In this document: one piece after another, positions 1 to 12,548 of the stretch | How positions within the stretch are numbered: the first letter of the stretch is position 1 | How the letters are laid out: the number at the start of each line of letters is the position of its first letter | IMG/VR virus record: IMGVR_UViG_2778261640_000001 | Coordinates: 1 to 12,548 of that record | Source: a virus | Lineage: Duplodnaviria > Heunggongvirae > Uroviricota > Caudoviricetes | Strand: one strand, 5' to 3' | Length of the DNA stretch: 12,548 nt | Program-made: the position numbers and the translations under genes | The notes under the pieces: generated by a model | What the model was told of the DNA's origin: nothing | Databases searched by the model: none | What the model saw: the letters and a program-made list of their open reading frames with translations, nothing else

Positions 1-411
1 ATGCCTGCCCCCGTCGTCCTGATCCTTGCGGCCGGGCGTGGAGAGCGCTTTCTCGCCTCCGGGGGAAATACCCATAAGTGTATCGGCTGGCGTCAGTCCC
101 CGGAGGTTGCGCCTTATCGCTGGCCATTTGAAGAAAACGGGAGAACTTTCGACCTTGCGATTGAACCGCAGATTACGACTAATGATCTGCGTCTGATGTT
201 GAGGCTGACTCTTGCCGGCGGAGGAATAACAATTGCCACTCAGGAAACTTTCAGGCCATATATTGAAAGCGGTAAGCTTGTATCGCTGCTTGATGACTTT
301 CTTCCACAATTTCCGGGCTTCTATCTGTATTTCCCACAGCGTCGCAATATTGCACCAAAGCTCCGCGCCCTGATTGACTACGTCAAAGAATGGCGGCAGC
401 AATTGGCTTAA
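1..411 (+). CDS. LysR-family transcriptional regulator, C-terminal part (5' end outside window); probably host flank
   Basis: ORF runs from the window edge to TAA at 409-411. From about residue 40 the translation reads like a LysR effector-binding domain C-terminus (RWPFEENGRTF, NDLRLMLRLTLAGGGITIATQETF, IESGKLVSLLDDF, FYLYFPQRRNIAPKLRALIDYVKEW). The first 40 residues are less typical. Confidence 0.55.
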   Translation: MPAPVVLILAAGRGERFLASGGNTHKCIGWRQSPEVAPYRWPFEENGRTFDLAIEPQITTNDLRLMLRLTLAGGGITIATQETFRPYIESGKLVSLLDDFLPQFPGFYLYFPQRRNIAPKLRALIDYVKEWRQQLA

Positions 412-671
412 ATGTCTGCACCTGCACTGCCTGATGTCAGAACAGTATTTTGATGAATTGCCAAGGTTACAATGGCACAAATACGGCACAGGAGGAAACG
501 TGGTGTATTTAAATATGGGGTAACTCTTTGATTTTAATGGTGCGATAATAGGAATGAACATTACAAGTTAACACATTGATTTATAATAGATTATAATATT
601 CAAAAAATATAACTATACACATATCTATACACACTGCGTGCGTCGCTTGTTTTTCGCACAATTAAAAATAA

Positions 672-975
672 GAAAAAAATTTTTTTTCGAAAGAACTGTT
701 CACACTGTTCACCTTTCTTTTTTCTCCTTTTATTTCAGTATGATAGGTGGTGAATAATGGGTGAAGGGTGAACATTCGATTCTTCACCTCCGGCATTCTG
801 CCGGTGTGACTCATACCGGTGATTAATCCCCCGTACTAAAAATCGCACAGGGAGAAAAAAGTTTTTTTTGATTTGATTGTTCACACTGTTCACCTTTCGT
901 TTTTCTCTTTTAATTTCAGTGTGATAACGGGTGAATATACGGTGAAGGGTGAACAGTGGATTGTTCACCTTCGGG
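672..975. repeat. crr: crr-like cis replication region: two ~120-bp direct repeats (672-792 and 852-975) separated by ~60 bp, each carrying TGTTCACC / GGTGAACA octamers
   Basis: Hand alignment shows the two copies nearly identical (ctgttcacactgttcacctttc ... atttcagt.tgata ... ggtgaagggtgaaca ... ttcacct). This matches the recalled P4 crr layout and sits immediately downstream of the alpha gene. Confidence 0.75.
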
Positions 976-988
976 GGATTCAGGGATG

Positions 989-1012
989 AAAAAAGACCGG
1001 CAGATGCCGGTC
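989..1012 (-). terminator. Rho-independent terminator of the leftward (alpha) operon
   Basis: On the minus strand an 8-bp inverted repeat GACCGGCA/TGCCGGTC (995-1012) is followed by six T (989-994), 17 nt after the alpha stop codon. Confidence 0.65.
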
Positions 1013-1028
1013 AGATGAGTCATGAGGG

Positions 1029-3362
1029 TCAGGTTGTTGCAGGGTCGTCACATTTTGGCAGCCAGTCGCCGTAGCTTTCCTCTTTCAGCGTCAGGTTGGT
1101 CTGTATCCCCTGTTTGGTATGGCGCTTCTCGTAATTCAGCCCGTATTCCTTCAGCATCACCGGCAGCCCCAGCCCGAACATTTTCAGACTGAGTACATTC
1201 CGGTAGCCGTTTGCCTCCATGTAGGCCAGATAGGCGTGATAGAGGTATTTACGGTAGTTACGCGGGATGATACTGGCGTTCCCCATATACATGCCGCTGG
1301 TCTGCGGCAGGGTTTCCAGATAGCCGATAAAATCAAACGTCGGGTCGGCATCCCGTTTGATGTTCAGTGCCTCGTCTGAGTTCTGCTGGGACTGAAGCAG
1401 TGACCGGGCGAGCATCGGGTCGCTGAACTTCTGCATCAGGTGACGCACGATGACCGCCAGCTCGCGGGTGATTTTGTCCTTAAGCTGCGGGTCGCGCTCC
1501 TGCGGGGCTATCTGTTCCGGGAAGTGAATAATCACCCGCCGGCGTGACACGCCGCCGCTGCGGTCGGTGAAGCGCATCGGGTTATTGTTGACGGCCAGAA
1601 TCACCGCCGGGATATGCGTGGAGTACGCATCCCGGTATTTCGGGTCAACGGACACCGCATCGCCGCCGGTGATGGCCTTGAGTCCGGCTCCGTCGCCGCT
1701 CCATTTTTCCTGGTCCGGCAGGCGTATCAGTGAGAAGCCAGTTAACGCGGCACGTTCACGCGGGGATTCCAGCGTCTCGATGGTGGCCGACGTGGCGTTA
1801 TCCTCCCCGGCCAGCAGGGTGGCTATTTCGGCCATGATACTTTTGCCGCTGCCGCCGGGACCGGTCACCTCCAGAAAGAGCTGCCAGTCGTAGCGGTTTG
1901 CCAGCACCATAAACAGTGCGGCCAGAATCACGTCGCGTTTTTCCGCACGACCACCGGCGGCACGGTCAAGCCAGCGCCAGAACGCGGGAGCGTGGGTTTC
2001 CAGCGTTTCCCCTTCCACCGGCGGGGTGAAATCCACATCGCACAGGGTGCGCATCCAGTGTGACGGACTGTGCGGGTGGAACGAGCCGTTCTGCGTGTCG
2101 AGCACGCCGTTACGAAAGCCAATCAGGCGGCGGGAGGGGGCTTCCTGCTGCGGAATAATCAGCTTCAGGGTGTCCACCACGGAGGCCACCTTCCCGGAGG
2201 AGAACGGCGCGCGCAGCCGCTGAAACAGCCCGGCCACATCCCGGGCAAAGTCCTGTGGTGGCAGCACCTTCCAGACACCATTTTCATAGCGGGACAGAAG
2301 CTGGCCGTTGGCATCGACCGCGAGCGCCTCGCCGTAATGCTCATAGATACGCATGGCCTTTTCGCTGGTACTCATGGCGGAAAACTCCGCTTCGCTCATG
2401 GTGTCGAACGGGCTTTCAGCCGGTGGCCGGATGGCATCATAAATGGCCTTACGGGTGGCTTCCCCGCCGTACTGCGTGAAGGCATCATTCCAGTCACCGA
2501 AGACCGGCGGCAGGGCAACAACACCTTCACACGCATCTGCGGCTGCGGCGGCTTTTGTCTGGCCGTCACCGCTGAGGTCACGGTCAGCAGCAAGGACAAT
2601 CTGACAGGCCGGATGCTTCTGCCGGGCAAGGCTGGCCAGAGAAAGGAGGTTCACGGAAGAAAGCGCCACCATCACCGTTTCACCGGTCAGGTGATGTACG
2701 GTAAGTGCGGTCGCGTATCCCTCCGCTATCCACAGACGTTTTCCGGCCTGATTCTGTCCTTCAAGGGTGTGACAGGTGCCCCTGACCTGTCCGCCTTTCA
2801 GGGTGCGCTTACGGCCGTCAGCACTGATTAACTGAAGGTTAACCAGTTCGCCGCTGTCGTCATACAGTGGCACCACAAGGTCACCGGCGCGCCAGCTCAC
2901 GCCACCGGCTCTGTGTGTGCCGGTCAGCATCCGGCATTCCCGGCCGGGAAAGCCCTTGCGGGTCAGGTAGGCGTTACCGGTTCCGGGACGGGTTTTCGCC
3001 ATCAGGGTTTGTGCCAGTGCGGCGGCGTTCTTCCGGGCGGCTTCTGTTTCAGCACCGGCGGCAGCCGTCACTGCCGGGTCAGCCGGGGGCAGACTGCCGG
3101 TCACGGCAGCCACCTTTGTGGCCGCGTCGGACGGGGAAACACCAAACACCTTTTCAACCAGTTTCAGGCCGTCACCGGCACCACACTGATTGCAGTACCA
3201 GGTGCCGCGCCCCTCCCTGTCATCAAAACGGAAGCGGTCACTCCCGCCACAGACCGGACAGGGCTGATGACGGTTTTTCAGCACCTGAATCCCCAGCGCC
3301 GGGAGAATACGCGGCCAGTGACCGAGCGCATGGCTGACGGTGGCGGTTACGTTCATTTTCAT
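1029..3362 (-). CDS. alpha: P4 alpha-type primase-helicase / origin-binding replication protein
   Basis: 777-aa ORF. N-terminal zinc-ribbon primase signature (CPVCGGSDRFRFDD ... WYCNQCG), a Toprim-like acidic stretch (LAADRDLSGDGQ), Walker A GPGGSGKS and a long C-terminal domain. AGGAG sits 9 nt upstream of the ATG. Length equals recalled P4 alpha. Confidence 0.9.
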   Translation of the reverse strand: MKMNVTATVSHALGHWPRILPALGIQVLKNRHQPCPVCGGSDRFRFDDREGRGTWYCNQCGAGDGLKLVEKVFGVSPSDAATKVAAVTGSLPPADPAVTAAAGAETEAARKNAAALAQTLMAKTRPGTGNAYLTRKGFPGRECRMLTGTHRAGGVSWRAGDLVVPLYDDSGELVNLQLISADGRKRTLKGGQVRGTCHTLEGQNQAGKRLWIAEGYATALTVHHLTGETVMVALSSVNLLSLASLARQKHPACQIVLAADRDLSGDGQTKAAAAADACEGVVALPPVFGDWNDAFTQYGGEATRKAIYDAIRPPAESPFDTMSEAEFSAMSTSEKAMRIYEHYGEALAVDANGQLLSRYENGVWKVLPPQDFARDVAGLFQRLRAPFSSGKVASVVDTLKLIIPQQEAPSRRLIGFRNGVLDTQNGSFHPHSPSHWMRTLCDVDFTPPVEGETLETHAPAFWRWLDRAAGGRAEKRDVILAALFMVLANRYDWQLFLEVTGPGGSGKSIMAEIATLLAGEDNATSATIETLESPRERAALTGFSLIRLPDQEKWSGDGAGLKAITGGDAVSVDPKYRDAYSTHIPAVILAVNNNPMRFTDRSGGVSRRRVIIHFPEQIAPQERDPQLKDKITRELAVIVRHLMQKFSDPMLARSLLQSQQNSDEALNIKRDADPTFDFIGYLETLPQTSGMYMGNASIIPRNYRKYLYHAYLAYMEANGYRNVLSLKMFGLGLPVMLKEYGLNYEKRHTKQGIQTNLTLKEESYGDWLPKCDDPATT

Positions 3363-3376
3363 GGTGTTGTTCTCCT

Positions 3377-3697
3377 TCAGTGCAGTACCGGCGCTTTTAT
3401 GTGACGGGCACAGAGTTCATCCATCACAACCAGCCCGAGAAAGGACAGCGACGGCGCGGCCTTCAGGGGGCCGGATTCCATTAAATCTTCCAGCAGGGCA
3501 CAGGCTATCTGACGCCCTTTTTCCTCACCGTGCTGGCGCAGATAAAAGCCTTCCAGCTCAGCGGCGATGGCCGCCTCCAGTGATTCAAGGGTGAGATGCG
3601 GGTAGCGGTGCTGACGTTCGCACACGGTCAGCCAGGCACAGGCGACAGCACGACGGTAAAGGGCTGCGCGTAAGACGGGCGGTAAGGGTGTTTTCAT
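3377..3697 (-). CDS. cnr: Cnr-like copy-number regulator (P4 orf106 equivalent)
   Basis: 106-aa ORF immediately upstream of alpha in the same operon, with GGGAGG 7 nt before the ATG. Position and length match recalled P4 cnr. Confidence 0.7.
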
Positions 3698-3832
3698 TTG
3701 CTTTCCTCCCTGTGACAGATGACTGCATTCCGTGCCGGTTGCATTAACTGATAAGGCATATCTGCGTCTCCTGAAGACGTGCGTATCCCTGCGCGAATAC
3801 GCACATTTAATTTTTCGGGGGTCGTTTTTTAA

Positions 3833-4288
3833 TTACAGATAATTGCGGTAACTGTTATCCGGGGTGGTTTCCGGGTCAGGCTCCATGCGGGGAATTTCCC
3901 GCCATTCCCGCGCCACCGGTGCCGCCCGGCTGACCGGAACAGGGGCCTGCGGGTAAATATCCAGATATTTTTCCCGCCATTTCTGTAATTCCGGGTCTCC
4001 GGCCATTTCTTTCAGTACCGCATGCCGGTTTACGGGGCTGCGTTTAAACAGGTCAGGACGGTCACAGGTAAATTCCCGCAGAAAACGCCCCAGCGGGATG
4101 TCTGTGGTGCGCCCGTCAGCGAGGATACGCACAAGGATACTGAATTTACGGCGGTACGGGTTCCAGACAATGTCCGGGCAGCGGTACGGCATTTCCCACG
4201 GAATACCGTCTTCCAGAATGCCGACCACGGCCACATCGGGAAAACCGGCAGAACGGTAAATCTCACCGGGCTGGGGAAAATCAAACAT
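3833..4288 (-). CDS. P4 orf151-like protein, function unknown
   Basis: 151-aa ORF with GGGGAGA upstream of the ATG. Its ATG overlaps the last codons of the upstream epsilon-like ORF, suggesting translational coupling. Length and position match P4 orf151. Confidence 0.65.
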   Translation of the reverse strand: MFDFPQPGEIYRSAGFPDVAVVGILEDGIPWEMPYRCPDIVWNPYRRKFSILVRILADGRTTDIPLGRFLREFTCDRPDLFKRSPVNRHAVLKEMAGDPELQKWREKYLDIYPQAPVPVSRAAPVAREWREIPRMEPDPETTPDNSYRNYL

Positions 4289-4568
4289 GCGTCCTGTCTC
4301 CCCGGTCTTTCTGCTGGGCGAGAAAATCGCGGCACAGGCCTTTGGCTTTCAGCTCATTCAGCACAAAATCAATATCTTCATTCAGGTAGCTGAAAATATG
4401 CGGAATGTAGAGCTGATGCAGGCCGGAGAGTTCACGGTGAATCAAATCACCCCCAACAAACTGGGATACGGCGCTGGCGCGGTTGAGCTTATGGTAAGCC
4501 TCAATGCTGAGGTGTTCACGGGCGTCATGACGCGCTGAGACGGTCTGAGGGGCTTTTTTATTACGCAC
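4281..4568 (-). CDS. epsilon: epsilon-like protein (P4 antirepressor position), 95 aa from a GTG start
   Basis: GTG at 4568-4566 is preceded by GGTGGTGGAGGTG and overlaps the kil stop. The track's longer 147-aa version would overlap kil out of frame and lacks a ribosome-binding site. Confidence 0.55.
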
Positions 4569-4758
4569 GGGACACCTCCACCACCGGCAGACGGGCAGCA
4601 AGGGAGAGCACATAGTCACGGACAAGGGAACGGCGGGCGCTGCGTTCATCACCGGCGACGGTGCGAAGCATACAGATACGGGGATGACGGTCTGCGCGAC
4701 GGACAGCCGCAAACACAAAGACAAATTCAGGGTGTGAGGGGGTAAGGGTTGTAGCCAT
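4561..4758 (-). CDS. kil: Kil-like 65-aa peptide, first translated gene downstream of PLE
   Basis: ATG at 4758-4756 is preceded by GGAGG at an 8-nt spacing and gives exactly 65 aa ([12 protein letters not shown]...VVEVSRA) to the TAA at 4563-4561. This is the 3' part of the longer eta frame. Confidence 0.6.
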
Positions 4759-5160
4759 GATGGCAGCCTCCGTTAGATAGCAGGTTACGCTATCGCCGGA
4801 GTTCTCACGCTCAATGGCGATAGCCCAGACGGGGGTGAGAATACCGGCTCTAACGGATACCGGCCAGCCCGGAGGCTGCCCCGCCTGAGCTACCATTGAC
4901 TCTGCGGCATAATGAGCGGACGCGGGCAGGATGCACGGAATGCCATCTGCACGACTGACCACACACCACACCATAATCTGGCGCTCTGTGGCGTTGATTG
5001 CGACACAAAAAAAGACGCATGGCGCGTCATATGTCGCCGTTAGATTGCTCGGGTTCTCACGCCCGGCTGCCGATTTTGCGGCAGCGGAAAAACTATATCC
5101 GCAAATGCCGGAAAAAGGCAAGCCAGAAAAAGGGACTTTTTGCAGAGCGGGCATCATCAT
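4561..5160 (-). CDS. eta: eta-like ORF (about 199 aa), same frame as kil, starting upstream of PLE and spanning the cI/seq region
   Basis: The in-frame ATGATGATG at 5160-5152 overlaps the vis stop. Starting at 5160 gives 199 aa. The frame stays open across seqA, the seqB region and seqC. The track's upstream start at 5205 lies inside vis. Confidence 0.4.
4770..4810 (-). promoter_or_regulatory. seqC-like target, complementary to seqB; overlaps the kil ribosome-binding site
   Basis: Minus strand reads gcgtgagaactccggcgatagcgtaacctgctatctaacgg. Its ends (gtgagaa ... tctaacgg) are complementary to the seqB candidate. Confidence 0.55.
4812..4900 (-). ncRNA. cI: CI-RNA-like immunity RNA; boundaries approximate, seqB core at 4835-4856
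   Basis: Minus-strand ccgttagagccggtattctcac (4856-4835) is complementary to both flanking elements. Exact ends cannot be set from sequence alone. Confidence 0.35.
5037..5062 (-). promoter_or_regulatory. seqA-like target, complementary to seqB, in the PLE leader
   Basis: Minus strand reads gcgtgagaacccgagcaatctaacgg, sharing gtgagaa and tctaacgg with seqC, both complementary to seqB. Confidence 0.55.
5092..5121 (-). promoter_or_regulatory. PLE-like sigma70 promoter of the leftward operon
   Basis: Minus strand -35 TTGCCT (5121-5116), 18-nt spacer, -10 TATAGT (5097-5092). The start would lie about 25 nt upstream of seqA. Confidence 0.5.
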
Positions 5161-5423
5161 GCGTCGTACCCCCGTTTGCGTCCGGCAATGCGCCCGGCCA
5201 TCCATGCGGTGACTTCTGAGTGCAGCCAGGCCACATTTTTACCGCCAAGACTCACCTGCGGCGGAAATTCCCCCTTACGGATGAGTTCATAGATGGTCGA
5301 GCGTGACAGGCCGCACAGGTGCATCACTTCCGGCAGACGTAAAAAACGCTCCTGCGTGATGTCCGGCAGCGGCATCAGTGGCGTCACAGGGGCGGGAGAC
5401 GGGGAAGAAAAAACAGCTTGCAT
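5157..5423 (-). CDS. vis: Vis-like AlpA-family helix-turn-helix regulator / excision factor
   Basis: 88-aa ORF with an AlpA-type motif ([44 protein letters not shown]). GAGG sits 8 nt upstream of the ATG. Length and position match P4 vis. Confidence 0.8.
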
Positions 5424-5525
5424 CGGGCTACCTCGTTAATGTCCATACAGCACCGGATAAGTCCGTCCGGCTTCGGGTAGCGCTTTATTTTGTGAATATT
5501 TTCAGCAGACGCAACAGGGGGGATT

Positions 5526-5543
5526 TGTTCCGGCAGCCTTACA
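5526..5543. promoter_or_regulatory. TGT-N12-ACA dyad, an Ogr/Delta-type activator site, upstream of vis (PLL-like late promoter)
   Basis: TGT (5526-5528), 12 nt, ACA (5541-5543), centred about 110 bp upstream of the vis ATG. Confidence 0.45.
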
Positions 5544-5570
5544 ATGCTTGTGTGTTTTTTGTTCATCTCC

Positions 5571-5600
5571 ACTTAAAGTCATTTAAAGCCACTTAAAGCA
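5571..5600. repeat. Three tandem 10-bp repeats (acttaaagtc / atttaaagcc / acttaaagca)
   Basis: Read directly between the PLL-side dyad and the ori iterons. Function unknown. Confidence 0.5.
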
Positions 5601-5702
5601 ATTCGTAATTTTTATAGTGAAATACAAATCGTTTTTTCTTATTCATTCCCGGCGAATTAATAAAAACAAACAGTAATAAACAGCACAAAAAGCCCATCAA
5701 CG

Positions 5703-5807
5703 GGTGAACAGTGGTGAACAGACGGTGAACAGTCATTACTGCGATTGTTCACCATTTAACTTACTGTATTACTTATCTTTTTTCTTATGGTGAACAGAGG
5801 TGAACAG
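5703..5807. other. ori: ori-like replication origin: six TGTTCACC-type iterons in direct and inverted orientation
   Basis: GGTGAACAG at 5703, 5713, 5724, 5789 and 5799, plus inverted TGTTCACC at 5746, the same octamer as in crr. Flanked by AAACAAACAGTAA direct repeats (about 5665 and 5821). Lies about 4.9 kb from crr. Confidence 0.7.
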
Positions 5808-5885
5808 TAAAATATAAAAAAACAAACAGTAAGCCGGTTTTTCCTGCGACCTTTTCCTGGCTTGCCGGTGTGAGGATGAGTCTCC

Positions 5886-5903
5886 TGTGTCAGGGCTGGC
5901 ACA
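5886..5903. promoter_or_regulatory. TGT-N12-ACA dyad, an Ogr/Delta-type activator site, of a Psid-like late promoter
   Basis: TGT (5886-5888), gtcagggctggc, ACA (5901-5903), centred about 80 bp upstream of the sid ATG. Confidence 0.55.
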
Positions 5904-5974
5904 TCTGCAATGCGTCGTGTTGTTGTCCGGTGTACGTCACAATTTTCTCAACCTGAAGTGACGAGGAGCCGAAA

Positions 5975-6709
5975 ATGTCTGACAACACCATCCCTGAATA
6001 TCTGCAATCCGCGCTGGCACAACTGGAAAAGGCCAGAGCCGCCCATCTTGAGAACGCCCGTCTGATGGATGAGACCGTCACGGCCATTGAACGGGCAGAG
6101 CAGGAAAAAAATGCGCTGGCGCAGGCCGACGGAAACGACGCTGACGACTGGCGCACGGCCTTTCGTGCAGCCGGTGGTGTCCTGAGCGACGAGCTGAAAC
6201 AGCGCCACATTGAGCGCGTGGCACGCCGGGAGCTGGTACAGGAATATGACAATCTGGCCGTGGTGCTGAATTTTGAACGCGAACGCCTGAAAGGGGCGTG
6301 TGACAGCACGGCCACCGCCTACCGGAAGGCACATCATCACCTTCTGAGTCTGTATGCAGAGCATGAGCTGGAACACGCCCTGAATGAAACCTGTGAGGCG
6401 CTTGTCCGGGCAATGCATCTGAGCATTCTGGTACAGGAAAATCCGCTCGCCAACACCACCGGCCATCAGGGCTACGTCGCACCGGAAAAGGCTGTCATGC
6501 AGCAGGTGAAATCATCGCTGGAACAGAAAATTAAACAGATGCAAATCAGCCTCACCGGCGAGCCGGTTCTCCGGCTGACCGGACTGTCAGCGGCAACACT
6601 CCCGCACATGGATTATGAGGTGGCAGGCACACCGGCACAGCGCAAGGTGTGGCAGGACAAAATAGACCAGCAGGGTGCAGAGCTTAAGGCCAGAGGACTG
6701 CTGTCATGA
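5975..6709 (+). CDS. sid: Sid-like external capsid size-determination scaffold
   Basis: 244-aa ORF, coiled-coil-like and rich in A/E/L/Q. GAGGAG sits 7 nt before the ATG. Length and position match P4 sid. Confidence 0.8.
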   Translation: MSDNTIPEYLQSALAQLEKARAAHLENARLMDETVTAIERAEQEKNALAQADGNDADDWRTAFRAAGGVLSDELKQRHIERVARRELVQEYDNLAVVLNFERERLKGACDSTATAYRKAHHHLLSLYAEHELEHALNETCEALVRAMHLSILVQENPLANTTGHQGYVAPEKAVMQQVKSSLEQKIKQMQISLTGEPVLRLTGLSAATLPHMDYEVAGTPAQRKVWQDKIDQQGAELKARGLLS

Positions 6710-7206
6710 TTTACTGCCCGTCGTGTGGACATGTTGCTCACACTCGTCGCGCACATTTCATGGACGATGGCACCAAGATAATGATTGCACAGTGCCGGAA
6801 TATTTATTGCTCTGCGACATTTGAAGCGAGTGAAAGCTTTTTCTCTGACAGTAAAGATTCAGGAATGGAATACATTTCAGGCAAACAGAGATACCGCGAT
6901 TCACTGACTTCTGCCTCCGGCAGTATGAAACGCCCGAAAAGAATGCTTGTTACCGGATATTGTTGTCGGAGATGTAAAGGCCTTGCACTGTCAAGAACAT
7001 CGCGGCGTCTGTCTCAGGAAGTCACCGAGCGTTTTTATGTGTGCACGGATCCGGGCTGTGGTCTGGTGTTTAAAACGCTTCAGACCATCAACCGTTTCAT
7101 TGTCCGCCCGGTCACACCGGACGAACTGGCAGAAAGCCTGCATGAAAAACAGGAACTGCCGCCAGTACGGTTAAAAACACAATCATATTCGCTGCGTCTG
7201 GAATGA
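6706..7206 (+). CDS. delta: Delta-like late-gene transactivator with two Ogr-type zinc-finger modules
   Basis: 166-aa ORF whose ATG overlaps the sid stop (ATGA). Two cysteine modules: CPSCGHVAH...CRNIYCSATF and CRRCKGLAL...CTDPGCGLVF. Confidence 0.85.
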   Translation: MIYCPSCGHVAHTRRAHFMDDGTKIMIAQCRNIYCSATFEASESFFSDSKDSGMEYISGKQRYRDSLTSASGSMKRPKRMLVTGYCCRRCKGLALSRTSRRLSQEVTERFYVCTDPGCGLVFKTLQTINRFIVRPVTPDELAESLHEKQELPPVRLKTQSYSLRLE

Positions 7207-7279
7207 GGGCTGTCGGTTAACACCGGCCGTCGCCGCACACCGTATTTTTATTCTTCAGCATGATGAGAAAGAGATAACG

Positions 7280-7852
7280 ATGGAAAGCACAGCCTTACAG
7301 CAGGCCTTTGACACCTGTCAGAATAACAAAGCAGCATGGCTGCAACGCAAAAATGAGCTGGCAGCGGCCGAACAGGAATACCTGCGGCTTCTGTCAGGAG
7401 AAGGCAGAAACGTCAGTCGCCTGGACGAATTACGCAATATTATCGAAGTCAGAAAATGGCAGGTGAATCAGGCCGCCGGTCGTTATATTCGTTCGCATGA
7501 AGCCGTTCAGCACATCAGCATCCGCGACCGGCTGAATGATTTTATGCAGCAGCACGGCACAGCACTGGCGGCGGCACTGGCACCGGAGCTGATGGGCTAC
7601 AGTGAGCTGACGGTCATTGCCCGAAACTGTGCCATTCAGCGTGCCACAGATGCCCTGCGTGAAGCCCTTCTGTCCTGGCTTGCGAAGGGGGAAAAAATTA
7701 ATTATTCCGCACAGGATAGCGACATTTTAACGACCATCGGATTCAGGCCTGACGCGGCTTCGGTGGATGACAGCCGTGAAAAATTCACCCCTGCGCAGAA
7801 CATGATTTTTTCGCGTAAAAGTGCGCAACTGGCATCACGTCAGTCTGTGTAA
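7280..7852 (+). CDS. psu: Psu-like polarity suppression / capsid decoration protein
   Basis: 190-aa ORF, last gene of the sid-delta-psu operon. Length matches P4 psu. Confidence 0.8.
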   Translation: MESTALQQAFDTCQNNKAAWLQRKNELAAAEQEYLRLLSGEGRNVSRLDELRNIIEVRKWQVNQAAGRYIRSHEAVQHISIRDRLNDFMQQHGTALAAALAPELMGYSELTVIARNCAIQRATDALREALLSWLAKGEKINYSAQDSDILTTIGFRPDAASVDDSREKFTPAQNMIFSRKSAQLASRQSV

Positions 7853-7888
7853 AATTCCCCGAAAATCCGCCTGTTTTTACTGAAAAAA

Positions 7889-7916
7889 GCCATGCATCGA
7901 TAAGGTGCATGGCTTT
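7889..7916 (+). terminator. Hairpin terminator candidate downstream of psu
   Basis: GCCATGCA (7889-7896), 9-nt loop, TGCATGGC (7906-7913), then TTTG. The T tract is short, so possibly a weak terminator. Confidence 0.45.
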
Positions 7917-8016
7917 GCATGCGTTTCCCTGCCTCATTTTCTGCAGACCGCGCCATTCCCGGCGCAGCCTGAGCGTGTCAGTACAACTGCATTAAAACCG
8001 CCCCACAAAGCGGGCG

Positions 8017-8035
8017 GGCGTGGCGGGGAGAGCAT
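8017..8035. other. cos: cos-like site (putative P2/P4-type cohesive end)
   Basis: GGCGTGGCGGGGAGAGCAT matches 16 of 19 positions of the P2/P4 cohesive end as I recall it (GGCGAGGCGGGGAAAGCAC, from memory). It lies between psu and the cargo, where P4 cos is expected. Confidence 0.4.
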
Positions 8036-8052
8036 TGCGCGCCAAGTAATTT

Positions 8053-9675
8053 TTAATTTATTTTTTTATAAAGGCCATCTAACCCAGGTTTCAAAAGAAA
8101 TTGAGATGGAGCCCCGTTCTTAAGATCACCTGAACCATTATACCGTTTCGTAGAATGCATTAGCATAATGCCTTTTCTTGCTCGTGTAATTCCTACGTAA
8201 TGAAGATTTATGCATTGCTGTTCATTTTCGAATACAACATCATAGCTTCCTTCTATGAAAACTCTTTTAGGCAAAATCCAATCATACAGATCCAAATGAA
8301 AAACAAAGTCAAACTCAAGACCTTTAGACTTATGTAACGTCATTATTTGTACTTCATCACTTCTAACATCCAAATAATTATTTTGCATCCTCGGAGTAAC
8401 TAATATCTCTGAAAGAGCGGACTTATGATGCTGCTCGATTTCAGTCCCTAAAAGAGTTACTACAATTTTATTTATTACGTCAATAAGAAAGGCATCTGTA
8501 ACACTTCTAACCTGCTTAATAGCCTTACGGATACGAGTAGCCTCGCTCCTTTTGACACTGCTTCCCAAAACCCCCTCCAAAATAGACTGAGCAGTTTTAT
8601 TTAAGTTATACCTGTAACATAATAAATCATTAACAAGACCAGAAACCTTACCACCAGCCTTTGTTAAATCATTATCCAAATAAGCCCTATTAGAAACAAC
8701 TAAATTATCAGAAACTAGCTCCGCGCAAGCATTGCTTCTTACCAATATAGCAATCTCCTTATTATCAGATATTGAAAATTTATTTTTTACATTATCAAGA
8801 ATTTCACCAATCCATTTAGCTATATCAATTTGATTGCCATCAACACATTTTCTATAAACAAAAATCTCATCACACGGAGCTAGTTGACATTCAAAATCTT
8901 TAATTCTATTGGCGTAATTTACTATAGATGGGTGACATCTGTGATTTACTGTAATTTCCTTATGACAGAAACCACTATCATTCATGAAATCTTTTAGTGA
9001 ATCCGAACTGCGGTGAGAATACAAATAAATTGATTGATCCAAATCACCAACGATAATAAGAGGCATCCCTAGCGTTGGTATGAACTTGAAAACCTGATGA
9101 GTAAAATAACCGGTATCCTGATACTCATCGACAAAAAAACCAATATACTTTGCCATTAAATACCGCTGACAAGAATATGATGTTCTAACTATATAAAAAG
9201 CCAAGTGAGGAAGGAAGTCTAAAATCAACATCCCCTTTAAATAAATATCCCTCAGAGAACCCATGCCCTCAAATGAAGTATTAGAATAAAAATCCACTCG
9301 GTCAAAGTACTTATTTGTCTTATCTTTTAATTCTTGAGAAAGATCTATATACTTTACTACTTCGAGAGCGCTTTCGTTTCTGCCCCATACTTGCCTTACA
9401 AAAGGTAATATTATTTCGTTAATGAAAAACTTATCAATAGTACCAAAGAAGCTAGAATTTAACTCTGCTCCCAATTTTCTACATCTGGATTTTAGCTCCT
9501 CGCTGGATTTATTCGTATATGATAACGCAACAACTCCCTGATAATCCTTGGAATGGGATAAACAGGCAGCAATCTTATGGACGAGTATTGTTGTTTTACC
9601 ACTTCCTGGGCATGCAGTTATAACCAGATTACCTTCGTAATCAATTGCATCTAACTGTTCCTTAGTTAGCTTCAT
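8053..9675 (-). CDS. gajB: UvrD/PcrA/Rep-like SF1 helicase, GajB-like partner of a class 2 OLD nuclease
   Basis: 540-aa ORF with all SF1 helicase motifs read by eye: I ACPGSGKTT, Ia ALSYTNKSSEEL, II FVDEYQDT, III IIVGDLDQSIY, IV VNHRCHPSIVNYAN, V IMTLHKSKGLEFDFVF, VI YVGITRARKG. ATGA overlap with the upstream gene and GAGGTGA ribosome-binding site. AT-rich. Confidence 0.75.
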   Translation of the reverse strand: MKLTKEQLDAIDYEGNLVITACPGSGKTTILVHKIAACLSHSKDYQGVVALSYTNKSSEELKSRCRKLGAELNSSFFGTIDKFFINEIILPFVRQVWGRNESALEVVKYIDLSQELKDKTNKYFDRVDFYSNTSFEGMGSLRDIYLKGMLILDFLPHLAFYIVRTSYSCQRYLMAKYIGFFVDEYQDTGYFTHQVFKFIPTLGMPLIIVGDLDQSIYLYSHRSSDSLKDFMNDSGFCHKEITVNHRCHPSIVNYANRIKDFECQLAPCDEIFVYRKCVDGNQIDIAKWIGEILDNVKNKFSISDNKEIAILVRSNACAELVSDNLVVSNRAYLDNDLTKAGGKVSGLVNDLLCYRYNLNKTAQSILEGVLGSSVKRSEATRIRKAIKQVRSVTDAFLIDVINKIVVTLLGTEIEQHHKSALSEILVTPRMQNNYLDVRSDEVQIMTLHKSKGLEFDFVFHLDLYDWILPKRVFIEGSYDVVFENEQQCINLHYVGITRARKGIMLMHSTKRYNGSGDLKNGAPSQFLLKPGLDGLYKKIN

Positions 9676-11372
9676 AATTCACCTCTAGCAATTTTCAGTG
9701 CATGTATTAGAGGTCTGGCTATATCTTTGCTCTTCAGTTCAGTTAAAAAAGCTTTTTTCTCTTTAATTAACTCACGCATACGTATAGCTTTTTTTCCTCT
9801 CAAATAATCAGCGGCATCATCTAGATTATCCTTACTTGCATAATCAAGAACATGCTTCGAAAAGTCATTAGCAAGATCTCCTTCAAGATCAAAAAAAGAT
9901 ATATAAACGCCGTTAGGATTTATTATTGGTGAAATGGTTCCCCACTTAGTATGCAAAGCTTTACTATCTATAGGAATACTTGAGTTTGGTTCTTTATTCT
10001 CTCCACACAGTGCTAACGCCCTATTTACACCAGCATATTGCCATTCATTCTTATGAGGTACTTTTGAAGCATCATTGTCTGTTCTTACGATCCAATTAAT
10101 ATTTAGAGCTGTTAATATTTTTCTATAAACTTCAAATTGGATACCATCAACAGAAAGAATGCTGATGTTATAATAATCAAGATCAATACTTAATGCTTTT
10201 GCTAATTCAGTGTAAAAAATCACCTCAGATGGTCCCTCGACCAAAAAAACCACGTTAGCAAAAAATGCCTCAGCAGGAATAATACTCATCCGGTAGCCCA
10301 TTCCATCCCATGCAGAGCTAATACAATCAGAACATCCATTACTTGCGGCTAGAGTCTCTCCATCATCATAGTATAGTTTTATGATTGAATCAGGTTTAAA
10401 ATTCACTGCAATTTGGGGTGAGTGGCTTGTAACGATTGCTTGGCCTGGAAGTTTATCGATTAAATAGGCCGCCAATTTTCTTTGCTGGTGAGGAAATAGA
10501 TGTGCTTCCGGTTCCTCTATACAATAGATCACTACTTCACTTTCAACATCATGCTCGCGAACACTTTTTGCTTTCCATAACGCAAGAAGGATTTGGTTAT
10601 TAAACCCATCGCCACCAAGCATTAGTTTCTTCCCATTTGTATTCGCACTTAATTCTAATTTCTCTATAAACTGGTCAATCCCTATTGCACCAGTATCAAG
10701 TTGAACAGTTAATCTATCATGAGTATAGGATAACTTTCTAAGTTCCTCGTTAAGCTCTTCTGTTGCTGATGCAACATAACTTATTCCTTTAACTTTTTCA
10801 TTTACTTCAGTAAGTAGCTTATTTAATTCAGTAAAAACCGCCCCATCATTTTCAGTATCCTTTTCACTACGAACTTCTTGCGCCAATCTTAAAAGATGCT
10901 TCTTTTCAATTTTAATGTATTTTTCAAGATCTCTTTGCGAATTTATATACCTTAGACTTAAACACTTTAAGTAAAATCTATTAGGAACCTCATCAAAATT
11001 GTTATGTTCATGACTAAGTAATATCTTGTAATCCATAGTTAATGATGAAGCAAGATACTTAATGTATGTTTCCCCTTCATCGCTAACATACCCTCCTAAT
11101 TTAGATATTACAGCATCTTCACTAACATCTGTAAACTTGATAGTGATTTCTATATTTTCAACCTGTTCACCTGTCGAATTTACATGAAAGTCATTGCTTT
11201 TTGGTTCTAGATCTAATTCAGATAAACTTTTATCAAGTAATAATCGAATGGCATATAATAGGTTGGTCTTTCCAACATCATTTGCACCTATAATCAAATT
11301 AGTTTCATTAAAATTAATAACAGCATCACAGTAATTCCTGAATCCTTTAATATAAACAGTTTCAATTCTCAT
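9672..11372 (-). CDS. gajA: OLD-family ABC-ATPase plus Toprim nuclease, GajA-like
   Basis: 566-aa ORF. Walker A GANDVGKTN near the N-terminus, Walker B / H-loop (VVIYCIEEPEAHLFP ... IVTSHSPQ), C-terminal Toprim motifs (VVFLVEGPSEV, WIVRTDNDAS). The ATG directly follows the int stop (TAAATG). AT-rich. Confidence 0.75.
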   Translation of the reverse strand: MRIETVYIKGFRNYCDAVINFNETNLIIGANDVGKTNLLYAIRLLLDKSLSELDLEPKSNDFHVNSTGEQVENIEITIKFTDVSEDAVISKLGGYVSDEGETYIKYLASSLTMDYKILLSHEHNNFDEVPNRFYLKCLSLRYINSQRDLEKYIKIEKKHLLRLAQEVRSEKDTENDGAVFTELNKLLTEVNEKVKGISYVASATEELNEELRKLSYTHDRLTVQLDTGAIGIDQFIEKLELSANTNGKKLMLGGDGFNNQILLALWKAKSVREHDVESEVVIYCIEEPEAHLFPHQQRKLAAYLIDKLPGQAIVTSHSPQIAVNFKPDSIIKLYYDDGETLAASNGCSDCISSAWDGMGYRMSIIPAEAFFANVVFLVEGPSEVIFYTELAKALSIDLDYYNISILSVDGIQFEVYRKILTALNINWIVRTDNDASKVPHKNEWQYAGVNRALALCGENKEPNSSIPIDSKALHTKWGTISPIINPNGVYISFFDLEGDLANDFSKHVLDYASKDNLDDAADYLRGKKAIRMRELIKEKKAFLTELKSKDIARPLIHALKIARGEL

Positions 11373-12548
11373 TTACATTTTCCTTAAAAATAACGTTGAA
11401 GAGAAAAAGTTCAACATTTTCCTTCTTTCTTCAATGAATGTTGCATGATTATATGTACCGCGAATTCTATTACTATCAACGTGAGCGAGCTGTAATTCAA
11501 TATATTGAGAATTAAAGCCAGCATCATGTAAAATAGTTGACATCATATGCCTAAATCCATGACCTGTAAGCCTGCCACCGTATCCAAGTCGCTTTATAAG
11601 CTGATTGATAGCGGCCTCACTCATTGGCTTACTCGGATCATTTCGCCCAGGAAAAACATAACGATAGTTGCCTGTCATTGTCTTGAGTTCATTGAGTAAA
11701 TCTAACGCCTGAGTAGACAATGGCACAAGATGCGGCCTGCGCATTTTCATCCTTTCAGCAGGAATTTCCCAAATAGCGTTATCCAGATCAAATTCTTGCC
11801 ATAATGCCGCGCGTAATTCGATGGTTCTCACGCCCGTAATCATCAGTAATTTCGTTGCTATCTGGACAATTTTACTCCCGGTGTAACTCTCTAAGGCACG
11901 CAGAAATTCGGGTATCTCATCAGCTTTTAAGAACGGGAAATGATTGGATTGATGCACTTCGAGAGCGCTGGAGAGATCCGCAGCAGGATTGTACTCCGCC
12001 CTACCTGTTGCAATTGCGTAGCGAAACACCTCGGAGCAACGCTGCCGCACTTTACGCATTTTCTCCAACGCACCACGTTTCTCAATTTTACGCAGTACGT
12101 TCAGCAGCTCTAGCGGTTTAATCTCTCCCACAGGCCTTGTTCCAACATAAGGAAAAATGTCGTTCTTAAACGCTTCCATGATGTCTGATGCGTATCCAGC
12201 TGACCATTTAGCAGATTTAAGTTGATGCCACTCTCTGGCGATCTTTTCGAAGGCGTTCTCTGACTCTGTTTGCAGAGCCAGCTTTTGCTCTTTTCGAACC
12301 TCACTAGGGTTCTTTCCTTCTGCCACAAGTTTTCGAGCTTCATCACGACGGGAACGAGCATCGGCAAGGGTGATCGTTGGGTAAACGCCAAGCGAGATCA
12401 TCTTGGGTTTACCGGCGTAGCGATAGCGGAACCGCCAGCTCTTGCTTCCATTAGGTTCTATAAGCAATGACAAGCCTTGCCCATCCCCAAGCGTATAGGG
12501 TTTATCTTCAGGCTTAGCGCGGCGAATCTGCATATCGTTTAAAGGCAT
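11373..12548 (-). CDS. int: P4-type tyrosine integrase; ATG at the window edge
   Basis: 391-aa ORF. N-terminus MPLNDMQIRRAKPEDKPY is typical of P4-family integrases. The C-terminal catalytic region carries HGFRHMMST and LAHVDSNRIRGTYNHA with the likely catalytic tyrosine. Confidence 0.85.
   Translation of the reverse strand: MPLNDMQIRRAKPEDKPYTLGDGQGLSLLIEPNGSKSWRFRYRYAGKPKMISLGVYPTITLADARSRRDEARKLVAEGKNPSEVRKEQKLALQTESENAFEKIAREWHQLKSAKWSAGYASDIMEAFKNDIFPYVGTRPVGEIKPLELLNVLRKIEKRGALEKMRKVRQRCSEVFRYAIATGRAEYNPAADLSSALEVHQSNHFPFLKADEIPEFLRALESYTGSKIVQIATKLLMITGVRTIELRAALWQEFDLDNAIWEIPAERMKMRRPHLVPLSTQALDLLNELKTMTGNYRYVFPGRNDPSKPMSEAAINQLIKRLGYGGRLTGHGFRHMMSTILHDAGFNSQYIELQLAHVDSNRIRGTYNHATFIEERRKMLNFFSSTLFLRKM

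Follow-up and report, generated by a model that had tools for sequence, protein, structure and literature searches.

A mosaic P4-like satellite prophage carrying a Gabija system next to a conserved P4 block

We analysed a stretch of DNA of 12,548 nucleotides (the window) and found that it very probably contains almost the whole of an integrated P4-like satellite prophage (~12.2 kb), a mosaic of a conserved P4 block and a variable arc. The conserved block (674–8044, beginning with crr and reaching about 10 bases beyond the cohesive end) is 98% identical to P4. The variable arc consists of a two-gene Gabija system, located in the cos-proximal hotspot where P4 has gop-beta-cII, and of an integrase from an unrelated lineage that probably targets thrW. 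The GC content is 50–63% in the backbone and 29–39% in the cargo. We could establish what each part is, that it is intact and how the parts are arranged; a P4-like satellite with this Gabija cargo is an already known, catalogued type. From the sequence we infer that the element may be transferred by a helper, that its Gabija system may be active and that it may be heteroimmune to P4.

P4-like satellites have been defined by seven core components, int, psu, delta, sid, alpA/vis, epsilon and alpha, and range from 5 to 20 kb with a median of ~10 kb (Moura de Sousa and Rocha, PMC8628076). All seven components are intact here: five were recognized by Pfam (Psu, Ogr_Delta, Phage_AlpA, Derepression and primase-helicase domains), as was the integrase through its own domains, and sid was recognized by its identity to P4 Sid. 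The P4 gene order is kept (int ... psu-delta-sid ... alpA-epsilon-alpha), with attR to the left of crr and alpha and int at the opposite end, and a P2-family cos adjoins the psu-int hotspot, as in the definition. In the window, the element extends from attR (538–553) to the start codon of int (12548). Its length from attR to attL is ~12,170 bp, inside the range of the family, the final ~180 nt past the window being deduced from a related copy in E. coli HUM3355; it is thus ~5% longer than P4 (~12.2 kb vs 11.6 kb), part of that length being known from this relative.

The conserved P4 block

The first-pass annotation had described 660–12548 as a near-canonical P4 backbone, gene for gene. Alignment to the P4 reference, set beforehand as the check on this reading, revealed high identity and intact synteny: with megablast and blastn against NC_001609/X51522, positions 674–8016 gave a single colinear match to P4 4291–11624 (97.9–98.0% identity over 7,344 columns, 140 mismatches, 3 gaps, E = 0). 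This match covers 63% of the P4 genome. Past the first ~28 bases after cos, P4 1–4290 had no nucleotide match in the window by blast, and 8045–12548 is non-P4 sequence encoding Gabija and the divergent integrase. The proposed extent therefore held from 674 to ~8044 and failed beyond, and the element itself begins further left, at 538–553. Likewise, "near-canonical" describes the replication and helper-related genes well, but not the cohesive end, which is of 186 type with one further substitution, nor CI, seqA and seqC, which are changed. The possibility that the element is phage P4 itself is ruled out by the 63% match and by an Int that is only 38% identical. The features of the block outside its immunity and cos regions are:

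674–974, + strand: crr (cis replication region), two 120-bp direct repeats (674–793 and 855–974) with five type-1 iterons each
989–1012, − strand: t-alpha terminator hairpin, kept with the annotated P4 terminator (4604–4628)
1029–3362, − strand: alpha, primase-helicase and origin-binding protein, 777 aa, 766/777 identical to P4
3377–3697, − strand: cnr (orf106), copy-number regulator, 106 aa, 106/106 identical to P4, Pfam DUF5375
3833–4288, − strand: orf151, 148/151 identical to P4
4281–4568, − strand: epsilon, helper-prophage derepression protein, 95 aa, 94/95 identical to P4, Pfam Derepression (E = 8e-51)
4561–5160, − strand: eta, 199 aa by translation, Pfam Phage_ASH
5157–5423, − strand: vis/alpA (orf88), excisionase-regulator, 87/88 identical to P4, Pfam Phage_AlpA
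5569–5806, no strand: ori, three type-2 repeats (5569–5598) and six type-1 iterons (5703–5806), all identical to P4
5885–5940, + strand: late-promoter region with TGT-N12-ACA sites of Delta/Ogr type, kept with P4, which we take to be Psid by analogy to P4
5975–6709, + strand: sid, scaffold for capsid size determination, 244 aa and identical to P4 Sid at 242/244 positions, with no Pfam model for sid
6706–7206, + strand: delta, late-gene transactivator, 166 aa, 163/166 identical to P4, two Pfam Ogr_Delta matches
7280–7852, + strand: psu, polarity suppression and capsid decoration protein, 190 aa, 188/190 identical to P4, Pfam Psu (E = 3e-88)

All backbone proteins are full length and 96–100% identical to those of P4, and the ten genes named by the first-pass annotation were recovered at the lengths and in the order it gave, intact and with no frameshifts. 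Alpha contains the Pfam domains Zn_Ribbon_Prim, Toprim_3, D5_N, DUF5906 and Pox_D5, and Delta retains 8 of 8 zinc-finger cysteines. The crr and ori iterons were also at the predicted places, all 19 iterons annotated in P4 being identical here; ten of these lie in crr, which aligns to P4 4291–4590. Kil (65 aa, 4561–4758, − strand) has no separate reading frame: it corresponds to the final 65 codons of eta, in frame from an internal ATG, consistent with the description of Kil as a truncated form of Eta (PMC10111431). In the program-made list of open reading frames, epsilon appeared as 147 aa, starting from a TTG, and eta as 214 aa, starting from an upstream ATG; the 199-aa form begins at the ATG at 5160.

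By its gene content, the conserved block would provide for replication through alpha, cnr, ori and crr, for RNA-based immunity through PLE, seqA, CI, seqC and kil/eta, for control of excision through vis, and for exploitation of the helper through epsilon, delta, sid, psu and cos. P4 has the same PLE-seqA-CI-seqC layout, the same sid-delta-psu late operon and cos at the same position. Four differences came in addition to the earlier description: the int/att module, the loss of gop-beta-cII, the cohesive end and the immunity determinant.

Integrase, Gabija cargo and chromosomal locus

The following features define the variable arc and the left boundary:

538–553, no strand: attR core (TGGTGCGATAATAGGA), an imperfect copy of the tRNA-Thr 3' end and the left boundary of the element
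614–633, + strand: two TATACACA repeats identified by searching the sequence directly, putative arm-type sites for integrase binding
8053–9675, − strand: gajB, UvrD-like helicase of Gabija, 540 aa, PADLOC GajB (E = 3e-224), Pfam UvrD-helicase and UvrD_C
9672–11372, − strand: gajA, ABC-ATPase with an OLD-type Toprim nuclease, 566 aa, PADLOC GajA (E = 4e-261), Pfam AAA_15 and OLD-like_TOPRIM
11373–12548, − strand: int, tyrosine integrase, 391 aa, Pfam Arm-DNA-bind_3, Phage_int_M and Phage_integrase

The integrase is of thrW type and not of P4 type: it is 38% identical to P4 Int at the protein level, with 391 aa against 439 aa in P4, and P4 uses leuX where this element would use thrW. It is identical to WP_001580016.1, which adjoins tRNA-Thr (thrW) in HUM3355, the closest genome. 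This strain carries the same element, 99.4% identical over the whole window with 84 differences, among them a 9-bp insertion after alpha. In HUM3355, the element is flanked by tRNA-Thr and proA on one side and by paoD and a LysR pseudogene on the other. In HUM3355, the 3' end of thrW, beside int, contains the attL core (TGGTGCCGATAATAGGA); the attR core is an imperfect match to it, 16 nt that lack one base. No tRNA gene was found within the window. By the HUM3355 locus, where attL and tRNA-Thr are located, the element would be integrated at the tRNA-Thr gene (thrW), with attL and the tRNA just beyond the window. HUM3355 also has similar ATACACA repeats between int and thrW. The left boundary is supported by matches in other E. 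coli genomes, which begin at 520–536, and by the K-12-derived record phi458, which matches 1–559 only.

At the position where P4 has gop-beta-cII, genes that are absent here, the element carries gajA-gajB. The two genes are adjacent, overlap by 4 nt and are both full length in PADLOC, as in the definition of Gabija. GajA is identical to WP_001356949 and has Walker A, Toprim E and DxD motifs; GajB differs from WP_001356948 by one substitution and has helicase motifs I and II. No gajAB promoter was found above chance, promoter and terminator scans of the cargo region giving no more hits than shuffled sequence. The pair WP_001356949 and WP_001356948 between psu and int is system #6 in the P4 hotspot catalogue of Rousset 2022 (Table S1A/B), with 153 occurrences, and was named 'Gabija' there by homology. 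Compared with the satellites of that system (e.g. HUM3355 and RM14723/NZ_CP027103), GajA and Int are identical, GajB is one residue off and the cos-adjacent position is the same.

The same architecture is found elsewhere. Two IMG/VR satellites have exactly the block 674–8044 in common with the window (97.3–97.6% identity) and differ outside. By description, the P4-like retronphage phiR73 is a mosaic of the same type, a P4 backbone with another integrase and tRNA site and with defence cargo; it differs in the cargo (a retron), the integration site (selC) and the immunity specificity. Its transduction with the help of P2 has been shown (PMC6868368).

We found at least 80% of the window in 27 complete E. 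coli genomes, isolated on several continents and from several hosts, the matches starting or ending at different flanks. Could the assembly nonetheless have picked up laboratory phage P4 or a vector engineered from it? Very high identity over 63% of the P4 genome is what such an origin would leave. However, about 150 substitutions are scattered along the alignment, the integrase and att site are different, and the chromosomal flanks are common to wild isolates. The 27 natural isolates with the same element, together with these flanks and the 38% Int identity, refute a laboratory origin, to which we give practically no probability.

The cos site and helper mobilisation

The cos region lies between psu and the cargo:

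7975–8044, + strand: cos region with the 19-nt cohesive end at 8017–8035 (GGCGTGGCGGGGAGAGCAT), aligned with P4, P2 and 186-like (Eganvirus) phages

The cohesive end is identical to P2/P4 at 16 of 19 positions and to 186-like phages at 18 of 19: it is the 186-type end with one extra substitution, a G at position 14 that occurred in no P2-like phage searched. The exact cos variant was found in only two other satellites in IMG/VR and in no helper of the phage collection, where the best match was 95% identical. Homology with P4 and with two satellites (L011 and L012) stops at 8044.

Mobilisation by a P2-type helper is a reasonable prediction, since the seven core components are intact and cos is present; no helper phage is visible in the window itself. 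By analogy to the life cycle of P4, in presence of a P2/186-type helper epsilon and delta would cross-activate late genes, Sid and Psu would remodel the helper capsid to a small size, and the helper terminase would cut cos and package the satellite with Gabija included.

The cos sequence raises the question of whether a 186-like (Eganvirus) phage, and not P2 itself, is the helper to which the satellite is adapted, so that the P2 prediction would be right at the family level only. The right half of cos indeed matches 186-like phages and not P2/P4, with T at cohesive-end positions 5 and 19, followed by TGCGCGCC, and the best phage matches to the region, at 95% identity, were Eganvirus genomes. 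On the other hand, the left half of cos is of P4/P2 type, and epsilon, delta, sid and psu are 98–99% identical to those of P4, whose versions act on P2. Moreover, 186 is able to package P4 with a P2-type cos as well, and the cos variants are therefore probably interchangeable. We consider a specific adaptation to a 186-like helper unlikely.

The cos substitution found in no helper, together with the imperfect attR copy of the attL core, could also suggest a cryptic, decaying remnant, inherited vertically with no excision, replication or packaging, in which case Gabija would amount to a defence island fixed in the chromosome. Degradation affects many P4-like elements, for example through alpA pseudogenes (PMC8628076). 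Here, however, the backbone reading frames, int and both Gabija genes are all uninterrupted, and the iterons, the Psid sites and the pairing of CI with seqA and seqC are intact. Finally, near-identical copies were present in the 27 genomes with varied flank ends, which argues for recent mobility. Decay is a very improbable reading, and an intact satellite prophage is preferred.

The RNA immunity region

The immunity region contains the following elements:

4770–4808, − strand: seqC, downstream CI target; segment 1 at 4802–4808 (GUGAGAA) and segment 2 at 4770–4777 (UCUAACGG), perfectly complementary to CI
4813–4900, − strand: CI immunity RNA (C4 antisense RNA family), Rfam RF01695 at 75.2 bits against a gathering score of 45, fold predicted
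4849–4856 (CCGUUAGA) and 4835–4841 (UUCUCAC), − strand: CI pairing segments, from complementarity and covariation
5037–5060, − strand: seqA, upstream CI target; segment 1 at 5054–5060 and segment 2 at 5037–5044, from complementarity and covariation
5092–5121, − strand: promoter (TTGCCT, 18 nt, TATAGT), identical to P4 over this stretch and presumably PLE, as known from P4

seqA sits inside isrK and c4-a1b1 Rfam matches at 5008–5098 (RF01394 with 72 bits and RF03163 with 49.5 bits, both exceeding their gathering scores). CI can form Watson-Crick pairs with both seqA and seqC at 7/7 and 8/8 positions. In the prophage, CI RNA would pair with seqA and seqC on the PLE transcript, which would terminate before the replication genes. 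Such an outcome is described for the P4 type, where transcription ends prematurely, ahead of the replication genes, and the targets lie on either side of the RNA gene (PMC4825925); these two features distinguish the P4 type from the c4 systems of P1 and P7. The c4 systems are otherwise similar: an antisense RNA, once processed, uses two short segments to pair with targets repeated along the transcript of its own operon, and immunity specificity is set by a small number of base changes in these segments (Rfam C4, c4-a1b1).

In segment 2, 4 of 8 bases differ from P4, and the changes are matched across CI, seqA and seqC, so the element is probably heteroimmune to P4. A survey of E. coli genomes placed this difference in a larger series. 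Across 17 related elements, 99.6% of the cells were paired and 9 of 15 pairs showed a compensatory change; seqA, CI and seqC co-vary perfectly, as a code of 3 x 4 alleles. There are at least 3 alleles of segment 1 and at least 4 of segment 2; each is written three times (in seqA, CI and seqC), the three copies changing together, and 9 of the 12 combinations were observed among the 17 elements. Each of the four segment-2 alleles occurs in 159–277 of 5,426 complete genomes, which contain 1,258 immunity regions in total. The HUM3355 copy, although 99.4% identical overall, differs by one coordinated triple change in segment 1, GUGGAAA replacing the GUGAGAA found here.

We see evenly balanced chances that, despite 98% identity, the element is heteroimmune to P4 and that E. 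coli P4-like satellites carry a combinatorial two-segment RNA immunity code. The principle that base changes set immunity specificity is known from P4/phiR73 and from P1/P7; for phiR73, Sabbattini et al. (1996) reportedly traced the specificity to seqB/seqA/seqC. In the open literature searched, we found no population-level account of a combinatorial immunity code.

The survey drew on E. coli genomes because scans of contig collections with CI patterns were unproductive: a degenerate pattern had no match in the genome contig collection, and a shorter one matched three viral contigs, none similar to the window. We also considered a rule by which co-resident satellites carry different immunity alleles. 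This was not supported: E. coli CFSAN061771 has three satellites, of which two share GUGGAAA/UCUAACGG and one differs.

All together, these results mainly confirm the annotation of a textbook P4-like satellite with a catalogued defence cargo, and Gabija is found here on a vehicle that could plausibly be moved between strains by P2/186-type phages. To be 98% P4 is not to behave as P4: the integration site, the cargo, the cohesive end (3 of 19 bases) and the RNA immunity have all been exchanged. The immunity region offers a clean natural covariation series, from which the cross-immunity of co-circulating satellites may be predictable by sequence. If the code is true, immunity specificity would turn over quickly and in a modular manner, alongside the known turnover of defence cargo.

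Extent and conservation of the P4 backbone

The first-pass annotation described a near-canonical P4 satellite in gene order and gene length, with crr and ori iterons in the expected places. We ran the nucleotide alignment to the P4 reference (NC_001609/X51522) that it called for. In the comparison with phage records, P4 4291-11624 matched window 674-8016 as a single colinear piece at 98.0% identity. Local blastn against P4 gave 97.9% over 7,344 columns (140 mismatches, 3 gaps); in a global alignment, ~150 differences were scattered along its length, and there were three small indels. Every named protein had the predicted length, with no interruption, and the 19 iterons that the P4 record annotates were all identical at the corresponding window positions. 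The P4-backbone observation is thus confirmed and is not attributable to chance.

Backbone features of the window compared with P4
alpha: 766 of 777 residues identical
cnr: 106 of 106 residues identical
orf151: 148 of 151 residues identical
epsilon: 94 of 95 residues identical
vis: 87 of 88 residues identical
sid: 242 of 244 residues identical
delta: 163 of 166 residues identical
psu: 188 of 190 residues identical
eta: 199-aa reading frame, starting at the ATG at 5160
kil, 4561-4758: final 65 codons of eta, in frame, from an internal ATG start
crr iterons: ten type-1 repeats, identical
ori iterons: three type-2 and six type-1 repeats, identical
Indel in the crr spacer: one extra A (global alignment)
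Indel at 1017-1025: 9-bp insertion (GAGTCATGA) directly 3' of the alpha stop codon
Indel 5 nt upstream of sid: 1-nt deletion

Since kil is the in-frame end of eta, it lies nested within that gene and is not an ORF of its own; Kil is a truncated form of Eta (PMC10111431). All eight zinc-finger cysteines of Delta are kept. The 9-bp insertion is missing both in P4 and in the 99.4%-identical copy of E. coli HUM3355.

Errors in the P4 reference, sequenced in 1990, may account for some of the differences. P4 8692-8693 (window 5085-5086) reads GC, versus CG in all 16 other elements, window included; Delta residues 72-73 (window 6919-6924) show a CG-to-GS swap relative to P4, with a similar dinucleotide pattern. 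The former is probably, and the latter possibly, a compression error in that reference.

The P4 match starts at 674, the exact first base of crr, and stops near 8044, ~28 bases beyond the cos cleavage point. The proposed range, 660-12548, was too wide at its right limit and slightly too narrow at its left. Two IMG/VR satellite contigs carry the same block, 674-8044, at 97.3-97.6% identity and are unlike the window outside it, so the block behaves as a conserved module.

Paired changes in the immunity RNA and its targets

Rfam placed CI, the antisense immunity RNA of the C4 family, at 4813-4900 (-) and target motifs at 5008-5098 (-). CI pairs with seqA and seqC and so terminates the PLE transcript (PMC4825925; PMC3632133); two segments take part in the pairing with each target. 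The differences from P4 in the immunity region form three clusters of one pattern:

seqA, 5037-5044: P4 TTCACAGG, window TCTAACGG
seqC, 4770-4777: P4 TTCACAGG, window TCTAACGG
CI, 4849-4856: complementary change, P4 CCTGTGAA, window CCGTTAGA

Matched-change sites span 4770-4808, 4835-4856 and 5037-5060 in the window. Cognate duplex energies are alike (-20 and -28 kcal/mol for the window, -21 and -26 for P4), and cross pairings between window and P4 are weaker by 6-12 kcal/mol; the window CI pairs with the P4 segment-2 targets at five of eight positions, four of them Watson-Crick. The element is therefore most likely heteroimmune to P4; however, segment 1 is the same in both, so partial cross-reaction is possible. 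Relative to the window, HUM3355 has another coordinated change at all three sites, in a different segment: its seqA and seqC read GUGGAAA where the window has GUGAGAA, and its CI reads UUUCCAC in place of UUCUCAC.

We aligned the immunity regions of 17 elements: the window, P4, HUM3355, two IMG/VR satellites and twelve E. coli genomes sampled at regular intervals from a list ranked by similarity. Segment 1 had three alleles and segment 2 four, and nine of the 12 possible combinations were observed. In each element the three copies (seqA, CI and seqC) were concordant, at 7/7 and 8/8 pairs, one mismatch in one seqA being the sole exception to full pairing. Between seqA and CI, 99.6% of cells were paired, versus 40-54% with the partner slid by 1-3 columns; compensatory change was found in 9 of 15 pairs, and no shuffle equalled the observed covariation score. 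Among 5,426 E. coli genomes, exact 32-mers of the segment-2 alleles occurred in 277 for the P4 type, in 159 for the window type, and in 249 and 215 for the other two.

Across 15 genomic loci from E. coli (L013-L027), the Vis/AlpA accession WP_001149160.1 was identical in all, and the accession of Eta, whose gene overlaps vis downstream and contains the RNA sites, varied from locus to locus. Sequence variation clustered in two places, the RNA immunity region and a 9-nt indel block that lies upstream of CI. One genome, E. coli CFSAN061771 (NZ_CP042896.1), holds three P4-like satellites; two of them agree in immunity combination and in Eta protein, and the third differs. Shared immunity is therefore no bar to co-residence, and a difference in immunity between co-resident satellites is not supported as a rule.

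The cos junction, the Gabija cargo and the integration site

The cohesive end of the window (8017-8035) reads GGCGTGGCGGGGAGAGCAT, compared with GGCGAGGCGGGGAAAGCAC in P4 and P2. Two bases of this end, T at positions 5 and 19, and the TGCGCGCC that comes next are of the 186-like (Eganvirus) type, whereas cos is of the P4 type on its left; the hotspot recombination boundary, a P4/186 junction, therefore lies inside cos. The G at position 14 is common to HUM3355, as the two elements have no differences in the cos region, and to the same two IMG/VR satellites (L011, L012); it was found in none of the P2-like phages searched. The following genes lie right of cos:

8053-9675 (-): gajB, UvrD-like helicase, 540 aa; PADLOC GajB, E = 3e-224
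9672-11372 (-): gajA, ABC-ATPase/OLD-Toprim nuclease, 566 aa; PADLOC GajA, E = 4e-261; Pfam AAA_15 and OLD-like_TOPRIM
11373-12548 (-): int, directly upstream of gajA, 391-aa tyrosine integrase with arm-binding, core-binding and catalytic domains

The Gabija pair is complete, with Walker A, the Toprim Glu, DxD and helicase motifs I and II all present, and GC content is 29-39% in this region, down from 50-63% in the backbone. The integrase shares only 38% protein identity with P4 Int, and blastn found no nucleotide match of int to P4. The int stop codon is immediately followed by the start codon of gajA (11370-11375), and gajA shares 4 nt with gajB (9672-9675), which leaves no intergenic space among the three genes; thus, either the Gabija promoter lies inside int or int-gajA-gajB are co-transcribed. 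A promoter scan for Gabija gave counts not above chance.

At least 80% of the window is present in 27 complete E. coli genomes, of which HUM3355 is the closest (99.4% identity); its GajA and Int are identical to those of the window, and GajB differs by one residue. There, int lies 163 nt from a tRNA-Thr gene beside proA, and a LysR-type pseudogene and paoD adjoin the opposite end. The tRNA-Thr 3' end, TGGTGCCGATAATAGGA, has an imperfect repeat, TGGTGCGATAATAGGA, at window 538-553, which marks attR. Matches in other genomes start at window 520-536, so window 1-537 is host flank. From attR to the inferred attL the element measures ~12.17 kb, ~180 nt of it outside the window, and no tRNA gene was found within the window.

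Candidate arm-type sites for the integrase are two TATACACA repeats, spaced 12 nt apart at 614-633 in the stretch that separates attR from crr; HUM3355 has similar repeats in its int-thrW interval. In the host flank, window 1-411 encodes the C-terminal portion of a regulator of the LysR type, which RefSeq calls a pseudogene. The phage phi458 record (OP434518.1), a 'complete phage genome' from E. coli MC1061, shares 99.3% identity with window 1-559; it labels the LysR-type ORF, neighboured by IS1 and a Pin invertase, a 'tail assembly protein'. The record looks like a K-12 cryptic-prophage region at thrW, and that label looks wrong.

Place among P4-like satellites

The definition of P4-like satellites rests on seven co-localised components (PMC8628076), all of which are intact here, and the psu-int interval beside cos is a published defence hotspot (PMC9122126). 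In that study, Table S1A repeatedly lists the pair WP_001356949 and WP_001356948; their system occurs 153 times, ranks sixth in Table S1B and is annotated there as 'Gabija (Doron et al., 2018)'. Of the residues shown for its representative sequences, 399/399 and 398/399 agree with the window proteins. An element of this kind has been described before, almost down to the exact sequence. A P2 helper has also been shown to transfer phiR73, a P4-like element that carries a defence cargo (PMC6868368).

The replication, immunity, excision, helper-exploitation and packaging parts are established in identity, integrity and arrangement, and the element reads as a P4-like satellite prophage of Type A, intact and located at thrW. 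The interpretation given in the first-pass annotation is supported, and mobilisation by a P2-like helper is a reasonable prediction from it. By analogy to P4, CI would keep the prophage state, epsilon and delta would act in derepression and transactivation of a P2/186-type helper, Sid and Psu would downsize the capsid, the helper terminase would cut cos, and the 12.2-kb genome would be transferred together with Gabija. The combinatorial immunity code is the one aspect that might merit follow-up.

Follow-up and report, generated by a model that had tools for sequence, protein, structure and literature searches.

A 120-bp direct repeat next to the alpha gene of a P4-type satellite prophage as its probable crr, the cis region for replication

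The stretch of DNA analysed here (12,548 nucleotides, in the following called the window) contains at positions 674–974 a non-coding cluster of twelve predicted alpha-binding sites, which with little doubt is the cis replication region (crr) of a satellite prophage of the P4 type. In a megablast search against phage records, window positions 674–8016 correspond to P4 4291–11624 with 98% identity, and with the surroundings of the repeats (560–1040) as query, positions 674–1022 (query 115–463) align to P4 4291–4638 with 95% identity. The P4 records (X51522 and NC_001609) annotate crr as "cis required region for replication" and carry the labels "crr 120bp direct repeat" (two), "ori type 1 repeat" (ten octamers) and "talpha". 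The two crr regions are alike in their position between t-alpha and att, in their build of 2 x 120 bp and in the same ten annotated octamers; they are unlike in the spacer, which is 60 bp in P4 and 61 bp here, and no difference touches a site. All features that define the P4 crr and that a sequence can reveal are found: homology, the doublet, the octamer, the location and the cognate alpha. An earlier note on this DNA had already named the repeat crr, an assignment which the 95% match to P4, the P4 annotation, the alpha gene and the ori sites support.

The whole region (674–974, no strand assigned) is homologous to P4 4291–4590, the annotated crr, and consists of unit 1 (674–793; alpha-distal), unit 2 (855–974; alpha-proximal) and an inter-unit spacer of 61 bp (794–854), which has no strand, is poorly conserved and varies in length among relatives. 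Both units lie on the minus strand, which is the orientation shared with alpha, and are recognized by an nhmmer profile of the unit with E = 1.8e-31 (unit 1) and E = 6e-32 (unit 2). A repeat search of the whole window yields one such family, with two 120-nt copies that start 181 nt apart and are 83% identical, and the second-largest family of direct repeats measures 28 nt. When the window is compared ungapped with itself at offsets of 20–1000, the top local score is 57 and is found at offset 181, as against 11.65 ± 0.69 (maximum 13) in 40 dinucleotide-preserving shuffles. In other genera the period of the crr repeat is 165–181 bp. The earlier note had described two direct repeats of ~120 bp lying ~60 bp apart, and such repeats are indeed present; the boundaries it gave (672–792 and 852–975) are off by 1–3 nt, the direct repeat sought in a self-comparison at a period of 180 bp exists with an exact period of 181, and the term "near-identical" for the two copies was too strong, their mutual identity being 83%.

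The differences from P4 are unevenly distributed. In a four-way alignment unit 2 is 100% identical to repeat 2 of P4, and unit 1 differs from repeat 1 at 3 positions, 0 of which are within octamers. The spacer differs at 8 of its 61 positions (7 substitutions, 1 indel) and the units at only 3 of 240 (Fisher p = 1.9e-4). The presence of a CCGGCA...TGCCGG hairpin both in the spacer and in the region of the alpha terminator prompted a local alignment of the two, the idea being that the spacer might be a decayed copy of the terminator region; the alignment scored 15, where shuffles gave 11.5 ± 2.0 (p about 0.08).

When the octamer TGTTCACC is searched for with at most one mismatch, 23 matches are found in the window where 9.0 ± 3.0 are expected, a number that is reached in 0 of 200 shuffles, and 10 of the 23 lie within 697–969, in both orientations and at matching positions of the two units. 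Unit 1 begins with the iterons TGTTCACA (697–704) and TGTTCACC (706–713) on the plus strand, which are P4 type 1 repeats and coincide with conservation peaks. These are followed by three iterons on the minus strand, which are on the plus strand read as GGTGAATA (749–756), GGTGAAG (760–766) and GGTGAACA (767–774), and by TCTTCACC (781–788) on the plus strand, found by the octamer search and annotated in P4. In unit 2 the corresponding iterons are TGTTCACA (878–885) and TGTTCACC (887–894) on the plus strand (octamer search and P4 annotation), GGTGAATA (930–937), GGTGAAG (941–947) and GGTGAACA (948–955) on the minus strand (octamer search and conservation), and TGTTCACC (962–969) on the plus strand (octamer search and P4 annotation). 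The site that reads CTTCACC on the alpha strand (760–766 and 941–947) carries no annotation in P4 and is conserved in 104 units like the five annotated octamers; counting it, each crr unit has six sites, as has ori.

The two groups of iterons in unit 1 are separated by an A/T-rich core of 35 bp (714–748; GC 0.26, pyrimidine 0.74 on the plus strand), a layout that matches the core of ori at 5754–5788, and the core of unit 2 (895–929) is likewise 35 bp long with a GC of 0.29. At the alpha-distal edge of each unit the sequence reads as a homopolymer block, A7T8 in unit 1 (673–687) and A6-G-T8 in unit 2 (855–869); cores and blocks have no strand assigned. It had been noted earlier that each repeat opens with such a block and that TGTTCAC motifs occur in both orientations; the two blocks are as described, and the motifs belong to the ten TGTTCACC-type octamers, whose positions agree between the copies. 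A pair of octamers at 11157–11181 within gajA was considered as a third copy and rejected: it contains one exact octamer, which is treated as chance.

The gene for the alpha protein, the primase-helicase-origin-binding protein (777 aa), is found in the list of open reading frames at 1029–3362 on the minus strand, and its product is about 99% identical to P4 alpha. Residues 671–770 show 100% identity to PDB 1KA8, the solved C-terminal winged-helix origin-binding domain of P4 alpha. Judged by its amino acid sequence, the protein that recognizes the sites in P4 is present here with its binding domain unchanged, and from the identical sites and the identical binding domain we infer that alpha would bind the crr iterons. 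Alpha binds the origin repeats via the winged-helix domain and afterwards unwinds and primes (PMC4234260); its domain layout is given in PMC2777425. Between the gene and crr lies the intrinsic terminator t-alpha (986–1012, minus strand), which is composed of GACCGGCATCTGCCGGTC followed by TTTTTT and has its P4 counterpart at 4604–4628. The hairpin and T-run at 1012–995 on the minus strand come directly after the alpha stop codon (1029–1031), and the RNA folds into a 7-bp stem. The terminator and the alpha reading frame thus confirm the earlier observation that the repeats adjoin the alpha terminator.

How general this architecture is can be seen from a comparison with relatives. Among 5,426 complete E. 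coli genomes the crr query has a match in 1,135; for 1,015 of these the query coverage is at least 80%, for which both repeats are required. A scan for alpha with one genome per species gave 80 loci from other Enterobacterales with alpha identities of 57–99%, from Escherichia to Serratia, Pectobacterium and Yersinia. With an nhmmer profile of the ~125-nt unit, built from ten seed units and used with a cut-off of E < 1e-8, units were found downstream of alpha in 68 of the 80 loci (33 single, 33 double and 2 triple); in about 12 of the 80 this profile detected no strong unit within 2.5 kb downstream. All 105 units below the cut-off, a number that includes the units from L003, from L004 and from the window itself, share the orientation of alpha. 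The conservation statistics are based on 104 distinct units from about 70 loci and many genera. Conservation peaks at six sites and at the terminal A6-N-T6 block, the order in alpha orientation being GGTGAAC, TGTTCAC, CTTCACC, TTCACC, the 35-nt A/T-rich core, GGTGAACAG and TGTGAACAG. The columns of the sites contain 1.48 bits as compared to 0.96 bits for the other columns of the unit (Mann-Whitney p = 2e-6), and the A6-N-T6 block has a mean of 1.41 bits. By this measure the sites are under purifying selection, and the conserved module appears as the ~120-bp unit with its six conserved sites and the A/T block. It should be mentioned that in Erwinia (L047, 4880–4995) and Rosenbergiella (L067 and L069) the layout of the unit is kept, with some sites reading GGTGTAG or TGTACACC in place of GGTGAAC or TGTTCACC; alpha is more divergent in these loci (57–70% identity), an indication that alpha and its sites change jointly.

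The units of doublets fall into two lineages, an alpha-proximal and an alpha-distal type, and both are recognizable in E. coli, Citrobacter, Klebsiella, Raoultella, Enterobacter, Atlantibacter and Edwardsiella. Since each lineage is conserved across genera, the duplication must be old and both copies must have been retained. Natural crr regions with a single unit are also found, for example in L004 (2996–3121; E. coli PM7) and L006 (4116–4238), with an intact, ~99% identical alpha nearby. The unit in these two elements is a hybrid between the alpha-proximal and the alpha-distal type, which is what recombination between two units should yield, and its presence beside an intact alpha indicates that the doublet may not be strictly required. 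In Edwardsiella hoshinae (L055, 4838–5332) a tandem duplication of 330 bp with 93% identity comprises a crr unit together with the hairpin of the alpha terminator; this is an independent and more recent route to a doubled crr.

The origin of replication is located at 5703–5823 on the plus strand, 4.7 kb from crr, and is annotated as ori in P4. It contains six exact TGTTCACC octamers (5703–5806) and the 35-bp A/T-rich core; read directly, its layout is sites, core, two sites and an A-rich tail. The profile of the crr unit matches ori weakly (5722–5823, plus strand, E = 2e-4) and in an orientation inverted relative to crr. In the comparison loci, ori as detected with the unit profile is ~1.65 kb upstream of alpha, and the inverted arrangement is seen in 18 of 18 full-length upstream matches, that of the window included; ori and crr are for these reasons considered to be built on one plan. 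By its sequence ori resembles a crr unit that has diverged and is inverted. The P4 ori (ori1) and a crr unit are alike in the octamer, the number of six sites, the 35-bp A/T-rich core and the A-rich tail, and unlike in their orientation and in the arrangement of the sites, which is 3+1, core, 2 in ori and 1+3, core, 2 in the crr unit. The P4 record places the initiation of replication at ori rather than at crr.

In P4, alpha is able to loop the DNA between ori and crr, at both of which it binds type 1 iterons. Replication of P4 starts at ori and is bidirectional, and crr is needed in cis and tolerates relocation or inversion. P4 replication is reportedly the subject of the work of Flensburg & Calendar 1987, Ziegelin et al. 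1993/1995/1997, Yeo et al. 2002 and Tocchetti et al. 1999. A 2026 preprint on P4 engineering terms crr essential for DNA replication (10.64898/2026.03.30.715334). Very likely the crr of the window binds alpha and, as a partner of ori that acts in cis, promotes initiation via looping, a reading that draws on the identity with the P4 crr, the sites common to crr and ori, the linkage to alpha, the identical binding domain and the signs of purifying selection. The twelve short sites with the core GTTCAC/TTCACC, six per unit around a 35-bp A/T-rich core with an A-run/T-run block at the end, would be bound by the winged-helix domain at the C-terminus of the alpha that the element itself encodes. Alpha bound to crr would then contact alpha bound to ori through a DNA loop, in line with the published work on P4, and the contact would aid the assembly or activation of the hexameric primase-helicase; replication would begin at ori only with crr on the same molecule. 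Binding of alpha to these particular copies, looping and the cis requirement are what we infer for the window.

With its six sites, a unit would provide one for each of the six origin-binding domains of a hexameric SF3 helicase. The constant inversion of ori relative to crr (18 of 18) might mean that looping joins two alpha hexamers head-to-head, which is the arrangement at other SF3 helicase origins. In the sequence nothing was found that contradicts crr as an alpha-binding partner of ori.

Could crr act mainly as a negative copy-number locus, either as an iteron sink that titrates alpha or by handcuffing ori against re-initiation? In having a second cluster of initiator sites at a distance from ori, the element shows the layout that is classic for iteron control loci, the natural number of units (1 to 3) might suit an element acting by dosage, and Cnr of P4 raises the binding of alpha to ori and crr and lowers the copy number. 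However, the P4 records and the engineering preprint call crr "cis required" and "essential", respectively, which is a positive requirement, and a purely negative element should be easily lost, yet 68 of 80 loci keep units under purifying selection. A mainly negative function is therefore unlikely, negative and positive roles being able to coexist. Less likely still is that each crr unit is an origin-like site where the alpha hexamer is loaded and the DNA melted, crr being a secondary origin. A unit and ori do share six sites, a 35-bp A/T-rich core (GC 0.17–0.29) and an A-rich tail, and six sites would fit the hexameric helicase; but the start of P4 replication has reportedly been mapped to ori, not crr, and the match of ori to the unit profile, with E = 2e-4, is weak.

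Two further readings do not involve replication sites. That the repeat reflects a protein-coding gene has next to no probability. The window does have a 77-codon open frame that starts with GTG (735–968, minus strand), which is contained in the list of open reading frames and is judged here a non-gene. The frame is open only in the variant of the window: in P4 it is destroyed by a frameshift, due to the spacer of 60 instead of 61 bp, plus a stop; it carries stops in L005 (a 99.4% relative), L007, L008 and all other relatives examined; and in single-unit elements half of it is deleted. Conservation follows the octamer sites and has no codon pattern. On account of these interruptions, seen in P4 and in every relative examined, the coding reading was rejected, and the earlier view of this frame as spurious holds. 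An Rfam search of 550–1050 gave no match at gathering score, the best being 22 bits where gathering is at 60. The crr region is a DNA site rather than a gene. That the repeats are arm-type sites of the integrase or another part of the att site is also very improbable. It is true that crr is located about 120 bp from the end of the prophage, with a remnant of tRNA-Thr at 538–553; but the integrase and the att flank differ from those of P4 and crr is nevertheless conserved from window 674 = P4 4291 onward, the arm repeats of P4 are separate features (3915–4174), and the sites in crr are the sites of ori.

The homology to P4 begins at window 674, which corresponds to P4 4291, where the annotated crr starts; left of this point the att flank is unrelated to P4, consistent with a different integrase/att module, which is here of the tRNA-Thr type. 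The closest complete E. coli genome found was that of HUM3355 (99.4% identity over all 12,548 bases), in which the element is preceded by paoCD and a LysR-family pseudogene and followed by tRNA-Thr and proA. A partial copy of the 3' end of tRNA-Thr (TGGTGCGATAATAGGA) is present at 538–553, from which it follows that the prophage starts about 120 bp left of crr. These A/T-rich 120 bp contain two TATACACA repeats (612–633), which are possibly integrase arm sites; similar repeats, TGTGTATA, adjoin crr in L004, L015 and L024. Positions 1–559 lie outside the satellite and contain, according to the annotation of HUM3355, the end of paoD and the LysR-family pseudogene. The same stretch shares 99.3% identity with the terminal part of the Escherichia phage phi458 record, where it is labelled "tail assembly protein"; probably this is host DNA in, or a mislabel of, the phi458 record.

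The rest of the window is made up of P4 replication, immunity and helper-exploitation genes. Three matches above the Rfam gathering score, all on the minus strand, are the C4 antisense RNA (4813–4900), isrK (5008–5085) and the c4 a1b1 target (5046–5098); together (4813–5098) they mark the RNA-based immunity region of P4. The integrase occupies 11373–12548. Preceding it, in the psu-int hotspot, is a Gabija pair (8053–11372) consisting of gajB (540 aa, E = 3e-224) and gajA (566 aa, E = 4e-261). The psu-int hotspot of P4-like satellites has been described (PMC9122126).

In 22 of the 80 alpha loci (L013, L031–L034, L036, L037, L039, L043, L046, L056, L059, L062, L064, L066, L068–L072, L077 and L085) there are 0.6–2.3 kb of DNA either between t-alpha and a crr unit or between two units, positions that correspond in the window to 975–994 and 794–854, respectively. 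Open reading frames in the inserts match an OLD/AriA-like ATPase (L033), Mrr_cat (L043), SIR2 (L068), a nucleotidyltransferase (L085), FRG / PDC-S15 (L056) and Fic / PDC-S04 (L062). A frame of 365 aa in L077 is clearly similar to the SIR2 frame of L068, as judged by resemblance rather than by family scan, and L064 and L066 have frames that are of the same size as the Fic / PDC-S04 frame of L062, a likeness in size alone. Genes of the defence type are thus often inserted next to or between crr units. A minor hotspot termed "primase-att" has been reported (PMC13586616), in which report crr is not mentioned; the placement of the inserts relative to the crr units is the only thing added here. As a tentative suggestion, and one more doubtful than not, the functional module could be a single six-site unit of ~120 bp, paralogous to ori, the doublet of P4 being an ancient duplication of which both copies were selectively kept, and the unit junctions being the points at which "primase-att" cargo is inserted with the replication sites spared.

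What has been found in the window is a crr that is already known and is annotated in the P4 reference records, textbook knowledge rather than new, crr having been described since the 1980s. The window is confirmed as a P4-type satellite that looks replication-competent, with intact alpha, ori and crr, and that in addition carries Gabija. The profile of the crr unit marks the replication end and is a possible aid in the annotation of P4-like satellites. The comparative results could help in the design of P4-based delivery vectors and could serve in a focused test of the required number of alpha sites or units; as by-products of the comparison they leave the understanding of the P4 system unchanged.

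A second cluster of initiator sites that lies kilobases from the start of replication and is needed in cis is also known from other replicons. For example, the iterons of the gamma origin of R6K activate the alpha and beta origins via looping mediated by the pi protein, and the family of repeats in oriP of EBV acts on the dyad-symmetry element through EBNA1; both presumably act by protein-mediated DNA looping. The proteins and sequences in these systems are unrelated to those of P4, where the initiator is itself the primase-helicase. In P1 incA and F incC, extra arrays of iterons outside the origin bind the same initiator as the origin does, as is the case with crr. These arrays are, however, dispensable and act negatively, whereas the crr of P4 is described as required.

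Follow-up and report, generated by a model that had tools for sequence, protein, structure and literature searches.

The kil/eta region of a P4-type satellite prophage: a long frame coupled to vis that reads through the CI RNA cassette and contains the nested kil gene

Forti et al. 1999 reported the nested genes kil and eta of phage P4 and the part that they play in immunity-controlled termination, as summarised in PMC10111431. According to the same summary of the 1999 work, overexpression of P4 kil kills the cell, and translation of the kil region blocks termination at the immunity terminator; PMC10111431 also has P4 eta expressed from an upstream late promoter. C4-type RNAs are processed from the operon transcript and cause premature termination (PMC4825925). 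The logic of such an operon has been described for c4-icd-ant of P1 (PMC8198154), the Icd protein of which targets FtsZ (PMC11897509). Concerning Gifsy-1 IsrK, an RNA isoform governs access to a downstream ribosome-binding site (RBS) and translation-dependent readthrough (PMC4825925).

The stretch of DNA analysed here (12,548 nucleotides, referred to as the window) contains the genes vis, eta/kil, epsilon, orf151, orf106 and alpha, in this order, and a variable hotspot occupied by Gabija. The identity of the region to phage P4 is 97.6% at the DNA level; the Kil protein is 100% identical to P4 Kil, and Eta is 95% identical to P4 Eta, owing to a few further substitutions. A preliminary description had recognised the P4 immunity region and applied the published P4 model to it, and both identities, that of the DNA and that of Kil, fit this recognition. 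We take the window to carry, from a satellite prophage of the P4 type, the region of immunity and early genes, with CI-RNA-controlled termination at kil and eta readthrough on late transcripts, with a probability of about 0.85. The kil/eta arrangement is known textbook P4 biology and not a discovery, and the current understanding of the mechanism is unchanged by the present findings. The toxicity of Kil, as well as the distinction between immunity-sensitive transcription from PLE and immunity-insensitive transcription from the upstream late promoter, are carried over from P4 experiments and are presumed to hold here by analogy. About 18% of the complete genomes of E. coli contain P4-like satellites with this region.

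All the features considered below lie on the minus strand. The eta frame (4561..5160) is 600 nt long and runs from ATGATGATG to a TAA codon (4563-4561), with 199 sense codons and 0 internal stops. Within it lie PLE, the leader, seqA, the CI RNA, seqC and, in the same frame, kil; the claim of a single frame open from 5160 to 4561 across the immunity region was thus borne out. The same 600-nt CDS is called by NCBI PGAP in E. coli genomes in which the region is 100% identical. The frame extends open beyond the eta start, to about 5238, and has a further in-frame ATG at 5205, which was rejected as the eta start because in related loci the homologue of the 5160 ATG is preceded by an in-frame stop 1 or 2 codons away. 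The position of this stop, together with the overlap with the end of vis, supports ATG 5160 as the start of eta. The upstream gene, vis or orf88 (5157..5423), is an 88-aa ORF of the AlpA-type HTH class (Pfam Phage_AlpA, E=7e-21), the TGA stop of which (5159..5157) overlaps the eta ATG as ATGA.

The conservation of the long frame was counted in 49 loci retrieved through Kil alone. At least 110 codons were open upstream of kil in 47/49 loci, with the upstream frame shortened in 2/49, and the ATGA overlap of the vis stop with the start of the long frame was kept in 39/49, about 7/49 being without that arrangement. Over the 402 nt that precede kil, the other two frames contain 6 and 7 stops in the window, and 1–10 in relatives. 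Full-length Eta homologues occur in many Enterobacterales genera, with identities down to about 60%. In the eta-specific part, the lengths of the long indels (6, 9, 33 and 39 nt) are all divisible by 3. The gaps of 1 nt and 2 nt add up to multiples of three because only open-frame loci were aligned.

The last 65 codons of the frame begin, as had been proposed, at an internal ATG with a GGAGG element ahead of it. This gene, kil (4561..4758), has its ATG at 4758..4756, in the eta frame, separated by an 8-nt spacer from the GGAGG at 4771..4767. It encodes an Icd-like small protein, considered toxic by reference to P4, which matches NCBIfam NF033153 phage_ICD_like with 76.1 bits (cut-off 25) over residues 12–59 (model positions 1–48 of 48). 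By homology to P1 Icd, the target of Kil may be FtsZ. The kil ATG was present in 58/58 Kil-anchored loci, nearly all of them with GGAG at the same spacing, and the internal Met and the Kil sequence were conserved in 27 homologues. The nucleotide diversity of kil by codon position (0.082, 0.078 and 0.326) shows an excess at the third position, and therefore protein-level purifying selection on kil. Between the PLE-type promoter and kil, no other conserved ORF with an ATG and a Shine-Dalgarno sequence (SD) was found. The gene that follows, epsilon (4281..4568; helper derepression protein), encodes a 95-aa product (Pfam Derepression, positions 1–95 of 95). Its GTG start (4568..4566) does overlap the end of kil (TAA, 4563..4561) as previously indicated, the overlap being 8 nt. 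The epsilon start of relatives is either an ATG at the same position (ATGCATAA) or part of an ATGA overlap, and the kil stop overlaps the start of the next gene in the window, in relatives and in N15.

Concerning the start of transcription, the only promoter-like match within 4200–5800 is a PLE-type sigma-70 promoter at 5092..5121 (TTGCCT, 18 nt, TATAGT), located inside eta, with the eta ATG at 5160 lying upstream of the -35 hexamer at 5121. Its 98% identity to P4 suggests that it is the P4 PLE. It is followed by a putative untranslated leader (5008..5085; "SeqA RNA", IsrK-like) with two hairpins, seqA and an intrinsic-terminator-like hairpin plus U-run (5028..5014 and the T-run). This leader matched two Rfam models, isrK (72.0 bits, gathering 50) and c4-a1b1 (49.5 bits, gathering 46.7). 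The sequence a1 (5054..5060; GTGAGAA) lies in the loop of leader hairpin 2, and the seqA core (5037..5044) is TCTAACGG, TTCACAGG in P4. The CI immunity RNA (4813..4900) belongs to the C4 antisense RNA family, with a full-length match to Rfam RF01695 (clan CL00128; model 1–87 of 87; 75.2 bits, gathering 45; E=1.4e-13). It contains seqB (4849..4857; TCCGTTAGA, TCCTGTGAA in P4) in the 12-nt loop of hairpin 2, and a′ (4835..4841; TTCTCAC) in the single-stranded stretch 3′ of that hairpin, complementary to both a1 and a2. The second GTGAGAA, a2 (4802..4808), lies between the CI RNA and seqC, and is displayed in the loop of a conserved hairpin (4789..4824) in which the CI 3′ arm GCTATCGCC (4824..4816) pairs with GGCGATAGC (4797..4789), as an alternative to the CI basal stem.

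The pairings were evaluated by explicit counts of covariation, used instead of RNA duplexfold runs of the whole CI RNA against 40–50-nt targets, in which composite pairings were dominated by flanks and cognate and non-cognate combinations were poorly separated. The targets seqA, seqC, a1 and a2, which flank the CI RNA gene on both sides, gave 96–100% of cells paired, with scores reached by 0/500 shuffles. For a1 with a′, 100% of cells were paired and 6/7 pairs were compensatory (score 0.866 versus 0.263 for shuffles); for a2 with a′, the figures were 100% and 6/7 (0.854 versus 0.256), and for seqA with seqB, 100% and 6/8 (0.800 versus 0.220). The hairpin at 4789..4824 was paired in 98.9% of cells, with 3 compensatory pairs (score 0.294 versus 0.203, 0/500 shuffles).

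The relation of seqC to the kil SD deserves separate consideration. seqC (4762..4777; TCTAACGGAGGCTGCC) contains at its 5′ side 9 nt (the core, 4777..4769) that match the CI-RNA loop TCCGTTAGA (4857..4849) with perfect complementarity and take in the GGA of the SD. The 3′ part of seqC (4771..4762) is likewise perfectly complementary to GGCAGCCTCC (4880..4871), located in the CI stem base and in hairpin 1 (5′ arm and loop). The latter sequence is complementary to the SD plus spacer GGAGGCTGCC both in the window and in P4, the hairpin-1 complementarity pair being GGCAGCCUCC/GGAGGCUGCC. The covariation of seqB with seqC was clear-cut: 95.9% of cells paired, 6/9 pairs compensatory, and a score of 0.693 versus 0.201 for shuffles (0/500) and at most 0.16 for slid controls. 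It extends over 9 specificity classes, and the helix reaches the GGA of the SD (alignment columns 128–130). On the other hand, the pairing of CI 4880..4871 with the SD and spacer ("GGctgcc") was present in 94.3% of cells over 51 distinct sequences, but with 0 compensatory changes, and it is broken in three loci (L032, L036 and L048) where the CI side changed and the target did not; pairing of the full SD by the hairpin-1 arm is for these reasons taken as possible and not as established. The preliminary proposal that seqC overlaps the kil RBS is supported: a C4-type target overlaps the RBS of the first gene, with a covarying helix that includes the GGA of GGAGG; the rest of the SD is complementary to the CI RNA without support from covariation. 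The abstract of the 1999 paper of Forti is said to contain already a remark of the original authors on the overlap of seqC with the RBS.

Matched changes of 4 nt in each of seqA, seqB and seqC (TCTAACGG/CCGTTAGA here, TTCACAGG/CCTGTGAA in P4) distinguish the window from P4, and would predict an immunity specificity different from that of P4. The b sequences thus differ between window and P4, and the a sequences are shared. In the sequences examined there are at least nine classes of b, and about 5–6 variants of a as judged by eye in alignments. A single metagenome contig (L063) combines P4-type seqA and seqC with window-type seqB. It was not accepted as a genuine mismatched locus, being indistinguishable from an assembly chimera; in the nearest complete genome, all three sequences match. 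The matched substitutions provide a simple sequence-based assignment of P4-like satellites to immunity groups.

A mechanism can be proposed along the lines of the P4 model. Constitutive transcripts from PLE would begin downstream of the eta ATG, and they would therefore comprise an untranslated leader (a1, seqA and the terminator hairpin), the CI RNA, a2 and seqC, with kil as the first translatable gene. The CI RNA would be excised from the same transcript, and would pair with two pairs of targets, a1/seqA and a2/seqC, through its two single-stranded patches (the seqB loop of hairpin 2 and a′ just 3′ of it). The seqB–seqC helix would enter the kil SD, and might extend over all of it, and therefore ribosomes would be excluded from kil. 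A candidate Rho loading (rut) region is located at 4696..4785, C-rich and G-poor over the kil start, where the C/G ratio is 2.0–2.7 (60-nt windows), the highest in 4250–5100. If this kil start were left bare, Rho could terminate transcription before epsilon, orf151 and alpha, and both the toxic Kil and the prophage genes for replication would stay silent. The late promoter upstream would give transcripts that include vis, and ribosomes ending vis would re-initiate at the ATGA and translate eta through the leader, CI and seqC into the kil frame. This translation would stop the RNA elements from pairing or folding and would shield the RNA from Rho, and therefore the late transcript would ignore immunity. 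At the end of the frame, the overlap of the Kil stop with the epsilon start would hand the ribosomes on.

In this mechanism, occlusion of the RBS, rather than pairing as such, is probably the causal step in termination. Alternatively, termination could follow directly from the CI–seqC pairing, by way of RNA structure, Rho loading or a pausing polymerase; the kil RBS would then be overlapped incidentally, and kil translation would be lost as a consequence. The same CI patches pair upstream with a1/seqA, where there is no RBS, beside the terminator-like hairpin; since seqA acts upstream of any RBS, pairing can promote termination without blocking translation. Direct termination also agrees with a covarying helix that holds just 3 nt of the SD, and with the target core of N15, which ends 3 nt before its AGGA SD. 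However, the target is immediately 5′ of the SD or within it in all P4-like loci, and in N15 it adjoins the SD of the icd homologue. Moreover, the c4 RNA of P1 reportedly acts as a translational repressor of icd, in work attributed to Biere, Citron and Schuster in 1992. The P4 experiments, in the account given by PMC10111431, point in the same direction, as translation of the region prevents termination. Considering all these points, direct termination seems unlikely, and we continue to regard RBS occlusion as the probable causal step.

A different matter is whether the eta-specific 134 codons encode a protein domain. Unlike kil, they have no codon-position signature of protein selection: the nucleotide diversity by codon position was flat in all five eta-specific segments (e.g. 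0.18, 0.21 and 0.19 over CI), and the third-position excess looked for in these five segments as protein-level constraint on Pfam PF10554 Phage_ASH was not found, compared to a four-fold excess in kil. This argues against Eta being a true two-domain protein, with N-terminal 134 residues (Pfam "Ash") having their own function, e.g. in regulation, and the RNA elements merely embedded. In favour of such a protein, Phage_ASH matches Eta residues 22–146 (95.1 bits versus gathering 26, E=4e-27), PHROG 6928 is labelled "transcriptional repressor", full-length homologues are widespread, and PMC10111431 counts eta among the "Bro network" protein genes. Nevertheless, the conserved residues of Eta coincide with RNA/DNA elements, its variable di- and tripeptides are the specificity patches of seqA, seqB and seqC, and short Eta forms have lost a stretch of 13–16 residues. 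The AlphaFold2 model (mean pLDDT 35.7; 23–43 for residues 1–134) points the same way, as weak evidence from a shallow alignment, and the former "cI/ash protein" idea of P4 was superseded by the RNA (PMC4825925 and PMC10111431). A two-domain Eta appears quite improbable. It is barely conceivable that the long frame merely results from base composition and gene calling, with translation confined to kil and "eta" being no gene. The G+C-rich window does contain spurious ORFs of 150–250 codons elsewhere, e.g. 2070..2831 opposite alpha, and the lack of protein-level selection in the eta-specific part would agree with this; but the frame is open in 47 of the 49 independently retrieved loci, across many genera and up to about 40% divergence, the several indels are every one in phase or compensated, the ATGA coupling to vis is conserved, and P4 work has eta expressed from the upstream late promoter (PMC10111431).

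It seems reasonable, and to us somewhat probable, to interpret the eta-specific 134 codons as a "translated RNA cassette" and not a protein domain, the names Phage_ASH family, "Ash family protein" and "transcriptional repressor" being shadows of RNA conservation. To this interpretation belongs a two-part (a, b) immunity address code, shuffled among Enterobacterales, of which the window would be a b-only variant of P4. If the translated-cassette reading is true, selection would keep only an open frame coupled to vis, by which ribosomes on late transcripts erase immunity. Concerning annotation, the usual labels of the region are wrong: RefSeq P4 still has a 137-aa "transcriptional repressor", and PGAP names the whole frame "Icd-like". 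The correct annotation is a long translated frame, plus a nested toxic Kil/Icd gene, plus an embedded CI RNA with its targets. Annotated in this way, the region explains how P4-like satellites silence replication and toxin, and how late transcription escapes.

Compared to the known systems, the window is closest to P4 (Forti et al. 1999 J Bacteriol 181:5225; Sabbattini et al. 1995; Briani et al. 2000), with the same gene order, promoter, leader, CI RNA and layout of seqA, seqB and seqC, the same ATGA coupling to vis and the same GTG overlap with epsilon. The differences are the 4-nt changes in seqA, seqB and seqC, the 95% identity of Eta and the hotspot, where P4 has gop/beta/cII in place of Gabija. 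The immI operon of P1/P7 (c4 antisense RNA, a1b1, a2b2, icd and ant) belongs to the same RNA clan, the C4 and c4-a1b1 models matching the window. It shares with the window the bipartite a/b targets on both sides of the RNA gene, and a downstream target located at the RBS of a gene of the Icd family, the stop of which is coupled to the gene that follows. A tblastn search with Kil did not recover P1 Icd at E<=1e-3, and therefore the relationship with P1 is at the level of NCBIfam/Rfam family models only. Unlike the window, P1 is devoid of an in-frame long ORF such as eta, coupled to the upstream gene and reading through the RNA cassette, and its downstream genes are antirepressor genes, whereas those of the window are derepression and replication genes.

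The linear plasmid-prophages N15 and PY54 (CA RNA/icd/antirepressor) have an IsrK-like leader, a C4-family RNA and a Kil homologue (44–50% identity) in the same order as the window, with a target adjoining the SD and an icd stop that forms ATGA with the next gene. However, the open icd frame of N15 (a 100-aa ORF) reaches back no further than the start of the C4 RNA, without crossing the leader, and it is not coupled to an upstream gene. The N15 target core ends before the SD, while that of the window ends inside it. Finally, with respect to the Gifsy-1 IsrK/orf45-anrP system of Salmonella, the window leader (5085..5008) matches the isrK model, but the roles of the RNAs are opposite: IsrK acts positively and in trans, opening the orf45 RBS, whereas the C4-type RNA of the window would act negatively.

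The immunity region had been described preliminarily as a single open frame whose last 65 codons, starting at an internal ATG, would constitute kil. The long minus-strand frame (eta) was indeed found to be stop-free from ATGATGATG at 5160 to the TAA at 4563-4561, encoding 199 residues, and the internal in-frame ATG at 4758 was confirmed, with GGAGG at 4771-4767 and an 8-nt spacer. The same holds for the claimed overlap of epsilon with the kil stop, with the GTG (4568) 8 nt ahead of the long frame's end. The Kil protein shows 100% identity to that of P4 and matches the NCBIfam model "host cell division inhibitor Icd-like" (76 bits, cut-off 25), while the 95-residue epsilon product is an end-to-end match to the Pfam Derepression family. 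The eta frame is also open for about 26 codons 5' of 5160, with another ATG at 5205. Position 5160 is nevertheless the correct start, because most relatives have the frame closed 1-2 codons before the homologous ATG, because in 39/49 loci this ATG forms an ATGA overlap with the stop codon of the AlpA-type gene upstream, and because PGAP (NCBI) annotates the same 600-nt CDS in E. coli genomes 100% identical over the region. Inside eta, downstream of its ATG, lies a sigma-70-like promoter (TTGCCT-18-TATAGT, 5121-5092, minus strand), the sole such site in 4200-5800, followed by a terminator-like hairpin with a U-run (5028-5007, minus strand).

In order not to depend on P4 homology alone, 58 loci were retrieved from one-genome-per-species contigs with the Kil part only, so that the state of the upstream frame was no selection criterion. 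The ATG at the Kil start was present in 58/58 loci, with GGAG at equal distance in nearly all. Of the 49 sequences that extend 700 nt or more upstream, 47 had at least 110 open codons 5' of kil, and the other two reading frames contained 1-10 stops over the same 402 nt. The long indels of the eta-specific part measure 6, 9, 33 and 39 nt; gaps of 1 and 2 nt add up to multiples of three, since the aligned loci were only those keeping the frame open. Predicted full-length Eta homologues of 182-201 aa, down to about 60% identity, occur in Salmonella, Citrobacter, Klebsiella, Cronobacter, Edwardsiella, Kosakonia and other genera, and the internal Met was invariant across 27 aligned homologues. The nested arrangement has therefore been kept far beyond chance expectation. 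Among the Kil-anchored loci, L013 and L014 have a shortened upstream frame, and L017 and L058 are without the early ATG; these four may be decaying elements or users of other start codons.

Concerning the immunity RNA, Rfam places the C4 antisense RNA family (the CI RNA of P4) at 4900-4813 (75.2 bits), an IsrK-like leader at 5085-5008 and the "a1,b1 targets of C4" family at 5098-5046, all on the minus strand. Pairing of CI RNA with seqA, upstream of CI, and with seqC, downstream, leads to termination (PMC4825925). The string tctaacGGAGGctgcc, designated seqC, was located at 4777-4762 (minus strand). The loop of CI hairpin 2 (seqB) pairs with 9 nt ending in the GGA of the Shine-Dalgarno (SD) sequence, with 95.9% of base-pair x sequence cells paired (55 sequences, 51 distinct), compensatory changes in 6/9 pairs, and a covariation score of 0.693 versus 0.201 in shuffles (reached by 0/500) and at most 0.16 with the partner slid. 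Nine specificity classes were found. The seqB-seqC helix is therefore real and extends into the kil ribosome-binding site. Within the SD, the covarying helix covers the GGA, and the rest is without compensatory support. The remainder of the proposed seqC (GGctgcc) is perfectly complementary to the GGCAGCC of CI, and this pairing is maintained in 94% of cells, but with compensatory changes in 0 pairs, and in three loci the CI side is altered with hairpin 1 intact and the target unaltered. Full occlusion of the SD by CI is for this reason plausible rather than demonstrated. Immunity control of kil translation was reportedly proposed by Forti et al.

A second complementarity covaries independently. 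The single-stranded CI patch TTCTCAC (4841-4835) is complementary to GTGAGAA in the leader hairpin loop (5060-5054) and to a second GTGAGAA between CI and seqC (4808-4802), all on the minus strand; in both pairings 100% of cells are paired and 6/7 pairs are compensatory. The seqA/seqB pairing is equally good. Thus, the CI targets are bipartite on both sides, resembling the phage P1 targets a1b1 and a2b2. The second GTGAGAA is displayed in the loop of a conserved minus-strand hairpin formed by the CI 3' arm (4824-4816) and 4797-4789 (paired in 98.9% of cells, with 3 covarying pairs). This hairpin is an alternative to the CI basal stem, competing with the mature CI fold, and it may have a role in processing or serve as a switch.

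In eta, residues 22-146 match the Pfam model Phage_ASH. Across the three codon positions, nucleotide diversity was 0.082/0.078/0.326 in kil and level in every one of five eta-specific segments. The conserved Eta "residues" map onto RNA and promoter elements, and where its di- and tripeptides vary, they are in-frame readings of the specificity patches. AlphaFold2 (43-sequence alignment) gave, as weak evidence, pLDDT of 23-43 over residues 1-134 and 43-60 over the Kil part. On the simplest interpretation, selection acts on the translation of the eta-specific stretch, not on its amino-acid sequence. This fits the conclusion of Forti et al. 1999 (J Bacteriol 181:5225), as summarised in PMC10111431, that Eta translation prevents termination; full-length Eta is translated, according to the same summary, only when an upstream late promoter is active. 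Database labels over 4561-5160 are misleading. RefSeq P4 (NC_001609 8168-8584) annotates a 137-aa "transcriptional repressor" that is the old cI/ash ORF, corresponding to the C-terminal portion of the eta frame; both Pfam Phage_ASH and PHROG 6928 are models of the translated RNA cassette; and PGAP names the whole 199-aa frame "Icd-like".

The overlap between the kil stop and the next start (4561-4568 in the window, equivalent sites in the loci L002-L059 and L061) is conserved in three forms: GTGCGTAA in the window and P4, ATGCATAA, and ATGA in most genera and in N15. Its conservation suggests that kil is translationally coupled to the downstream gene. The C-rich, G-poor stretch 4785-4696 (C/G ratio 2-2.7) is a plausible Rho entry site, which would be exposed if kil were untranslated.

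Compared to satellite phage P4, window positions 4300-5700 are 97.6% identical, and the order vis/orf88, long frame, epsilon, orf151, orf106, alpha (777 aa), with sid, delta and psu on the other side, is the same. Of about 24 differences within 691 nt, 12 form three matched 4-nt patches in seqA (5037-5044), seqB (4849-4856) and seqC (4770-4777), all on the minus strand: seqA and seqC read TCTAACGG in the window and TTCACAGG in P4, while seqB reads CCGTTAGA and CCTGTGAA, respectively. The "a" patch is the same in both. These matched changes predict that the element would be heteroimmune to P4 with a common "a" patch. Among heteroimmune relatives of P4, compensating changes are described for retronphage phiR73. 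In a metagenome contig (L063 1501-2100; ENA k119_654), seqA and seqC are P4-type and seqB is window-type, so that CI and its targets would be mismatched within this contig; compared with the nearest complete E. coli genome (L064), only the seqB patch and one SNP differ. Either natural recombination or a chimeric assembly accounts for the contig.

Another difference from P4 concerns the variable hotspot between psu and integrase, where the window carries a complete Gabija defence system (8053-11372, minus strand; GajA 11372..9675, PADLOC E=4e-261; GajB 9675..8056, E=3e-224) and P4 has gop/beta/cII. The window begins within a fragment of a LysR-type gene (1-411, plus strand), and its other end coincides exactly with the start codon (ATG) of a 391-aa tyrosine integrase (11373-12548, minus strand). 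ARAGORN found no tRNA genes across the whole window, so the attachment-site tRNA, if any, lies outside it.

The P4 kil/eta interpretation is supported by the identity to P4, the conserved nested frames and the covarying seqB-seqC helix; it is a correct recognition of the published P4 system in a near-identical relative. Since the system was already known, the locus adds little, its novelty residing in the evidence for an eta-specific part translated yet not protein-constrained, a two-part address code over many specificity classes, and the b-only divergence from P4. N15 and PY54 share with the window its leader, its C4-type RNA and a Kil/Icd homologue; their target lies beside the SD, and their icd stop overlaps the start of the next gene. 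The icd frame of N15 stays open back to the RNA start only and is uncoupled from any upstream gene. The vis-coupled eta frame is therefore the P4-specific addition to an older C4-icd module common with P1.

Follow-up and report, generated by a model that had tools for sequence, protein, structure and literature searches.

What does the stretch of minus-strand DNA at positions 4770-5121 do? This part of the window (the whole stretch of DNA analysed, 12,548 nt) holds a composite repeat written twice, with a segment complementary to both copies between them and a candidate promoter just upstream. Such a layout raises the question of whether the region is a working RNA-based immunity switch of the kind found in phage P4, and whether it carries the specificity of P4 or one of its own. 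We consider it very likely that the module is the RNA-based prophage immunity of a P4-like satellite residing in an E. coli chromosome, regulated in the style of P4. Homology, RNA family matches, structures, complementarity and the evolutionary maintenance of that complementarity were all established here and are set out below.

The element surrounding the locus is closely related to P4. Window positions 674-8016 match P4 4291-11624 at 98% identity, and the homologous part spans crr, alpha, orf106, orf151, eps, the immunity region, vis, ori, sid, delta and psu, ending at the cos end (8016). The core of a P4-like satellite was found (alpha, eps, sid, delta, psu, the cos end and an integrase, with Pfam Derepression, AlpA and integrase domains), the genes from int to alpha are all intact open frames, and the gene order vis-eta/PLE-CI-kil-eps-orf151-orf106-alpha is the same as in P4. 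Between the cos end and the integrase, a Gabija pair on the minus strand (GajB 8053-9675, GajA 9672-11372; PADLOC E values 3e-224 and 4e-261) takes the slot held in P4 by gop-beta-cII, which is the known P4 defence hotspot. The tyrosine integrase (11373-12548, minus strand, 391 aa) is unlike that of P4. In E. coli HUM3355, the nearest complete genome (99.4%), the element is flanked on one side by a truncated LysR-type gene adjacent to paoD and on the other by tRNA-Thr/proA; judged from this near-identical prophage, the predicted integration site is thrW rather than leuX. No tRNA gene was found inside the window, the start and end of which coincide exactly with gene boundaries (1-411 on the plus strand and the integrase at 11373-12548 on the minus strand). 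PLE, seqA, the CI RNA, seqC and a nested kil all lie inside the eta frame (Table 1).

Table 1 Features of the immunity region, in window coordinates.
Feature	Positions	Strand	Description
vis / alpA-type gene (P4 ORF88)	5157-5423	-	Pfam Phage_AlpA 7e-21; counterpart of P4p11
vis stop / eta start overlap	5160-5157	-	ATGA
eta reading frame, 199 aa	4561-5160	-	RefSeq CDS of 600 nt there; Pfam Phage_ASH
PLE promoter (predicted)	5092-5121	-	-35 TTGCCT 5121-5116, 18-nt spacer, -10 TATAGT 5097-5092; identical in P4
Leader hairpin 1	5066-5085	-	GCUGCCG-CAAAAU-CGGCAGC; isrK match start, fold, covariation
seqA, with hairpin 2 (CGGG/CCCG)	5037-5065	-	box 1 GUGAGAA 5060-5054, in loop
seqA box 2	5044-5037	-	UCUAACGG; single-stranded
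Intrinsic terminator (P4 t1)	5007-5028	-	GACGCG-CCA-UGCGUC + U7; terminator scan; 3' end of isrK-type short RNA
CI RNA gene (Rfam C4, RF01695)	4813-4900	-	basal stem 4894-4819 and two hairpins
seqB within CI RNA, whole	4835-4856	-	
seqB box 2'	4856-4849	-	CCGUUAGA; 12-nt loop of CI hairpin 2
seqB box 1'	4841-4835	-	UUCUCAC; single-stranded linker of CI RNA
Alternative hairpin	4789-4824	-	CI basal-stem 3' arm (4824-4816) with 4797-4789
seqC	4770-4808	-	box 1 GUGAGAA 4808-4802; box 2 UCUAACGG 4777-4770
kil, 65 aa, in the same frame as eta and nested in it	4561-4758	-	translation

On the minus strand, the composite GTGAGAA…TCTAACGG is present at 5060-5037 (seqA) and again at 4808-4770 (seqC). Between the two copies sits seqB, which reads CCGTTAGA followed by TTCTCAC and is the exact complement of both boxes of seqA and of seqC. 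A preliminary description of the locus had placed three mutually complementary elements here, and its coordinates proved exact. The pattern GTGAGAA-N(5-30)-TCTAACGG occurs three times in the window (two sense, one antisense) versus none in 200 dinucleotide-preserving shuffles, and TCTAACGG alone occurs three times versus 0.37 expected. The pairing that it had proposed between these elements was also borne out. All 15 of the 15 base pairs form between seqB and seqA, and likewise between seqB and seqC, with duplex energies of -25.2 and -28.4 kcal/mol, respectively; four shuffle controls gave means of -9.2 to -13.8 kcal/mol, and in none of them was any of 2000 shuffles equally strong. Cofolding of the CI RNA with the seqA leader and with the seqC region gave ddG values of -12.4 and -15.4 kcal/mol. 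When the whole 12.5 kb was scanned on both strands, the top sense-strand targets of seqB were seqC and then seqA. The remaining seqB duplexes near -24 kcal/mol, among them a strong one at 12391-12430 (plus strand) and a few similar, were set aside as chance matches, since they depend on a GCCGG core that is buried in the CI stem and do not contain the boxes. The candidate promoter that had been proposed just upstream, TTGCCT-18 nt-TATAGT, was recovered by a consensus scan as the sole sigma-70-like site in 4500-5600, and its -10 hexamer is annotated in the P4 record X02534. The t1 hairpin with its U7 tract (5028-5007) was the sole terminator-like site in the same interval.

The same complementarity was then followed in 80 loci anchored on alpha homologues in species-representative genomes, ranging from Escherichia-like contigs to Serratia, Pectobacterium, Pantoea and Yersinia (Enterobacterales). 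The leader was located upstream of the alpha homologue in nearly all loci, and 80 distinct leaders were aligned. Both boxes vary among them, with 7 box-1 alleles, 15 box-2 alleles and 33 combinations. Despite this variation in sequence, 99.2% of seqA:seqB cells and 99.0% of seqB:seqC cells are paired, with double changes in 12 of the 15 pairs; these counts use related sequences, so that cells are not independent events, which the many box alleles and the slid-register controls mitigate. Sliding the register by 1-3 columns lowered pairing to 36-49% and the covariation score from ~0.78 to 0.08-0.15, and none of 500 shuffles attained the observed pairing values. RNAalifold selected the seqA:seqB helices unaided. 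Column entropy is 0.92-0.97 bits in the boxes versus 0.31-0.34 bits in the rest of the CI RNA and the 5' leader. Different boxes are found on backbones that are 97-99% identical (P4, the window element and one further relative, L013) and the same box type on backbones of just 64-75% identity; box type is in part independent of backbone similarity. The complementarity of seqA, seqB and seqC is under selection.

That the layout is that of the P4 RNA immunity system, as the preliminary description had it, is confirmed by 97.3% identity to the immunity region of phage P4 over 1 kb together with matches to Rfam families. The C4 antisense RNA model (RF01695) matches 4900-4813 at full length (1-87) with 75.2 bits against a gathering threshold of 45 (E = 1.4e-13). 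The isrK model (RF01394) matches 5085-5008, spanning the seqA leader and the terminator, with 72.0 bits against 50, and the c4-a1b1 model (RF03163) matches 5098-5046 with 49.5 bits against 46.7. By this covariance model match the leader would be a member of isrK, an Hfq-binding RNA family. In the predicted CI fold, a 16-bp basal stem closes two hairpins (MFE -48.1 kcal/mol, z = -4.7) and seqB is exposed, with box 2' in a 12-nt loop and box 1' in a linker. The predicted leader fold places seqA box 1 in a hairpin loop closed by a 4-bp stem and leaves box 2 unpaired, 8 nt ahead of the terminator. The PLE transcript probably begins at leader hairpin 1, and the mature CI RNA would probably extend from about 4894 to 4826, by analogy with the 69-nt CI of P4.

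These structures are retained in the 80 relatives. The CI basal stem is 99.8% and CI hairpin 1 100% paired, with 7 covarying (double-change) pairs, and leader hairpin 1 is 99.8% paired with 2 covarying pairs. A G:C to C:G compensation at the base of the t1 stem occurs in 23 of the 80 relatives, and compensatory changes are found across the CI stems, both leader hairpins and the t1 stem. An alternative 9-bp hairpin (4824-4789, minus strand) shows box 1 of seqC in its loop; in the 80 relatives its pairing stands at 99.2%, 3 of its pairs covary, and RNAalifold recovers it as well. Since it shares the 3' arm 4824-4816 with the CI stem and both covary in the relatives, the CI stem and the alternative hairpin are mutually exclusive and co-evolving. 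The P4 reference (L001) reads CGCC at window positions 5084-5087 (minus strand) versus CCGC in the window and all other 78 relatives, and the first base pair of leader hairpin 1 is broken in the P4 record alone; the CGCC reading may stem from a mistake in early sequencing or from a change in the laboratory strain. Another complementarity, 11 nt long and perfect, was seen on the minus strand between CI hairpin 1 (4870-4880) and the kil ribosome-binding region (4762-4772). We rejected it as a part of the mechanism because it is uncompensated where hairpin 1 differs, with 9 relatives retaining 6 of the 11 pairs. Conserved in most relatives, it is probably not a selected pairing.

The specificity of the module was compared with that of P4 in a 681-nt alignment (98% identity). 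The few differences cluster in three 5-nt blocks, one in each element: CTAAC in the window versus TCACA in P4 in both seqA and seqC, and GTTAG versus TGTGA in seqB. An extra short patch of differences flanks seqC (4787-4772). Box 2 therefore differs from P4 at 4 of 5 core positions in each element with complementarity retained, and box 1 is unchanged. Complementarity is perfect within the window element and within P4, but not between them, and the window element does not carry the P4 allele, which would have identical boxes in seqA, seqB and seqC: its box 2 differs in all three. Of the two pairing boxes, one has been swapped in a concerted and compensatory manner. For box 2 by itself, the cognate duplex has a computed energy of -10.0 kcal/mol versus -0.6 and -2.5 kcal/mol with the P4 partners. 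Cofolding with the P4 CI gave ddG values of -6.5 and -9.8 kcal/mol versus the cognate -12.4 and -15.4 kcal/mol, so that the shared box 1 leaves P4 CI with roughly half of the binding energy computed for the cognate CI, and on this model some cross-immunity with P4 may persist through that box. Because box 2 is different at all three sites while box 1 is shared, the predicted specificity differs from that of P4, and we infer that the element is probably heteroimmune, its immunity specificity at least partly distinct. When IMG/VR was scanned for a pattern built on the invariant flanks, just two alleles turned up, that of P4 on 6 contigs and that of the window on 4; in every case the three sites had changed together. 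The leader is present in 1056 of 5426 complete E. coli genomes, in roughly 1,258 copies, and 67 records are at least 99% identical to the window.

Some genomes carry two or three P4-like elements, and their co-resident leaders always differ in at least one box and often share the other (sets include L017/L029/L042, L023/L055, L074/L076, L038/L039 and L073/L078); this sample is small, at about 10 genomes, with about 5% identical types expected by chance. In one locus from Mangrovibacter yixingensis (L066, 1-331), the seqA type differs from its own seqB and seqC and matches that of the co-resident L063 (1-337). Cross-regulation between the two elements was considered and rejected, since both loci start at contig ends and their first ~100 nt are identical; the mismatch is probably a repeat-induced assembly artefact.

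It is possible, though in our judgement somewhat less than probable, that P4-like satellites of Enterobacterales use the two boxes as a combinatorial 'address code' for RNA immunity, with diversifying selection for mutual non-interference and short-patch concerted change at the three sites. If this is true, the code would comprise at least 7 box-1 and at least 15 box-2 alleles, each written three times per element, in boxes whose variability is roughly threefold that of the remaining RNA; co-resident elements would share one box but never both, and the window element would lie one step from P4. Targeted literature searches found no systematic description of box diversity, and RNA immunity is not discussed in the survey of P4-like satellites that we examined. 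The two-box combinatorial picture may thus be undescribed at this scale.

The DNA that specifies these RNAs is also coding sequence. In P4, the constitutive promoter sits inside eta and CI is made by processing, Kil is a truncated form of Eta, production of full-length Eta depends solely on the upstream late promoter and is coupled to the alpA homologue, and termination is prevented by translation of Eta (PMC10111431). In the window, the 65-aa frame from 4758, after seqC, is kil, which on PLE transcripts would be the first gene to be translated. An earlier assignment of the ATG at 5031 as the kil start, with a short internal ATG as eta, was rejected since the 65-aa frame after seqC fits kil; it also goes against the account of P4, where eta is the long frame containing PLE (PMC10111431). 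Frameshifts in relatives had been expected as proof of a non-coding leader, but in 72 of the 80 the frame instead stays open all the way from the start of transcription to the ATG of kil. This fits eta, and the leader is therefore non-coding only in PLE transcripts; one stretch of DNA is both structured RNA and coding sequence. The term 'leader' used in the preliminary description accordingly holds for PLE transcripts, in which the region is untranslated, but not for late-promoter transcripts, in which the same DNA is the translated eta frame. Current annotation reflects the protein side: the RefSeq records (L093, L094) have no RNA gene here and name eta a 'host cell division inhibitor Icd-like protein', and NC_001609 retains a 'cI gene product (AA 1-137), transcriptional repressor', though it is an RNA that acts as the immunity factor. 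The Pfam Ash protein family (PF10554) match, found in the translation of 4561-5031, corresponds to residues coded by 4989-4723, which cover the CI RNA, seqC and the start of kil, so the conservation of this 'protein' family is partly RNA-driven.

How the module would work is carried over from P4 for CI processing, CI-dependent termination, silencing of alpha and superinfection immunity. In P4, premature termination results when a processed RNA base-pairs to seqA and seqC in the PLE transcript as it is being made (PMC4825925, PMC3632133, PMC10111431). The P4 CI is a substrate of RNase P (PMC5499578) and is processed by RNase P (and PNPase) to a stable RNA of ~69 nt (PMC5499578, PMC4825925). An acceptor-like stem is seen in the CI RNA of the window. 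The constitutive PLE (5121-5092) would fire leftward from within the eta frame, giving a transcript that begins with two hairpins, the second of which would show box 1 of seqA, followed by box 2 and the intrinsic terminator t1. Transcripts that pass t1 would hold a tRNA-acceptor-like cloverleaf, to be excised (at its 5' end by RNase P) as a stable CI RNA of about 70 nt. Release of the P4 CI by RNase P is followed by trimming at its 3' end. The two exposed stretches of CI that form seqB, box 2' in the loop and box 1' in the linker, would pair with seqA on nascent PLE transcripts and with seqC over the kil ribosome-binding site; this pairing would raise termination near seqA and block translation of kil. 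The sites of CI-induced termination in P4 are t1, another site and a Rho-dependent one downstream of kil. The untranslated RNA would then end before eps, orf151 and the alpha primase gene, leaving a quiescent prophage, and a superinfecting element of the same type would be repressed in trans, with the two boxes determining specificity. Transcripts begun at the late promoter further upstream would escape, as ribosomes translating eta, coupled to vis, traverse seqA, CI and seqC. We found no antiterminator that pairing at seqA would destroy: in a thermodynamic equilibrium model, t1 forms at 97-98% with or without seqA blocked. A simple antiterminator therefore does not explain the effect of seqA, which on this model would have to be kinetic, or to act via translation or Rho.

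Several features of the region could be read differently. The whole leader lies in a frame that is open in 72 of 80 relatives and matches a Pfam protein family (Phage_ASH), so the repeats might reflect protein-coding constraint in eta, as an internal Eta/Ash repeat, and not RNA-RNA recognition. This is extremely improbable, because a protein repeat cannot explain seqB as the reverse complement of seqA and seqC, compensation is seen at the nucleotide level (12 of 15 pairs with double changes at 99% pairing), and variability peaks in the box columns, where a conserved protein motif would show the reverse; here the DNA is under coding and RNA constraints at once. It is very unlikely that the module is a relic of a cryptic prophage, its RNA switch unused and its complementarity inherited from a recent P4-like ancestor. 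A history of this kind would suit the element, a chromosomally integrated prophage whose cargo region has been replaced and whose integrase is not that of P4. The genes from int to alpha are nevertheless all intact open frames, and the same allele, with a 99-100% identical leader, is found in at least 67 complete E. coli genomes and 4 IMG/VR contigs. The 15 + 15 box pairs are moreover perfect though box 2 has been rewritten relative to P4, which requires selection on the three sites.

Other readings leave the RNA pairing in place and alter its role. Control could be essentially translational, as in P1 c4-icd-ant, with CI masking the kil ribosome site, termination a secondary Rho polarity effect, and seqA and t1 dispensable. 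Box 2 of seqC indeed overlaps the kil Shine-Dalgarno sequence GGAGG (4771-4767), the P1-like D6, RCS47 and JL22 match the CI-seqC-kil stretch at 73-74% with a record that names the gene Icd-like, and the t1 hairpin forms whatever the occupancy of seqA in the thermodynamic model. We regard this as unlikely, however, since seqA covaries with seqB as tightly as seqC does (99.2% versus 99.0% paired), and seqA is thus under selection equal to that on seqC. It is doubtful, too, that the short RNA from PLE to t1 (5085-5008) serves a separate function, whether in trans as an sRNA resembling Gifsy-1 IsrK or as a decoy that titrates CI. Such a role is not reported for P4, the sequence does not separate a functional sRNA from a termination product, and a role of this kind would supplement the immunity mechanism, not replace it. 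In its favour are the full-length isrK family match (72 bits), the action in trans of the short form of Salmonella IsrK on the long isoform and the complementarity of IsrK to a downstream CI-like RNA that the authors remarked on (PMC4825925), and the requirement for an IsrK-like element of P4-like prophages in S. Typhi TraDIS (PMC3632133). RNA-based immunity of the P4 type remains our preferred reading.

For the most part this work bears out textbook P4 biology, in a prophage that RefSeq annotates without the RNA gene, and its practical value lies in annotation. The swap of one box on a backbone 98% identical to P4 is a clean natural experiment on specificity change in antisense-RNA immunity, and P4 and the window element form a ready pair for asking whether one box suffices for heteroimmunity. 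More widely, two-box diversity could explain the coexistence of several P4-like satellites per genome, and the box alleles could serve as orthogonal sets of RNA repressors and targets for synthetic use.

The system itself is already known, as P4 CI RNA immunity; the allele differs from that of P4 and may be new. All parts are found in the P4 immunity region (NC_001609, ~8370-8730) in the same order, spacing and sequence: the promoter, t1 stem, CI stems and box 1 are identical, whereas box 2, the integrase and the cargo (Gabija in the window versus gop-beta-cII in P4) differ. Single-case precedents for changed specificity (φR73; P1 versus P7) are old. According to Sabbattini et al. (1996, Virology 216:389, as cited in PMC7567579), the CI/seq determinants of the retronphage φR73 make it heteroimmune to P4, and on that description it is a natural P4 relative with changed RNA determinants and a precedent for the window element. 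In Salmonella Gifsy-1, the IsrK/STnc1160 family (RF01394) is matched end to end by the seqA leader and terminator of the window, and isrK and C4 have been equated with the 'seqA' and 'CI RNA' of P4 (PMC3632133); the trans-activating role of IsrK was shown there, not for P4. The CA RNA anti-immunity module of the N15-like phages phiKO2 and PY54 has a CI region 77-84% identical, recovered as a partial match, and its RNA is of the same family as the window CI. The IsrK and CA RNA modules both belong to complete temperate phages, where what they gate is an antirepressor or antiterminator instead of the primase operon of a satellite. The c4 RNA of P1 and P7 (immI, with targets a1/b1 and a2/b2) belongs to the same RNA family as the window CI by covariance model, and the CI-seqC-kil stretch of P1-like phages is 73-74% identical to that of the window. 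The logic is the same, with a processed RNA, two exposed boxes, one upstream target and one downstream target over an icd/kil-type ribosome site, and specificity is fixed by a few bases, as in the P4-type system. In P1, however, this RNA controls the ant antirepressor and the protein repressor C1 is the main immunity factor, whereas in P4-like elements the RNA is the sole immunity factor and controls the replication operon.

Follow-up and report, generated by a model that had tools for sequence, protein, structure and literature searches.

A TGT-N12-ACA dyad upstream of vis as the probable activator site of the late leftward promoter PLL in a P4-type satellite prophage

We analysed a stretch of viral DNA of 12,548 nt (the window). 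Positions 674-8016 of the window correspond to positions 4291-11624 of satellite phage P4 (X51522), with an identity of 98.0% over 7.3 kb, and the genes follow the P4 order: alpha, ORF106 and ORF151, the immunity region, vis, the origin repeats, sid, delta and psu. The genes and landmarks of this part of the window are:

1029-3362: alpha
4813-4900, minus strand: C4 antisense RNA (P4 immunity RNA family; Rfam, 75 bits)
5008-5085, minus strand: isrK (Rfam, 72 bits)
5046-5098, minus strand: c4-a1b1 (Rfam, 49.5 bits)
5092-5121, minus strand: early leftward promoter PLE, TTGCCT-18-TATAGT, found by a promoter scan, with a start near 5085
5157-5423, minus strand: vis (ORF88), AlpA-family helix-turn-helix protein (PF05930, E = 7e-21)
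5570-5808, no strand assigned: P4 origin repeats, from the X51522 annotation and the repeat families found here
5975-6709, plus strand (rightward): sid
6706-7206, plus strand: delta, encoding the activator of the satellite itself (166 aa; two stretches match PF04606, E = 7e-22)
7280-7852, plus strand (rightward): psu

The Rfam matches at 4813-5098 on the minus strand show where the P4 immunity region lies, immediately downstream of PLE, and the isrK match begins at 5085, in the region of the PLE start. The vis gene is listed as ORF88 in X51522, and as an excisionase and transcriptional regulator in NC_001609.

The start codons of vis and sid are separated by a gap of 551 nt. At 5526-5543 this intergenic region contains the 18-base dyad TGTTCCGGCAGCCTTACA, which reads TGTAAGGCTGCCGGAACA in the direction of transcription (minus strand). 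It is an exact match to TGT-N12-ACA, the late-promoter consensus of the Ogr-dependent P2 operons (PMC3931495). The dyad had been pointed out in an earlier note, and it is indeed present and exact. The same note described it as facing the other way. It does lie upstream of a leftward core promoter and of vis (111.5 nt from the vis ATG), but the dyad itself has no direction. A coding reading was set aside: two open reading frames run over the dyad (5384-5572 on the minus strand and 5378-5596 on the plus strand), and neither is annotated in P4.

In the whole window, TGT-N12-ACA occurs six times against 2.4 expected, and at least six matches were reached in 9 of 200 shuffles. Hence, the bare motif is weak evidence. 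Three of the six matches (at 5526, 5886 and 5924) fall in the 551-nt region between vis and sid, where about 0.105 matches are expected (Poisson probability of at least three, 1.8e-4).

The segment around the dyad can be aligned directly with P4. Window positions 5481-5572 correspond to P4 9088-9179, the 92-bp fragment registered as BBa_I746365, and are identical to it at 87 of 92 positions, with the dyad inside the fragment. The P4 counterpart of the dyad is TGTTCAGGCTGTCTTACA (P4 9133-9150), in which the TGT and the ACA are intact. Going from P4 to the window, the spacer of the dyad carries three substitutions (5531 A>C, 5535 T>A and 5537 T>C), and the two further differences from BBa_I746365 lie beside the dyad, at 5547 and 5548. 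Across 5400-5980 there are about 14 differences between the window and P4, five of which are concentrated within 18 nt (5531-5548), in the spacer of the dyad or directly next to it. The registered part is named 'PLL promoter from P4 phage', and P2 Ogr, PSP3 Pag and phiR73 Delta are described as its activators (PMC3044748). The earlier proposal of a PLL-like leftward promoter upstream of vis thus gains support from the match to a registered, activator-responsive P4 part. The P4 GenBank records carry no annotation of PLL or the late promoters, and the '-10 consensus' features of X02534, which are guesses from 1984, match neither PLL nor Psid.

The elements that we assign to PLL are:

5526-5543, minus strand: putative activator dyad for the Ogr/Delta family (exact TGT-N12-ACA at the P4 position, inside the registered PLL part, conserved in the clade)
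5509-5514, minus strand: putative -35-like hexamer TTGCGT, read from the sequence
5491-5508, minus strand: imperfect second site CTG-N12-ACA overlapping the -10, read from the sequence, centred at about -19.5
5487-5492, minus strand: -10-like hexamer CAAAAT, kept in 111 of 111 related loci
5478-5481, minus strand: predicted start of the PLL transcript, 6-9 nt past the -10
5424-5477, minus strand: vis leader, very conserved in an 18-locus alignment and in the 111-locus comparison

The core promoter is weak. TTGCGT has three of six matches to TTGACA and is separated from CAAAAT by a 16-nt spacer, while CAAAAT itself has four of six matches to the -10 consensus. A consensus promoter scan found PLE and missed PLL. 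With such a poor -35 and weak core, an activator would be needed. The -10 had been called not obvious by eye; it can, however, be identified as CAAAAT (5492 to 5487 on the minus strand). Across the 111 related loci the hexamer takes the forms CAAAAT, GAAAAT, CACAAT and CATAAT (NA[ACT]AAT), with A2, A5 and T6 always kept, and the TTGC core at -35 is kept in nearly all of them. Hexamers of this type also precede the annotated start of P2 PF (GAAAAT) and form the -10 of Psid (CACAAT).

The predicted start at about 5478-5481 falls within the range of 5470-5490 that had been suggested for a leftward transcript, and is supported by the registered PLL part, whose promoter-proximal end corresponds to window position 5481. 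Counted from a predicted start at 5480, 7 nt after CAAAAT, the centre of the dyad (5534.5) lies at -54.5, close to the roughly 55 nt of Ogr/Delta late promoters and compared with -55.5 to -57.5 in P2. For P4, a footprint of Delta at PLL and a mapped start have reportedly been obtained, in addition to the description in the parts registry. Deho and colleagues are said to have placed PLL, in 1988, roughly 400 nt upstream of PLE. Between the predicted start and the PLE start downstream of it there are about 395 nt, in agreement with that distance.

Downstream of the start, vis is the first gene. Among 18 loci, a near-invariant block runs from the -35 TTGC through AAAATATTCACAAAATA into the leader GCTACCCGAAGCCGGA...GAGGTAGCCCG-ATG, which was confirmed in the anchored comparison of 111 loci. 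Complementarity exists between GCUACC at the predicted 5' end of the PLL RNA (5481 to 5476) and GGUAGC at the ribosome-binding site of vis. Neither element varies in the 111 loci, and between them the leader contains a hairpin CCGGA/UCCGG. The fold energy of the leader was no better than that of shuffled sequences (z = -0.42), and the pairing showed no sequence variation or covariation among the 111 loci.

On the other side of the origin, two dyads lie upstream of sid:

5886-5903, plus strand: putative Psid activator dyad TGTGTCAGGGCTGGCACA, exact TGT-N12-ACA, with its centre at -55.5 relative to a predicted start at 5950
5924-5941, plus strand: second Psid dyad TGTCCGGTGTACGTCACA, exact TGT-N12-ACA, overlapping the -10 CACAAT (5938-5943)

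The exact Psid dyad at 5886-5903 has a counterpart 76-85 nt from the sid ATG in 18 of the 18 loci examined, diverged loci included. The second Psid dyad, centred at about -17.5, was found only in the P4 clade and was absent in 15 diverged loci. PLL and Psid are alike in having TGT-N12-ACA centred at about -55, an xAxAAT -10, and a second site whose ACA overlaps the -10. They differ in this second site, which is a perfect dyad at Psid and CTG-N12-ACA at PLL. In the P4 clade, the CAG and TGT of the second PLL site are invariant and its spacer positions 5503 and 5504 are variable. With an arrangement that mirrors the second Psid dyad, 5491-5508 is a candidate activator site.

The proposed pair of late promoters flanking the origin gains support, in that both families of origin repeats lie between the PLL and Psid dyads: the type 2 repeats at about 5570-5599 and the type 1 repeats GGTGAACAG at 5703-5808. 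The ori type 2 stretch (5561-5611) is hypervariable among P4-clade elements that are otherwise 97-100% similar. It has at least three allelic forms, carried by roughly 27, 26 and 15 of 69 haplotypes, while hardly any variation is seen in the type 1 iterons (5703-5808). This hypervariability may reflect replicon specificity or recombination.

The window also encodes a cognate activator. Delta (6706-7206) contains two Ogr/Delta zinc-finger domains, and the motif CX2CX22CX4C, which has been described in PMC3931495, occurs twice in the translation.

The features expected of an Ogr/Delta-dependent late promoter are thus found together at this locus: an exact dyad upstream of a weak core promoter with a poor -35, at the appropriate distance from the predicted start, with a zinc-finger activator encoded in the same element. 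Furthermore, the locus is orthologous to P4 PLL in its position upstream of vis, about 400 nt before PLE and across the origin from Psid, and in its near-identical sequence. In comparison with P4 PLL (X51522 about 9088-9179), the position of the dyad, the core promoter, the leader, vis and the placement relative to ori, Psid and PLE are the same. On these grounds, we consider it highly probable (about 0.92) that PLL, the leftward late promoter of this P4-type satellite prophage, has its upstream activator site in the dyad at 5526-5543.

To follow the dyad among relatives, related loci were gathered through Sid homologues and 111 were compared. They include 78 P4-clade loci, representing 69 distinct intergenic haplotypes, and 31 more distant loci. 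TGT-N12-ACA was present at the same spacing in 76 of the 78 P4-clade loci. In one IMG/VR P4-clade contig (L051), a 1-nt deletion in a C run shifts the dyad one base towards the -10; in another (L046), a natural variant, TAT replaces TGT. Within the dyad spacer, five central positions (5531 and 5534-5537) are polymorphic, which gives eight spacer variants among the clade loci. The form in the window is the commonest of the 78, whereas the form of P4 itself is a minority. With about 12 polymorphic positions in 58, the conservation of TGT and ACA while the spacer varies is not significant by itself (hand-estimated P of about 0.16-0.23), and it was not counted as independent proof. The clade pattern would fit contacts at both ends of the dyad, and is consistent with PLL. 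The spacer polymorphism in the P4 clade might tune the response to different helpers.

Other readings of the dyad have to be weighed against an activator site. It could be mainly an operator through which Vis autoregulates PLL. [quoted passage not shown] Both the motif and its position at -55, however, agree with the Ogr/Delta sites of Psid and of the late P2 promoters, and no observation assigns a Vis site to the dyad as opposed to the highly conserved core and leader (5424-5515). We therefore regard a dyad that serves mainly as Vis operator as very improbable. Regulation by Vis and binding of an activator are compatible, and the dyad could serve as a Vis operator in addition.

Even less probable, in our estimate, is a chance match without function, with leftward late transcription driven from elsewhere. 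The enrichment of the motif over the whole window is modest, as the shuffles show, the conservation within the clade is not significant alone, and the exact motif is absent in distant relatives. Yet three dyads in 551 nt are hard to attribute to chance, the dyad is correctly spaced from a conserved -10 and lies inside the registered activator-responsive PLL fragment, and it is retained in 77 of the 78 clade members despite the changes in its spacer. We give just as little credence to a reading of the dyad as a degenerate origin iteron to which the alpha primase-helicase would bind. The dyad adjoins the annotated origin, and in P4 the sequence TGTTCAGG shares six of eight bases with the type 1 repeat TGTTCACC. 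In the window and in most clade members, however, the sixth base is a C (TGTTCCGG), which leaves only five of eight. This sixth base is freely polymorphic (58 C and 11 A in the 69 haplotypes), whereas the true iterons are invariant in the clade. We rejected the iteron reading because the very base that creates the resemblance is polymorphic.

With the dyad read as the PLL activator site, the promoter could work as follows. A zinc-finger activator of the Ogr/Delta family, either the Ogr of the helper or the satellite's own Delta, would bind the TGT and ACA, which lie some 55 nt upstream of the start. The bound activator would recruit RNA polymerase to the weak sigma-70 core formed by TTGCGT, the 16-nt spacer and CAAAAT. 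The transcript would then start near 5480 and run leftward via vis to the left operon, so that PLE, which lies about 395 nt downstream, is bypassed. PLL and Psid, on either side of the origin, would jointly put both operons under helper-dependent late control. For the window itself, we infer that an activator binds and is needed, and where exactly transcription starts, or take this from outside sources. According to the registry description, activator-dependent activity has been reported for the orthologous P4 fragment (PMC3044748). Furthermore, Ogr, when it trans-activates P4, reportedly brings about excision and replication and switches on delta, psu and sid (PMC7552001). Excision and replication are functions of the left operon, and this report was counted in favour of PLL.

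The late promoters of P2 show how far the exact consensus can be relied upon. Measured from the annotated starts of P2 (NC_001895), the activator sites are centred at -55.5 for PO and PP, at -57 for PV and at -57.5 for PF. PLL shares with PP, PO, PV and PF the poor -35, the dependence on Ogr/Delta and a TTGT distal half-site. PO and PP use one site for two divergent starts, whereas PLL and Psid have their own sites, 360 nt apart, with the origin between them. None of these P2 sites is an exact match: PO/PP and PF have TGT-N12-CCA, and PV has TGT-N11-ACA (L107/NC_001895 3057-3087, 10239-10266 and 17555-17583). The P2 genome does contain five exact TGT-N12-ACA matches, none of them at the annotated activator sites. 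Hence, a test for the exact pattern understates membership.

This bears on the more distant P4-like satellites of Klebsiella, Raoultella, Citrobacter, Enterobacter and others, whose Sid is 50-66% and whose Vis is about 70% identical. We compared their PLL-equivalent regions (L004-L026 and L101-L124), about 110 nt upstream of vis. An exact TGT-N12-ACA upstream of vis at the PLL position was found in 0 of the 31 loci, whereas the Psid dyad is conserved in its exact form in these satellites. About 24 of the 31 carry CTGTTGTGTGG...ACA, which amounts to TGT-N13-ACA, and in the rest the proximal ACA is missing. They have the same -10, the TTGC at -35, the leader and vis, and their TGT is equidistant from the -10. 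Their distal 9-mer, CTGTTGTGT, is the same as that of P2 PO. A test for the exact motif alone would wrongly score the distant satellites as being without PLL.

The activators differ as well. Delta of the distant satellites (L004-L023, L102, L110 and L117) has 81 aa and a single Ogr-like domain, with lengths of 67-87 aa in two loci. The P4 clade combines the two-domain Delta of 166 aa with second sites and an exact dyad at PLL. It is conceivable, though on present comparisons rather doubtful, that the exact N12 dyad of PLL and the second dyads overlapping the -10 are innovations of the P4 clade that arose with the fused, two-domain Delta. If so, the spacing and number of sites would have co-evolved with the architecture of the activator, and most P4-like satellites would differ from P4 in how helper activators affect their left operon. 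This comparison of N12 and N13 spacing with one- and two-domain Delta is the part possibly worth following.

PLL in the window is an already characterised P4 promoter that has been rediscovered, real but ordinary and not a new feature. It adds no new P4 biology, because the textbook layout of P4 already has divergent, helper-activated late promoters on either side of the origin. The PLL region of a P4-type prophage was found in 980 of 5426 complete E. coli genomes, without an annotated feature there. The value for annotation is that PLL is now placed in a common E. coli prophage region, with coordinates for the -10 and the predicted start.

Outside the P4-like core, the variable region between the P4 cos end (8016) and the integrase contains a Gabija defence system (8053-11372, minus strand), which here replaces gop, beta and cII of P4:

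8053-9675, minus strand: GajB (PDLC00123, E = 3e-224)
9672-11372, minus strand: GajA (PDLC00066, E = 4e-261)
11373-12548: integrase, running off the window

At the other end, positions 1-559 of the window are 99.3% identical to a tail assembly gene of Escherichia phage phi458. As the homology to P4 begins at 674, attR, the right end of the prophage, should lie at about 560-673, and the satellite would thus abut another prophage or a prophage remnant.

Follow-up and report, generated by a model that had tools for sequence, protein, structure and literature searches.

A six-iteron cluster in a P4-type satellite prophage is almost certainly its replication origin, ori1

The window, that is, the whole 12,548-nucleotide stretch of DNA that we analyzed, contains a prophage, with a host gene fragment at the left end and an integrase gene at the right end. 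Full-length open reading frames were found for alpha (777 aa), cnr, vis, sid, delta, psu, and int. The replication genes alpha and cnr are located between the cis replication region (crr) and a cluster of short repeats, and this cluster has the leftward operon (PLL, vis) on one side and Psid-sid on the other, as does ori1 in satellite phage P4. Positions 674–8016 of the window were 98.0% identical to positions 4291–11624 of the P4 record X51522, and the P4 segment ends at the right cos end. The features of the locus, together with the conservation of those in the origin region, are listed in Table 1.

Table 1. Features of the window, with the conservation of origin-region features in the closer and the distant group of P4-like origins (fraction of loci matching the window base)
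Feature	Positions	Strand	Closer	Distant	Remarks
LysR-family host gene fragment	1–411				Left end; LysR substrate-binding domain
crr 120-bp repeat 1	674–793	+			X05623 'direct repeat 1 cis replication region (crr)'; exact iterons at 706, 767
crr 120-bp repeat 2	855–974	+			Repeat alignment to crr of X05623; exact iterons at 887, 948, 962
alpha	1029–3362	-			777 aa; primase, SF3 helicase, C-terminal winged-helix origin-binding domain
cnr (ORF106)	3377–3697	-			ORF 106 of X05623; upstream of alpha; Pfam DUF5375 full length, E = 3e-63
vis/ORF88	5157–5423	-			Flanks ori on PLL side
Three 10-bp 'ori type 2 repeats'	5569–5598	+			CACTTAAAGT CATTTAAAGC CACTTAAAGC; identical to X51522 9176–9205
Left copy of 15-bp direct repeat	5662–5676	+	0.54	0.55	Exact AAAAACAAACAGTAA; A-rich flank, poorly conserved
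Other spacers	5678–5702, 5732–5745		0.27–0.42	0.29–0.35	
Type I iteron 1	5703–5710	-	0.97	0.93	Exact TGTTCACC (GGTGAACA on + strand); X51522 9310–9317 'ori type 1 repeat'
Type I iteron 2	5713–5720	-	0.93	0.92	Exact TGTTCACC; coincides with X51522 'ori type 1 repeat'
Type I iteron 3	5724–5731	-	0.97	0.81	Exact TGTTCACC; coincides with X51522 'ori type 1 repeat'
Type I iteron 4 (inverted copy)	5746–5753	+	0.98	0.90	Exact TGTTCACC; coincides with X51522 'ori type 1 repeat'
AT-rich spacer between iterons 4 and 5	5754–5788		0.82	0.65	35 bp, 83% A+T
Type I iteron 5	5789–5796	-	0.93	0.88	Exact TGTTCACC; coincides with X51522 'ori type 1 repeat'
Type I iteron 6	5799–5806	-	0.81	0.80	Exact TGTTCACC; coincides with X51522 'ori type 1 repeat'
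All iterons, range			0.81–0.98	0.80–0.93	
Right copy of 15-bp direct repeat	5818–5832	+	0.85	0.35	Exact AAAAACAAACAGTAA; in A-rich box beside iteron 6
sid	5975–6709	+			Flanks ori on Psid side
gajB (Gabija)	8053–9675				540 aa; E = 3e-224
gajA (Gabija)	9672–11372				566 aa; E = 4e-261
Tyrosine integrase	11373–12548				Right end

The octamer TGTTCACC was found 12 times across the window against 0.31 copies expected, and none of 200 shuffles contained at least 12. Six exact copies are packed into 104 bp (5703–5806), five in the same orientation and one inverted, exactly the arrangement that the initial annotation had proposed for a span of about 105 bp. Five of the six extend to GGTGAACAG, and iterons 3 and 4 together form an 11-bp inverted repeat. 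The iterons start at 0, 10, 21, 43, 86, and 96 bp, corresponding to offsets of 0.95, 2.0, 4.1, 8.2, and 9.1 helical turns; because these values are close to whole turns, the iterons should lie on one face of the helix. Within the ori region, duplex stability over 30 bp is lowest in the AT-rich spacer between iterons 4 and 5 (-30.2 kcal/mol, versus a window mean of -40.6 kcal/mol), and this spacer is probably the DNA-unwinding element at which melting takes place. Tocchetti et al. in 1999 reportedly described a minimal P4 ori1 of 123 bp, comprising six type I iterons and an AT-rich region of 35 bp, a length that the spacer shares.

Five further exact octamers lie in crr, 4.7–5.0 kb from the cluster, in keeping with the earlier suggestion that the octamer recurs there about 4.9 kb away. 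They are accompanied by one-mismatch copies at 697, 749, and 781 in repeat 1 and at 878 and 930 in repeat 2. A degenerate copy, CTTCACC, is common to the window and X05623, and all crr iterons match the P4 sequence. The twelfth exact octamer (11164–11171) is inside gajA, remote from all other copies. We considered it as a third alpha site and rejected it: it is a lone copy in non-P4 cargo, consistent with chance. A full-text literature search for the octamer returned unrelated primer matches only, and the term 'type I iterons' gave no match.

Alignment of positions 5560–5975 with X51522 9167–9582 gave 97.8% identity over 416 bp (coverage 100%, E = 0). At the homologous bases, the annotation of X51522 has 'origin of DNA replication', with 'ori type 1 repeat' entered six times and 'ori type 2 repeat' three times. 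All six octamers of the cluster fall base for base on the type 1 features and are unchanged; the nine substitutions in the alignment leave both the iterons and the type 2 repeats intact. The alpha protein is identical to P4 alpha at 766 of 776 residues (99%) and carries the Pfam domains Zn_Ribbon_Prim, Toprim, D5_N, and Pox_D5. Its residues 671–770 match PDB 1ka8, the solved winged-helix origin-binding domain of P4 (E = 1e-63), and residues 661–774 contain no substitution relative to P4. We take ORF106 to be cnr, the copy-number regulator of the ori1 replicon in the P4 literature. In common with the P4 replicon (X51522, X05623, X02534), the element has six type I iterons unchanged in sequence and spacing, all three type 2 repeats, a crr with two 120-bp repeats, a nearly identical alpha, and cnr. 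An origin-like cluster working with crr and alpha, as the initial annotation had it, is borne out by the P4 record, which annotates a replication origin at the homologous bases, and by the near-identity of crr, alpha, and cnr. Judged by these sequence comparisons, the cluster is almost certainly the ori (ori1) of a P4-type satellite prophage of E. coli, forming one half of a bipartite origin of which crr is the other half. No sequence evidence speaks against this identification. For P4, the map and annotation of the origin, type I iterons, crr, and alpha go back to the 1980s and 1990s, and in this respect the locus is already known and offers nothing new.

By analogy with P4, the C-terminal winged-helix domain of alpha would bind the TGTTCACC octamers at both ori and crr, and alpha bound at the two sites could loop out the intervening DNA and so join them. 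The 35-bp AT-rich spacer would then melt. With alpha serving as its own helicase and primase, bidirectional theta replication would start without host DnaA, DnaB/C, or DnaG, and Cnr would hold the copy number down. For this prophage, we infer on the basis of near-identity that binding, looping, melting, and priming proceed as biochemical and genetic work on P4 describes. Specific binding of alpha to the octamer, and alpha-dependent replication needing both ori and crr, were reportedly demonstrated for P4 by Ziegelin et al. in 1993; the studies of Ziegelin and Lanka in 1995 and of Tocchetti et al. in 1998 are said to be among the sources of the P4 replication mechanism. Looping, the action of Cnr, and independence of host factors belong to the P4 literature.

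Iteron-controlled plasmid origins, such as the R6K gamma ori with pi, P1 oriR with RepA, and RK2 oriV with TrfA, resemble the P4 origin in general design. They have helically phased short repeats alongside an AT-rich unwinding element, a winged-helix initiator encoded by the plasmid, and a second iteron cluster elsewhere that influences initiation. In P4, however, the second cluster (crr) is needed in cis for initiation and is not merely inhibitory, the initiator is itself helicase and primase, no DnaA boxes are involved, and the iterons are 8 bp long rather than 17–22 bp. The Gram-negative PICI satellites, which carry pri-rep-ori modules, differ in using another initiator family and other iteron sequences; their origin is a single site, with no separate crr described.

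To place the cluster among related origins, we used 80 loci with relatives of alpha (57–99% identical), one genome per species. For conservation, 49 P4-like origins of other Enterobacterales were aligned and the fraction of loci agreeing with the window base was taken; they were divided into a closer group of 32 loci (alpha 74–86% identical) and a distant group of 17 loci (alpha 57–70% identical). Counted from the opposite end (alpha on the + strand), the iterons follow the pattern 0/10/53(inverted)/75/86/96, and this pattern was found again in P4-like loci of Enterobacter, Citrobacter, Klebsiella, Raoultella, Kluyvera, Pantoea, Pectobacterium, Serratia, and other genera, with one mismatch in some octamers. 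In both groups, the iterons and the AT-rich spacer were matched more often than the other spacers (Table 1). A layout of six iterons with the AT-rich spacer is thus a stable signature of the whole P4-like family, as represented by the 49 elements compared, and this signature could aid origin annotation in thousands of P4-like satellites. In ten of the more distant P4-like loci (for example, in Pantoea and Erwinia), an exact TGTTCACC lies on the minus strand within alpha, some 1.77 kb into its coding sequence, at about 6764–6770 of those loci. This copy is absent from alpha of the window; it may reflect coincidence at the codon level or mark an alpha site inside the gene.

The element differs from P4 in being integrated, with a different integrase, and in its cargo: a complete Gabija system (8053–11372) follows cos in place of the P4 gop/beta/cII region. 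The position next to cos is a known defence hotspot of P4-like satellites (PMC9122126). A sister element in E. coli C325 (NZ_CP124819.1, 2342365–2356780), situated at tRNA-Thr beside proA, has a 100% identical ori and carries a HEPN-domain gene in the hotspot instead of Gabija; cargo has thus been exchanged on a shared origin and backbone. Alpha is frameshifted in this sister element, which lends some weight to the idea that the origin in the window is likewise a relic that has ceased to fire, within an immobile prophage undergoing decay. Here, however, all the reading frames named above are full length, and every ori and crr iteron equals the P4 sequence. Because all parts of the replicon are intact in the window, decay is not indicated, and we consider a relic improbable compared with a P4-type ori1 whose parts have been retained.

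At the left end, positions 1–559 were 99.3% identical to the final 560 bp of phage record OP434518 (phi458), which is annotated there as 'tail assembly protein'. In E. coli C325, the flank matching the same positions is a chromosomal LysR-family regulator. OP434518 has probably taken in host DNA or been mislabeled at this end. Positions 560–673, between the host DNA and the start of P4 homology, form a very AT-rich junction in which the least stable 30 bp of the whole window begin (at 582); this junction is probably attL. No tRNA genes were found within the window.

The iteron cluster is flanked by an exact 15-bp direct repeat, AAAAACAAACAGTAA. Its 13-mer AAACAAACAGTAA occurs exactly twice, at 5664–5676 and 5820–5832. 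The bracketing 13-bp repeats that had been placed at about 5665 and 5821 are thus real, with positions one base off and an exact length of 15 bp. One substitution in ori accounts for the 15-bp left copy, which is 14 bp in P4. With mismatches allowed, the repeat extends to 19 matches in 22 (5655–5676 versus 5811–5832). A direct repeat of at least 13 bp appeared in none of 500 dinucleotide shuffles of the intergenic region, and the probability of a shared word of at least 13 bp between the two flanks was 0.0014. Both copies lie in A-rich DNA of low stability, and the nearest end of the left copy and the far end of the right copy are each 26 bp from the outer iterons. A length beyond chance, this placement, and the low stability would all suit a functional pair, whether bound by one host or phage protein that brackets and bends the origin or marking the boundaries of a mobile origin cassette.

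Comparison with related elements argues against such a pair. When the left flank was compared with the right flank in each of the 49 other origins, the longest common word measured 5–11 bp (mode 6–7), equal to the shuffle null. The left copy varies by A to G and C to T changes, being AAAAACAAACAGTAG in P4 and strain MRSN346638 and AAAAATAAACAGTAA in O157 C1-057 and 21AH007, whereas the right copy is invariant in P4 and five E. coli relatives; the two do not co-vary. In four sampled E. coli elements (72–76% identity), detectable homology starts at query base 143–145, where iteron 1 begins, leaving out the left 15-mer. The 123-bp minimal ori1 reported for P4 could not hold either complete 15-mer, because the iterons take up 104 bp and each 15-mer ends at least 26 bp outside them. 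We also rejected the idea that insertion of an iteron cassette created the repeats by target-site duplication, since relatives without the left copy keep the full cassette and the right box. Because the repeat appears to be specific to the P4 lineage and is not kept as a pair in related origins, a functional pairing of the 15-mers is very unlikely. The right 15-mer is part of a moderately conserved A-rich box next to iteron 6, and the left one is an A-rich flank particular to the P4 lineage. This lineage-specific flank repeat of P4 should not be counted as part of the conserved origin.

We also considered the DNA between iteron 6 and Psid. A block at 5838–5868 with two TTTTCCTG repeats lies between ori and the Psid activator site and was 0.77 conserved in 32 related loci. 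Together, the columns of the A-rich box and this block were 0.77–0.85 conserved in the same loci (alpha 74–86% identical). The only hit of a terminator scan was the inverted repeat of iterons 3 and 4, which scored no better than shuffles. RNAalifold applied to 28 distinct sequences from iteron 6 to Psid gave essentially no consensus fold (-0.4 and -1.2 kcal/mol on the two strands) and no covariation, and we rejected an RNA structure or a terminator in this interval. We know of no described role for either the A-rich box or the block. Tentatively, and with considerable doubt, the box (~5814–5832) and the block may be proposed to form a cis element, not previously described, in the ori–Psid interval of the P4 family; a host nucleoid protein might bind or bend the DNA there, or the element might extend the origin in vivo. 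If this element (~5814–5868) is real, the left 15-mer would be a second copy gained in the P4 lineage only. The conserved box and block are the sole remaining novelty of the origin region.

Sites of the form TGT-N12-ACA, the Delta/Ogr activator type, are found on both sides of the origin, at 5526–5543 on the PLL side and at 5886–5903 and 5924–5941 on the Psid side; the window as a whole contains 6 against 2.4 expected, a mild enrichment. No sigma-70 promoter candidates were found in 5350–6050. The iteron cluster occupies the gap of about 340 bp between these activator sites in a promoter-rich intergenic region, as would an operator through which alpha or another regulator controls the divergent late promoters PLL and Psid, but we give hardly any credence to a mainly transcriptional array, since the octamer is also present in crr, downstream of alpha and without promoter context, the P4 record annotates the region as a replication origin, and helical phasing with an internal AT-rich element is a feature of origins. 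Beside its role as ori1, the array may have a secondary effect on transcription.

The type 2 repeats (5569–5601) are directly upstream of the Delta site of PLL. They contain TTAAAGNCA three times, at 5573, 5583, and 5593, a sequence that we take to be the P2 Cox-box consensus. At the same spot, related E. coli elements carry other triple repeats; for example, DETEC-E601 and SW07091 have GGCAAAC three times, and O157 C1-057 has a GAAGG-type set. This variation suggests that the spot is a swappable helper-recognition module and not a part of the origin.

Follow-up and report, generated by a model that had tools for sequence, protein, structure and literature searches.

For the late promoter Psid of the satellite phage P4, activation by Ogr and Delta, a footprint over the dyad and a dependence on the alpha subunit's C-terminal domain in RNA polymerase are all known. 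This promoter was analysed by experiment in the years from 1986 to 1998, in the work of Dale in 1986, van Bokkelen in 1991, Julien and Calendar in 1995 and Reiter in 1998. Ogr binds to conserved inverted repeats with their centre near position -55 of the late promoters and acts via the alpha subunit of RNA polymerase (PMC3152322, in which van Bokkelen 1991 is cited for the P4 late promoter), and the consensus of the late promoters has been given as TGT-N12-ACA (PMC3931495, with reference to Christie & Calendar 1985 and Julien & Calendar 1995). The Ogr protein of P2 trans-activates P4, with the result that delta, psu and sid are expressed (PMC7552001), and a single promoter is common to psu-delta-sid (PMC13586616, citing Reiter et al. 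1998).

The host element and the sid operon

The window, by which we mean the whole stretch of DNA that was analysed (12,548 nucleotides), is, as judged from its sequence, a chromosomal P4-type satellite prophage of E. coli. Positions 674-8016 align in one piece with positions 4291-11624 of P4 (X51522) at 98.0% identity. The gene order is as in P4 (alpha, ORF106, ORF151, epsilon, ORF88/alpA, ori, sid, delta, psu), and 766 of the 777 residues of Alpha and 87 of the 88 residues of ORF88 are identical to the P4 proteins. The closest complete genome, that of E. coli HUM3355, is 99.4% identical across the whole window, and the element is there flanked by a truncated LysR-type pseudogene (after paoD) and by the tRNA-Thr gene thrW, which adjoins proA. 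The evidence on the flanks comes from positions 1-673 and 11373-12548 of the window and from locus L028; no tRNA was found within the window. The genes of the operon and of the regions discussed in this section are the following.

4561-5205, minus strand: 214-aa ORF, the longest there, matching Pfam Phage_ASH and named an Icd-like cell-division inhibitor in RefSeq
5975-6709, plus strand: sid, capsid size-determining external scaffold, 244 aa, 242/244 identical to P4 Sid
6706-7206, plus strand: delta, two-finger Ogr/Delta transcription activator, 166 aa, 163/166 identical to P4 Delta
7280-7852, plus strand: psu, polarity suppression and capsid decoration, 190 aa, 188/190 identical to P4 Psu, last gene of the operon
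8053-9675, minus strand: Gabija GajB, 540 aa (PADLOC, E = 3e-224)
9672-11372, minus strand: Gabija GajA, 566 aa (PADLOC, E = 4e-261)
11373-12548: tyrosine integrase, with no nucleotide-level similarity to P4 int

The ORF at 4561-5205 spans the stretch that is named "cI gene product" in an old P4 record. The type 1 repeats of the P4 ori, GGTGAACAG and its complement, are present at 5700-5810, and an inverted pair at 5724-5753, which appeared terminator-like in a simple scan, is actually a pair of these origin repeats. Past the cos end, from 8017 onward, the gop-beta-cII genes and int of P4 are replaced by the Gabija pair and then by a different integrase. The Gabija genes are located at the hotspot between psu and the integrase, just beyond cos, and the whole arrangement was found in about 27 complete E. 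coli genomes.

A sequence-only reading of this DNA had placed a dyad ahead of a sid-delta-psu operon and had linked it to zinc-finger transactivators, and both points are supported by the gene content. The gene string is intact and tightly packed, with the delta ORF overlapping the sid stop by 4 nt, and P4 has the same operon downstream of Psid, with proteins that are 98-99% identical to those encoded here. Psu matched the Pfam family Psu with E = 3e-88. Delta, which is encoded within the operon, contains two Ogr/Delta zinc fingers: it matched PF04606 (Ogr_Delta) in two stretches (E = 7e-22), with CX2CX22CX4C motifs at residues 4-35 and 87-118, and its two halves show 48% and 35% identity to P2 Ogr. 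The dyad is directly followed by the late, helper-exploitation genes sid, delta and psu, of which delta (6706-7206) encodes the cognate C4 zinc-finger activator.

The promoter region upstream of sid

The TGT-N12-ACA dyad itself had been claimed for positions 5886-5903, upstream of sid, and TGTGTCAGGGCTGGCACA was recovered at exactly this position. The dyad and the sid ATG (5975) are 72 nt apart, and 7 of the 9 position pairs within TGTGTCAGGGCTGGCACA are complementary. The elements that were recognised between the dyad and the start of sid are listed below.

5886-5903, plus strand: proposed activator site I of Psid, TGTGTCAGGGCTGGCACA, centre 5894/5895, about -55.5 from the predicted start
5924-5941, plus strand: site II, a second dyad, TGTCCGGTGTACGTCACA, exact TGT-N12-ACA, centre about -17.5 relative to the predicted start
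5938-5943, plus strand: -10-like hexamer CACAAT (CAGAAT in other satellites), a conserved block
5949-5951, plus strand: start of transcription predicted for the sid operon, placed 7 nt past the -10 hexamer, with the P2 spacing of 55-58 nt as a second basis
5963-5968, plus strand: Shine-Dalgarno sequence of sid, GAGGAG, from sequence, conservation and the ribosome-binding-site annotation in X02534

In the sid promoter, CA(C/G)AAT is the sole core element that is conserved, and a -35 element is not recognisable. No sigma-70 consensus promoter was found in the region 5200-6200, which is to be expected because the promoter is predicted to be activator-dependent. Such a poor core, with no -35 and a weak -10, is in line with the Ogr/Delta-dependent late promoters. 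If +1 is at 5950, as predicted from CACAAT, the centre of the dyad (5894/5895) is located at -55.5, and this predicted geometry is the one annotated for PO and PP in P2. In the record X02534 from 1984, a "consensus -10 sequence" is annotated on TGTCAGG at 889-895, which corresponds to positions 5888-5894 of the window; these bases form the dyad's left arm and are unlike any -10.

We compared the region to Psid in P4 (X51522, about nt 9490-9560). The 78 bases at 5871-5948, which contain both dyads and the -10 hexamer, are identical in the window and in P4. The differences near the promoter are a G for C at 5870, a C for T at 5949 (the predicted -1) and a missing G at 5971/5972, between the Shine-Dalgarno sequence and the ATG. 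In the P4 genome records, Psid, its start and its activator sites are unannotated. Because its sequence is identical to that of P4 Psid, we consider it very likely that 5886-5903 is site I of Psid, a late promoter under positive control that belongs to a P4-type satellite prophage and is bound by an activator of the Ogr/Delta family.

A genuine Psid remnant that has become inactive in a cryptic, decayed prophage would have the same sequence, and the chromosomal location of the element, the truncated LysR-type pseudogene at its left flank, the substitution at the predicted -1 and the base deleted in the leader could all be taken as signs of such decay. We regard this as very unlikely, since no core gene is shortened and their identity to P4 is 98-99%, no change is seen in either dyad, in the -10 or in the Shine-Dalgarno sequence, and the integrase is complete and adjoins tRNA-Thr.

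It is highly improbable that the dyad is instead a site for another DNA-binding protein, either of the CRP type or, as a part of the P4 origin, the alpha protein. The CRP consensus is TGTGA-N6-TCACA, and the TGTG...CACA arms of the dyad resemble its half-sites, but the gap between TGTG and CACA is 10 nt rather than the 8 nt of the consensus, and the best register matches only 7/10 core bases; the CRP-site reading was rejected on this spacing. The broad rep_origin feature at 9086-9809 in the P4 records spans the dyad region, but the type 1 repeats to which alpha binds, GGTGAACA, are located some 80 nt upstream, at 5700-5810, with no overlap between any of them and the dyad, so that the origin-repeat reading was likewise rejected. 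That the left arm equals the one in the annotated activator site of P2 PO also speaks against another protein and for a site of the Ogr/Delta type. A further candidate, in which the dyad would form a hairpin or a terminator, was discarded: single-stranded 5876-5913 folded no better than shuffled sequences (z = 0.65), and the dyad is thus not a hairpin signal.

Conservation of the dyads among P4-like satellites

The genomes of E. coli were uninformative for footprinting; there were 982 matching genomes, and all of them were at least 95% identical over the promoter, so that diverged loci from other genera were required. Homologues of Sid were collected, 16 of them were aligned, and the alignment was used to fetch 22 loci from contigs representing one genome per species. 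One of the 22 loci was near-identical to the window, while the remainder encode Sid proteins with 57-66% identity and come from about ten genera (Scandinavium, Mangrovibacter, Enterobacter, Citrobacter, Kluyvera, Tatumella, Klebsiella, Buttiauxella, Raoultella, Superficieibacter and others). In the phage collection, no further annotated satellites were found beyond the P4 records and one fragment.

In all 21 diverged loci with upstream sequence, a TGT-N12-ACA dyad starts 85-91 nt upstream of the sid ATG. The alignment revealed a longer dyad, TGTGnCA-N4-TGnCACA, which is exact in 19 of the 21 loci, with one arm substitution in each of the remaining two. It was found once per locus, with no other occurrence in 106 kb and a chance expectation of 0.013, and in the window this 12-base motif is fitted by 5886-5903 as its single occurrence. 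The four central bases vary freely among the satellites (GGGC, TTTT, GAAC, TGAC, TGTT, TTCT, TGCC). Among 9 representatives with 63-92% mutual identity upstream of sid, the identity was 98% in the dyad arms and 56% in the spacer, as compared to 81% for the whole upstream region, and 10 of the 12 arm columns were invariant. Conserved arms, a free spacer and a fixed distance to the gene are the pattern of a protein-binding dyad, and the site appears to be under purifying selection as such.

Other strongly conserved blocks upstream of sid are TTGTTGT (5920-5926), CA(C/G)AAT (5938-5943) and the Shine-Dalgarno sequence GAGGAG (5963-5968). A block at 5840-5867 with the sequence TTTCCTGnGACCTTTynCTGGCnAGCCG was also strongly conserved in all satellites. 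It has the ori repeats on one side and the dyad on the other, at a distance of about 83-110 nt upstream from the predicted start of sid, and could be a part of the origin or an additional control element of the promoter.

The bare six-base match at 5886-5903 is, taken alone, weak evidence and not significant. In total, 6 matches to TGT-N12-ACA were identified in the window as compared to 2.4 +/- 1.5 expected, and 6 or more were obtained in 9 of 200 shuffles. The matches at 1035, 8219 and 8950 are all within coding sequence and look like chance. The probability that the dyad at 5886-5903 is likewise a chance match with no regulatory role is negligible, for although the pattern specifies six bases only and the number and the random-looking placement of the matches within genes would fit such an origin, in 19-21 of 21 diverged satellites the 12-base motif recurs once per locus, its distance to sid being fixed, its arms conserved and its spacer variable, and 5886-5903 is identical to the P4 promoter region. 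The case for 5886-5903 as an activator site is one of position and conservation rather than of the bare pattern.

Site II is located 38 bp downstream of the dyad at 5886-5903, with a right arm that shares positions with the -10 hexamer. All 21 satellites have an unchanged TTGTTGT (5920-5926) as the left part of the site, whereas the right arm is ACA in the P4 lineage only and AGA elsewhere. Julien and Calendar reportedly observed in 1995 that Delta leaves footprints in Psid at -55 and about -18, and a complex control of Psid via site II is said to have been described by Reiter et al. in 1998. Delta probably has its second site here, through which the promoter would be modulated.

The gene after sid in the 20 diverged satellites (L005-L025) encodes a Delta homologue of the size of Ogr, whose identity to one half of P4 Delta is only 35-41%. 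In the window and in locus L004, the 166-aa two-finger Delta occurs together with an exact site II. In 20 of 20 diverged satellites, a one-finger Delta of 67-87 aa occurs together with TGT-N12-AGA at site II, while site I and TTGTTGT are kept. The complete site II and the duplicated two-finger Delta might represent a linked innovation of the P4 lineage, which we consider rather unlikely, as the linkage is one evolutionary contrast and the -10 places a constraint of its own on the right arm of site II. If the two were linked, P4-type elements would have a distinct autoregulation, in which sites I and II are bridged by the tandem Delta.

Proposed activation and comparison with late promoters of P2 and P4

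Homology and published work suggest that TGTGnCA-N4-TGnCACA, with its centre about 55 nt upstream of the start, would be bound by an Ogr/Delta zinc-finger activator. This activator may be the helper's Ogr protein (or an equivalent of it) or the Delta that the satellite itself encodes. The polymerase would, by analogy with what has been described for the homologous systems, be recruited through a contact with the alpha C-terminal domain, and transcription is predicted to proceed across sid, delta and psu. Delta would then activate the late genes of the helper, and it probably modulates Psid at the second dyad near -18, which overlaps the -10. Since delta is inside the operon, the firing of the promoter would be self-reinforcing, with positive feedback. 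The prophage would in this way keep a switch by which the Ogr protein of a P2-like helper wakes the element and its own Delta hijacks the late genes of the helper, and the site may serve as an annotation mark for the start of the helper-exploitation operon in a P4-type satellite.

Within the same element, a second promoter of this type was recognised on the opposite strand, with the features given below.

5526-5543, minus strand: dyad TGTAAGGCTGCCGGAACA (minus-strand reading), presumably of the leftward late promoter P_LL, exact TGT-N12-ACA, upstream of ORF88/alpA
5157-5423, minus strand: ORF88/alpA, downstream of the P_LL dyad

The centre of the dyad at 5526-5543 is 111.5 nt upstream of the alpA ATG, and we take it to be P_LL by its homology to P4 and from what is known of P4 in the literature. 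Both this dyad and the one at 5924-5941 were absent from the sequence-only reading. P_LL and Psid both have an exact TGT-N12-ACA in one and the same element. In P_LL, a TGTTG block near -30 is followed by an A-rich -10, and the arms are extended as TGTAAGG...GGAACA, unlike in Psid. The exact P_LL dyad is confined to the P4 lineage, and the other satellites have TGTTGTGTGG...ACAA, which is similar to P2 PV. The TGTTGC block near -30 of P_LL is invariant.

Operators of PpsR/CrtJ in purple photosynthetic bacteria are also written as TGT-N12-ACA. These proteins belong to an unrelated repressor family of alpha- and beta-proteobacteria, and the resemblance is a coincidence of notation.

In the RefSeq genome of P2 (NC_001895), which has four Ogr-dependent late promoters, the centre of the activator site is located upstream of the mapped start by 55 nt in PO, 56 nt in PP, 55.5 nt in PV and 57-59 nt in PF. 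The site of PO at -55.5 is TGTGTCAGTGATAAGCCA, and its left arm, TGTGTCAG, is common to PO and 5886-5903. Regions with activator sites in this genome (L026) are found at 3057-3087, 10239-10266 and 17555-17583. The late promoters of P2 have a weak -10 and no -35, like Psid, but a second dyad at -18 was not seen in them, unlike in Psid. None of the four annotated late-promoter activator sites in P2 contains an exact TGT-N12-ACA, while five exact matches were identified elsewhere in the P2 genome. One arm reads CCA (TGG on the opposite strand) in the sites of PO, PP and PF, and PV can be fitted with altered spacing only. On this comparison, Psid is closer to the TGT-N12-ACA consensus than the late promoters of the P2 helper itself. 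Since the real sites in P2 have one mismatch or a different spacing and the exact matches are located elsewhere, the six-base pattern is both insensitive and unspecific, and it follows that only the extended, position-aware motif is informative.

By sequence criteria, namely the dyad, the weak core, the activator, the operon and the constraint, the dyad at 5886-5903 would be a member of the Ogr/Delta-dependent class of late promoters. The site is correct but represents already known biology, as it is the P4 Psid in a near-identical copy of the prophage. What the comparative analysis adds is that the distance between site I and sid is fixed in every diverged satellite examined, despite their single-finger and dissimilar Delta proteins.

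Follow-up and report, generated by a model that had tools for sequence, protein, structure and literature searches.

A probable cos region bordering a Gabija cargo in an integrated P4-like satellite

We analyzed a stretch of viral DNA of 12,548 nucleotides (IMG/VR record IMGVR_UViG_2778261640_000001, positions 1 to 12,548; hereafter the window) in which a P4-type backbone is joined to an antiphage cargo and an integrase gene. Positions 674 to 8016 correspond to positions 4291 to 11624 of phage P4 at 97.9% identity and take in crr, alpha, the immunity region, the sid-delta-psu late operon, and the right genome end. The P4-like core set is present in the P4 order, comprising alpha (primase), the epsilon/cI region with the C4 RNA, sid, delta, psu, and int, as judged from the 97.9% match over 7.3 kb, Pfam matches to Psu and Ogr_Delta, Rfam RNAs, and the annotation of a near-identical locus (L236). 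The last gene of the late operon, psu, lies at 7280-7852 on the + strand (Pfam Psu, E = 3e-88). On the - strand between 4813 and 5098, matches at the Rfam gathering score mark the C4 antisense RNA (4813-4900), isrK (5008-5085), and the c4 a1b1 target (c4-a1b1; 5046-5098). Judged by these matches, the P4 immunity RNA system appears to be intact.

The element spans about 12.17 kb, compared with 11.62 kb for P4. In locus L236, tRNA-Thr lies beyond the integrase. The 3' end of this tRNA-Thr, next to proA, forms the att core ATGGTGCCGATAATAGGA, which is repeated at the alpha-side end of the element (1704-1721 and 13861-13878 of L236). An exact search of the window for this att core returned no match because the window copy carries a 1-nt deletion; the attR core at 536-552 reads ATGGTGCGATAATAGGA, one C fewer than the tRNA copy. 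The first 535 nt of the window, which hold a fragment of a LysR-type gene, are unlike the flank in DETEC-P793, where the vat island follows.

The cargo lies between the late operon and the integrase. The gene gajB (8053-9675, - strand) encodes the UvrD-type helicase of Gabija and matches PADLOC GajB over its full length (3.4e-224) as well as Pfam UvrD-helicase and UvrD_C; its stop codon (8053-8055) faces the late operon. The gene gajA (9672-11372, - strand) encodes the OLD-family ATPase/TOPRIM nuclease, again with a full-length PADLOC match (GajA, 3.9e-261) and with Pfam matches to AAA_15 and OLD-like_TOPRIM. By these profile matches, the cargo is a Gabija defense system. The tyrosine integrase gene follows at 11373-12548 on the - strand (Pfam Arm-DNA-bind_3, Phage_int_M, and Phage_integrase). 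As the integrase stop codon abuts the gajA start codon (TAAATG on the - strand, 11370-11375) and gajA and gajB overlap by 4 nt (9672-9675), int-gajA-gajB may form one transcription unit reading toward the psu side.

On the + strand at 8017-8035, 17 nt from the gajB stop codon, lies GGCGTGGCGGGGAGAGCAT. The preliminary description of this DNA had picked out a cos-like 19-mer here, 18 bp from the stop codon of a helicase gene, and proposed it as the packaging site; the helicase gene is gajB, and the stated spacing matches the one measured. When the P2/P4 cohesive end, GGCGAGGCGGGGAAAGCAC, was searched for with up to 3 mismatches, 8017-8035 was the sole match in the window, and 0 of 200 shuffles matched. 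The 19-mer fits the family form GGCGNGGCGGGGANAGCAN of the P2/186/P4 cohesive end. It departs from the P2/P4 sequence at 3 of 19 positions, namely 5 (A>T), 14 (A>G), and 19 (C>T), and from the end of phage 186, GGCGTGGCGGGGAAAGCAT, at position 14 only. At positions 5 and 19, and in the TGCGCGCCA that comes next, the window agrees with phage 186 and not with P2/P4, and G14 occurs in neither reference helper (P2 or 186). We refer below to this form of the 19-mer as the T5/G14/T19 (or T/G/T) allele.

In a blastn comparison with deposited phages, window positions 7850-8016 match P4 positions 11458-11624 at 95.8%, and the match runs to the final base of the P4 record, which is linear. That base thus aligns to 8016, and the record opens with the homologous 19-mer GGCGAGGCGGGGAAAGCAC, so that the 19-mer of the window is positioned like the experimentally defined ends of P4. 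The P2 and 186 records annotate the homologous 19-mers as cohesive ends. Once the ends of P4, P2, and 186 are circularized and aligned with the window, all share TGCATTAAAACCG...AAGCGGGC, then the 19-mer, then TGCGCGC; the stretch can also be written ACTGCATTAAAACCG...AAGCGGGC, which is present in all four. The consensus of 89 satellite and 105 helper sequences likewise contains the flanking core, with ...TGCATTAAAA...AAGCGGGC before the 19-mer and TGCGCGC after it. The cos core common to P2, 186, P4, and the window (ACTGCATTAAAA...AAGCGGGC, the 19-mer, and TGCGCGC) therefore occupies 7986-8042 on the + strand, as delimited by alignment, conservation profile, and helper consensus. A "55-bp core" of the P2/P4 cos is described in the literature, cited from Ziermann & Calendar 1990 (PMC5694545, PMC9594776), and by alignment, the core at 7986-8042 is its counterpart.

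Conservation among satellites delimits these features further. We compared 89 distinct satellite sequences spanning 47-99% Psu identity to the window Psu. Near-invariant blocks occupy 7887-7924, 7986-7997, and 8008-8042, with few variable positions inside them. On the cargo side, conservation in these 89 sequences is at least 98% at 8037-8042, drops to 18-79% from 8043, and is below 50% from 8045. In 1,105 of 5,426 E. coli genomes, homology to 7850-8055 stops at 8041-8049. The conserved cos block is thus joined to the cargo by a junction of 10 nt (8043-8052), marked by the drop in conservation and by the homology ends in E. coli. The cargo slot thus runs from cos to int, as had been surmised from the sequence: the conserved block ends at 8042, 10 nt before the gajB stop codon, and on the other side the gajA start abuts the stop codon of int.

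Between the hairpin region discussed below and the cos core lies a G+C inverted repeat, GCGCC(N6)GGCGC, at 7950-7965 on the + strand, recognized in the satellite profile; its arms are 80-98% conserved, and its loops are variable. A related GCGCCAG-NN-CTGGCGC occurs in phage 186 and in most helper contigs but not in P2. A second G+C-rich hairpin, within the core at 7998-8017, was called terminator-like on the - strand by the terminator scan, but we do not regard it as conserved: the 3' arm is fixed and the 5' arm variable, between 0 and 6 of its 6 pairs are complementary depending on the locus, and its folding z-scores are -0.2 and -0.6. From the gajB stop codon to the 19-mer there is no terminator-like site. 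The first ones lie inside the cos region, at 8017-7998 followed by TTTTAAT and then at the - strand of the hairpin after psu, followed by TTTTTT at about 7885-7880.

Taken together, the homology to the P4 record ends and to the annotated ends of P2 and 186, the conservation, and the architecture described in passages of Rousset et al. 2022 (PMC9122126) bear out the proposed packaging site. The best explanation of 7886-8042 is that an integrated P4-like satellite has its cos (packaging) region here, a reading to which we give a probability of roughly 85% on these sequence comparisons. The comparison with P2/P4 cos that had been suggested as a check found similarity, with 16 of 19 positions identical and a shared flanking core. 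The number of differences from P2/P4 had been given correctly as three, and these differences are genuine.

The left part of the region poses a separate question. Beginning 34 nt after the psu stop codon (7850-7852), a hairpin with a 13-pair stem and a 5-nt loop occupies 7886-7916 on the + strand. Its arms at 7886-7896 and 7906-7916 form a perfect inverted repeat, and the RNA fold has a free energy of -21.5 kcal/mol (z = -4.5), equaled or bettered by 0 of 200 shuffles. The 8-bp-stem hairpin reported after psu in the preliminary description is the G+C-rich core of this stem (7889-7896/7906-7913). It had been interpreted as an operon terminator, which would be only part of its role. The hairpin resembles a terminator on both strands, being preceded by an A-run and followed by TTTG on the + strand and followed by TTTTTT on the - strand; in most satellites the sequence after the stem reads GGTTTTGCATGCGTTTT, TTTTGCAT.

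A simpler account of the block follows from these features, in which the hairpin is only the intrinsic terminator of sid-delta-psu, perhaps a bidirectional one that also stops gajAB, and the functional cos is the approximately 55-bp core alone. The strength of the stem, its place 34 nt after psu, the A-run before it, the T-rich sequence after it with TTTTTT on the - strand, and the GGTTTTGCATGCGTTTT that follows it in most satellites all suit such a role, and the literature describes a 55-bp core (PMC5694545, PMC9594776). Among 48 distinct satellite sequences, the pair 7889:7913 is G-U in 35, G-C in 9, and A-U in 4, and it is unpaired in none. Furthermore, the strong hairpin is missing from P2. 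The same strength of -21.5 kcal/mol is found in the window and in P4, the P2 block reaches -7.7 kcal/mol (z = -0.5), and that of 186 folds differently; the strong hairpin is specific to satellites.

Other observations sit poorly with a terminator and nothing else. The terminator scan made no call here on either strand, as the + strand tail TTTGCATG has 4 T in 8 and the - strand TTTTTT comes after a 9-nt loop or an interrupted stem. A stem with a U-tract would suffice for termination, yet the stem sequence is invariant, without compensatory changes, across satellites with Psu at 50-65% identity. The hairpin is near-invariant in the 89 satellite sequences, the 8 nt outside the stem (TTGCATGC) are equally conserved, and the block at 7887-7924 is almost invariant even where satellite Psu is only 47-67% identical. 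In the covariation analysis of the 48 distinct sequences, 6 of 13 pairs are invariant, 3 more are nearly so, and two-sided changes occur in none; 90.5% of cells are paired and the covariation score is reached by 182 of 500 shuffles, so that with a stem that hardly varies the analysis speaks for neither account.

In the window the motif TGCAT occurs at 7893-7897, 7906-7910, and 7916-7920, that is, at -124, -111, and -101 from the cut site, with a fourth copy at -29. In helpers it occurs at -124 or -120, -111, -101, and -29. The mean number of TGCAT motifs per sequence between -135 and -95 is 3.2 in satellites and 2.5 in helpers, compared with 0.0-0.1 in control windows (0.02-0.08 for the helper controls, which are equal in size), and P2 and 186 show the motifs too. 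The block adjoins the old transcript starts in P2 and comes after the terminator t95b in 186; it is an operon terminator in neither helper. Since TGCAT stands at the same distances from the cut site in helpers, with no operon end there, the hairpin block is probably part of an extended cos. We consider that the distal TGCAT cluster (7893-7920, + strand), a candidate distal recognition block picked out by the offsets shared with helpers, probably belongs to an extended asymmetric cos recognized by the helper terminase, and that the satellite hairpin probably both stops transcription after the late operon, ahead of cos, and forms part of the DNA recognized by the terminase. The hairpin as a terminator and nothing more is possible but doubtful. 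Thus, of the earlier interpretation, the terminator-like features stand, and a terminator role alone fits badly with the invariant block, the TGCAT offsets shared with helpers, and the scan. In the literature covered, no report of P2 cos repeats or of a psu terminator was found.

We then consider the differences at positions 5, 14, and 19, which the preliminary description had tentatively attributed to helper specificity. An exact scan found the 19-mer in 108 IMG/VR contigs. In 86 of these, psu ends 167-205 nt upstream of the 19-mer, identifying them as satellites, and in 19 a P2/186-type portal gene lies downstream, identifying them as helpers; the remaining 3 are too short for classification. 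In 13 of the 19 helper contigs, the portal gene ends about 190-203 nt away, the canonical helper position. Given 108 contigs, 86 with the 19-mer after psu and 19 with it before portal, the sequence is best seen as a natural cos allele rather than a decayed site.

In the other 6 helper contigs, the portal gene ends 1.8-2.9 kb from cos, which implies an insertion between cos and portal in these helpers. This position is a known hotspot in P2-like phages (PMC5694545).

The allele also extends beyond close relatives. A Psu-based scan of one genome per species gave 6 loci, with genus labels, and the identical 19-mer occurs in P4-like elements of genomes labeled Enterobacter, Citrobacter, Kluyvera, and Tatumella, where Psu is 60-65% identical and the flanks have diverged. 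Identity across such divergence, together with presence in helpers, indicates that the 19-mer is under selection. This makes it very improbable that the satellite is a defective remnant unable to move and its cos a relic whose substitutions abolish cleavage. Some observations do lean toward such a relic: the attR core has a 1-nt deletion, psu is frameshifted in a sister locus, and the identical 38-nt core is found in none of the 50,697 deposited records of isolated phages, where the best match is 94.6%. However, besides the 108 viral contigs and the elements of four genera that carry the allele unchanged between diverged flanks, the surrounding cos blocks are fully conserved, and the window retains every P4 backbone gene and the C4/isrK RNAs in intact form.

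A sample not selected for the allele was obtained from a degenerate scan with GGCGNGGCGGGGANAGCAN, in which the matches listed comprise 94 helpers and 13 satellites. Among these, helpers carry A/A/C (36), T/T/T (26), T/A/T (16), A/T/C (9), A/T/T (5), and A/A/T (2) at positions 5/14/19, whereas satellites carry A/A/C (6), T/G/T (4), G/G/T (2), and T/A/T (1). All three positions are therefore polymorphic among helpers and satellites alike, in many combinations, and among the matches listed G14 is confined to satellites, 6 of 13 carrying it against 0 of 94 helpers (Fisher p = 9e-7). An exact 35-mer search of complete E. coli genomes found the window allele in 46, a variant with A at -1 in 93, and the P2/P4 allele in 2,127. 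All 8 T/G/T loci inspected in E. coli are satellites, with different integrases; their cargos include Gabija, a PARIS-like pair of DUF4435 protein and ATPase, ATP-binding proteins, and a hypothetical protein.

These distributions bear on whether the substitutions fit a particular helper, one whose terminase requires T5/G14/T19 or whose own cos carries it. In favor of such a fit, 19 helper-type contigs have the identical 19-mer before portal, and two of the three changes, together with the following TGCGCGCCA, match 186 and not P2/P4. The balance is otherwise. The allele is mostly a satellite one (86 satellite versus 19 helper contigs), G14 is absent from the 94 helpers among the matches listed, the E. 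coli genomes with the allele (46 + 93) are far outnumbered by those with the P2/P4 allele and yielded only satellites at the inspected loci, and positions 5, 14, and 19 vary in many combinations. Moreover, phage 186 is able to package P4, whose allele is that of P2 and differs from the 186 end at positions 5 and 19. Because the allele is found mostly in satellites while most potential helpers carry others, the positions appear to be tolerated rather than matched. Strict matching to a helper is thus unlikely, and the earlier attribution gives way to a recurrent natural allele found mainly in satellites; on the sequences compared, the three differences are a natural cos allele at three tolerated positions.

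The backbone around this allele is mosaic. In sister E. coli loci (VR50, a7, and LT883142), the psu-cos-gajBA-int block (7295-12548) is 99.3-99.5% identical to the window, and delta encodes a single-domain protein of 81 aa, compared with the P4-type delta of 166 aa in the window (window region 6829-7294). The shorter delta places a mosaic join in the backbone just left of psu. Recombination exactly at cos was considered for these sister loci and rejected, as the block moves as a unit with its breakpoint between delta and psu.

The base immediately before the cut site (-1) tracks the lineage of the backbone. It is G alongside P4-type Psu in the window, in loci L062 and L067, in VR50-type loci, and in 4 P4-type contigs that have the P2/P4 allele, and it is A alongside divergent Psu in 89 contigs; the T/G/T 19-mer occurs on both backbones. 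In the window, the flank beside the three differences from P4 is 96% identical to that of P4, and the bases at the three positions are those of the other lineage. With the caution due to small numbers, this looks like an exchange at or within the cohesive end.

The int-gajAB module is rare, occurring in 18-19 of 5,426 E. coli genomes, and the integrase allele is present in 19 of 5,426. Divergent satellites that carry the T/G/T cos allele encode the closest relatives of the integrase (86-89% identity). Among them is locus L036, a P4-like satellite whose Psu is 52% identical to that of the window and whose slot holds a GajA-like gene. About 2.8 kb of its DNA matches window 9766-12548 at 74%, a stretch that takes in the gajA region and the integrase, and the integrase protein is 89% identical. 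This homology suggests that an int-Gabija module may move between satellite lineages. In one of the 19 E. coli genomes with the integrase allele (strain PO06101), IS1 lies beside int, and the annotation shows no satellite genes past it. Homology in this locus starts at 11398, inside the last int codons, so the variable region reaches into the 3' end of int.

The architecture of the window is familiar from P4-like elements. In P4 itself (NC_001609 / X51522), cos lies between psu and the gop-beta-cII cargo, in the same position after psu and with the same hairpin, TGCAT motifs, and core; identity over the 167 bp preceding the cut site is 95.8%, and the P4 cargo likewise begins a few bases past TGCGCGC. 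The window differs from P4 in its 19-mer (positions 5, 14, and 19), in having T rather than C at position +20, in carrying Gabija instead of gop-beta-cII, and in its integrase, another allele that targets tRNA-Thr. P2 and 186 (Peduoviridae) have cos sites with 19-nt 5' cohesive ends, and they hold the core and the distal TGCAT motifs at -111 and -101 in common with the window. However, their right flank leads to portal and terminase genes and their left flank to cargo of the old/tin or tum/orf97 type, unlike the window, and the distal block of P2 lacks the strong hairpin. Passages of Rousset et al. 2022 place the psu-int hotspot of P4-like satellites beside cos, describe a core cos signal common to P2 and P4, and speculate that cohesive ends may promote exchange (PMC9122126); Moura de Sousa & Rocha 2021, in the passages covered, concur on a P4-like psu-int hotspot beside cos (PMC8628076). 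The order psu, cos, variable defense cargo, int in these accounts (PMC9122126, PMC8628076) is exactly that of the window, and Gabija is not among the examples named in the passages covered.

We propose that after excision and replication, the terminase (gpP and gpM) of a P2/186-family helper would recognize this region in the circular form of the satellite. Staggered nicks flanking 8017-8035 would then leave 19-nt 5' overhangs. The linear packaged genome would start with GGCGTGG..., continue into gajB-gajA-int, and end with sid-delta-psu, the hairpin block, and base 8016. The recognized region would be asymmetric, extending about 131 bp into the psu side, where it would include the TGCAT cluster, the G+C inverted repeat, and ACTGCATTAAAA...AAGCGGGC, and only 7 bp (TGCGCGC) into the cargo side. 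With so short a reach on the cargo side, foreign cargo such as Gabija could sit 10 nt from the conserved block. The hairpin would be the satellite form of the distal TGCAT cluster and may also stop transcription on either side of cos.

A functional analogy may be drawn with the cos of lambda (cosQ-cosN-cosB). The R sites of lambda are repeats bound by the small terminase, and the lambda overhang is 12 nt. In both systems, short repeats at roughly helical spacing would stand on one side of the nicking site. There is no sequence similarity between the two, the overhang is 19 nt in the window rather than 12, and binding of the P2 small terminase to TGCAT is putative.

These considerations can be joined into a more specific proposal, which we put forward tentatively and hold to be improbable as a whole: that the TGCAT cluster (-131 to -93) is a second packaging recognition element and that the 19-mer allele is exchanged through end joining at the cut site. 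Under this proposal, the cluster would be a so far undescribed cosB-like array for the small terminase, common to helpers and satellites, and satellites would have reshaped it into a two-way terminator insulating cos. The 19-mer allele would pass independently of its flanks by cohesive-end joining at the cut site. If so, the allele exchange would lend sequence-level support to the speculation on cos-end recombination in Rousset et al. (PMC9122126), as worded in the passages covered.

Overall, the site and its architecture are of an already known kind, a P4-like satellite cos beside swappable antiphage cargo. The extended cos and the allele exchange, as read from sequence comparison, would be modest additions. 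Among these, the map of conserved blocks of an extended cos should be useful for the design of P4 cosmids and for the annotation of satellites. As positions 5, 14, and 19 vary freely, scans for cos should use GGCGNGGCGGGGANAGCAN and not the P2 sequence. The picture of satellites as shuttles of defense systems has already been published. The island in the window is a P4-like satellite that retains all recognizable features of the packaging signal, and with these features kept, its Gabija system would be expected to move between cells inside helper-phage capsids.

What the first reader, a model, noticed from the sequence alone, without database searches (positions are those of the whole stretch)
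8017..11372. Sharp compositional break marks the cargo as foreign to the satellite backbone
Hand counts of sample 60-nt lines give roughly 25-40% GC inside the two cargo genes against roughly 55-65% GC in the alpha and sid regions. The 3' part of int is intermediate. The break coincides with the cos-like site on one side and the int stop on the other, pointing to independent acquisition of the cargo.
Basis: seen in the sequence. Interest (0 to 1): 0.45.

Follow-up and report, generated by a model that had tools for sequence, protein, structure and literature searches.

The report
Gabija defence cassette in P4 satellite hotspot
The AT-rich block is a known two-gene anti-phage system (Gabija) sitting in the already described swap-in "defence hotspot" of a P4-type phage satellite, so the compositional step is real but ordinary.

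Summary
The GC step is real. The maximum-likelihood changepoint is at 8043 (log-likelihood ratio 180; none of 1000 shuffles reach it). GC is 0.34 over 8044-11556, against 0.54-0.61 in the backbone. The window is an integrated P4-like satellite, 97.9% identical to phage P4 from crr to the cos cut at 8016. The low-GC block is its cos-int defence hotspot. It holds gajA (9672-11372, minus strand) and gajB (8053-9675, minus strand), a full-length Gabija system.

These exact proteins (WP_001356949 and WP_001356948) are already listed as P4 hotspot cargo by Rousset et al. 2022. The "foreign cargo" reading is therefore supported, mainly by comparison: near-identical backbones carry at least 41 different cargoes.

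- The right-hand break is not at the int stop. It lies about 180-300 nt inside int. The last 62 int codons have GC 0.31, and sequence identity to related int genes collapses there.
- Low GC is not specific to this acquisition. All 41 cargo types surveyed have GC 0.29-0.40, including P4's own gop-beta-cII at 0.36. Composition therefore marks the hotspot gene pool, not a particular donor or date.

Verdict: already known; low interest.

The parts
674..8016 (.). P4 backbone: crr repeats, alpha primase-helicase, immunity region, ori, sid, delta, psu, and the left half of cos
   Evidence: A single blastn alignment shows 97.9% identity to P4 NC_001609 4291-11624. Pfam finds alpha, Delta and Psu. Rfam finds C4 RNA at 4813-4900, isrK at 5008-5085 and c4-a1b1 at 5046-5098. 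GC is 0.54-0.61 apart from the ori dip.
7280..7852 (+). psu, the last conserved backbone gene before the hotspot
   Evidence: Pfam Psu, E = 3e-88; GC 0.531.
7998..8017 (-). GC-rich hairpin followed by TTTT on the minus strand, next to the cos cut; candidate terminator for the gajAB transcript
   Evidence: Terminator-like site CCGCCCGCTTTGTGGGGCGG TTTTAATGCA. The number of such sites is not above the shuffle expectation, so a terminator role is inferred only. The sequence is conserved in all 41 surveyed elements.
8017..8035 (+). cos 19-nt cohesive-end sequence, a variant form (GGCGTGGCGGGGAGAGCAT)
   Evidence: The linear P4 record ends at window 8016 and starts with GGCGAGGCGGGGAAAGCAC. The window has 3 mismatches to that. 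The canonical form occurs in 35 of 41 surveyed elements and the window's variant in 2 of 41.
8036..8042 (+). TGCGCGC, the last conserved bases of the right arm of cos; the left junction of the hotspot lies at 8042/8043
   Evidence: Column conservation is at least 0.93 up to +25 from the cut and 0.27-0.6 from +26 onward across 41 distinct cargoes. This coincides with the maximum-likelihood GC changepoint at 8043.
8043..11372 (-). Variable low-GC hotspot cargo block (GC 0.34)
8053..9675 (-). gajB, a UvrD-like superfamily-1 helicase of 540 aa
   Evidence: Matches PADLOC GajB model PDLC00123 at E = 3e-224 over the full length. Pfam finds UvrD-helicase and UvrD_C. The solved B. cereus GajB matches at E = 4e-33. 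Motifs present: GSGKT at residue 24, DEYQD at 183, GDLDQSIY at 210, TRAR at 497. GC 0.345, GC3 0.285.
9672..11372 (-). gajA, an OLD-family ABC-ATPase plus TOPRIM nuclease of 566 aa; its stop overlaps the gajB start (ATGA)
   Evidence: Matches PADLOC GajA model PDLC00066 at E = 4e-261 over the full length. Pfam finds AAA_15 and OLD-like_TOPRIM. The solved GajA matches at E = 1e-35. Motifs present: GANDVGKT at residue 29, EEPE at 286, EGPSE at 379, DND at 432. The sequence matches the part of the Gabija representative in Rousset Table S1B that was retrieved. GC 0.339, GC3 0.229.
11373..12548 (-). int, a tyrosine recombinase of 391 aa of the thrW-integrating type; it is not P4's int
   Evidence: Pfam finds Arm-DNA-bind_3, Phage_int_M and Phage_integrase. 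There is no nucleotide match to P4. tRNA-Thr lies 163 nt beyond the int start in E. coli E1. GC 0.451.
11373..11556 (-). AT-rich, highly divergent 3' end of int. It encodes the catalytic HGFR box and the RGTY tyrosine, and it carries the gajA ribosome-binding site (AAGGA) in its last codons.
   Evidence: GC is 0.31 and GC3 0.27 for codons 331-392. The changepoint is at 11556. Identity to related int genes falls from 0.8-0.97 to 0.47-0.78 over the last roughly 300 nt and over 11401-11600 against L65.
11542..11570 (-). Candidate sigma-70 promoter inside int, about 170 nt upstream of gajA (weak lead only)
   Evidence: CTTACA, 17-nt spacer, TATGAT; 9 of 12 matches. The overall count of promoter-like sites is not above chance.

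Best explanation
The window is a P4-like phage satellite integrated at the thrW (tRNA-Thr) site of an E. coli chromosome. The low-GC block from 8043 to about 11556-11670 is the satellite's known variable "defence hotspot" between cos/psu and int.

In this element the hotspot holds a two-gene Gabija operon on the minus strand. gajA starts immediately after the int stop codon, and its ribosome-binding site lies inside int's last codons. gajB is translationally coupled to gajA through an ATGA overlap. The transcript runs toward cos and probably ends at the GC-rich hairpin beside the cos cut.

By homology, GajA is an OLD-family ATPase-TOPRIM DNA endonuclease and GajB a UvrD-like helicase. In the characterised B. 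cereus system the two form one complex that cleaves phage DNA or aborts infection. That protects the lysogen, and with it the satellite.

The cassette most likely arrived by homologous recombination between P4-like elements. One crossover would lie in the invariant cos arm, which is conserved up to 8042. The other would lie inside the 3' quarter of int. This is why both composition and sequence identity break inside int rather than at its stop.

The low GC is a shared property of the whole pool of cassettes that circulate through this hotspot. It is not a trace of a particular donor.

Shown here: the step, the gene identities, the junctions, the alternative cargoes and the identity profile. 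Inferred: the recombination route, the transcription pattern and the anti-phage activity.
For: - GC step and changepoints.
- Codon and GC3 contrast.
- Identity to P4: 97.9% up to the cos cut; P4 itself shows the same contrast, with gop-beta-cII at 0.362 and alpha at 0.609.
- Gabija identification: full-length PADLOC matches, Pfam domains and intact motifs.
- Prior listing: the same proteins appear in Rousset 2022 Table S1A as psu-int hotspot cargo, and the row is labelled Gabija in Table S1B.
- Integration next to tRNA-Thr and proA.
- Distribution in E. coli: the cargo at 99.7% identity or more is in 18 of 5426 complete genomes, and the same number of genomes holds the full psu-cos-gajBA-int stretch.
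- Alternative cargoes behind near-identical backbones.
- Survey: 41 distinct cargoes, GC 0.288-0.395, against backbone 0.53-0.57.
- Left junction: invariant at +25/+26 from the cos cut.
- Identity collapse against E. coli L65: 97-100% up to 8000, 45-74% over 8001-11600, 80-88% in the 5' part of int.
- Step inside int in all related int genes, for example Enterobacter 0.94, then 0.76, then 0.47.
Against: - No experiment shows that this allele defends against phage. Protein similarity to the characterised B. cereus Gabija is distant (E about 1e-35).
- The alignment to solved GajA stops at residue 473, so the C-terminal catalytic residues were not checked.
- Promoter-like and terminator-like sites are not more numerous than in shuffles, so the transcription model is inferred.
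- The drop in identity at the int 3' end could partly reflect faster evolution or poorer alignment of AT-rich sequence rather than crossovers. No formal breakpoint test was run.
- No att direct repeat was found.
Confidence: 0.9

Rival explanations
1. The block was imported recently and directly from a low-GC donor genome, for example a Firmicute. Its 34% GC is the unameliorated signature of that donor. This is the classical reading of a compositional island.
For: GC is 0.34 and GC3 0.23-0.29, against about 0.52 for the host flanks and 0.54-0.61 for the backbone. The characterised Gabija comes from Bacillus cereus.
Against: - All 41 distinct hotspot cargoes have the same GC of 0.29-0.40. That is unlikely for 41 unrelated donors.
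- The closest relatives found are enterobacterial: Leclercia 72%, Tatumella 70%, Enterobacter 63%, Klebsiella 62% GajA identity. The Bacillus proteins match only at E about 1e-35.
- A Gabija allele diverged to 62%/49% protein identity occupies the same site with the same GC in E. coli L65, Klebsiella and Enterobacter. The AT-rich state therefore predates this element.
Confidence: 0.07
2. int and Gabija arrived together as a single int-plus-cargo module. The true right boundary of the foreign DNA would then lie beyond int at the attachment site, not inside int.
For: - int is not P4's int, and nothing right of 8016 or left of 674 matches P4.
- int has intermediate GC, 0.45.
- int is only 80-88% identical to L65, where the backbone is 97-100%.
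- gajA abuts the int stop with no spacer.
- This int type sits beside Gabija in three genera.
Against: - The same int type (86-87% protein identity) sits beside unrelated cargoes: a reverse-transcriptase system, a single unknown gene, and others.
- The Enterobacter int is 94-98% identical over its first 880 nt, yet it flanks a Gabija only 63%/49% identical in protein.
- The step in identity inside int shows that the 5' part of int and the cargo have separate histories.
Confidence: 0.1
3. The low-GC stretch is a native functional part of the satellite, AT-rich for mechanical reasons as ori and crr are, and is not foreign cargo.
For: Two other low-GC dips in the window (412-994 and 5405-5832) are genuine P4 replication and attachment regions. 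Low GC alone therefore does not prove foreign origin.
Against: - The block consists entirely of two long intact ORFs with full-length defence-protein matches.
- It is absent from P4.
- It is replaced by other genes in elements with near-identical backbones.
Confidence: 0.01

Closest known systems
P4-like satellite psu/cos-int defence hotspot (Rousset et al. 2022, Cell Host Microbe, PMC9122126; evolutionary dynamics in PMC13586616)
   Same: The position is the same, directly after cos and before int. The backbone is the same. The cargo proteins WP_001356949 and WP_001356948 are listed in that paper's Table S1A, and the matching row of Table S1B is labelled Gabija.
   Different: Nothing essential differs. 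Neither paper's main text contains the term "GC content". The uniform GC of 0.29-0.40 across cargoes and the break inside the int 3' end are small additions made here.
Gabija system of Bacillus cereus VD045 (GajA/GajB; solved structures 8SM3, 8J4T, 8TK0 and others)
   Same: The two-gene order gajA then gajB is the same. GajA has an ABC-ATPase and a TOPRIM domain with Walker A, EEPE, EGPSE and DND motifs. GajB is a UvrD-like helicase with Walker A, DEYQD and motif VI.
   Different: The sequence relationship is distant (E about 1e-35). The window's proteins belong to an enterobacterial subfamily (PADLOC models PDLC00066 and PDLC00123). The system is carried on a phage satellite rather than a chromosomal defence island. 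Its activity has not been tested.
Phage P4 non-essential region gop-beta-cII
   Same: It occupies the same slot between cos and int. It has the same low GC (0.362, against 0.609 for alpha). It is itself an anti-phage system according to Rousset 2022.
   Different: The genes are unrelated, their orientation is mixed, and they are paired with a different (leuX-type) int.

Membership tests
P4-like phage satellite | Core gene set: alpha primase-helicase, sid, delta, psu, an integrase, and the immunity/AlpA-like region | tested here: met
   Pfam finds alpha domains, Ogr_Delta, Psu and integrase domains. The sid ORF is 98.8-99.2% identical in protein to the sid ORFs of two other P4-like elements and lies within the stretch 97.9% identical to P4. 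The RefSeq annotation of a 99.3% identical element lists an Icd-like protein, a helix-turn-helix regulator and the epsilon-region genes. C4 RNA and isrK are found by Rfam.
P4-like phage satellite | P2/P4-type cos site | tested here: met
   The flanks match the ends of the P4 record exactly. The 19-nt overhang differs at 3 positions from the canonical sequence. Whether this variant is packaged was not testable.
P4 cos-int defence hotspot | The locus lies between psu/cos and int | tested here: met
   psu ends at 7852, the cos cut is at 8016/8017, the cargo spans 8043-11372, and the int stop is at 11373.
P4 cos-int defence hotspot | Content varies between elements that share conserved flanks | tested here: met
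   There are 41 distinct cargo clusters behind an invariant junction. Direct alignments are, and the identity profile against L65 is.
Gabija | GajA: an N-terminal ABC-type ATPase fused to an OLD-family TOPRIM nuclease domain | tested here: met
   AAA_15 at E = 3e-33, OLD-like_TOPRIM at E = 5e-19. PADLOC GajA at E = 4e-261 covering 1-564 of 566 residues.
Gabija | GajB: a UvrD-like superfamily-1 helicase encoded immediately downstream in the same orientation | tested here: met
   UvrD-helicase and UvrD_C. PADLOC GajB at E = 3e-224. A 4-nt ATGA overlap with gajA.
Gabija | Protection against phage infection that depends on GajA nuclease activity | not testable with these tools
   This needs plaque assays with wild-type and catalytic-mutant constructs.
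Horizontally acquired compositional island | Base composition and codon usage differ significantly from the flanks and the host | tested here: met
   Log-likelihood ratio 180.5 with 0 of 1000 shuffles reaching it. GC3 is 0.23-0.29 against 0.46-0.70.
Horizontally acquired compositional island | Composition identifies a specific donor or a recent date of acquisition | tested here: not met
   All hotspot cargoes share the same GC range. Deeply diverged Gabija alleles at this site share it too.

The most novel reading that the evidence does not exclude
The strikingly uniform AT-richness of P4 hotspot cargo is an actively maintained property of the cassette pool rather than a leftover of donor composition. 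Cargo GC is 0.29-0.40 in all 41 cargo types, and GC3 is about 0.23-0.29 in the three of the four P4-borne Gabija alleles for which it was computed; those alleles fall in two deep clades. Chromosomal relatives nested among them have GC 0.43-0.47. Possible causes are selection for H-NS-type silencing or for insulation from backbone transcription. On this reading the exchanged unit regularly includes the catalytic C-terminal quarter of the integrase. Cargo swaps would then also reshuffle integrase active-site segments and place cargo ribosome-binding sites and promoters inside int.
Probability: 0.2. Interest if true: 0.4.

Novelty: already known. Interest (0 to 1): 0.13.

Why it matters
The finding rediscovers, from raw sequence alone, the P4 satellite defence hotspot and one of its catalogued cargoes (Gabija). 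That confirms a compositional scan can locate such cassettes to within a few bases on the cos side. It adds little new biology.

Two refinements may help people who delimit hotspot cargo automatically. First, the right-hand boundary lies inside int. Second, low GC is a property of the whole hotspot pool, so it cannot be used to date or source an individual acquisition.

Tried and rejected
- **att repeats.** I searched for a direct repeat of at least 12 nt between the tRNA-Thr side and the left end of the element in E. coli E1. None was found, so the element's left end was not defined.
- **Promoters and terminators.** The scan of 7700-12548 gave counts no higher than in shuffles. The internal int promoter and the cos-side terminator therefore remain leads only.
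- **Literature on composition.** I searched for an explicit statement about the base composition of P4 hotspots. None turned up in Rousset 2022, Hochhauser 2023, the 2026 NAR paper or an Enterobacter study. Older P4 sequence papers are not in the searchable library.
- **Source of the window.** I first assumed it came from E. coli E1, because 7000-12548 is 100% identical. Over its full length the best matches are only 99.3-99.4%, and the first 1100 nt are 97.0% identical to E1 with 17 gap positions. The exact source strain is not in the collection.
- **A conserved junction shared by different cargoes.** The window and W150 look similar around the int stop, but the first codons of their cargo genes differ, and the survey shows no common junction motif on the int side.
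Full report
**1. The observation**

A sliding GC profile shows GC of 0.28-0.41 in every 300-nt window from about 8100 to 11550. The alpha gene gives 0.50-0.68 and sid gives 0.56-0.61. Per-feature values are gajB 0.345, gajA 0.339, alpha 0.610, sid 0.578, delta 0.483, psu 0.531 and int 0.451.

Likelihood segmentation places the strongest changepoint of the window at 8043, with a log-likelihood ratio of 180.5. A second changepoint lies at 11556, with a ratio of 31. The maximum ratio was 9.2 in 500 mononucleotide shuffles and 108.8 in 500 shuffles of 300-nt blocks. None reached the observed value.

At codon level, GC3 is 0.229 for gajA and 0.285 for gajB. Backbone genes have 0.46-0.70 and neighbouring host genes 0.47-0.65. 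The cargo also fits host synonymous codon usage worst. The host flanks in a near-identical record have GC 0.525 overall. The step is therefore real and far beyond chance.

Two further low-GC dips, at 412-994 and 5405-5832, correspond to P4's crr/att and ori regions. A dip alone is not proof of foreign DNA in this element.

**2. What the window is**

Window 674-8016 aligns as one block, 97.9% identical, to phage P4 (NC_001609) positions 4291-11624. That runs from the crr repeats to the right end of the linear P4 record, which is the cos cut.

Pfam identifies the alpha primase-helicase (1029-3362, minus), delta (6706-7206), psu (7280-7852) and a three-domain tyrosine integrase (11373-12548, minus). 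Rfam finds the P4 immunity RNAs: C4 at 4813-4900, isrK at 5008-5085 and c4-a1b1 at 5046-5098.

In E. coli E1, which is 99.3% identical over the whole window, the element lies between a LysR pseudogene next to paoCD and tRNA-Thr/proA. It is thus an integrated P4-like satellite at thrW.

Nothing to the right of 8016 or to the left of 674 matches P4 at nucleotide level. The cargo, int and att region all differ from the reference satellite.

**3. What the low-GC block is**

The two ORFs are a Gabija system.

- The 566-aa product of 9672-11372 matches PADLOC GajA model PDLC00066 end to end (E = 4e-261). It has AAA_15 and OLD-like TOPRIM domains.
- The 540-aa product of 8053-9675 matches GajB model PDLC00123 end to end (E = 3e-224). 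It has UvrD helicase domains.
- Both find the solved B. cereus GajA and GajB chains as best structure-database hits (E about 1e-35 and 4e-33).
- The expected motifs are intact. GajA has GANDVGKT, EEPE, EGPSE and DND. GajB has GSGKT, DEYQD, GDLDQSIY and TRAR.

gajA's ATG follows the int TAA with no spacer, and an AAGGA ribosome-binding site lies inside int's last codons. gajA and gajB overlap by ATGA. A GC-rich hairpin followed by T's lies on the minus strand at 8017-7998, just past gajB.

The transcription model is inferred: read-through from int or an internal promoter, with termination beside cos. The consensus scans were not enriched over shuffles.

**4. Boundaries**

*Left.* In 41 elements with different cargoes, every column is conserved through the 19-nt cos overhang plus TGCGCGC. 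That corresponds to window 8017-8042. Conservation then drops to background from the next base, 8043. This is the same position as the maximum-likelihood GC changepoint.

*Right.* The break is inside int, not at its stop.

- The last 62 int codons have GC 0.31 and GC3 0.27. They include the HGFR box and the RGTY catalytic tyrosine. The rest of int has GC 0.45-0.50.
- Nucleotide identity of nine related int genes to the window's int falls over the last roughly 300 nt. The Enterobacter copy goes from 0.94-0.98 to 0.76, 0.71 and 0.47.
- Against E. coli L65, identity is 97-100% up to 8000, 45-74% over 8001-11600, and 80-88% across the 5' part of int.

The element therefore has three strata: backbone, 5' part of int, and cargo plus the int 3' end. 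Crossovers in the cos arm and within int are the simplest explanation. No formal breakpoint test was run.

**5. Independent acquisition**

Elements whose sid, delta and psu proteins are 98-100% identical to the window's carry a reverse-transcriptase system (E. coli W150) or a single unknown gene (OkiPb01711) at the same place.

I surveyed 80 psu-anchored viral contigs, together with those two elements, P4 and the window. This gave 58 usable loci and 41 distinct cargo clusters.

This gajAB allele occurs in 18 of 5426 complete E. coli genomes at 99.7% identity or more. The same number of genomes holds the contiguous psu-cos-gajBA-int arrangement, and none holds it on a plasmid.

A second Gabija allele occupies the same slot in E. 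coli L65, a Klebsiella and an Enterobacter. Its proteins are 62-63% (GajA) and 46-49% (GajB) identical to the window's.

**6. What the composition does and does not say**

All 41 cargo clusters have GC 0.288-0.395, with a mean of 0.335. The 2 kb of backbone upstream of cos has GC 0.53-0.57. P4's own gop-beta-cII has 0.36. The int 3' end is AT-rich in all int families: mean 0.358 against 0.445 for the rest of the gene. The step is therefore a family-wide property of the hotspot, not a mark of this particular event.

In neighbour-joining trees of seven GajA and GajB sequences, the window's allele groups with chromosomal copies from Leclercia and Tatumella. These have GC 0.43-0.47. Their neighbours are a flavohaemoglobin-like gene in Leclercia and an IS3-type transposase in Tatumella, and no P4 genes lie within 8 kb. 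The Tatumella gajA carries a frameshift. The other clade consists of P4-borne copies with GC 0.33-0.35.

AT-richness thus tracks residence in the hotspot rather than phylogeny in this very small sample. That is a lead, not a result.

**7. Comparison with what is known**

Rousset et al. 2022 (PMC9122126) described this hotspot: between psu and int, adjacent to cos, with more than 300 gene arrangements.

Their Table S1A lists WP_001356949 plus WP_001356948, the accessions carried by the two cargo genes in the E. coli E1 record, whose gajAB region is 100% identical to the window's, as hotspot content in many genomes. Their Table S1B labels that system "Gabija (Doron et al., 2018)". Its representative sequence matches the window's GajA over the part retrieved.

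A 2026 NAR paper (PMC13586616) analyses the swapping dynamics of these hotspots. The term "GC content" does not occur in the main text of either paper. The AT bias of mobile and defence genes in enterobacteria is, however, general knowledge.

**8. Verdict**

The feature is an already catalogued cargo in an already described hotspot. Novelty is "already known" and interest is low.

The only mildly new points are these:
- the base-exact coincidence of the GC changepoint with the invariant cos-arm junction;
- the extension of the variable, AT-rich zone into the catalytic 3' quarter of int;
- the uniformity of cargo GC across the hotspot.

Noticed in passing
window 8017-8035: The cos cohesive-end sequence is GGCGTGGCGGGGAGAGCAT, with 3 mismatches to the canonical P2/P4 GGCGAGGCGGGGAAAGCAC. 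Among 41 surveyed P4-like elements, 35 have the canonical form and 6 carry variants at the same three or four positions. Whether these variants are still cut and packaged by P2-type terminase is unknown.
   Followed up: partly
window 11370-11390 (minus strand): The int stop codon is followed directly by the gajA ATG (…AAGGAAAATGTAA|ATG…), so gajA's ribosome-binding site is encoded in int's last codons. In many other P4-like elements the first cargo gene also starts 0-25 nt after the int stop or overlaps it. In others a hairpin terminator follows the int stop.
   Followed up: partly
L092 (E. coli L65) 8555-11877; L006 and L007 8001-11320: A second, deeply diverged Gabija allele (GajA 62-63%, GajB 46-49% protein identity) sits in the same P4 hotspot next to the same int type in E. 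coli, Klebsiella and Enterobacter. It has the same GC of 0.33-0.35.
   Followed up: yes
L005 8001-11317 (Leclercia tamurae); L008 8001-11319 (Tatumella ptyseos): The closest relatives of the window's Gabija outside E. coli lie in non-P4 chromosomal contexts. One is next to a flavohaemoglobin-like gene and the other next to an IS3-type transposase. Both have noticeably higher GC (0.43-0.47). The Tatumella gajA is split by a frameshift.
   Followed up: partly
window 412-994 and 5405-5832: Two further low-GC dips (0.38-0.43 and 0.376). They correspond to P4's crr repeats and attachment region, and to the ori region. The crr 120-bp repeats are at 674-793 and 855-974.
   Followed up: yes
window 401-1000: This att/crr stretch is the most variable part of the backbone between otherwise near-identical elements. 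It is 94.5-95% identical to L65, and the first 1100 nt are 97.0% identical to E1 with 17 gap positions. No complete E. coli genome in the collection matches the whole window better than 99.4%.
   Followed up: partly
window 4813-5098 (minus strand): The P4 immunity RNAs are present and score above Rfam gathering thresholds: C4 antisense RNA (4813-4900), isrK (5008-5085) and the a1b1 target (5046-5098). They overlap the ORF at 4561-5205, which RefSeq annotates as an Icd-like protein.
   Followed up: no
window 1-411: A truncated LysR-family gene (substrate-binding domain only) lies at the left edge. RefSeq annotates it as a pseudogene missing its N-terminus, next to paoD. It marks the chromosomal flank of the element. 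No att direct repeat was found.
   Followed up: partly

What the first reader, a model, noticed from the sequence alone, without database searches (positions are those of the whole stretch)
8053..11372. Defence cargo in the P4 variable slot: an OLD-family ATPase-Toprim gene plus a UvrD-like helicase (Gabija-like)
The 3.3 kb between the cos-like site and the integrase stop, where P4 carries gop-beta-cII, holds two tightly packed minus-strand genes. The first has Walker A, Walker B / H-loop and a Toprim domain (EGPSE, DND); the second has SF1 helicase motifs I to VI. Overlapping stop and start (ATGA) indicates one operon. That is the class 2 OLD / Gabija (GajA-GajB) layout, not PARIS (no helicase there) and not a standalone P2-Old-type gene. 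The satellite variable slot is a known hotspot for anti-phage systems. I rate it as probably a known family in a satellite context; the open question is whether it is a divergent subtype.
Basis: partly seen in the sequence, partly recalled or inferred. Interest (0 to 1): 0.8.

Follow-up and report, generated by a model that had tools for sequence, protein, structure and literature searches.

The report
Known Gabija defence operon in P4 satellite
The two genes are an intact GajA-GajB (Gabija) anti-phage operon in the variable slot of a P4-like satellite in E. coli, a combination that is already catalogued and has apparently already been tested in the lab, so it is real but ordinary.

Summary
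Two minus-strand ORFs lie at 9672-11372 (566 aa) and 8053-9675 (540 aa). They overlap by ATGA and fill the 3.3 kb between a P4-type cos site (8016-8034) and the integrase stop (11373-11375).

The interpretation also holds. ORF1 matches PADLOC GajA end to end (E 3.9e-261) and ORF2 matches GajB (E 3.4e-224). The best solved structures are B. cereus GajA and GajB. Every functionally tested GajA residue is conserved: K35, H317, E379, D432/D434, D495 and K528. GajB has SF1 motifs I-VI, including DEYQD.

It is not new:
- Rousset et al. 2022 (PMC9122126) list these exact proteins (WP_001356949 + WP_001356948) in Table S1A. Table S1B ranks the arrangement as P4 psu-int hotspot system #6, with 153 occurrences, noted "Gabija (Doron et al., 2018)".
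- Wu et al. (bioRxiv 10.1101/2022.08.21.504612) cloned "Gabija from ECOR49". Both of their primers map exactly onto a 99.7%-identical copy of this locus. They report about 10^5-fold protection against lambda, lost in ATPase, Toprim and helicase mutants.

It is not a new subtype. PADLOC already has models for this clade, and relatives sit in another P4-like satellite, an E. coli W island, and Erwinia and Enterococcus plasmids.

Verdict: already known, low interest.

The parts
9672..11372 (-). gajA: class 2 OLD-family nuclease of 566 aa, with an N-terminal ABC-type ATPase-like nucleotide sensor and a C-terminal Toprim nuclease.
   Evidence: PADLOC GajA PDLC00066 E 3.9e-261, covering 1-564 of the protein and 1-565 of 567 profile positions. 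Pfam AAA_15 plus OLD-like_TOPRIM. Best PDB matches are B. cereus GajA: 1.1e-35 with the single sequence and 1.1e-57 with a profile. K35, H317, E379, G410, D432, D434, D495 and K528 are conserved and invariant in 5 homologues. RefSeq names it 'ATP-dependent nuclease' WP_001356949.
8053..9675 (-). gajB: SF1A UvrD/PcrA/Rep-like helicase or (d)NTPase of 540 aa.
   Evidence: PADLOC GajB PDLC00123 E 3.4e-224, covering 1-539. Pfam UvrD-helicase plus UvrD_C. Best PDB matches are B. cereus GajB: 3.6e-33 with the single sequence and 1e-58 with a profile. Motifs II-VI, including DEYQD 183-187, were located by regex; motif I PGSGKT 23-28 was read from the translation. RefSeq WP_001356948.
9672..9675 (-). 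ATGA overlap between the gajA stop and the gajB start, which is an operon and translational-coupling signature.
   Evidence: The sequence reads ...GGTGAATTATGAAGC.... The same 4-nt overlap is annotated in the Erwinia and Enterococcus homologues.
11370..11375 (-). TAAATG junction: the integrase stop codon is followed immediately by the gajA start codon.
   Evidence: The 62%-identical allele in strain MLI110 has the same arrangement with a 1-nt spacer.
11373..12548 (-). Tyrosine integrase of the satellite. It is thrW/tRNA-Thr specific and forms one boundary of the variable slot. Its 5' end may run off the window.
   Evidence: Annotated as tyrosine-type recombinase WP_001580016, next to tRNA-Thr and proA. 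G+C falls to 0.28-0.37 in its last 200 nt. Homologues that presumably carry other cargo (they lack a near-identical Gabija; their cargo was not inspected) lose similarity over the last 70-250 nt.
8016..8034 (+). P4-type cos cohesive-end sequence, the other boundary of the slot.
   Evidence: It matches 16 of 18 bases of the P4 cos string. P4 homology ends at 8016, which is the end of the linear P4 record.
7998..8017 (-). G+C-rich hairpin followed by TTTTAATG, read on the gajB strand. It could act as a terminator for the operon, and it lies in cos-adjacent sequence conserved in P4.
   Evidence: Terminator-like site in the consensus scan. The number of such sites in the region is no higher than in shuffles, so this is weak evidence.
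7280..7852 (+). psu, the conserved P4 gene that marks the left side of the psu-int hotspot.
   Evidence: 98% identical to P4 psu. Annotated as 'phage polarity suppression protein'.

Best explanation
This is an intact type-I-style Gabija anti-phage operon (gajA-gajB). It is the cargo in the psu/cos-int variable slot of a P4-like satellite integrated at thrW in E. coli.

Mechanism, inferred by homology to the B. cereus system:
- GajA and GajB assemble into a 4:4 complex.
- At normal ATP/dNTP levels, the GajA ATPase-like domain (K35, H317) binds nucleotide and keeps the Toprim nuclease (E379, D432/D434, D495, K528) off.
- Phage replication and transcription, or another defence such as Tmn, lower nucleotide levels. 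GajA then nicks or cleaves DNA.
- The resulting DNA ends stimulate (d)ATP/(d)GTP hydrolysis by GajB (DEYQD). This deepens the depletion and aborts the infection.

The satellite benefits because the cargo protects its host and excludes competing phages.
For: Family membership:
- PADLOC full-length matches: GajA 865 bits and GajB 743 bits.
- Pfam domain sets agree.
- PDB best hits are B. cereus GajA and GajB, well ahead of other OLD nucleases and of PcrA, Rep and UvrD.

Residue mapping by profile alignment: BcGajA K35, H320, E379, D432, D434, D511 and K541 correspond to window K35, H317, E379, D432, D434, D495 and K528. The functional roles of these residues come from Cheng 2021, PMC8136825 and Antine 2024, PMC10781630. 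All are invariant across 5 homologues down to 38% identity.

Operon structure: ATGA overlap.

Context: 98% P4 identity over alpha through psu, the P4 immunity RNA C4 and its targets, and integrase plus tRNA-Thr.

Prior cataloguing: WP_001356949 + WP_001356948 appear in Table S1A, and the arrangement is system #6, 153 occurrences, 'Gabija', in Table S1B of PMC9122126.

Prior experiment:
- Forward primer FN0399 for 'Gabija from ECOR49' matches window 11340-11372 at 32 of 33 bases.
- The first 32 bases of FN0399 and the gene-specific part of reverse primer FN0400 both match exactly in E. coli VR50. There the locus is 99.7% identical, and the reverse primer lies 2 nt after the psu stop.
- That study mutated K35 and H317. 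This numbering fits this protein, whereas B. cereus has H320.
- It reports about 10^5-fold protection against lambda, lost in ATPase, Toprim and UvrD-domain mutants.
Against: - No biochemistry exists for this clade. Pairwise similarity to the B. cereus proteins is distant (126 and 118 bits), so the 4:4 stoichiometry, the sequence specificity of nicking and the nucleotide thresholds are extrapolated.
- A 2026 preprint (PMC13001434) reports that Toprim and GajB catalytic mutants keep the synergy with Tmn. At least one output of E. coli Gabija therefore does not need the canonical nuclease step.
- The ECOR49 genome itself was not available. Identity of the tested allele with this one rests on primer mapping and residue numbering.
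- The native promoter is not identified. The ECOR49 clone was expressed from pBAD.
- In one of the 18 carrier genomes gajA is annotated as frameshifted, so not every copy is functional.
Confidence: 0.95

Rival explanations
1. It is a class 2 OLD nuclease plus UvrD-like helicase pair that serves the satellite's own DNA metabolism (replication, recombination or packaging) rather than defence.
For: UvrD, Rep and PcrA relatives are DNA-repair and replication helicases, as shown by the NCBIfam partial hits to PcrA, Rep and UvrD. The genes abut int and cos.
Against: - All NCBIfam housekeeping models score far below their cut-offs, for example pcrA 120 bits against 911.
- The slot is interchangeable cargo: P4 itself carries gop-beta-cII there and replicates normally.
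- The same clade occurs on non-satellite islands and plasmids.
- The ECOR49 clone protects against lambda.
Confidence: 0.02
2. It is a PARIS-like, Septu-like or retron-effector-like ATPase system that has been misread as Gabija because of the shared AAA_15 ATPase domain.
For: PADLOC AriA 4.4e-31. NCBIfam PtuA 7e-11 and retron Eco8 effector 1e-7.
Against: - These hits cover only the N-terminal ATPase domain or fragments of it, and fall far below curated cut-offs (PtuA 42 bits against 500).
- The GajA model scores 865 bits over the full length.
- The Toprim domain is fused in the same polypeptide.
- The partner is a UvrD-like helicase, not a DUF4435 protein or HNH nuclease.
- No reverse transcriptase or msr-msd RNA is present.
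Confidence: 0.01
3. It is a decaying, non-functional Gabija remnant in a defective satellite.
For: Some carriers have a frameshifted psu (strains S14 and 1448) or a frameshifted gajA (strain 1448). The satellite sits at the site of a cryptic-prophage-like locus.
Against: - In this window both ORFs are intact and full length relative to the profiles.
- All catalytic residues are kept.
- The 18 copies are at least 99% identical.
- The P4 core genes alpha, sid, delta and psu, and the cos site, are intact and 98% identical to P4.
Confidence: 0.02

Closest known systems
P4 psu-int hotspot system #6 'Gabija' (Rousset et al. 2022, Cell Host Microbe, PMC9122126, Tables S1A and S1B)
   Same: Same proteins (WP_001356949 + WP_001356948), same slot and same orientation relative to int. 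The representative sequences printed in Table S1B (each truncated with '...') match the window proteins over the printed stretch, apart from one residue in GajB (A63 against S63).
   Different: Nothing of substance. That paper catalogued the system (153 occurrences) but did not test it: neither sequence nor name appears in its Table S2 of tested systems.
Gabija from E. coli ECOR49 (Wu et al., 'Synergistic anti-phage activity of bacterial defence systems', bioRxiv 10.1101/2022.08.21.504612)
   Same: The cloning primers map to the gajA start and to the first bases after psu in this locus type. Both match exactly in the 99.7%-identical VR50 copy, and the forward primer matches 32 of 33 bases in the window. 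The mutant numbering K35/H317 fits this protein.
   Different: The ECOR49 sequence itself was not seen here. The last base of the forward primer would give F11L relative to the window. The clone was expressed from pBAD rather than the native context.
Bacillus cereus VD045 GajA-GajB (prototype Gabija; PDB 8SM3, 8J4T, 8JQ9, 8U7I and others)
   Same: Same two-gene order, same domain architecture and same catalytic residues. It is the best structural-database match for both proteins.
   Different: Sequence similarity is distant: 126 and 118 bits pairwise. GajB here is about 45 residues longer (540 against 494 aa). The H-loop His is at 317 rather than 320. The 'invariant' Toprim Gly aligns one position off (Bc G409/G410 against D409/G410).
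Class 2 OLD nucleases (Burkholderia pseudomallei and Xanthomonas campestris OLD, PDB 6NK8 and 6NJV)
   Same: Toprim active-site architecture (E, DxD) and an adjacent UvrD/PcrA/Rep-like helicase gene, which together define class 2.
   Different: These match only the Toprim region, at E about 1e-6 to 1e-12. Gabija is the defence-characterised subset of this class.
PARIS (AriA-AriB), also a P4-hotspot system
   Same: Shares the AAA_15 ABC-type ATPase and the satellite slot.
   Different: In PARIS the Toprim-like nuclease is a separate DUF4435 protein and there is no helicase. Here the Toprim is fused to the ATPase and the partner is a UvrD-like helicase.

Membership tests
Gabija (GajA-GajB) | GajA has an N-terminal ABC-type ATPase-like domain with a Walker A lysine, Walker B and an H-loop histidine (BcGajA K35, H320). 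| tested here: met
   GANDVGKT 29-36 (K35), VVIYCIEEPE 280-289 and SHS 316-318 (H317). These align to BcGajA K35 and H320, whose roles are given. Pfam AAA_15 3.4e-33.
Gabija (GajA-GajB) | GajA has a C-terminal OLD-type Toprim nuclease with a catalytic Glu and DxD, plus the second-site Asp and Lys (BcGajA E379, D432, D434, D511, K541). | tested here: met
   E379, D432, D434, D495 and K528 align to these residues in the profile-to-PDB alignment. All are invariant in 5 homologues. Pfam OLD-like_TOPRIM 5e-19.
Gabija (GajA-GajB) | GajB is an SF1A UvrD-like helicase with a P-loop and a DEXQD box. | tested here: met
   PGSGKT 23-28 (translation); DEYQD 183-187 and motifs III-VI. Pfam UvrD-helicase plus UvrD_C. 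Best PDB hit is GajB at 1e-58, ahead of PcrA at 1e-39.
Gabija (GajA-GajB) | Two adjacent co-oriented genes with gajA upstream of gajB. | tested here: met
   The 4-nt ATGA overlap at 9672-9675, with both genes on the minus strand.
Gabija (GajA-GajB) | Full-length match to curated defence-system profiles for both proteins. | tested here: met
   PADLOC PDLC00066 E 3.9e-261 (1-564 against 1-565 of 567) and PDLC00123 E 3.4e-224 (1-539 against 3-539 of 540).
Gabija (GajA-GajB) | Assembly into a 4:4 GajAB supramolecular complex. | not testable with these tools
   Known for B. cereus. No complex prediction was run here. Inferred by homology only.
Gabija (GajA-GajB) | Nucleotide-inhibited DNA nicking by GajA and DNA-end-stimulated (d)NTP hydrolysis by GajB. 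| not testable with these tools
   This is biochemistry from Cheng 2021, as summarised by Wu et al.. Only the conservation of the residues involved could be checked.
Gabija (GajA-GajB) | Anti-phage phenotype that depends on both genes. | not testable with these tools
   From the literature: ECOR49 Gabija gives about 10^5-fold protection against lambda, lost in ATPase, Toprim and UvrD mutants. What was tested here is the link to this locus: both primers map exactly onto a 99.7%-identical copy.
Class 2 OLD-family nuclease | An OLD ATPase-Toprim protein encoded next to a UvrD/PcrA/Rep-like helicase. | tested here: met
   The definition is quoted.
PARIS (AriA-AriB) | An AAA_15 ATPase paired with a separate DUF4435 Toprim-like effector, with no helicase. 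| tested here: not met
   No DUF4435 hit. The partner is a UvrD-like helicase and the Toprim is fused to the ATPase.
Class 1 OLD (P2 Old type) | A standalone OLD gene without a helicase partner. | tested here: not met
   The helicase gene overlaps the OLD gene by 4 nt.
P4-like satellite psu-int defence hotspot cargo | Located between psu/cos and the integrase of a P4-like element. | tested here: met
   psu at 7280-7852, cos at 8016-8034, int from 11373. This protein pair is listed in Table S1A.

The most novel reading that the evidence does not exclude
The only unexplored angle is regulatory. The gajA start codon abuts the integrase stop codon (TAAATG). This junction is kept in a second satellite allele whose GajA is only 62% identical, and the low-G+C, fast-diverging tract reaches about 200 nt into the 3' end of int. 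Gabija in P4-like satellites might therefore be co-transcribed or translationally coupled with int. That would tie defence expression to the satellite's integration and excision programme. It would also mean that cargo swaps exchange the integrase C-terminus together with the defence genes.
Probability: 0.12. Interest if true: 0.35.

Novelty: already known. Interest (0 to 1): 0.1.

Why it matters
It adds little. The finding is a correct reading of raw sequence, but the same proteins in the same satellite slot were catalogued as Gabija in 2022. An apparently identical allele has since been used in published phage-defence and mutagenesis experiments. Its remaining value is as a clean, well-bounded example of a defence cassette packed between cos and int of a P4-like satellite. 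The conserved int-stop/gajA-start junction is also a small lead on how such cargo is expressed.

Tried and rejected
- PARIS, Septu or retron-effector reading: rejected. Those profiles hit only the shared ATPase domain and fall far below the GajA score or their curated cut-offs.
- New or divergent subtype: rejected. PADLOC has full-length models for this clade, and relatives of 38-72% identity with the same layout exist elsewhere.
- The plasmid-borne E. coli Gabija that co-localises with tmn might be the same allele: rejected. There are no near-identical plasmid hits, and the one E. coli plasmid hit shown in the spread listing is 24.8% identical over 57% of GajA.
- Mapping the ECOR49 reverse primer onto the window: no ungapped match with up to 3 mismatches, only a 14/15 match with one gap just after psu. 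It is also absent from P4 itself. Fetching other carriers resolved this, because the primer is exact in VR50.
- Promoter and terminator scan of 7700-12548: counts are no higher than in shuffles, so no native promoter can be named.
- Rfam scan: only the P4 immunity RNAs (C4, isrK, a1b1) at 4813-5098, and nothing inside the cargo.
- Structure prediction, fold search and the large protein-database searches were not run. Sequence-level evidence was already decisive.
Full report
**Observation**

- The upstream stop and downstream start share ATGA at 9672-9675.
- The upstream ATG follows the integrase stop codon with no spacer (TAAATG).
- The two genes are 34% G+C. The P4 core genes are 48-61% and the integrase is 45%.
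- At that composition, open frames of more than 500 codons cannot be chance (my arithmetic: about 7% stop codons per random codon).

**Context**

- Window 674-8016 is 98% identical to satellite phage P4, from the crr region through alpha, cI/epsilon, sid, delta and psu to the end of the linear P4 record.
- A cos-type sequence lies at 8016-8034, 18 nt from the gajB stop.
- Rfam finds the P4 immunity RNA C4 and its targets at 4813-5098.
- In complete E. coli genomes the element sits between the paoD/LysR remnant and tRNA-Thr/proA, which is a thrW-integrated P4-like satellite.
- In P4 itself, the interval between cos and int holds gop, beta and cII.

**Identity of the genes**

| | ORF1 (566 aa) | ORF2 (540 aa) |
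|---|---|---|
| Pfam | AAA_15 (3.4e-33) + OLD-like_TOPRIM (5e-19) | UvrD-helicase (1.3e-24) + UvrD_C (3.3e-19) |
| PADLOC | GajA PDLC00066, E 3.9e-261, 1-564 of 566 | GajB PDLC00123, E 3.4e-224, 1-539 of 540 |
| Best PDB match, single sequence | B. cereus GajA, 1e-35 | B. cereus GajB, 4e-33 |
| Best PDB match, 5-sequence profile | GajA, 1e-57 | GajB, 1e-58 |

The next-best PADLOC models are other GajA and GajB clusters. Outside Gabija, AriA scores only 107 bits, and only on the shared ATPase domain. In the PDB searches, other OLD nucleases and PcrA, Rep and UvrD score well below the Gabija proteins.

**Catalytic residues**

Cheng et al. 2021 (PMC8136825) mutated BcGajA K35, H320, E379, D511 and K541. 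Antine et al. (PMC10781630) define the Toprim site as E379, D432, D434 and G409. The profile alignment maps these onto the window protein:

| BcGajA | Window GajA | Motif in window |
|---|---|---|
| K35 | K35 | GANDVGKT |
| H320 | H317 | SHS |
| E379 | E379 | EGPSE |
| D432/D434 | D432/D434 | DND |
| D511 | D495 | DLE |
| K541 | K528 | KKAIRM |

All of these are invariant in five homologues down to 38% identity. The glycine aligns one position off (D409/G410 against G409/G410). GajB carries PGSGKT, DEYQD, GDLDQ, TVNHR, HKSKGLE and YVGITRA.

**Mechanism**

Homology shows that the parts for the Gabija mechanism are all present. The mechanism itself is inferred from the B. cereus work:
- GajA is a nucleotide-inhibited nicking endonuclease.
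- GajA and GajB form a 4:4 complex.
- DNA ends stimulate nucleotide hydrolysis by GajB, which leads to abortive infection (summarised).

One caveat comes from a 2026 preprint. It reports that Toprim and GajB catalytic mutants of E. coli Gabija still synergise with Tmn, so not every output needs the nuclease.

**Comparison with what is known**

- Rousset et al. 2022 (PMC9122126) defined the P4 psu-int hotspot.
[quoted passage not shown] These are the RefSeq accessions annotated on the 100%-identical copy of this locus.
- Their Table S1B ranks the arrangement as system #6 with 153 occurrences. The representative sequences printed there are truncated; over the printed stretch they match the window proteins apart from one GajB residue.
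- They did not test it.
- A later Psu study also names Gabija among the systems enriched between psu and int.

**Prior experiment**

Wu et al. (bioRxiv 10.1101/2022.08.21.504612) cloned 'Gabija from ECOR49'.
- The gene-specific part of forward primer FN0399 matches window 11340-11372 at 32 of 33 bases.
- The gene-specific part of reverse primer FN0400 matches the window only imperfectly, just after psu.
- In E. coli VR50 the gajAB DNA is 99.7% identical to the window. There, the first 32 bases of the forward primer and the reverse primer both match exactly, and the reverse primer starts 2 nt after the psu stop.
- Their mutant numbering (K35A, H317A) fits this protein and not the B. cereus one, which has H320.
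- They report about 10^5-fold protection against lambda and no effect on T1 alone. Activity is lost in ATPase, Toprim and UvrD-domain mutants, and there is synergy with Tmn.

**Is it a divergent subtype?**

It is a clade distant from the B. cereus prototype, but not an unrecognised one. PADLOC has dedicated models for it, and relatives with the same layout are easy to find:

| Relative | GajA / GajB identity |
|---|---|
| Another thrW P4-like satellite, strain MLI110 | 62% / 49% |
| selC island, E. coli W | 53% / 38% |
| Erwinia plasmid | 72% / 56% |
| Enterococcus plasmid | 38% / 33% |

The near-identical allele is present in 18 of 5,426 complete E. coli genomes, always on the chromosome.

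**Verdict**

The system is already known, so interest is low. The only loose thread is how the cargo is expressed. The int-stop/gajA-start junction is conserved between two alleles that have diverged to 62% identity in GajA. The low-G+C, variable tract also extends into the last roughly 200 nt of int. The consensus scan identifies no promoter.

Noticed in passing
window 11373-11620 (3' end of int) and 11370-11375: G+C drops to 0.28-0.37 in the last 200 nt of int. Most related integrases in other E. coli genomes (not near-identical at the Gabija locus; their cargo was not inspected) lose nucleotide similarity over the last 70-250 nt. The cargo-exchange boundary therefore seems to lie inside int. 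The gajA ATG abuts the int stop codon, and this junction is also kept (with a 1-nt spacer) in the 62%-identical MLI110 allele.
   Followed up: partly
window GajA/GajB compared with L002, L003, L004, L005: In every comparison GajB has diverged more than GajA: 49 vs 62%, 38 vs 53%, 56 vs 72% and 33 vs 38% identity. This would fit stronger diversifying pressure, or weaker constraint, on the helicase subunit.
   Followed up: no
window 1-559: This stretch is the E. coli chromosomal flank (paoD end and LysR-family remnant) next to the satellite's right end. It is also 99.3% identical to the terminal 560 bp of the phage record OP434518.1 (Escherichia phage phi458), where it is annotated 'tail assembly protein'. 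That looks like host DNA or a misannotation in the phage record.
   Followed up: partly
L008 (strain 1448) and L009 (strain S14), copies of this locus: Among the 18 near-identical copies, gajA is annotated as frameshifted in strain 1448, and psu is annotated as frameshifted in strains 1448 and S14. Some carriers are therefore decaying satellites or have sequencing errors.
   Followed up: no
window 7998-8017 (-) and 7884-7915 (+): A G+C-rich hairpin followed by a T-run lies immediately next to cos, read on the gajB strand. It sits in P4-conserved sequence and could terminate whatever cargo is inserted. A separate hairpin (GCCATGCA...TGCATGGC followed by TTT) follows psu on the plus strand.
   Followed up: no
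window 4561-5205 (-) and 4813-5098 (-): The P4 immunity region is intact: C4 antisense RNA, isrK and the a1b1 targets all score above Rfam gathering thresholds. The overlapping ORF here is 214 aa and is annotated 'Icd-like cell division inhibitor' in RefSeq, whereas P4 has a 137-aa cI ORF.
   Followed up: no
window 674-8016 compared with 11373-12548: The element is a mosaic. Its core is 98% identical to P4, but its integrase is a different, thrW (tRNA-Thr)-specific one that megablast does not match to P4 int. (From my own knowledge, P4 integrates at a leucine tRNA gene.)
   Followed up: partly

What the first reader, a model, noticed from the sequence alone, without database searches (positions are those of the whole stretch)
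11360..11480. Cargo operon is fused to the integrase gene: stop and start abut, with the ribosome-binding site inside int
The int stop (TAA, 11375-11373) is immediately followed by the cargo ATG (11372-11370), and the AAGGAAA ribosome-binding site is encoded by the last int codons (LRKM). There is no intergenic promoter space, so the defence genes are either read through from int or driven by a promoter inside the int 3' end. A perfect TATAAT occurs on the minus strand at 11453-11448 without a good -35. The exact joint also suggests cargo exchange by recombination at a fixed point next to int.
Basis: seen in the sequence. Interest (0 to 1): 0.5.

Follow-up and report, generated by a model that had tools for sequence, protein, structure and literature searches.

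The report
Defence genes fused to satellite integrase
In this P4-like phage satellite the Gabija anti-phage genes start on the very next base after the integrase stop codon and use a ribosome-binding site written inside the integrase; related satellites carrying many unrelated defence cargos are built the same way, and the last quarter of the integrase gene is inherited together with the cargo rather than with the rest of the integrase.

Summary
The int stop TAA (11375-11373) abuts the gajA ATG (11372-11370). The Shine-Dalgarno AAGGAAA (11385-11379) lies in the last int codons, and TATAAT is at 11453-11448.

The cargo is Gabija (gajA 9672-11372, gajB 8053-9675) in the known int-psu hotspot of a P4-like satellite.

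The joint is not peculiar to this element. In this integrase clade, 31 of 44 distinct junctions carry a same-strand cargo gene starting -38 to +15 nt from the int stop. These cover at least 13 unrelated first genes, and 26 of 29 tested have a Shine-Dalgarno core. The nine convergent cases have a hairpin after int instead. The P4-type integrase clade has 0 of 55 tight junctions.

The exchange boundary is not at the int stop. Divergence jumps at int nt ~900 (window ~11649), and the int 3' end has cargo-like GC. It co-diverges with the cargo (Mantel rho 0.78, p=1e-4), not with the int 5' part.

TATAAT is simply the catalytic Tyr-Asn codons, and I found no sign of an internal promoter.

Most likely int-gajA-gajB is one operon read from upstream of int, with coupled translation. 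That step is inferred, because no transcript data were available. This is a moderately interesting new variant of a known hotspot.

The parts
11373..12548 (-). int: a P4-family tyrosine integrase, 391 aa. The window ends exactly at its ATG.
   Evidence: Pfam matches Arm-DNA-bind_3, Phage_int_M and Phage_integrase. Catalytic H330/R333/H356/Y366 are invariant in alignment A1. RefSeq annotation of the identical locus agrees.
11650..12548 (-). int 5' block (int nt 1 to ~899). It is shared at about 97% identity with elements carrying other cargos and acts as the left homology arm for cassette exchange.
   Evidence: Mismatches against L002 and L003 run at 0-6 per 50 nt up to nt ~900. Change-points cluster at nt 900-970 in 35 of 48 contrasted pairs.
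11373..11649 (-). int 3' block (int nt ~900-1176), which encodes the HxxR, H and Y catalytic motifs. It is AT-rich and inherited with the cargo.
   Evidence: Mismatches run at 13-24 per 50 nt against elements with different cargo. Against L110-L112, which carry the same Gabija on a different int 5' part, they run at only 1-6 per 50 nt. GC is 0.37 and GC3 0.325, compared with cargo 0.33 and int 5' 0.46. Mantel rho with cargo identity is 0.78, p=1e-4.
11442..11462 (-). Codons for R-G-T-Y-N-H-A, the catalytic Tyr366 motif. It contains the TATAAT at 11453-11448 and is the last stretch that can be aligned with elements carrying other cargos.
   Evidence: Sequence. blastn alignments to 18 other elements end at window 11443-11410.
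11379..11385 (-). Shine-Dalgarno AAGGAAA for gajA, inside int codons L388-R389-K390.
   Evidence: Sequence. Close relatives L110-L112 keep a purine-rich GAGGGAAA at this position although the amino acids change.
11370..11375 (-). TAAATG: the int stop (11375-11373) directly followed by the gajA start (11372-11370).
9672..11372 (-). gajA: an OLD-family ATPase plus TOPRIM nuclease of Gabija, 566 aa.
   Evidence: PADLOC GajA PDLC00066, E=3.9e-261. Pfam AAA_15 and OLD-like_TOPRIM.
8053..9675 (-). gajB: a UvrD-like helicase, 540 aa. Its ATG overlaps the gajA stop (ATGA at 9675-9672).
   Evidence: PADLOC GajB PDLC00123, E=3.4e-224. Pfam UvrD-helicase and UvrD_C. ORF coordinates.
7998..8042 (-). GC-rich hairpin plus T-run (8017-7998), which looks like a terminator for the int-gajAB transcript. 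It lies inside the conserved cos-like region (GGCGTGGCGGGGAGAGCATTGCGCGCC, 8016-8042). Homology with other elements resumes here, about 10 nt after the gajB stop.
   Evidence: Terminator scan. Sequence. blastn homology with L010, L020, L047, L063 and L066 reaches window 8042-8045 from the psu side and stops there. Compare the P4 cos sequences in Rousset Table S2.
7280..7852 (+). psu, the right-hand core gene that bounds the hotspot.
   Evidence: Pfam Psu, E=3.4e-88.

Best explanation
The window holds a P4-like satellite integrated at tRNA-Thr (thrW). Its int-psu defence hotspot holds Gabija.

Expression. int, gajA and gajB form one head-to-tail unit with no room for a promoter or terminator between them. 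The junctions are TAA|ATG and then ATGA. The first terminator-like hairpin lies after gajB, inside the cos region. I infer that gajAB is transcribed by read-through from whatever drives int: a promoter in the ~160 nt between thrW and int, and possibly thrW itself. Ribosomes would start gajA on the AAGGA written in the last int codons, or re-initiate after terminating at the adjacent TAA. Defence expression would then be tied to the low, self-limited expression expected of an integrase.

Evolution. The unit of exchange is not 'everything after the int stop'. It is a block running from about int nt 900 to cos, window ~8045-11649. The conserved first ~900 nt of int on one side and cos/psu on the other serve as arms for homologous recombination. 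The last ~92 codons of int, catalytic residues included, travel and diverge with the cargo. The last 8-12 int residues after the conserved W-Y-S are unconstrained. That lets them carry each cargo's ribosome-binding site and lets the stop codon drift from -38 to +15 nt relative to the cargo start.

Shown: the anatomy, the generality across at least 13 cargo families, the mosaic boundary, the co-divergence, and the contrast with the P4-type integrase clade.
Inferred: co-transcription from upstream of int, translational coupling, and homologous recombination as the exchange mechanism.
For: Anatomy.

Generality:
- Other E. coli elements carrying Gabija, DRT3, a second Gabija type and an ABC-three-component/LmuA-like cargo all start 1-3 nt after the int stop.
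- Across GTDB genomes and IMG/VR there are 44 distinct junctions. 31 are tight or overlapping, 2 have spacers of 22-25 nt, 2 have spacers of 72-157 nt, and 9 are convergent with a hairpin right after int.
- First genes include GajA (two types), Drt3a, Drt8, PtuA, a SIR2/ThsA-like protein, DUF4297, LmuA-like, HATPase-like and unknowns.
- A Shine-Dalgarno core is present in 26 of 29 tight junctions, 0 of 8 convergent ones, and 12% of background windows.

No internal promoter signal.

Boundary inside int.

Linkage of the int 3' end with the cargo:
- Spearman 0.75 against -0.11 for int 5'.
- Mantel rho 0.78 (p=1e-4) against -0.23 (p=0.87).
- Reciprocal mosaic in L110-L112.
- In E. coli the window's int 3' allele is found at 99% or more in 19 genomes and at no more than 80% elsewhere. 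18 of the 19 carry this gajAB, and the nineteenth has an IS1-associated deletion.
- All 7 metagenomic GajA relatives, down to 62% amino-acid identity, sit directly behind this integrase clade.

Control: the P4-type integrase clade has 0 of 55 tight junctions and stays 81-85% identical until its last ~60 nt.
Against: - No transcript or protein data were available, so operon status and coupling are inferred from anatomy only.
- The consensus scan also finds no good sigma-70 promoter in the 160 nt upstream of int, so the source of transcription is unidentified.
- Weak promoter-like matches do exist inside int: CTTACA-17-TATGAT at 11570-11542, 9 of 12, and TTGAAT-17-GATAGT. These scans cannot exclude them.
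- An AU-rich hairpin followed by UUAUUUUU (11434-11387) sits just upstream of the Shine-Dalgarno and could attenuate read-through. The fold of the region is not unusual, however (z=-0.54).
- Pairs of elements are phylogenetically non-independent, and junction classes were dereplicated by an arbitrary threshold.
- Some start codons were chosen by me from Shine-Dalgarno position and N-terminal conservation.
- About 30% of junctions in this clade are not tight, so the fusion is not obligatory.
Confidence: 0.65

Rival explanations
1. A promoter inside the AT-rich 3' end of int is the main driver of gajAB. The int 3' end would travel with the cargo because it is the cargo's promoter region.
For: The last ~280 nt of int are AT-rich (GC 0.30-0.38) and are inherited with the cargo, as a cargo-specific regulatory region would be. 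Weak -35/-10 matches exist. Rousset et al. obtained defence from one same-strand P4 hotspot system (Hydrolase+3TM) cloned from a primer at the RGTYNHA motif, about 90 nt of int plus a 56-nt spacer, under its 'native promoter'.
Against: Best promoter scores in the last 300 nt of int are lower than in shuffled sequence. They are only slightly higher in tight elements (6.5) than in convergent ones (5.6), which need no such promoter, and in both groups they fall below the shuffled mean. TATAAT is the Tyr-Asn codon pair, present at the frequency codon usage predicts, with a 20-nt spacer to TTGATA. Promoter-like counts do not exceed shuffles. The active Rousset clone has its own spacer with promoter-like sequence. 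Three other same-strand systems cloned the same way (PARIS-1, NOD-1, SIR2) were inactive, and PARIS-1 became active only under Ptet.
Confidence: 0.2
2. The abutment is only genome compaction. P4 capsids hold about 11.6 kb, so elements with a 3.3-kb cargo lose every spare base. On this view the joint has no regulatory meaning.
For: The element is about 12.2 kb from attR (~536-553) to thrW. Both cargo ends are tight: 0 nt to int and about 10 nt to the cos region. gajA and gajB overlap.
Against: The P4-type integrase clade packages into the same capsids. It nevertheless keeps spacers of 30-330 nt before same-strand cargo and has 0 of 55 tight joints. Compaction does not explain the specific presence of a Shine-Dalgarno in the int tail, or the hairpins after int when the cargo is convergent. 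Compaction and operon fusion are not mutually exclusive.
Confidence: 0.1
3. Cargo is exchanged by site-specific or otherwise fixed-point recombination exactly at the int stop, in the manner of integron cassettes.
For: The exact TAA|ATG joint in this window. The same zero offset occurs in another cargo, PtuA in L017 and L063.
Against: Offsets range from -38 to +15, and int tails differ in sequence and length. No conserved non-coding site exists at the joint. Homology breaks about 280 nt upstream, inside int, and the int 3' end co-diverges with the cargo. Related junctions differ by point mutations that move the stop, for example TAA in L001 against GAA in L014.
Confidence: 0.03

Closest known systems
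The int-psu defence hotspot of P4-like satellites (Rousset et al. 2022, PMC9122126; Moura de Sousa et al. 2026, PMC13586616)
   Same: The core genes and order are the same: int, cargo, cos, psu, delta, sid ... alpha. The cargo is a known defence system. Different cargos occupy the same locus in otherwise similar elements, and cargo swapping is rapid.
   Different: Those papers place the hotspot 'between' int and psu, say systems occur in either orientation, leave the integrase out of their core-gene analyses, and clone systems 'with native promoters'. In the passages my term searches returned from those two papers and from PMC8628076 (I did not read them in full), I found no description of three things seen here. 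First, the cargo start is fused to the int stop with the ribosome-binding site inside int. Second, the variable block begins ~280 nt inside int. Third, this is specific to one integrase clade.
Satellite P4 itself (NC_001609): int, then cII (same strand), then beta and gop (opposite strand)
   Same: The first hotspot gene (cII) is on the same strand as int, and there is a terminator after it.
   Different: The int is only 40% identical. There is a 66-nt gap between int and cII. In its clade, 0 of 55 junctions are tight and int stays conserved until its last ~60 nt.
Ordinary translationally coupled operon junctions, with stop and start overlapping or abutting and the Shine-Dalgarno inside the upstream gene. 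Examples from my own knowledge are trpE-trpD and trpB-trpA, and lambda xis-int.
   Same: TAAATG and ATGA joints, with the Shine-Dalgarno 8 nt upstream inside the preceding ORF.
   Different: Here the upstream gene is a conserved mobile-element core gene. The downstream genes are interchangeable and unrelated cargos, yet the operon-type joint is re-created or maintained for each of them. Coupling itself is untested.
Class 1 integrons, in which the cassette promoter Pc lies inside the integrase gene (from my own knowledge)
   Same: Expression signals for exchangeable cargo are embedded in an integrase coding sequence.
   Different: In integrons Pc points away from intI, and cassettes are inserted by site-specific recombination at attI/attC. 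Here the cargo is same-strand and downstream, only the ribosome-binding site is demonstrably inside int, and no recombination site was found.

Membership tests
P4-like satellite with int-psu defence hotspot | P4 core genes present in the canonical order (int ... psu, delta, sid ... alpha primase) | tested here: met
   Pfam Psu 3.4e-88, Ogr_Delta 6.9e-22, the primase domains of alpha and DUF5375. The order matches the P4 record.
P4-like satellite with int-psu defence hotspot | Variable cargo between int and psu, next to cos, differing between related elements | tested here: met
   Cargos seen at this locus include Gabija, DRT3, DRT8, Septu-like PtuA, SIR2 and DUF4297. The cos-like sequence is at 8016-8042.
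Gabija defence system | GajA (ATPase plus TOPRIM, OLD family) followed by GajB (UvrD-like helicase) | tested here: met
   PADLOC GajA 3.9e-261 and GajB 3.4e-224, both full length. Pfam AAA_15, OLD-like_TOPRIM and UvrD domains.
Gabija defence system | Protects against phage | not testable with these tools
P4-family tyrosine integrase | Arm-binding, central and catalytic domains, with the catalytic residues checked here (H330, R333, H356, Y366) conserved | tested here: met
   Three Pfam domains. H330, R333, H356 and Y366 are invariant in A1. Y is kept in all intact alleles.
Translationally coupled operon junction | Same strand, stop and start within a few nt, Shine-Dalgarno inside the upstream ORF at 5-10 nt | tested here: met
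   TAA|ATG, with AAGGA 8 nt upstream. The arrangement is conserved across relatives.
Translationally coupled operon junction | Both genes on one transcript, with no promoter or terminator between them | tested here: inconclusive
   There is no space between the genes and no terminator was flagged at the joint. No internal promoter signal was found. No RNA data were available.
Translationally coupled operon junction | Downstream translation depends on upstream translation | not testable with these tools
   This needs nonsense-mutant reporter assays. The local RNA fold does not sequester the Shine-Dalgarno (z=-0.54).
Fixed-point (integron-like) cassette exchange | Conserved recombination site or fixed joint at the cassette boundary | tested here: not met
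   Offsets range from -38 to +15 and tails vary. The homology break lies inside int at nt ~900-1106.

The most novel reading that the evidence does not exclude
In the thrW-type integrase clade of P4-like satellites, defence cassettes have no promoter of their own and each carries its own version of the integrase catalytic end. They would be expressed only as the tail of the int transcript. That transcript is possibly fed by read-through from the same-strand host tRNA-Thr gene, since no terminator was found between thrW and int. Defence dosage would then be set by integrase autoregulation and by the integrated state. Every cassette swap would also create a chimeric integrase. If so, clones of these systems made 'with native promoter' systematically lack their promoter.
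Probability: 0.3. Interest if true: 0.6.

Novelty: new variant of a known kind. Interest (0 to 1): 0.45.

Why it matters
P4-like satellites are among the richest reservoirs of anti-phage systems in Enterobacteria, and their hotspot is being mined for new systems.

If cargo in this common integrase clade is expressed through int, there are three consequences:
1. Constructs that begin at or near the int stop, or at the RGTYNHA primer site, lack the natural promoter. They can give false negatives or need an artificial promoter.
2. Defence expression would be tied to the regulation of integration and excision.
3. The hotspot boundary used in comparative studies should be moved about 280 nt into int. 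Integrase trees for these elements mix two histories, which may contribute to the reported incongruence of integrase phylogenies.

The sharp contrast with the P4-type integrase clade gives a natural comparison for testing why two solutions coexist.

Tried and rejected
- TATAAT as a conserved promoter element. Rejected: it is the Tyr-Asn codon pair, present in 18 of 36 alleles, with a 20-nt spacer to TTGATA.
- Enrichment of sigma-70-like promoters in the int 3' end. None found, either with the tool scan or with my own weight-matrix scan against shuffles and against convergent elements.
- RNA structure hiding the Shine-Dalgarno or start codon. The fold is not unusual (z=-0.54).
- Fine-scale correlation between int 3' GC and cargo GC. 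Not significant: rho is 0.09-0.15 and the cargo GC range is narrow. Only the group means match.
- Correlation of int 3' identity with cargo identity over all pairs. It is weak, because unrelated cargos score about zero. The signal appears only among homologous cargos.
- Recent swaps on the window's own int backbone in E. coli. None: int 5' at 99% or more occurs only with this cassette.
- The one genome with this int but no gajAB. This is an IS1-associated deletion, not a different cargo.
- Searching the window for the P4 cos 19-mer with up to 2 mismatches. No hit. The cos-like sequence differs at 3 positions.
- Testing whether int tails derive from the 5' UTR of free-standing gajA genes. Not possible, because every GajA relative found (at least 62% identical) is already int-linked.
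- Literature searches for a prior description of the fusion returned nothing specific. Two further searches failed on term format, as did one paper look-up.
Full report
**1. The observation**

On the minus strand the sequence reads ...TTA AGG AAA ATG TAA ATG AGA ATT GAA....
- The int stop TAA occupies 11375-11373 and the next ATG 11372-11370.
- AAGGAAA occupies 11385-11379, inside codons L-R-K-M, with 8 nt between AAGGA and the ATG.
- TATAAT is at 11453-11448. The nearest -35-like hexamer, TTGATA at 11479-11474, is 20 nt away.

The ORF list gives int at 11373-12548(-), 391 aa, and two downstream ORFs at 9672-11372(-) and 8053-9675(-). The latter two overlap by ATGA. RefSeq annotates the identical E. 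coli locus the same way.

**2. What the genes are**

- int has the three domains of P4-family tyrosine integrases.
- The two cargo proteins are full-length matches to GajA (E=3.9e-261) and GajB (E=3.4e-224) of the Gabija system. GajA has AAA_15 plus OLD-like TOPRIM domains and GajB has UvrD domains.
- The rest of the window is a P4-like satellite backbone: psu 7280-7852, delta 6706-7206, a sid-like ORF 5975-6709 and the alpha primase 1029-3362.
- In the identical E. coli genome the element sits at tRNA-Thr (thrW), which is same-strand with int and 162 nt upstream of it.
- An attR-like copy of the tRNA end lies at about window 536-553, so the element is about 12.2 kb.

The cargo therefore occupies the known int-psu hotspot of P4-like satellites (PMC9122126, PMC13586616).

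**3. Is the joint special to this element?**

It is not. Four other E. coli elements whose int is 86-92% identical carry different cargos: another Gabija, DRT3, a second Gabija type and an ABC-three-component/LmuA-like set. All have the first cargo gene 1-3 nt after the int stop, with a Shine-Dalgarno in the last int codons.

I then collected relatives of this integrase from species-representative genomes and from IMG/VR. After dereplication there are 44 distinct junctions (corrected by inspection):

| Junction class | Number |
|---|---|
| Same-strand cargo start -38 to +15 nt from the int stop | 31 |
| Spacer of 22-25 nt | 2 |
| Spacer of 72-157 nt | 2 |
| Convergent genes, with a hairpin directly after the int stop | 9 |

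The first genes at tight joints belong to at least 13 unrelated families: two GajA types, Drt3a, Drt8, PtuA, a SIR2/ThsA-like protein, DUF4297, LmuA-like, HATPase-like and several unknowns.

A Shine-Dalgarno core lies 4-17 nt before the start in 26 of 29 tight joints that I scored (the 29 classed as tight, before the corrections). None occurs in the tails of 8 ints followed by convergent genes, and the background is 12% of windows.

As a control, I surveyed the clade of the P4 integrase itself, which is 40% identical to this one. P4 has a 66-nt int-cII gap. None of 55 distinct junctions in that clade is tight. Same-strand cargo there sits 30-390 nt (automatic start picks) downstream, usually with its own Shine-Dalgarno.

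The fusion is thus a property of one integrase clade. It is not a feature of P4-like satellites in general, and it is not a simple result of the shared packaging limit.

**4. Where the exchange boundary really is**

- megablast hits of int plus the start of gajA against 5,426 E. coli genomes stop inside int, at int nt 929-1106.
- Against elements with other cargos (L002, L003 and others), mismatches run at 0-6 per 50 nt up to int nt ~900 and then jump to 13-24 per 50 nt.
- A two-segment likelihood fit places the change-point at nt 900-970 in 35 of 48 strongly contrasted pairs.
- With sensitive blastn, alignability ends at window 11443-11410, immediately after the RGTYNHA motif. On the other side it resumes at about 8042-8045, in the cos-like region only ~10 nt from the gajB stop.
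- Composition changes at the same place: int 5' has GC 0.46, the last ~200 nt of int have 0.37 (GC3 0.325), and the cargo has 0.33.
- In the P4-type clade identity stays at 0.78-0.92 (0.81-0.85 over the last 200 nt) until int nt 1200 and falls only in the last ~60 nt. The deep intragenic boundary is therefore also clade-specific.

**5. The int 3' end is inherited with the cargo**

- Among 47 pairs of elements with homologous first cargo genes, cargo identity correlates with identity of the int 3' block (rho 0.75) and of the tail (0.74). It does not correlate with the int 5' block (-0.11).
- A Mantel permutation on nine Gabija elements gives rho 0.78 (p=1e-4) for the 3' block, 0.81 (p=5e-4) for the tail, and -0.23 (p=0.87) for the 5' block.
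- The reciprocal mosaic exists. Metagenomic elements L110-L112 carry this window's Gabija (gajA 93-94% nt identity) and its int 3' block (1-6 mismatches per 50 nt), but a different int 5' part, with 5-14 mismatches in most 50-nt bins (range 1-14). They keep the TAA|ATG joint. The Shine-Dalgarno changes to GAGGGAAA and the tail residues change from LRKM to LREM or LREI.
- In E. coli the window's int 3' allele occurs at 99% or more in 19 genomes and at no more than 80% everywhere else. 18 of those genomes carry this gajAB, and the nineteenth has an IS1 and a deletion right after int.
- All seven GajA relatives found in metagenomes, down to 62% amino-acid identity, lie directly behind this integrase clade. 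Junction variants are related by point changes; for example TAA in L001 corresponds to GAA in L014, which extends int 11 nt into gajA.
- Catalytic H330, R333, H356 and Y366 are kept in all intact alleles. The divergent 3' blocks are therefore functional alleles, not decay.

**6. Promoter or read-through?**

TATAAT at 11453-11448 is the codon pair for the catalytic Tyr366 and Asn367. Among 36 alleles it is TATAAT in 18, TATAAC in 9, TACAAT in 6 and TACAAC in 3. This is about what the codon usage of these genes predicts. Its protein-fixed distance to the V-D codons that give TTGATA is 20 nt.

- The tool's promoter counts do not exceed shuffles (13 against 15.4±4.2; 3 against 2.8±2.0).
- My weight-matrix scan of the last 300 nt of int gives best scores below shuffled sequence, both in tight elements (6.5 against 7.6) and in convergent ones (5.6 against 7.3).
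- When the cargo is convergent there is a hairpin right after int. This implies that int transcripts normally reach the int stop. When the cargo is same-strand there is no such structure, and the first terminator-like hairpin is after gajB, in the cos region (8017-7998).

I therefore favour read-through from upstream of int. There is a caveat: no consensus promoter is seen in the 160 nt upstream of int either. That region holds GTGTATA repeats, one of them overlapping the int start, which look like arm-type integrase sites. From my own knowledge, P4 int is negatively autoregulated; I could not retrieve the paper.

Published cloning data are only loosely informative. In Rousset et al., same-strand hotspot systems were amplified from a primer on the RGTYNHA motif. 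One system with a 56-nt spacer was active. PARIS-1 needed Ptet, and NOD-1 and SIR2 showed no activity. None of these was an abutted junction.

**7. Comparison and novelty**

The element and its hotspot are known kinds, and stop/start abutment with an internal Shine-Dalgarno is ordinary operon anatomy.

Three things were absent from the passages my term searches returned from PMC9122126, PMC13586616 and PMC8628076, none of which I read in full, and from the literature searches:
- unrelated, rapidly swapped cargos are all fused in operon fashion to the integrase in one clade;
- the variable block starts ~280 nt inside int and carries the catalytic end;
- the P4-type clade is organised differently.

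I rate this a new variant of a known kind, of moderate interest. The operon reading is the best explanation, but it rests on anatomy and comparative data only.

Noticed in passing
window 11387-11434 (- strand): An AU-rich inverted repeat inside the int tail (UUGAAGAAAGAAGG ... CUUUUUCUCUUCAA, 13 pairs) is followed by CGUUAUUUUU, just upstream of the gajA Shine-Dalgarno. It appears in both the MFE and the centroid fold. It could attenuate read-through or be chance. It is retained in the close relatives L110-L112, which are too similar to be informative.
   Followed up: partly
L108 1430-1503 (upstream of the window end) and window ~612-631: GTGTATA(G/T) repeats occur twice directly upstream of int and once inverted across the int ribosome-binding site and ATG. 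They occur again near attR. They look like arm-type integrase binding sites placed where they could repress int and therefore the fused cargo.
   Followed up: no
L108 1263-1500; L001 4761-5000; L003 4762-5000: tRNA-Thr (thrW) is same-strand with int and 162 nt upstream. No terminator-like structure was flagged between them, so read-through from the tRNA gene into int and the cargo is conceivable.
   Followed up: partly
window 8016-8042: The cos-like sequence GGCGTGGCGGGGAGAGCATTGCGCGCC differs at 3 positions from the P4 cos end. It matches the variant seen in the Klebsiella P4-like elements cloned by Rousset et al. The gajB stop is only ~10 nt away.
   Followed up: partly
window 1-411 (+): This ORF, flush with the window start, ends in a LysR substrate-binding domain. 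It begins with MPAPVVLILAAGRGERF, which looks like a nucleotidyl-transferase N-terminus. It may be a fused or rearranged host gene flanking attR.
   Followed up: no
window ~690-980 (- strand): Two long direct repeats (...gaatgttcacccttcacc...ggtgaacagtgtgaacaa...) lie downstream of alpha. They correspond in position to the P4 crr 120-bp repeats.
   Followed up: no
L116 (E. coli PO06101) 6173-6904: An IS1 sits immediately after a one-codon-shorter copy of this int, and the rest of the satellite is gone. This is an example of IS-mediated loss of the cassette with the integrase retained.
   Followed up: partly
L015, L019, L022, L024, L026, L028, L029, L038: Several species-representative genomes carry this integrase with in-frame stops or frameshifts, while the fused cargo ORF remains open. 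L022 is one example: it has three stops in int and Tyr changed to Cys, with gajA intact. The cargo seems to outlive the integrase, which raises the question of how it is translated once int translation is interrupted.
   Followed up: no
L117-L176 (P4-type integrase clade): In the P4-type clade the variable region begins inside the integrase ORF too, but only in the last ~10-30 codons, after MMQWWADYL. P4's own 440-aa integrase therefore ends in a cargo-side, AT-rich tail.
   Followed up: partly
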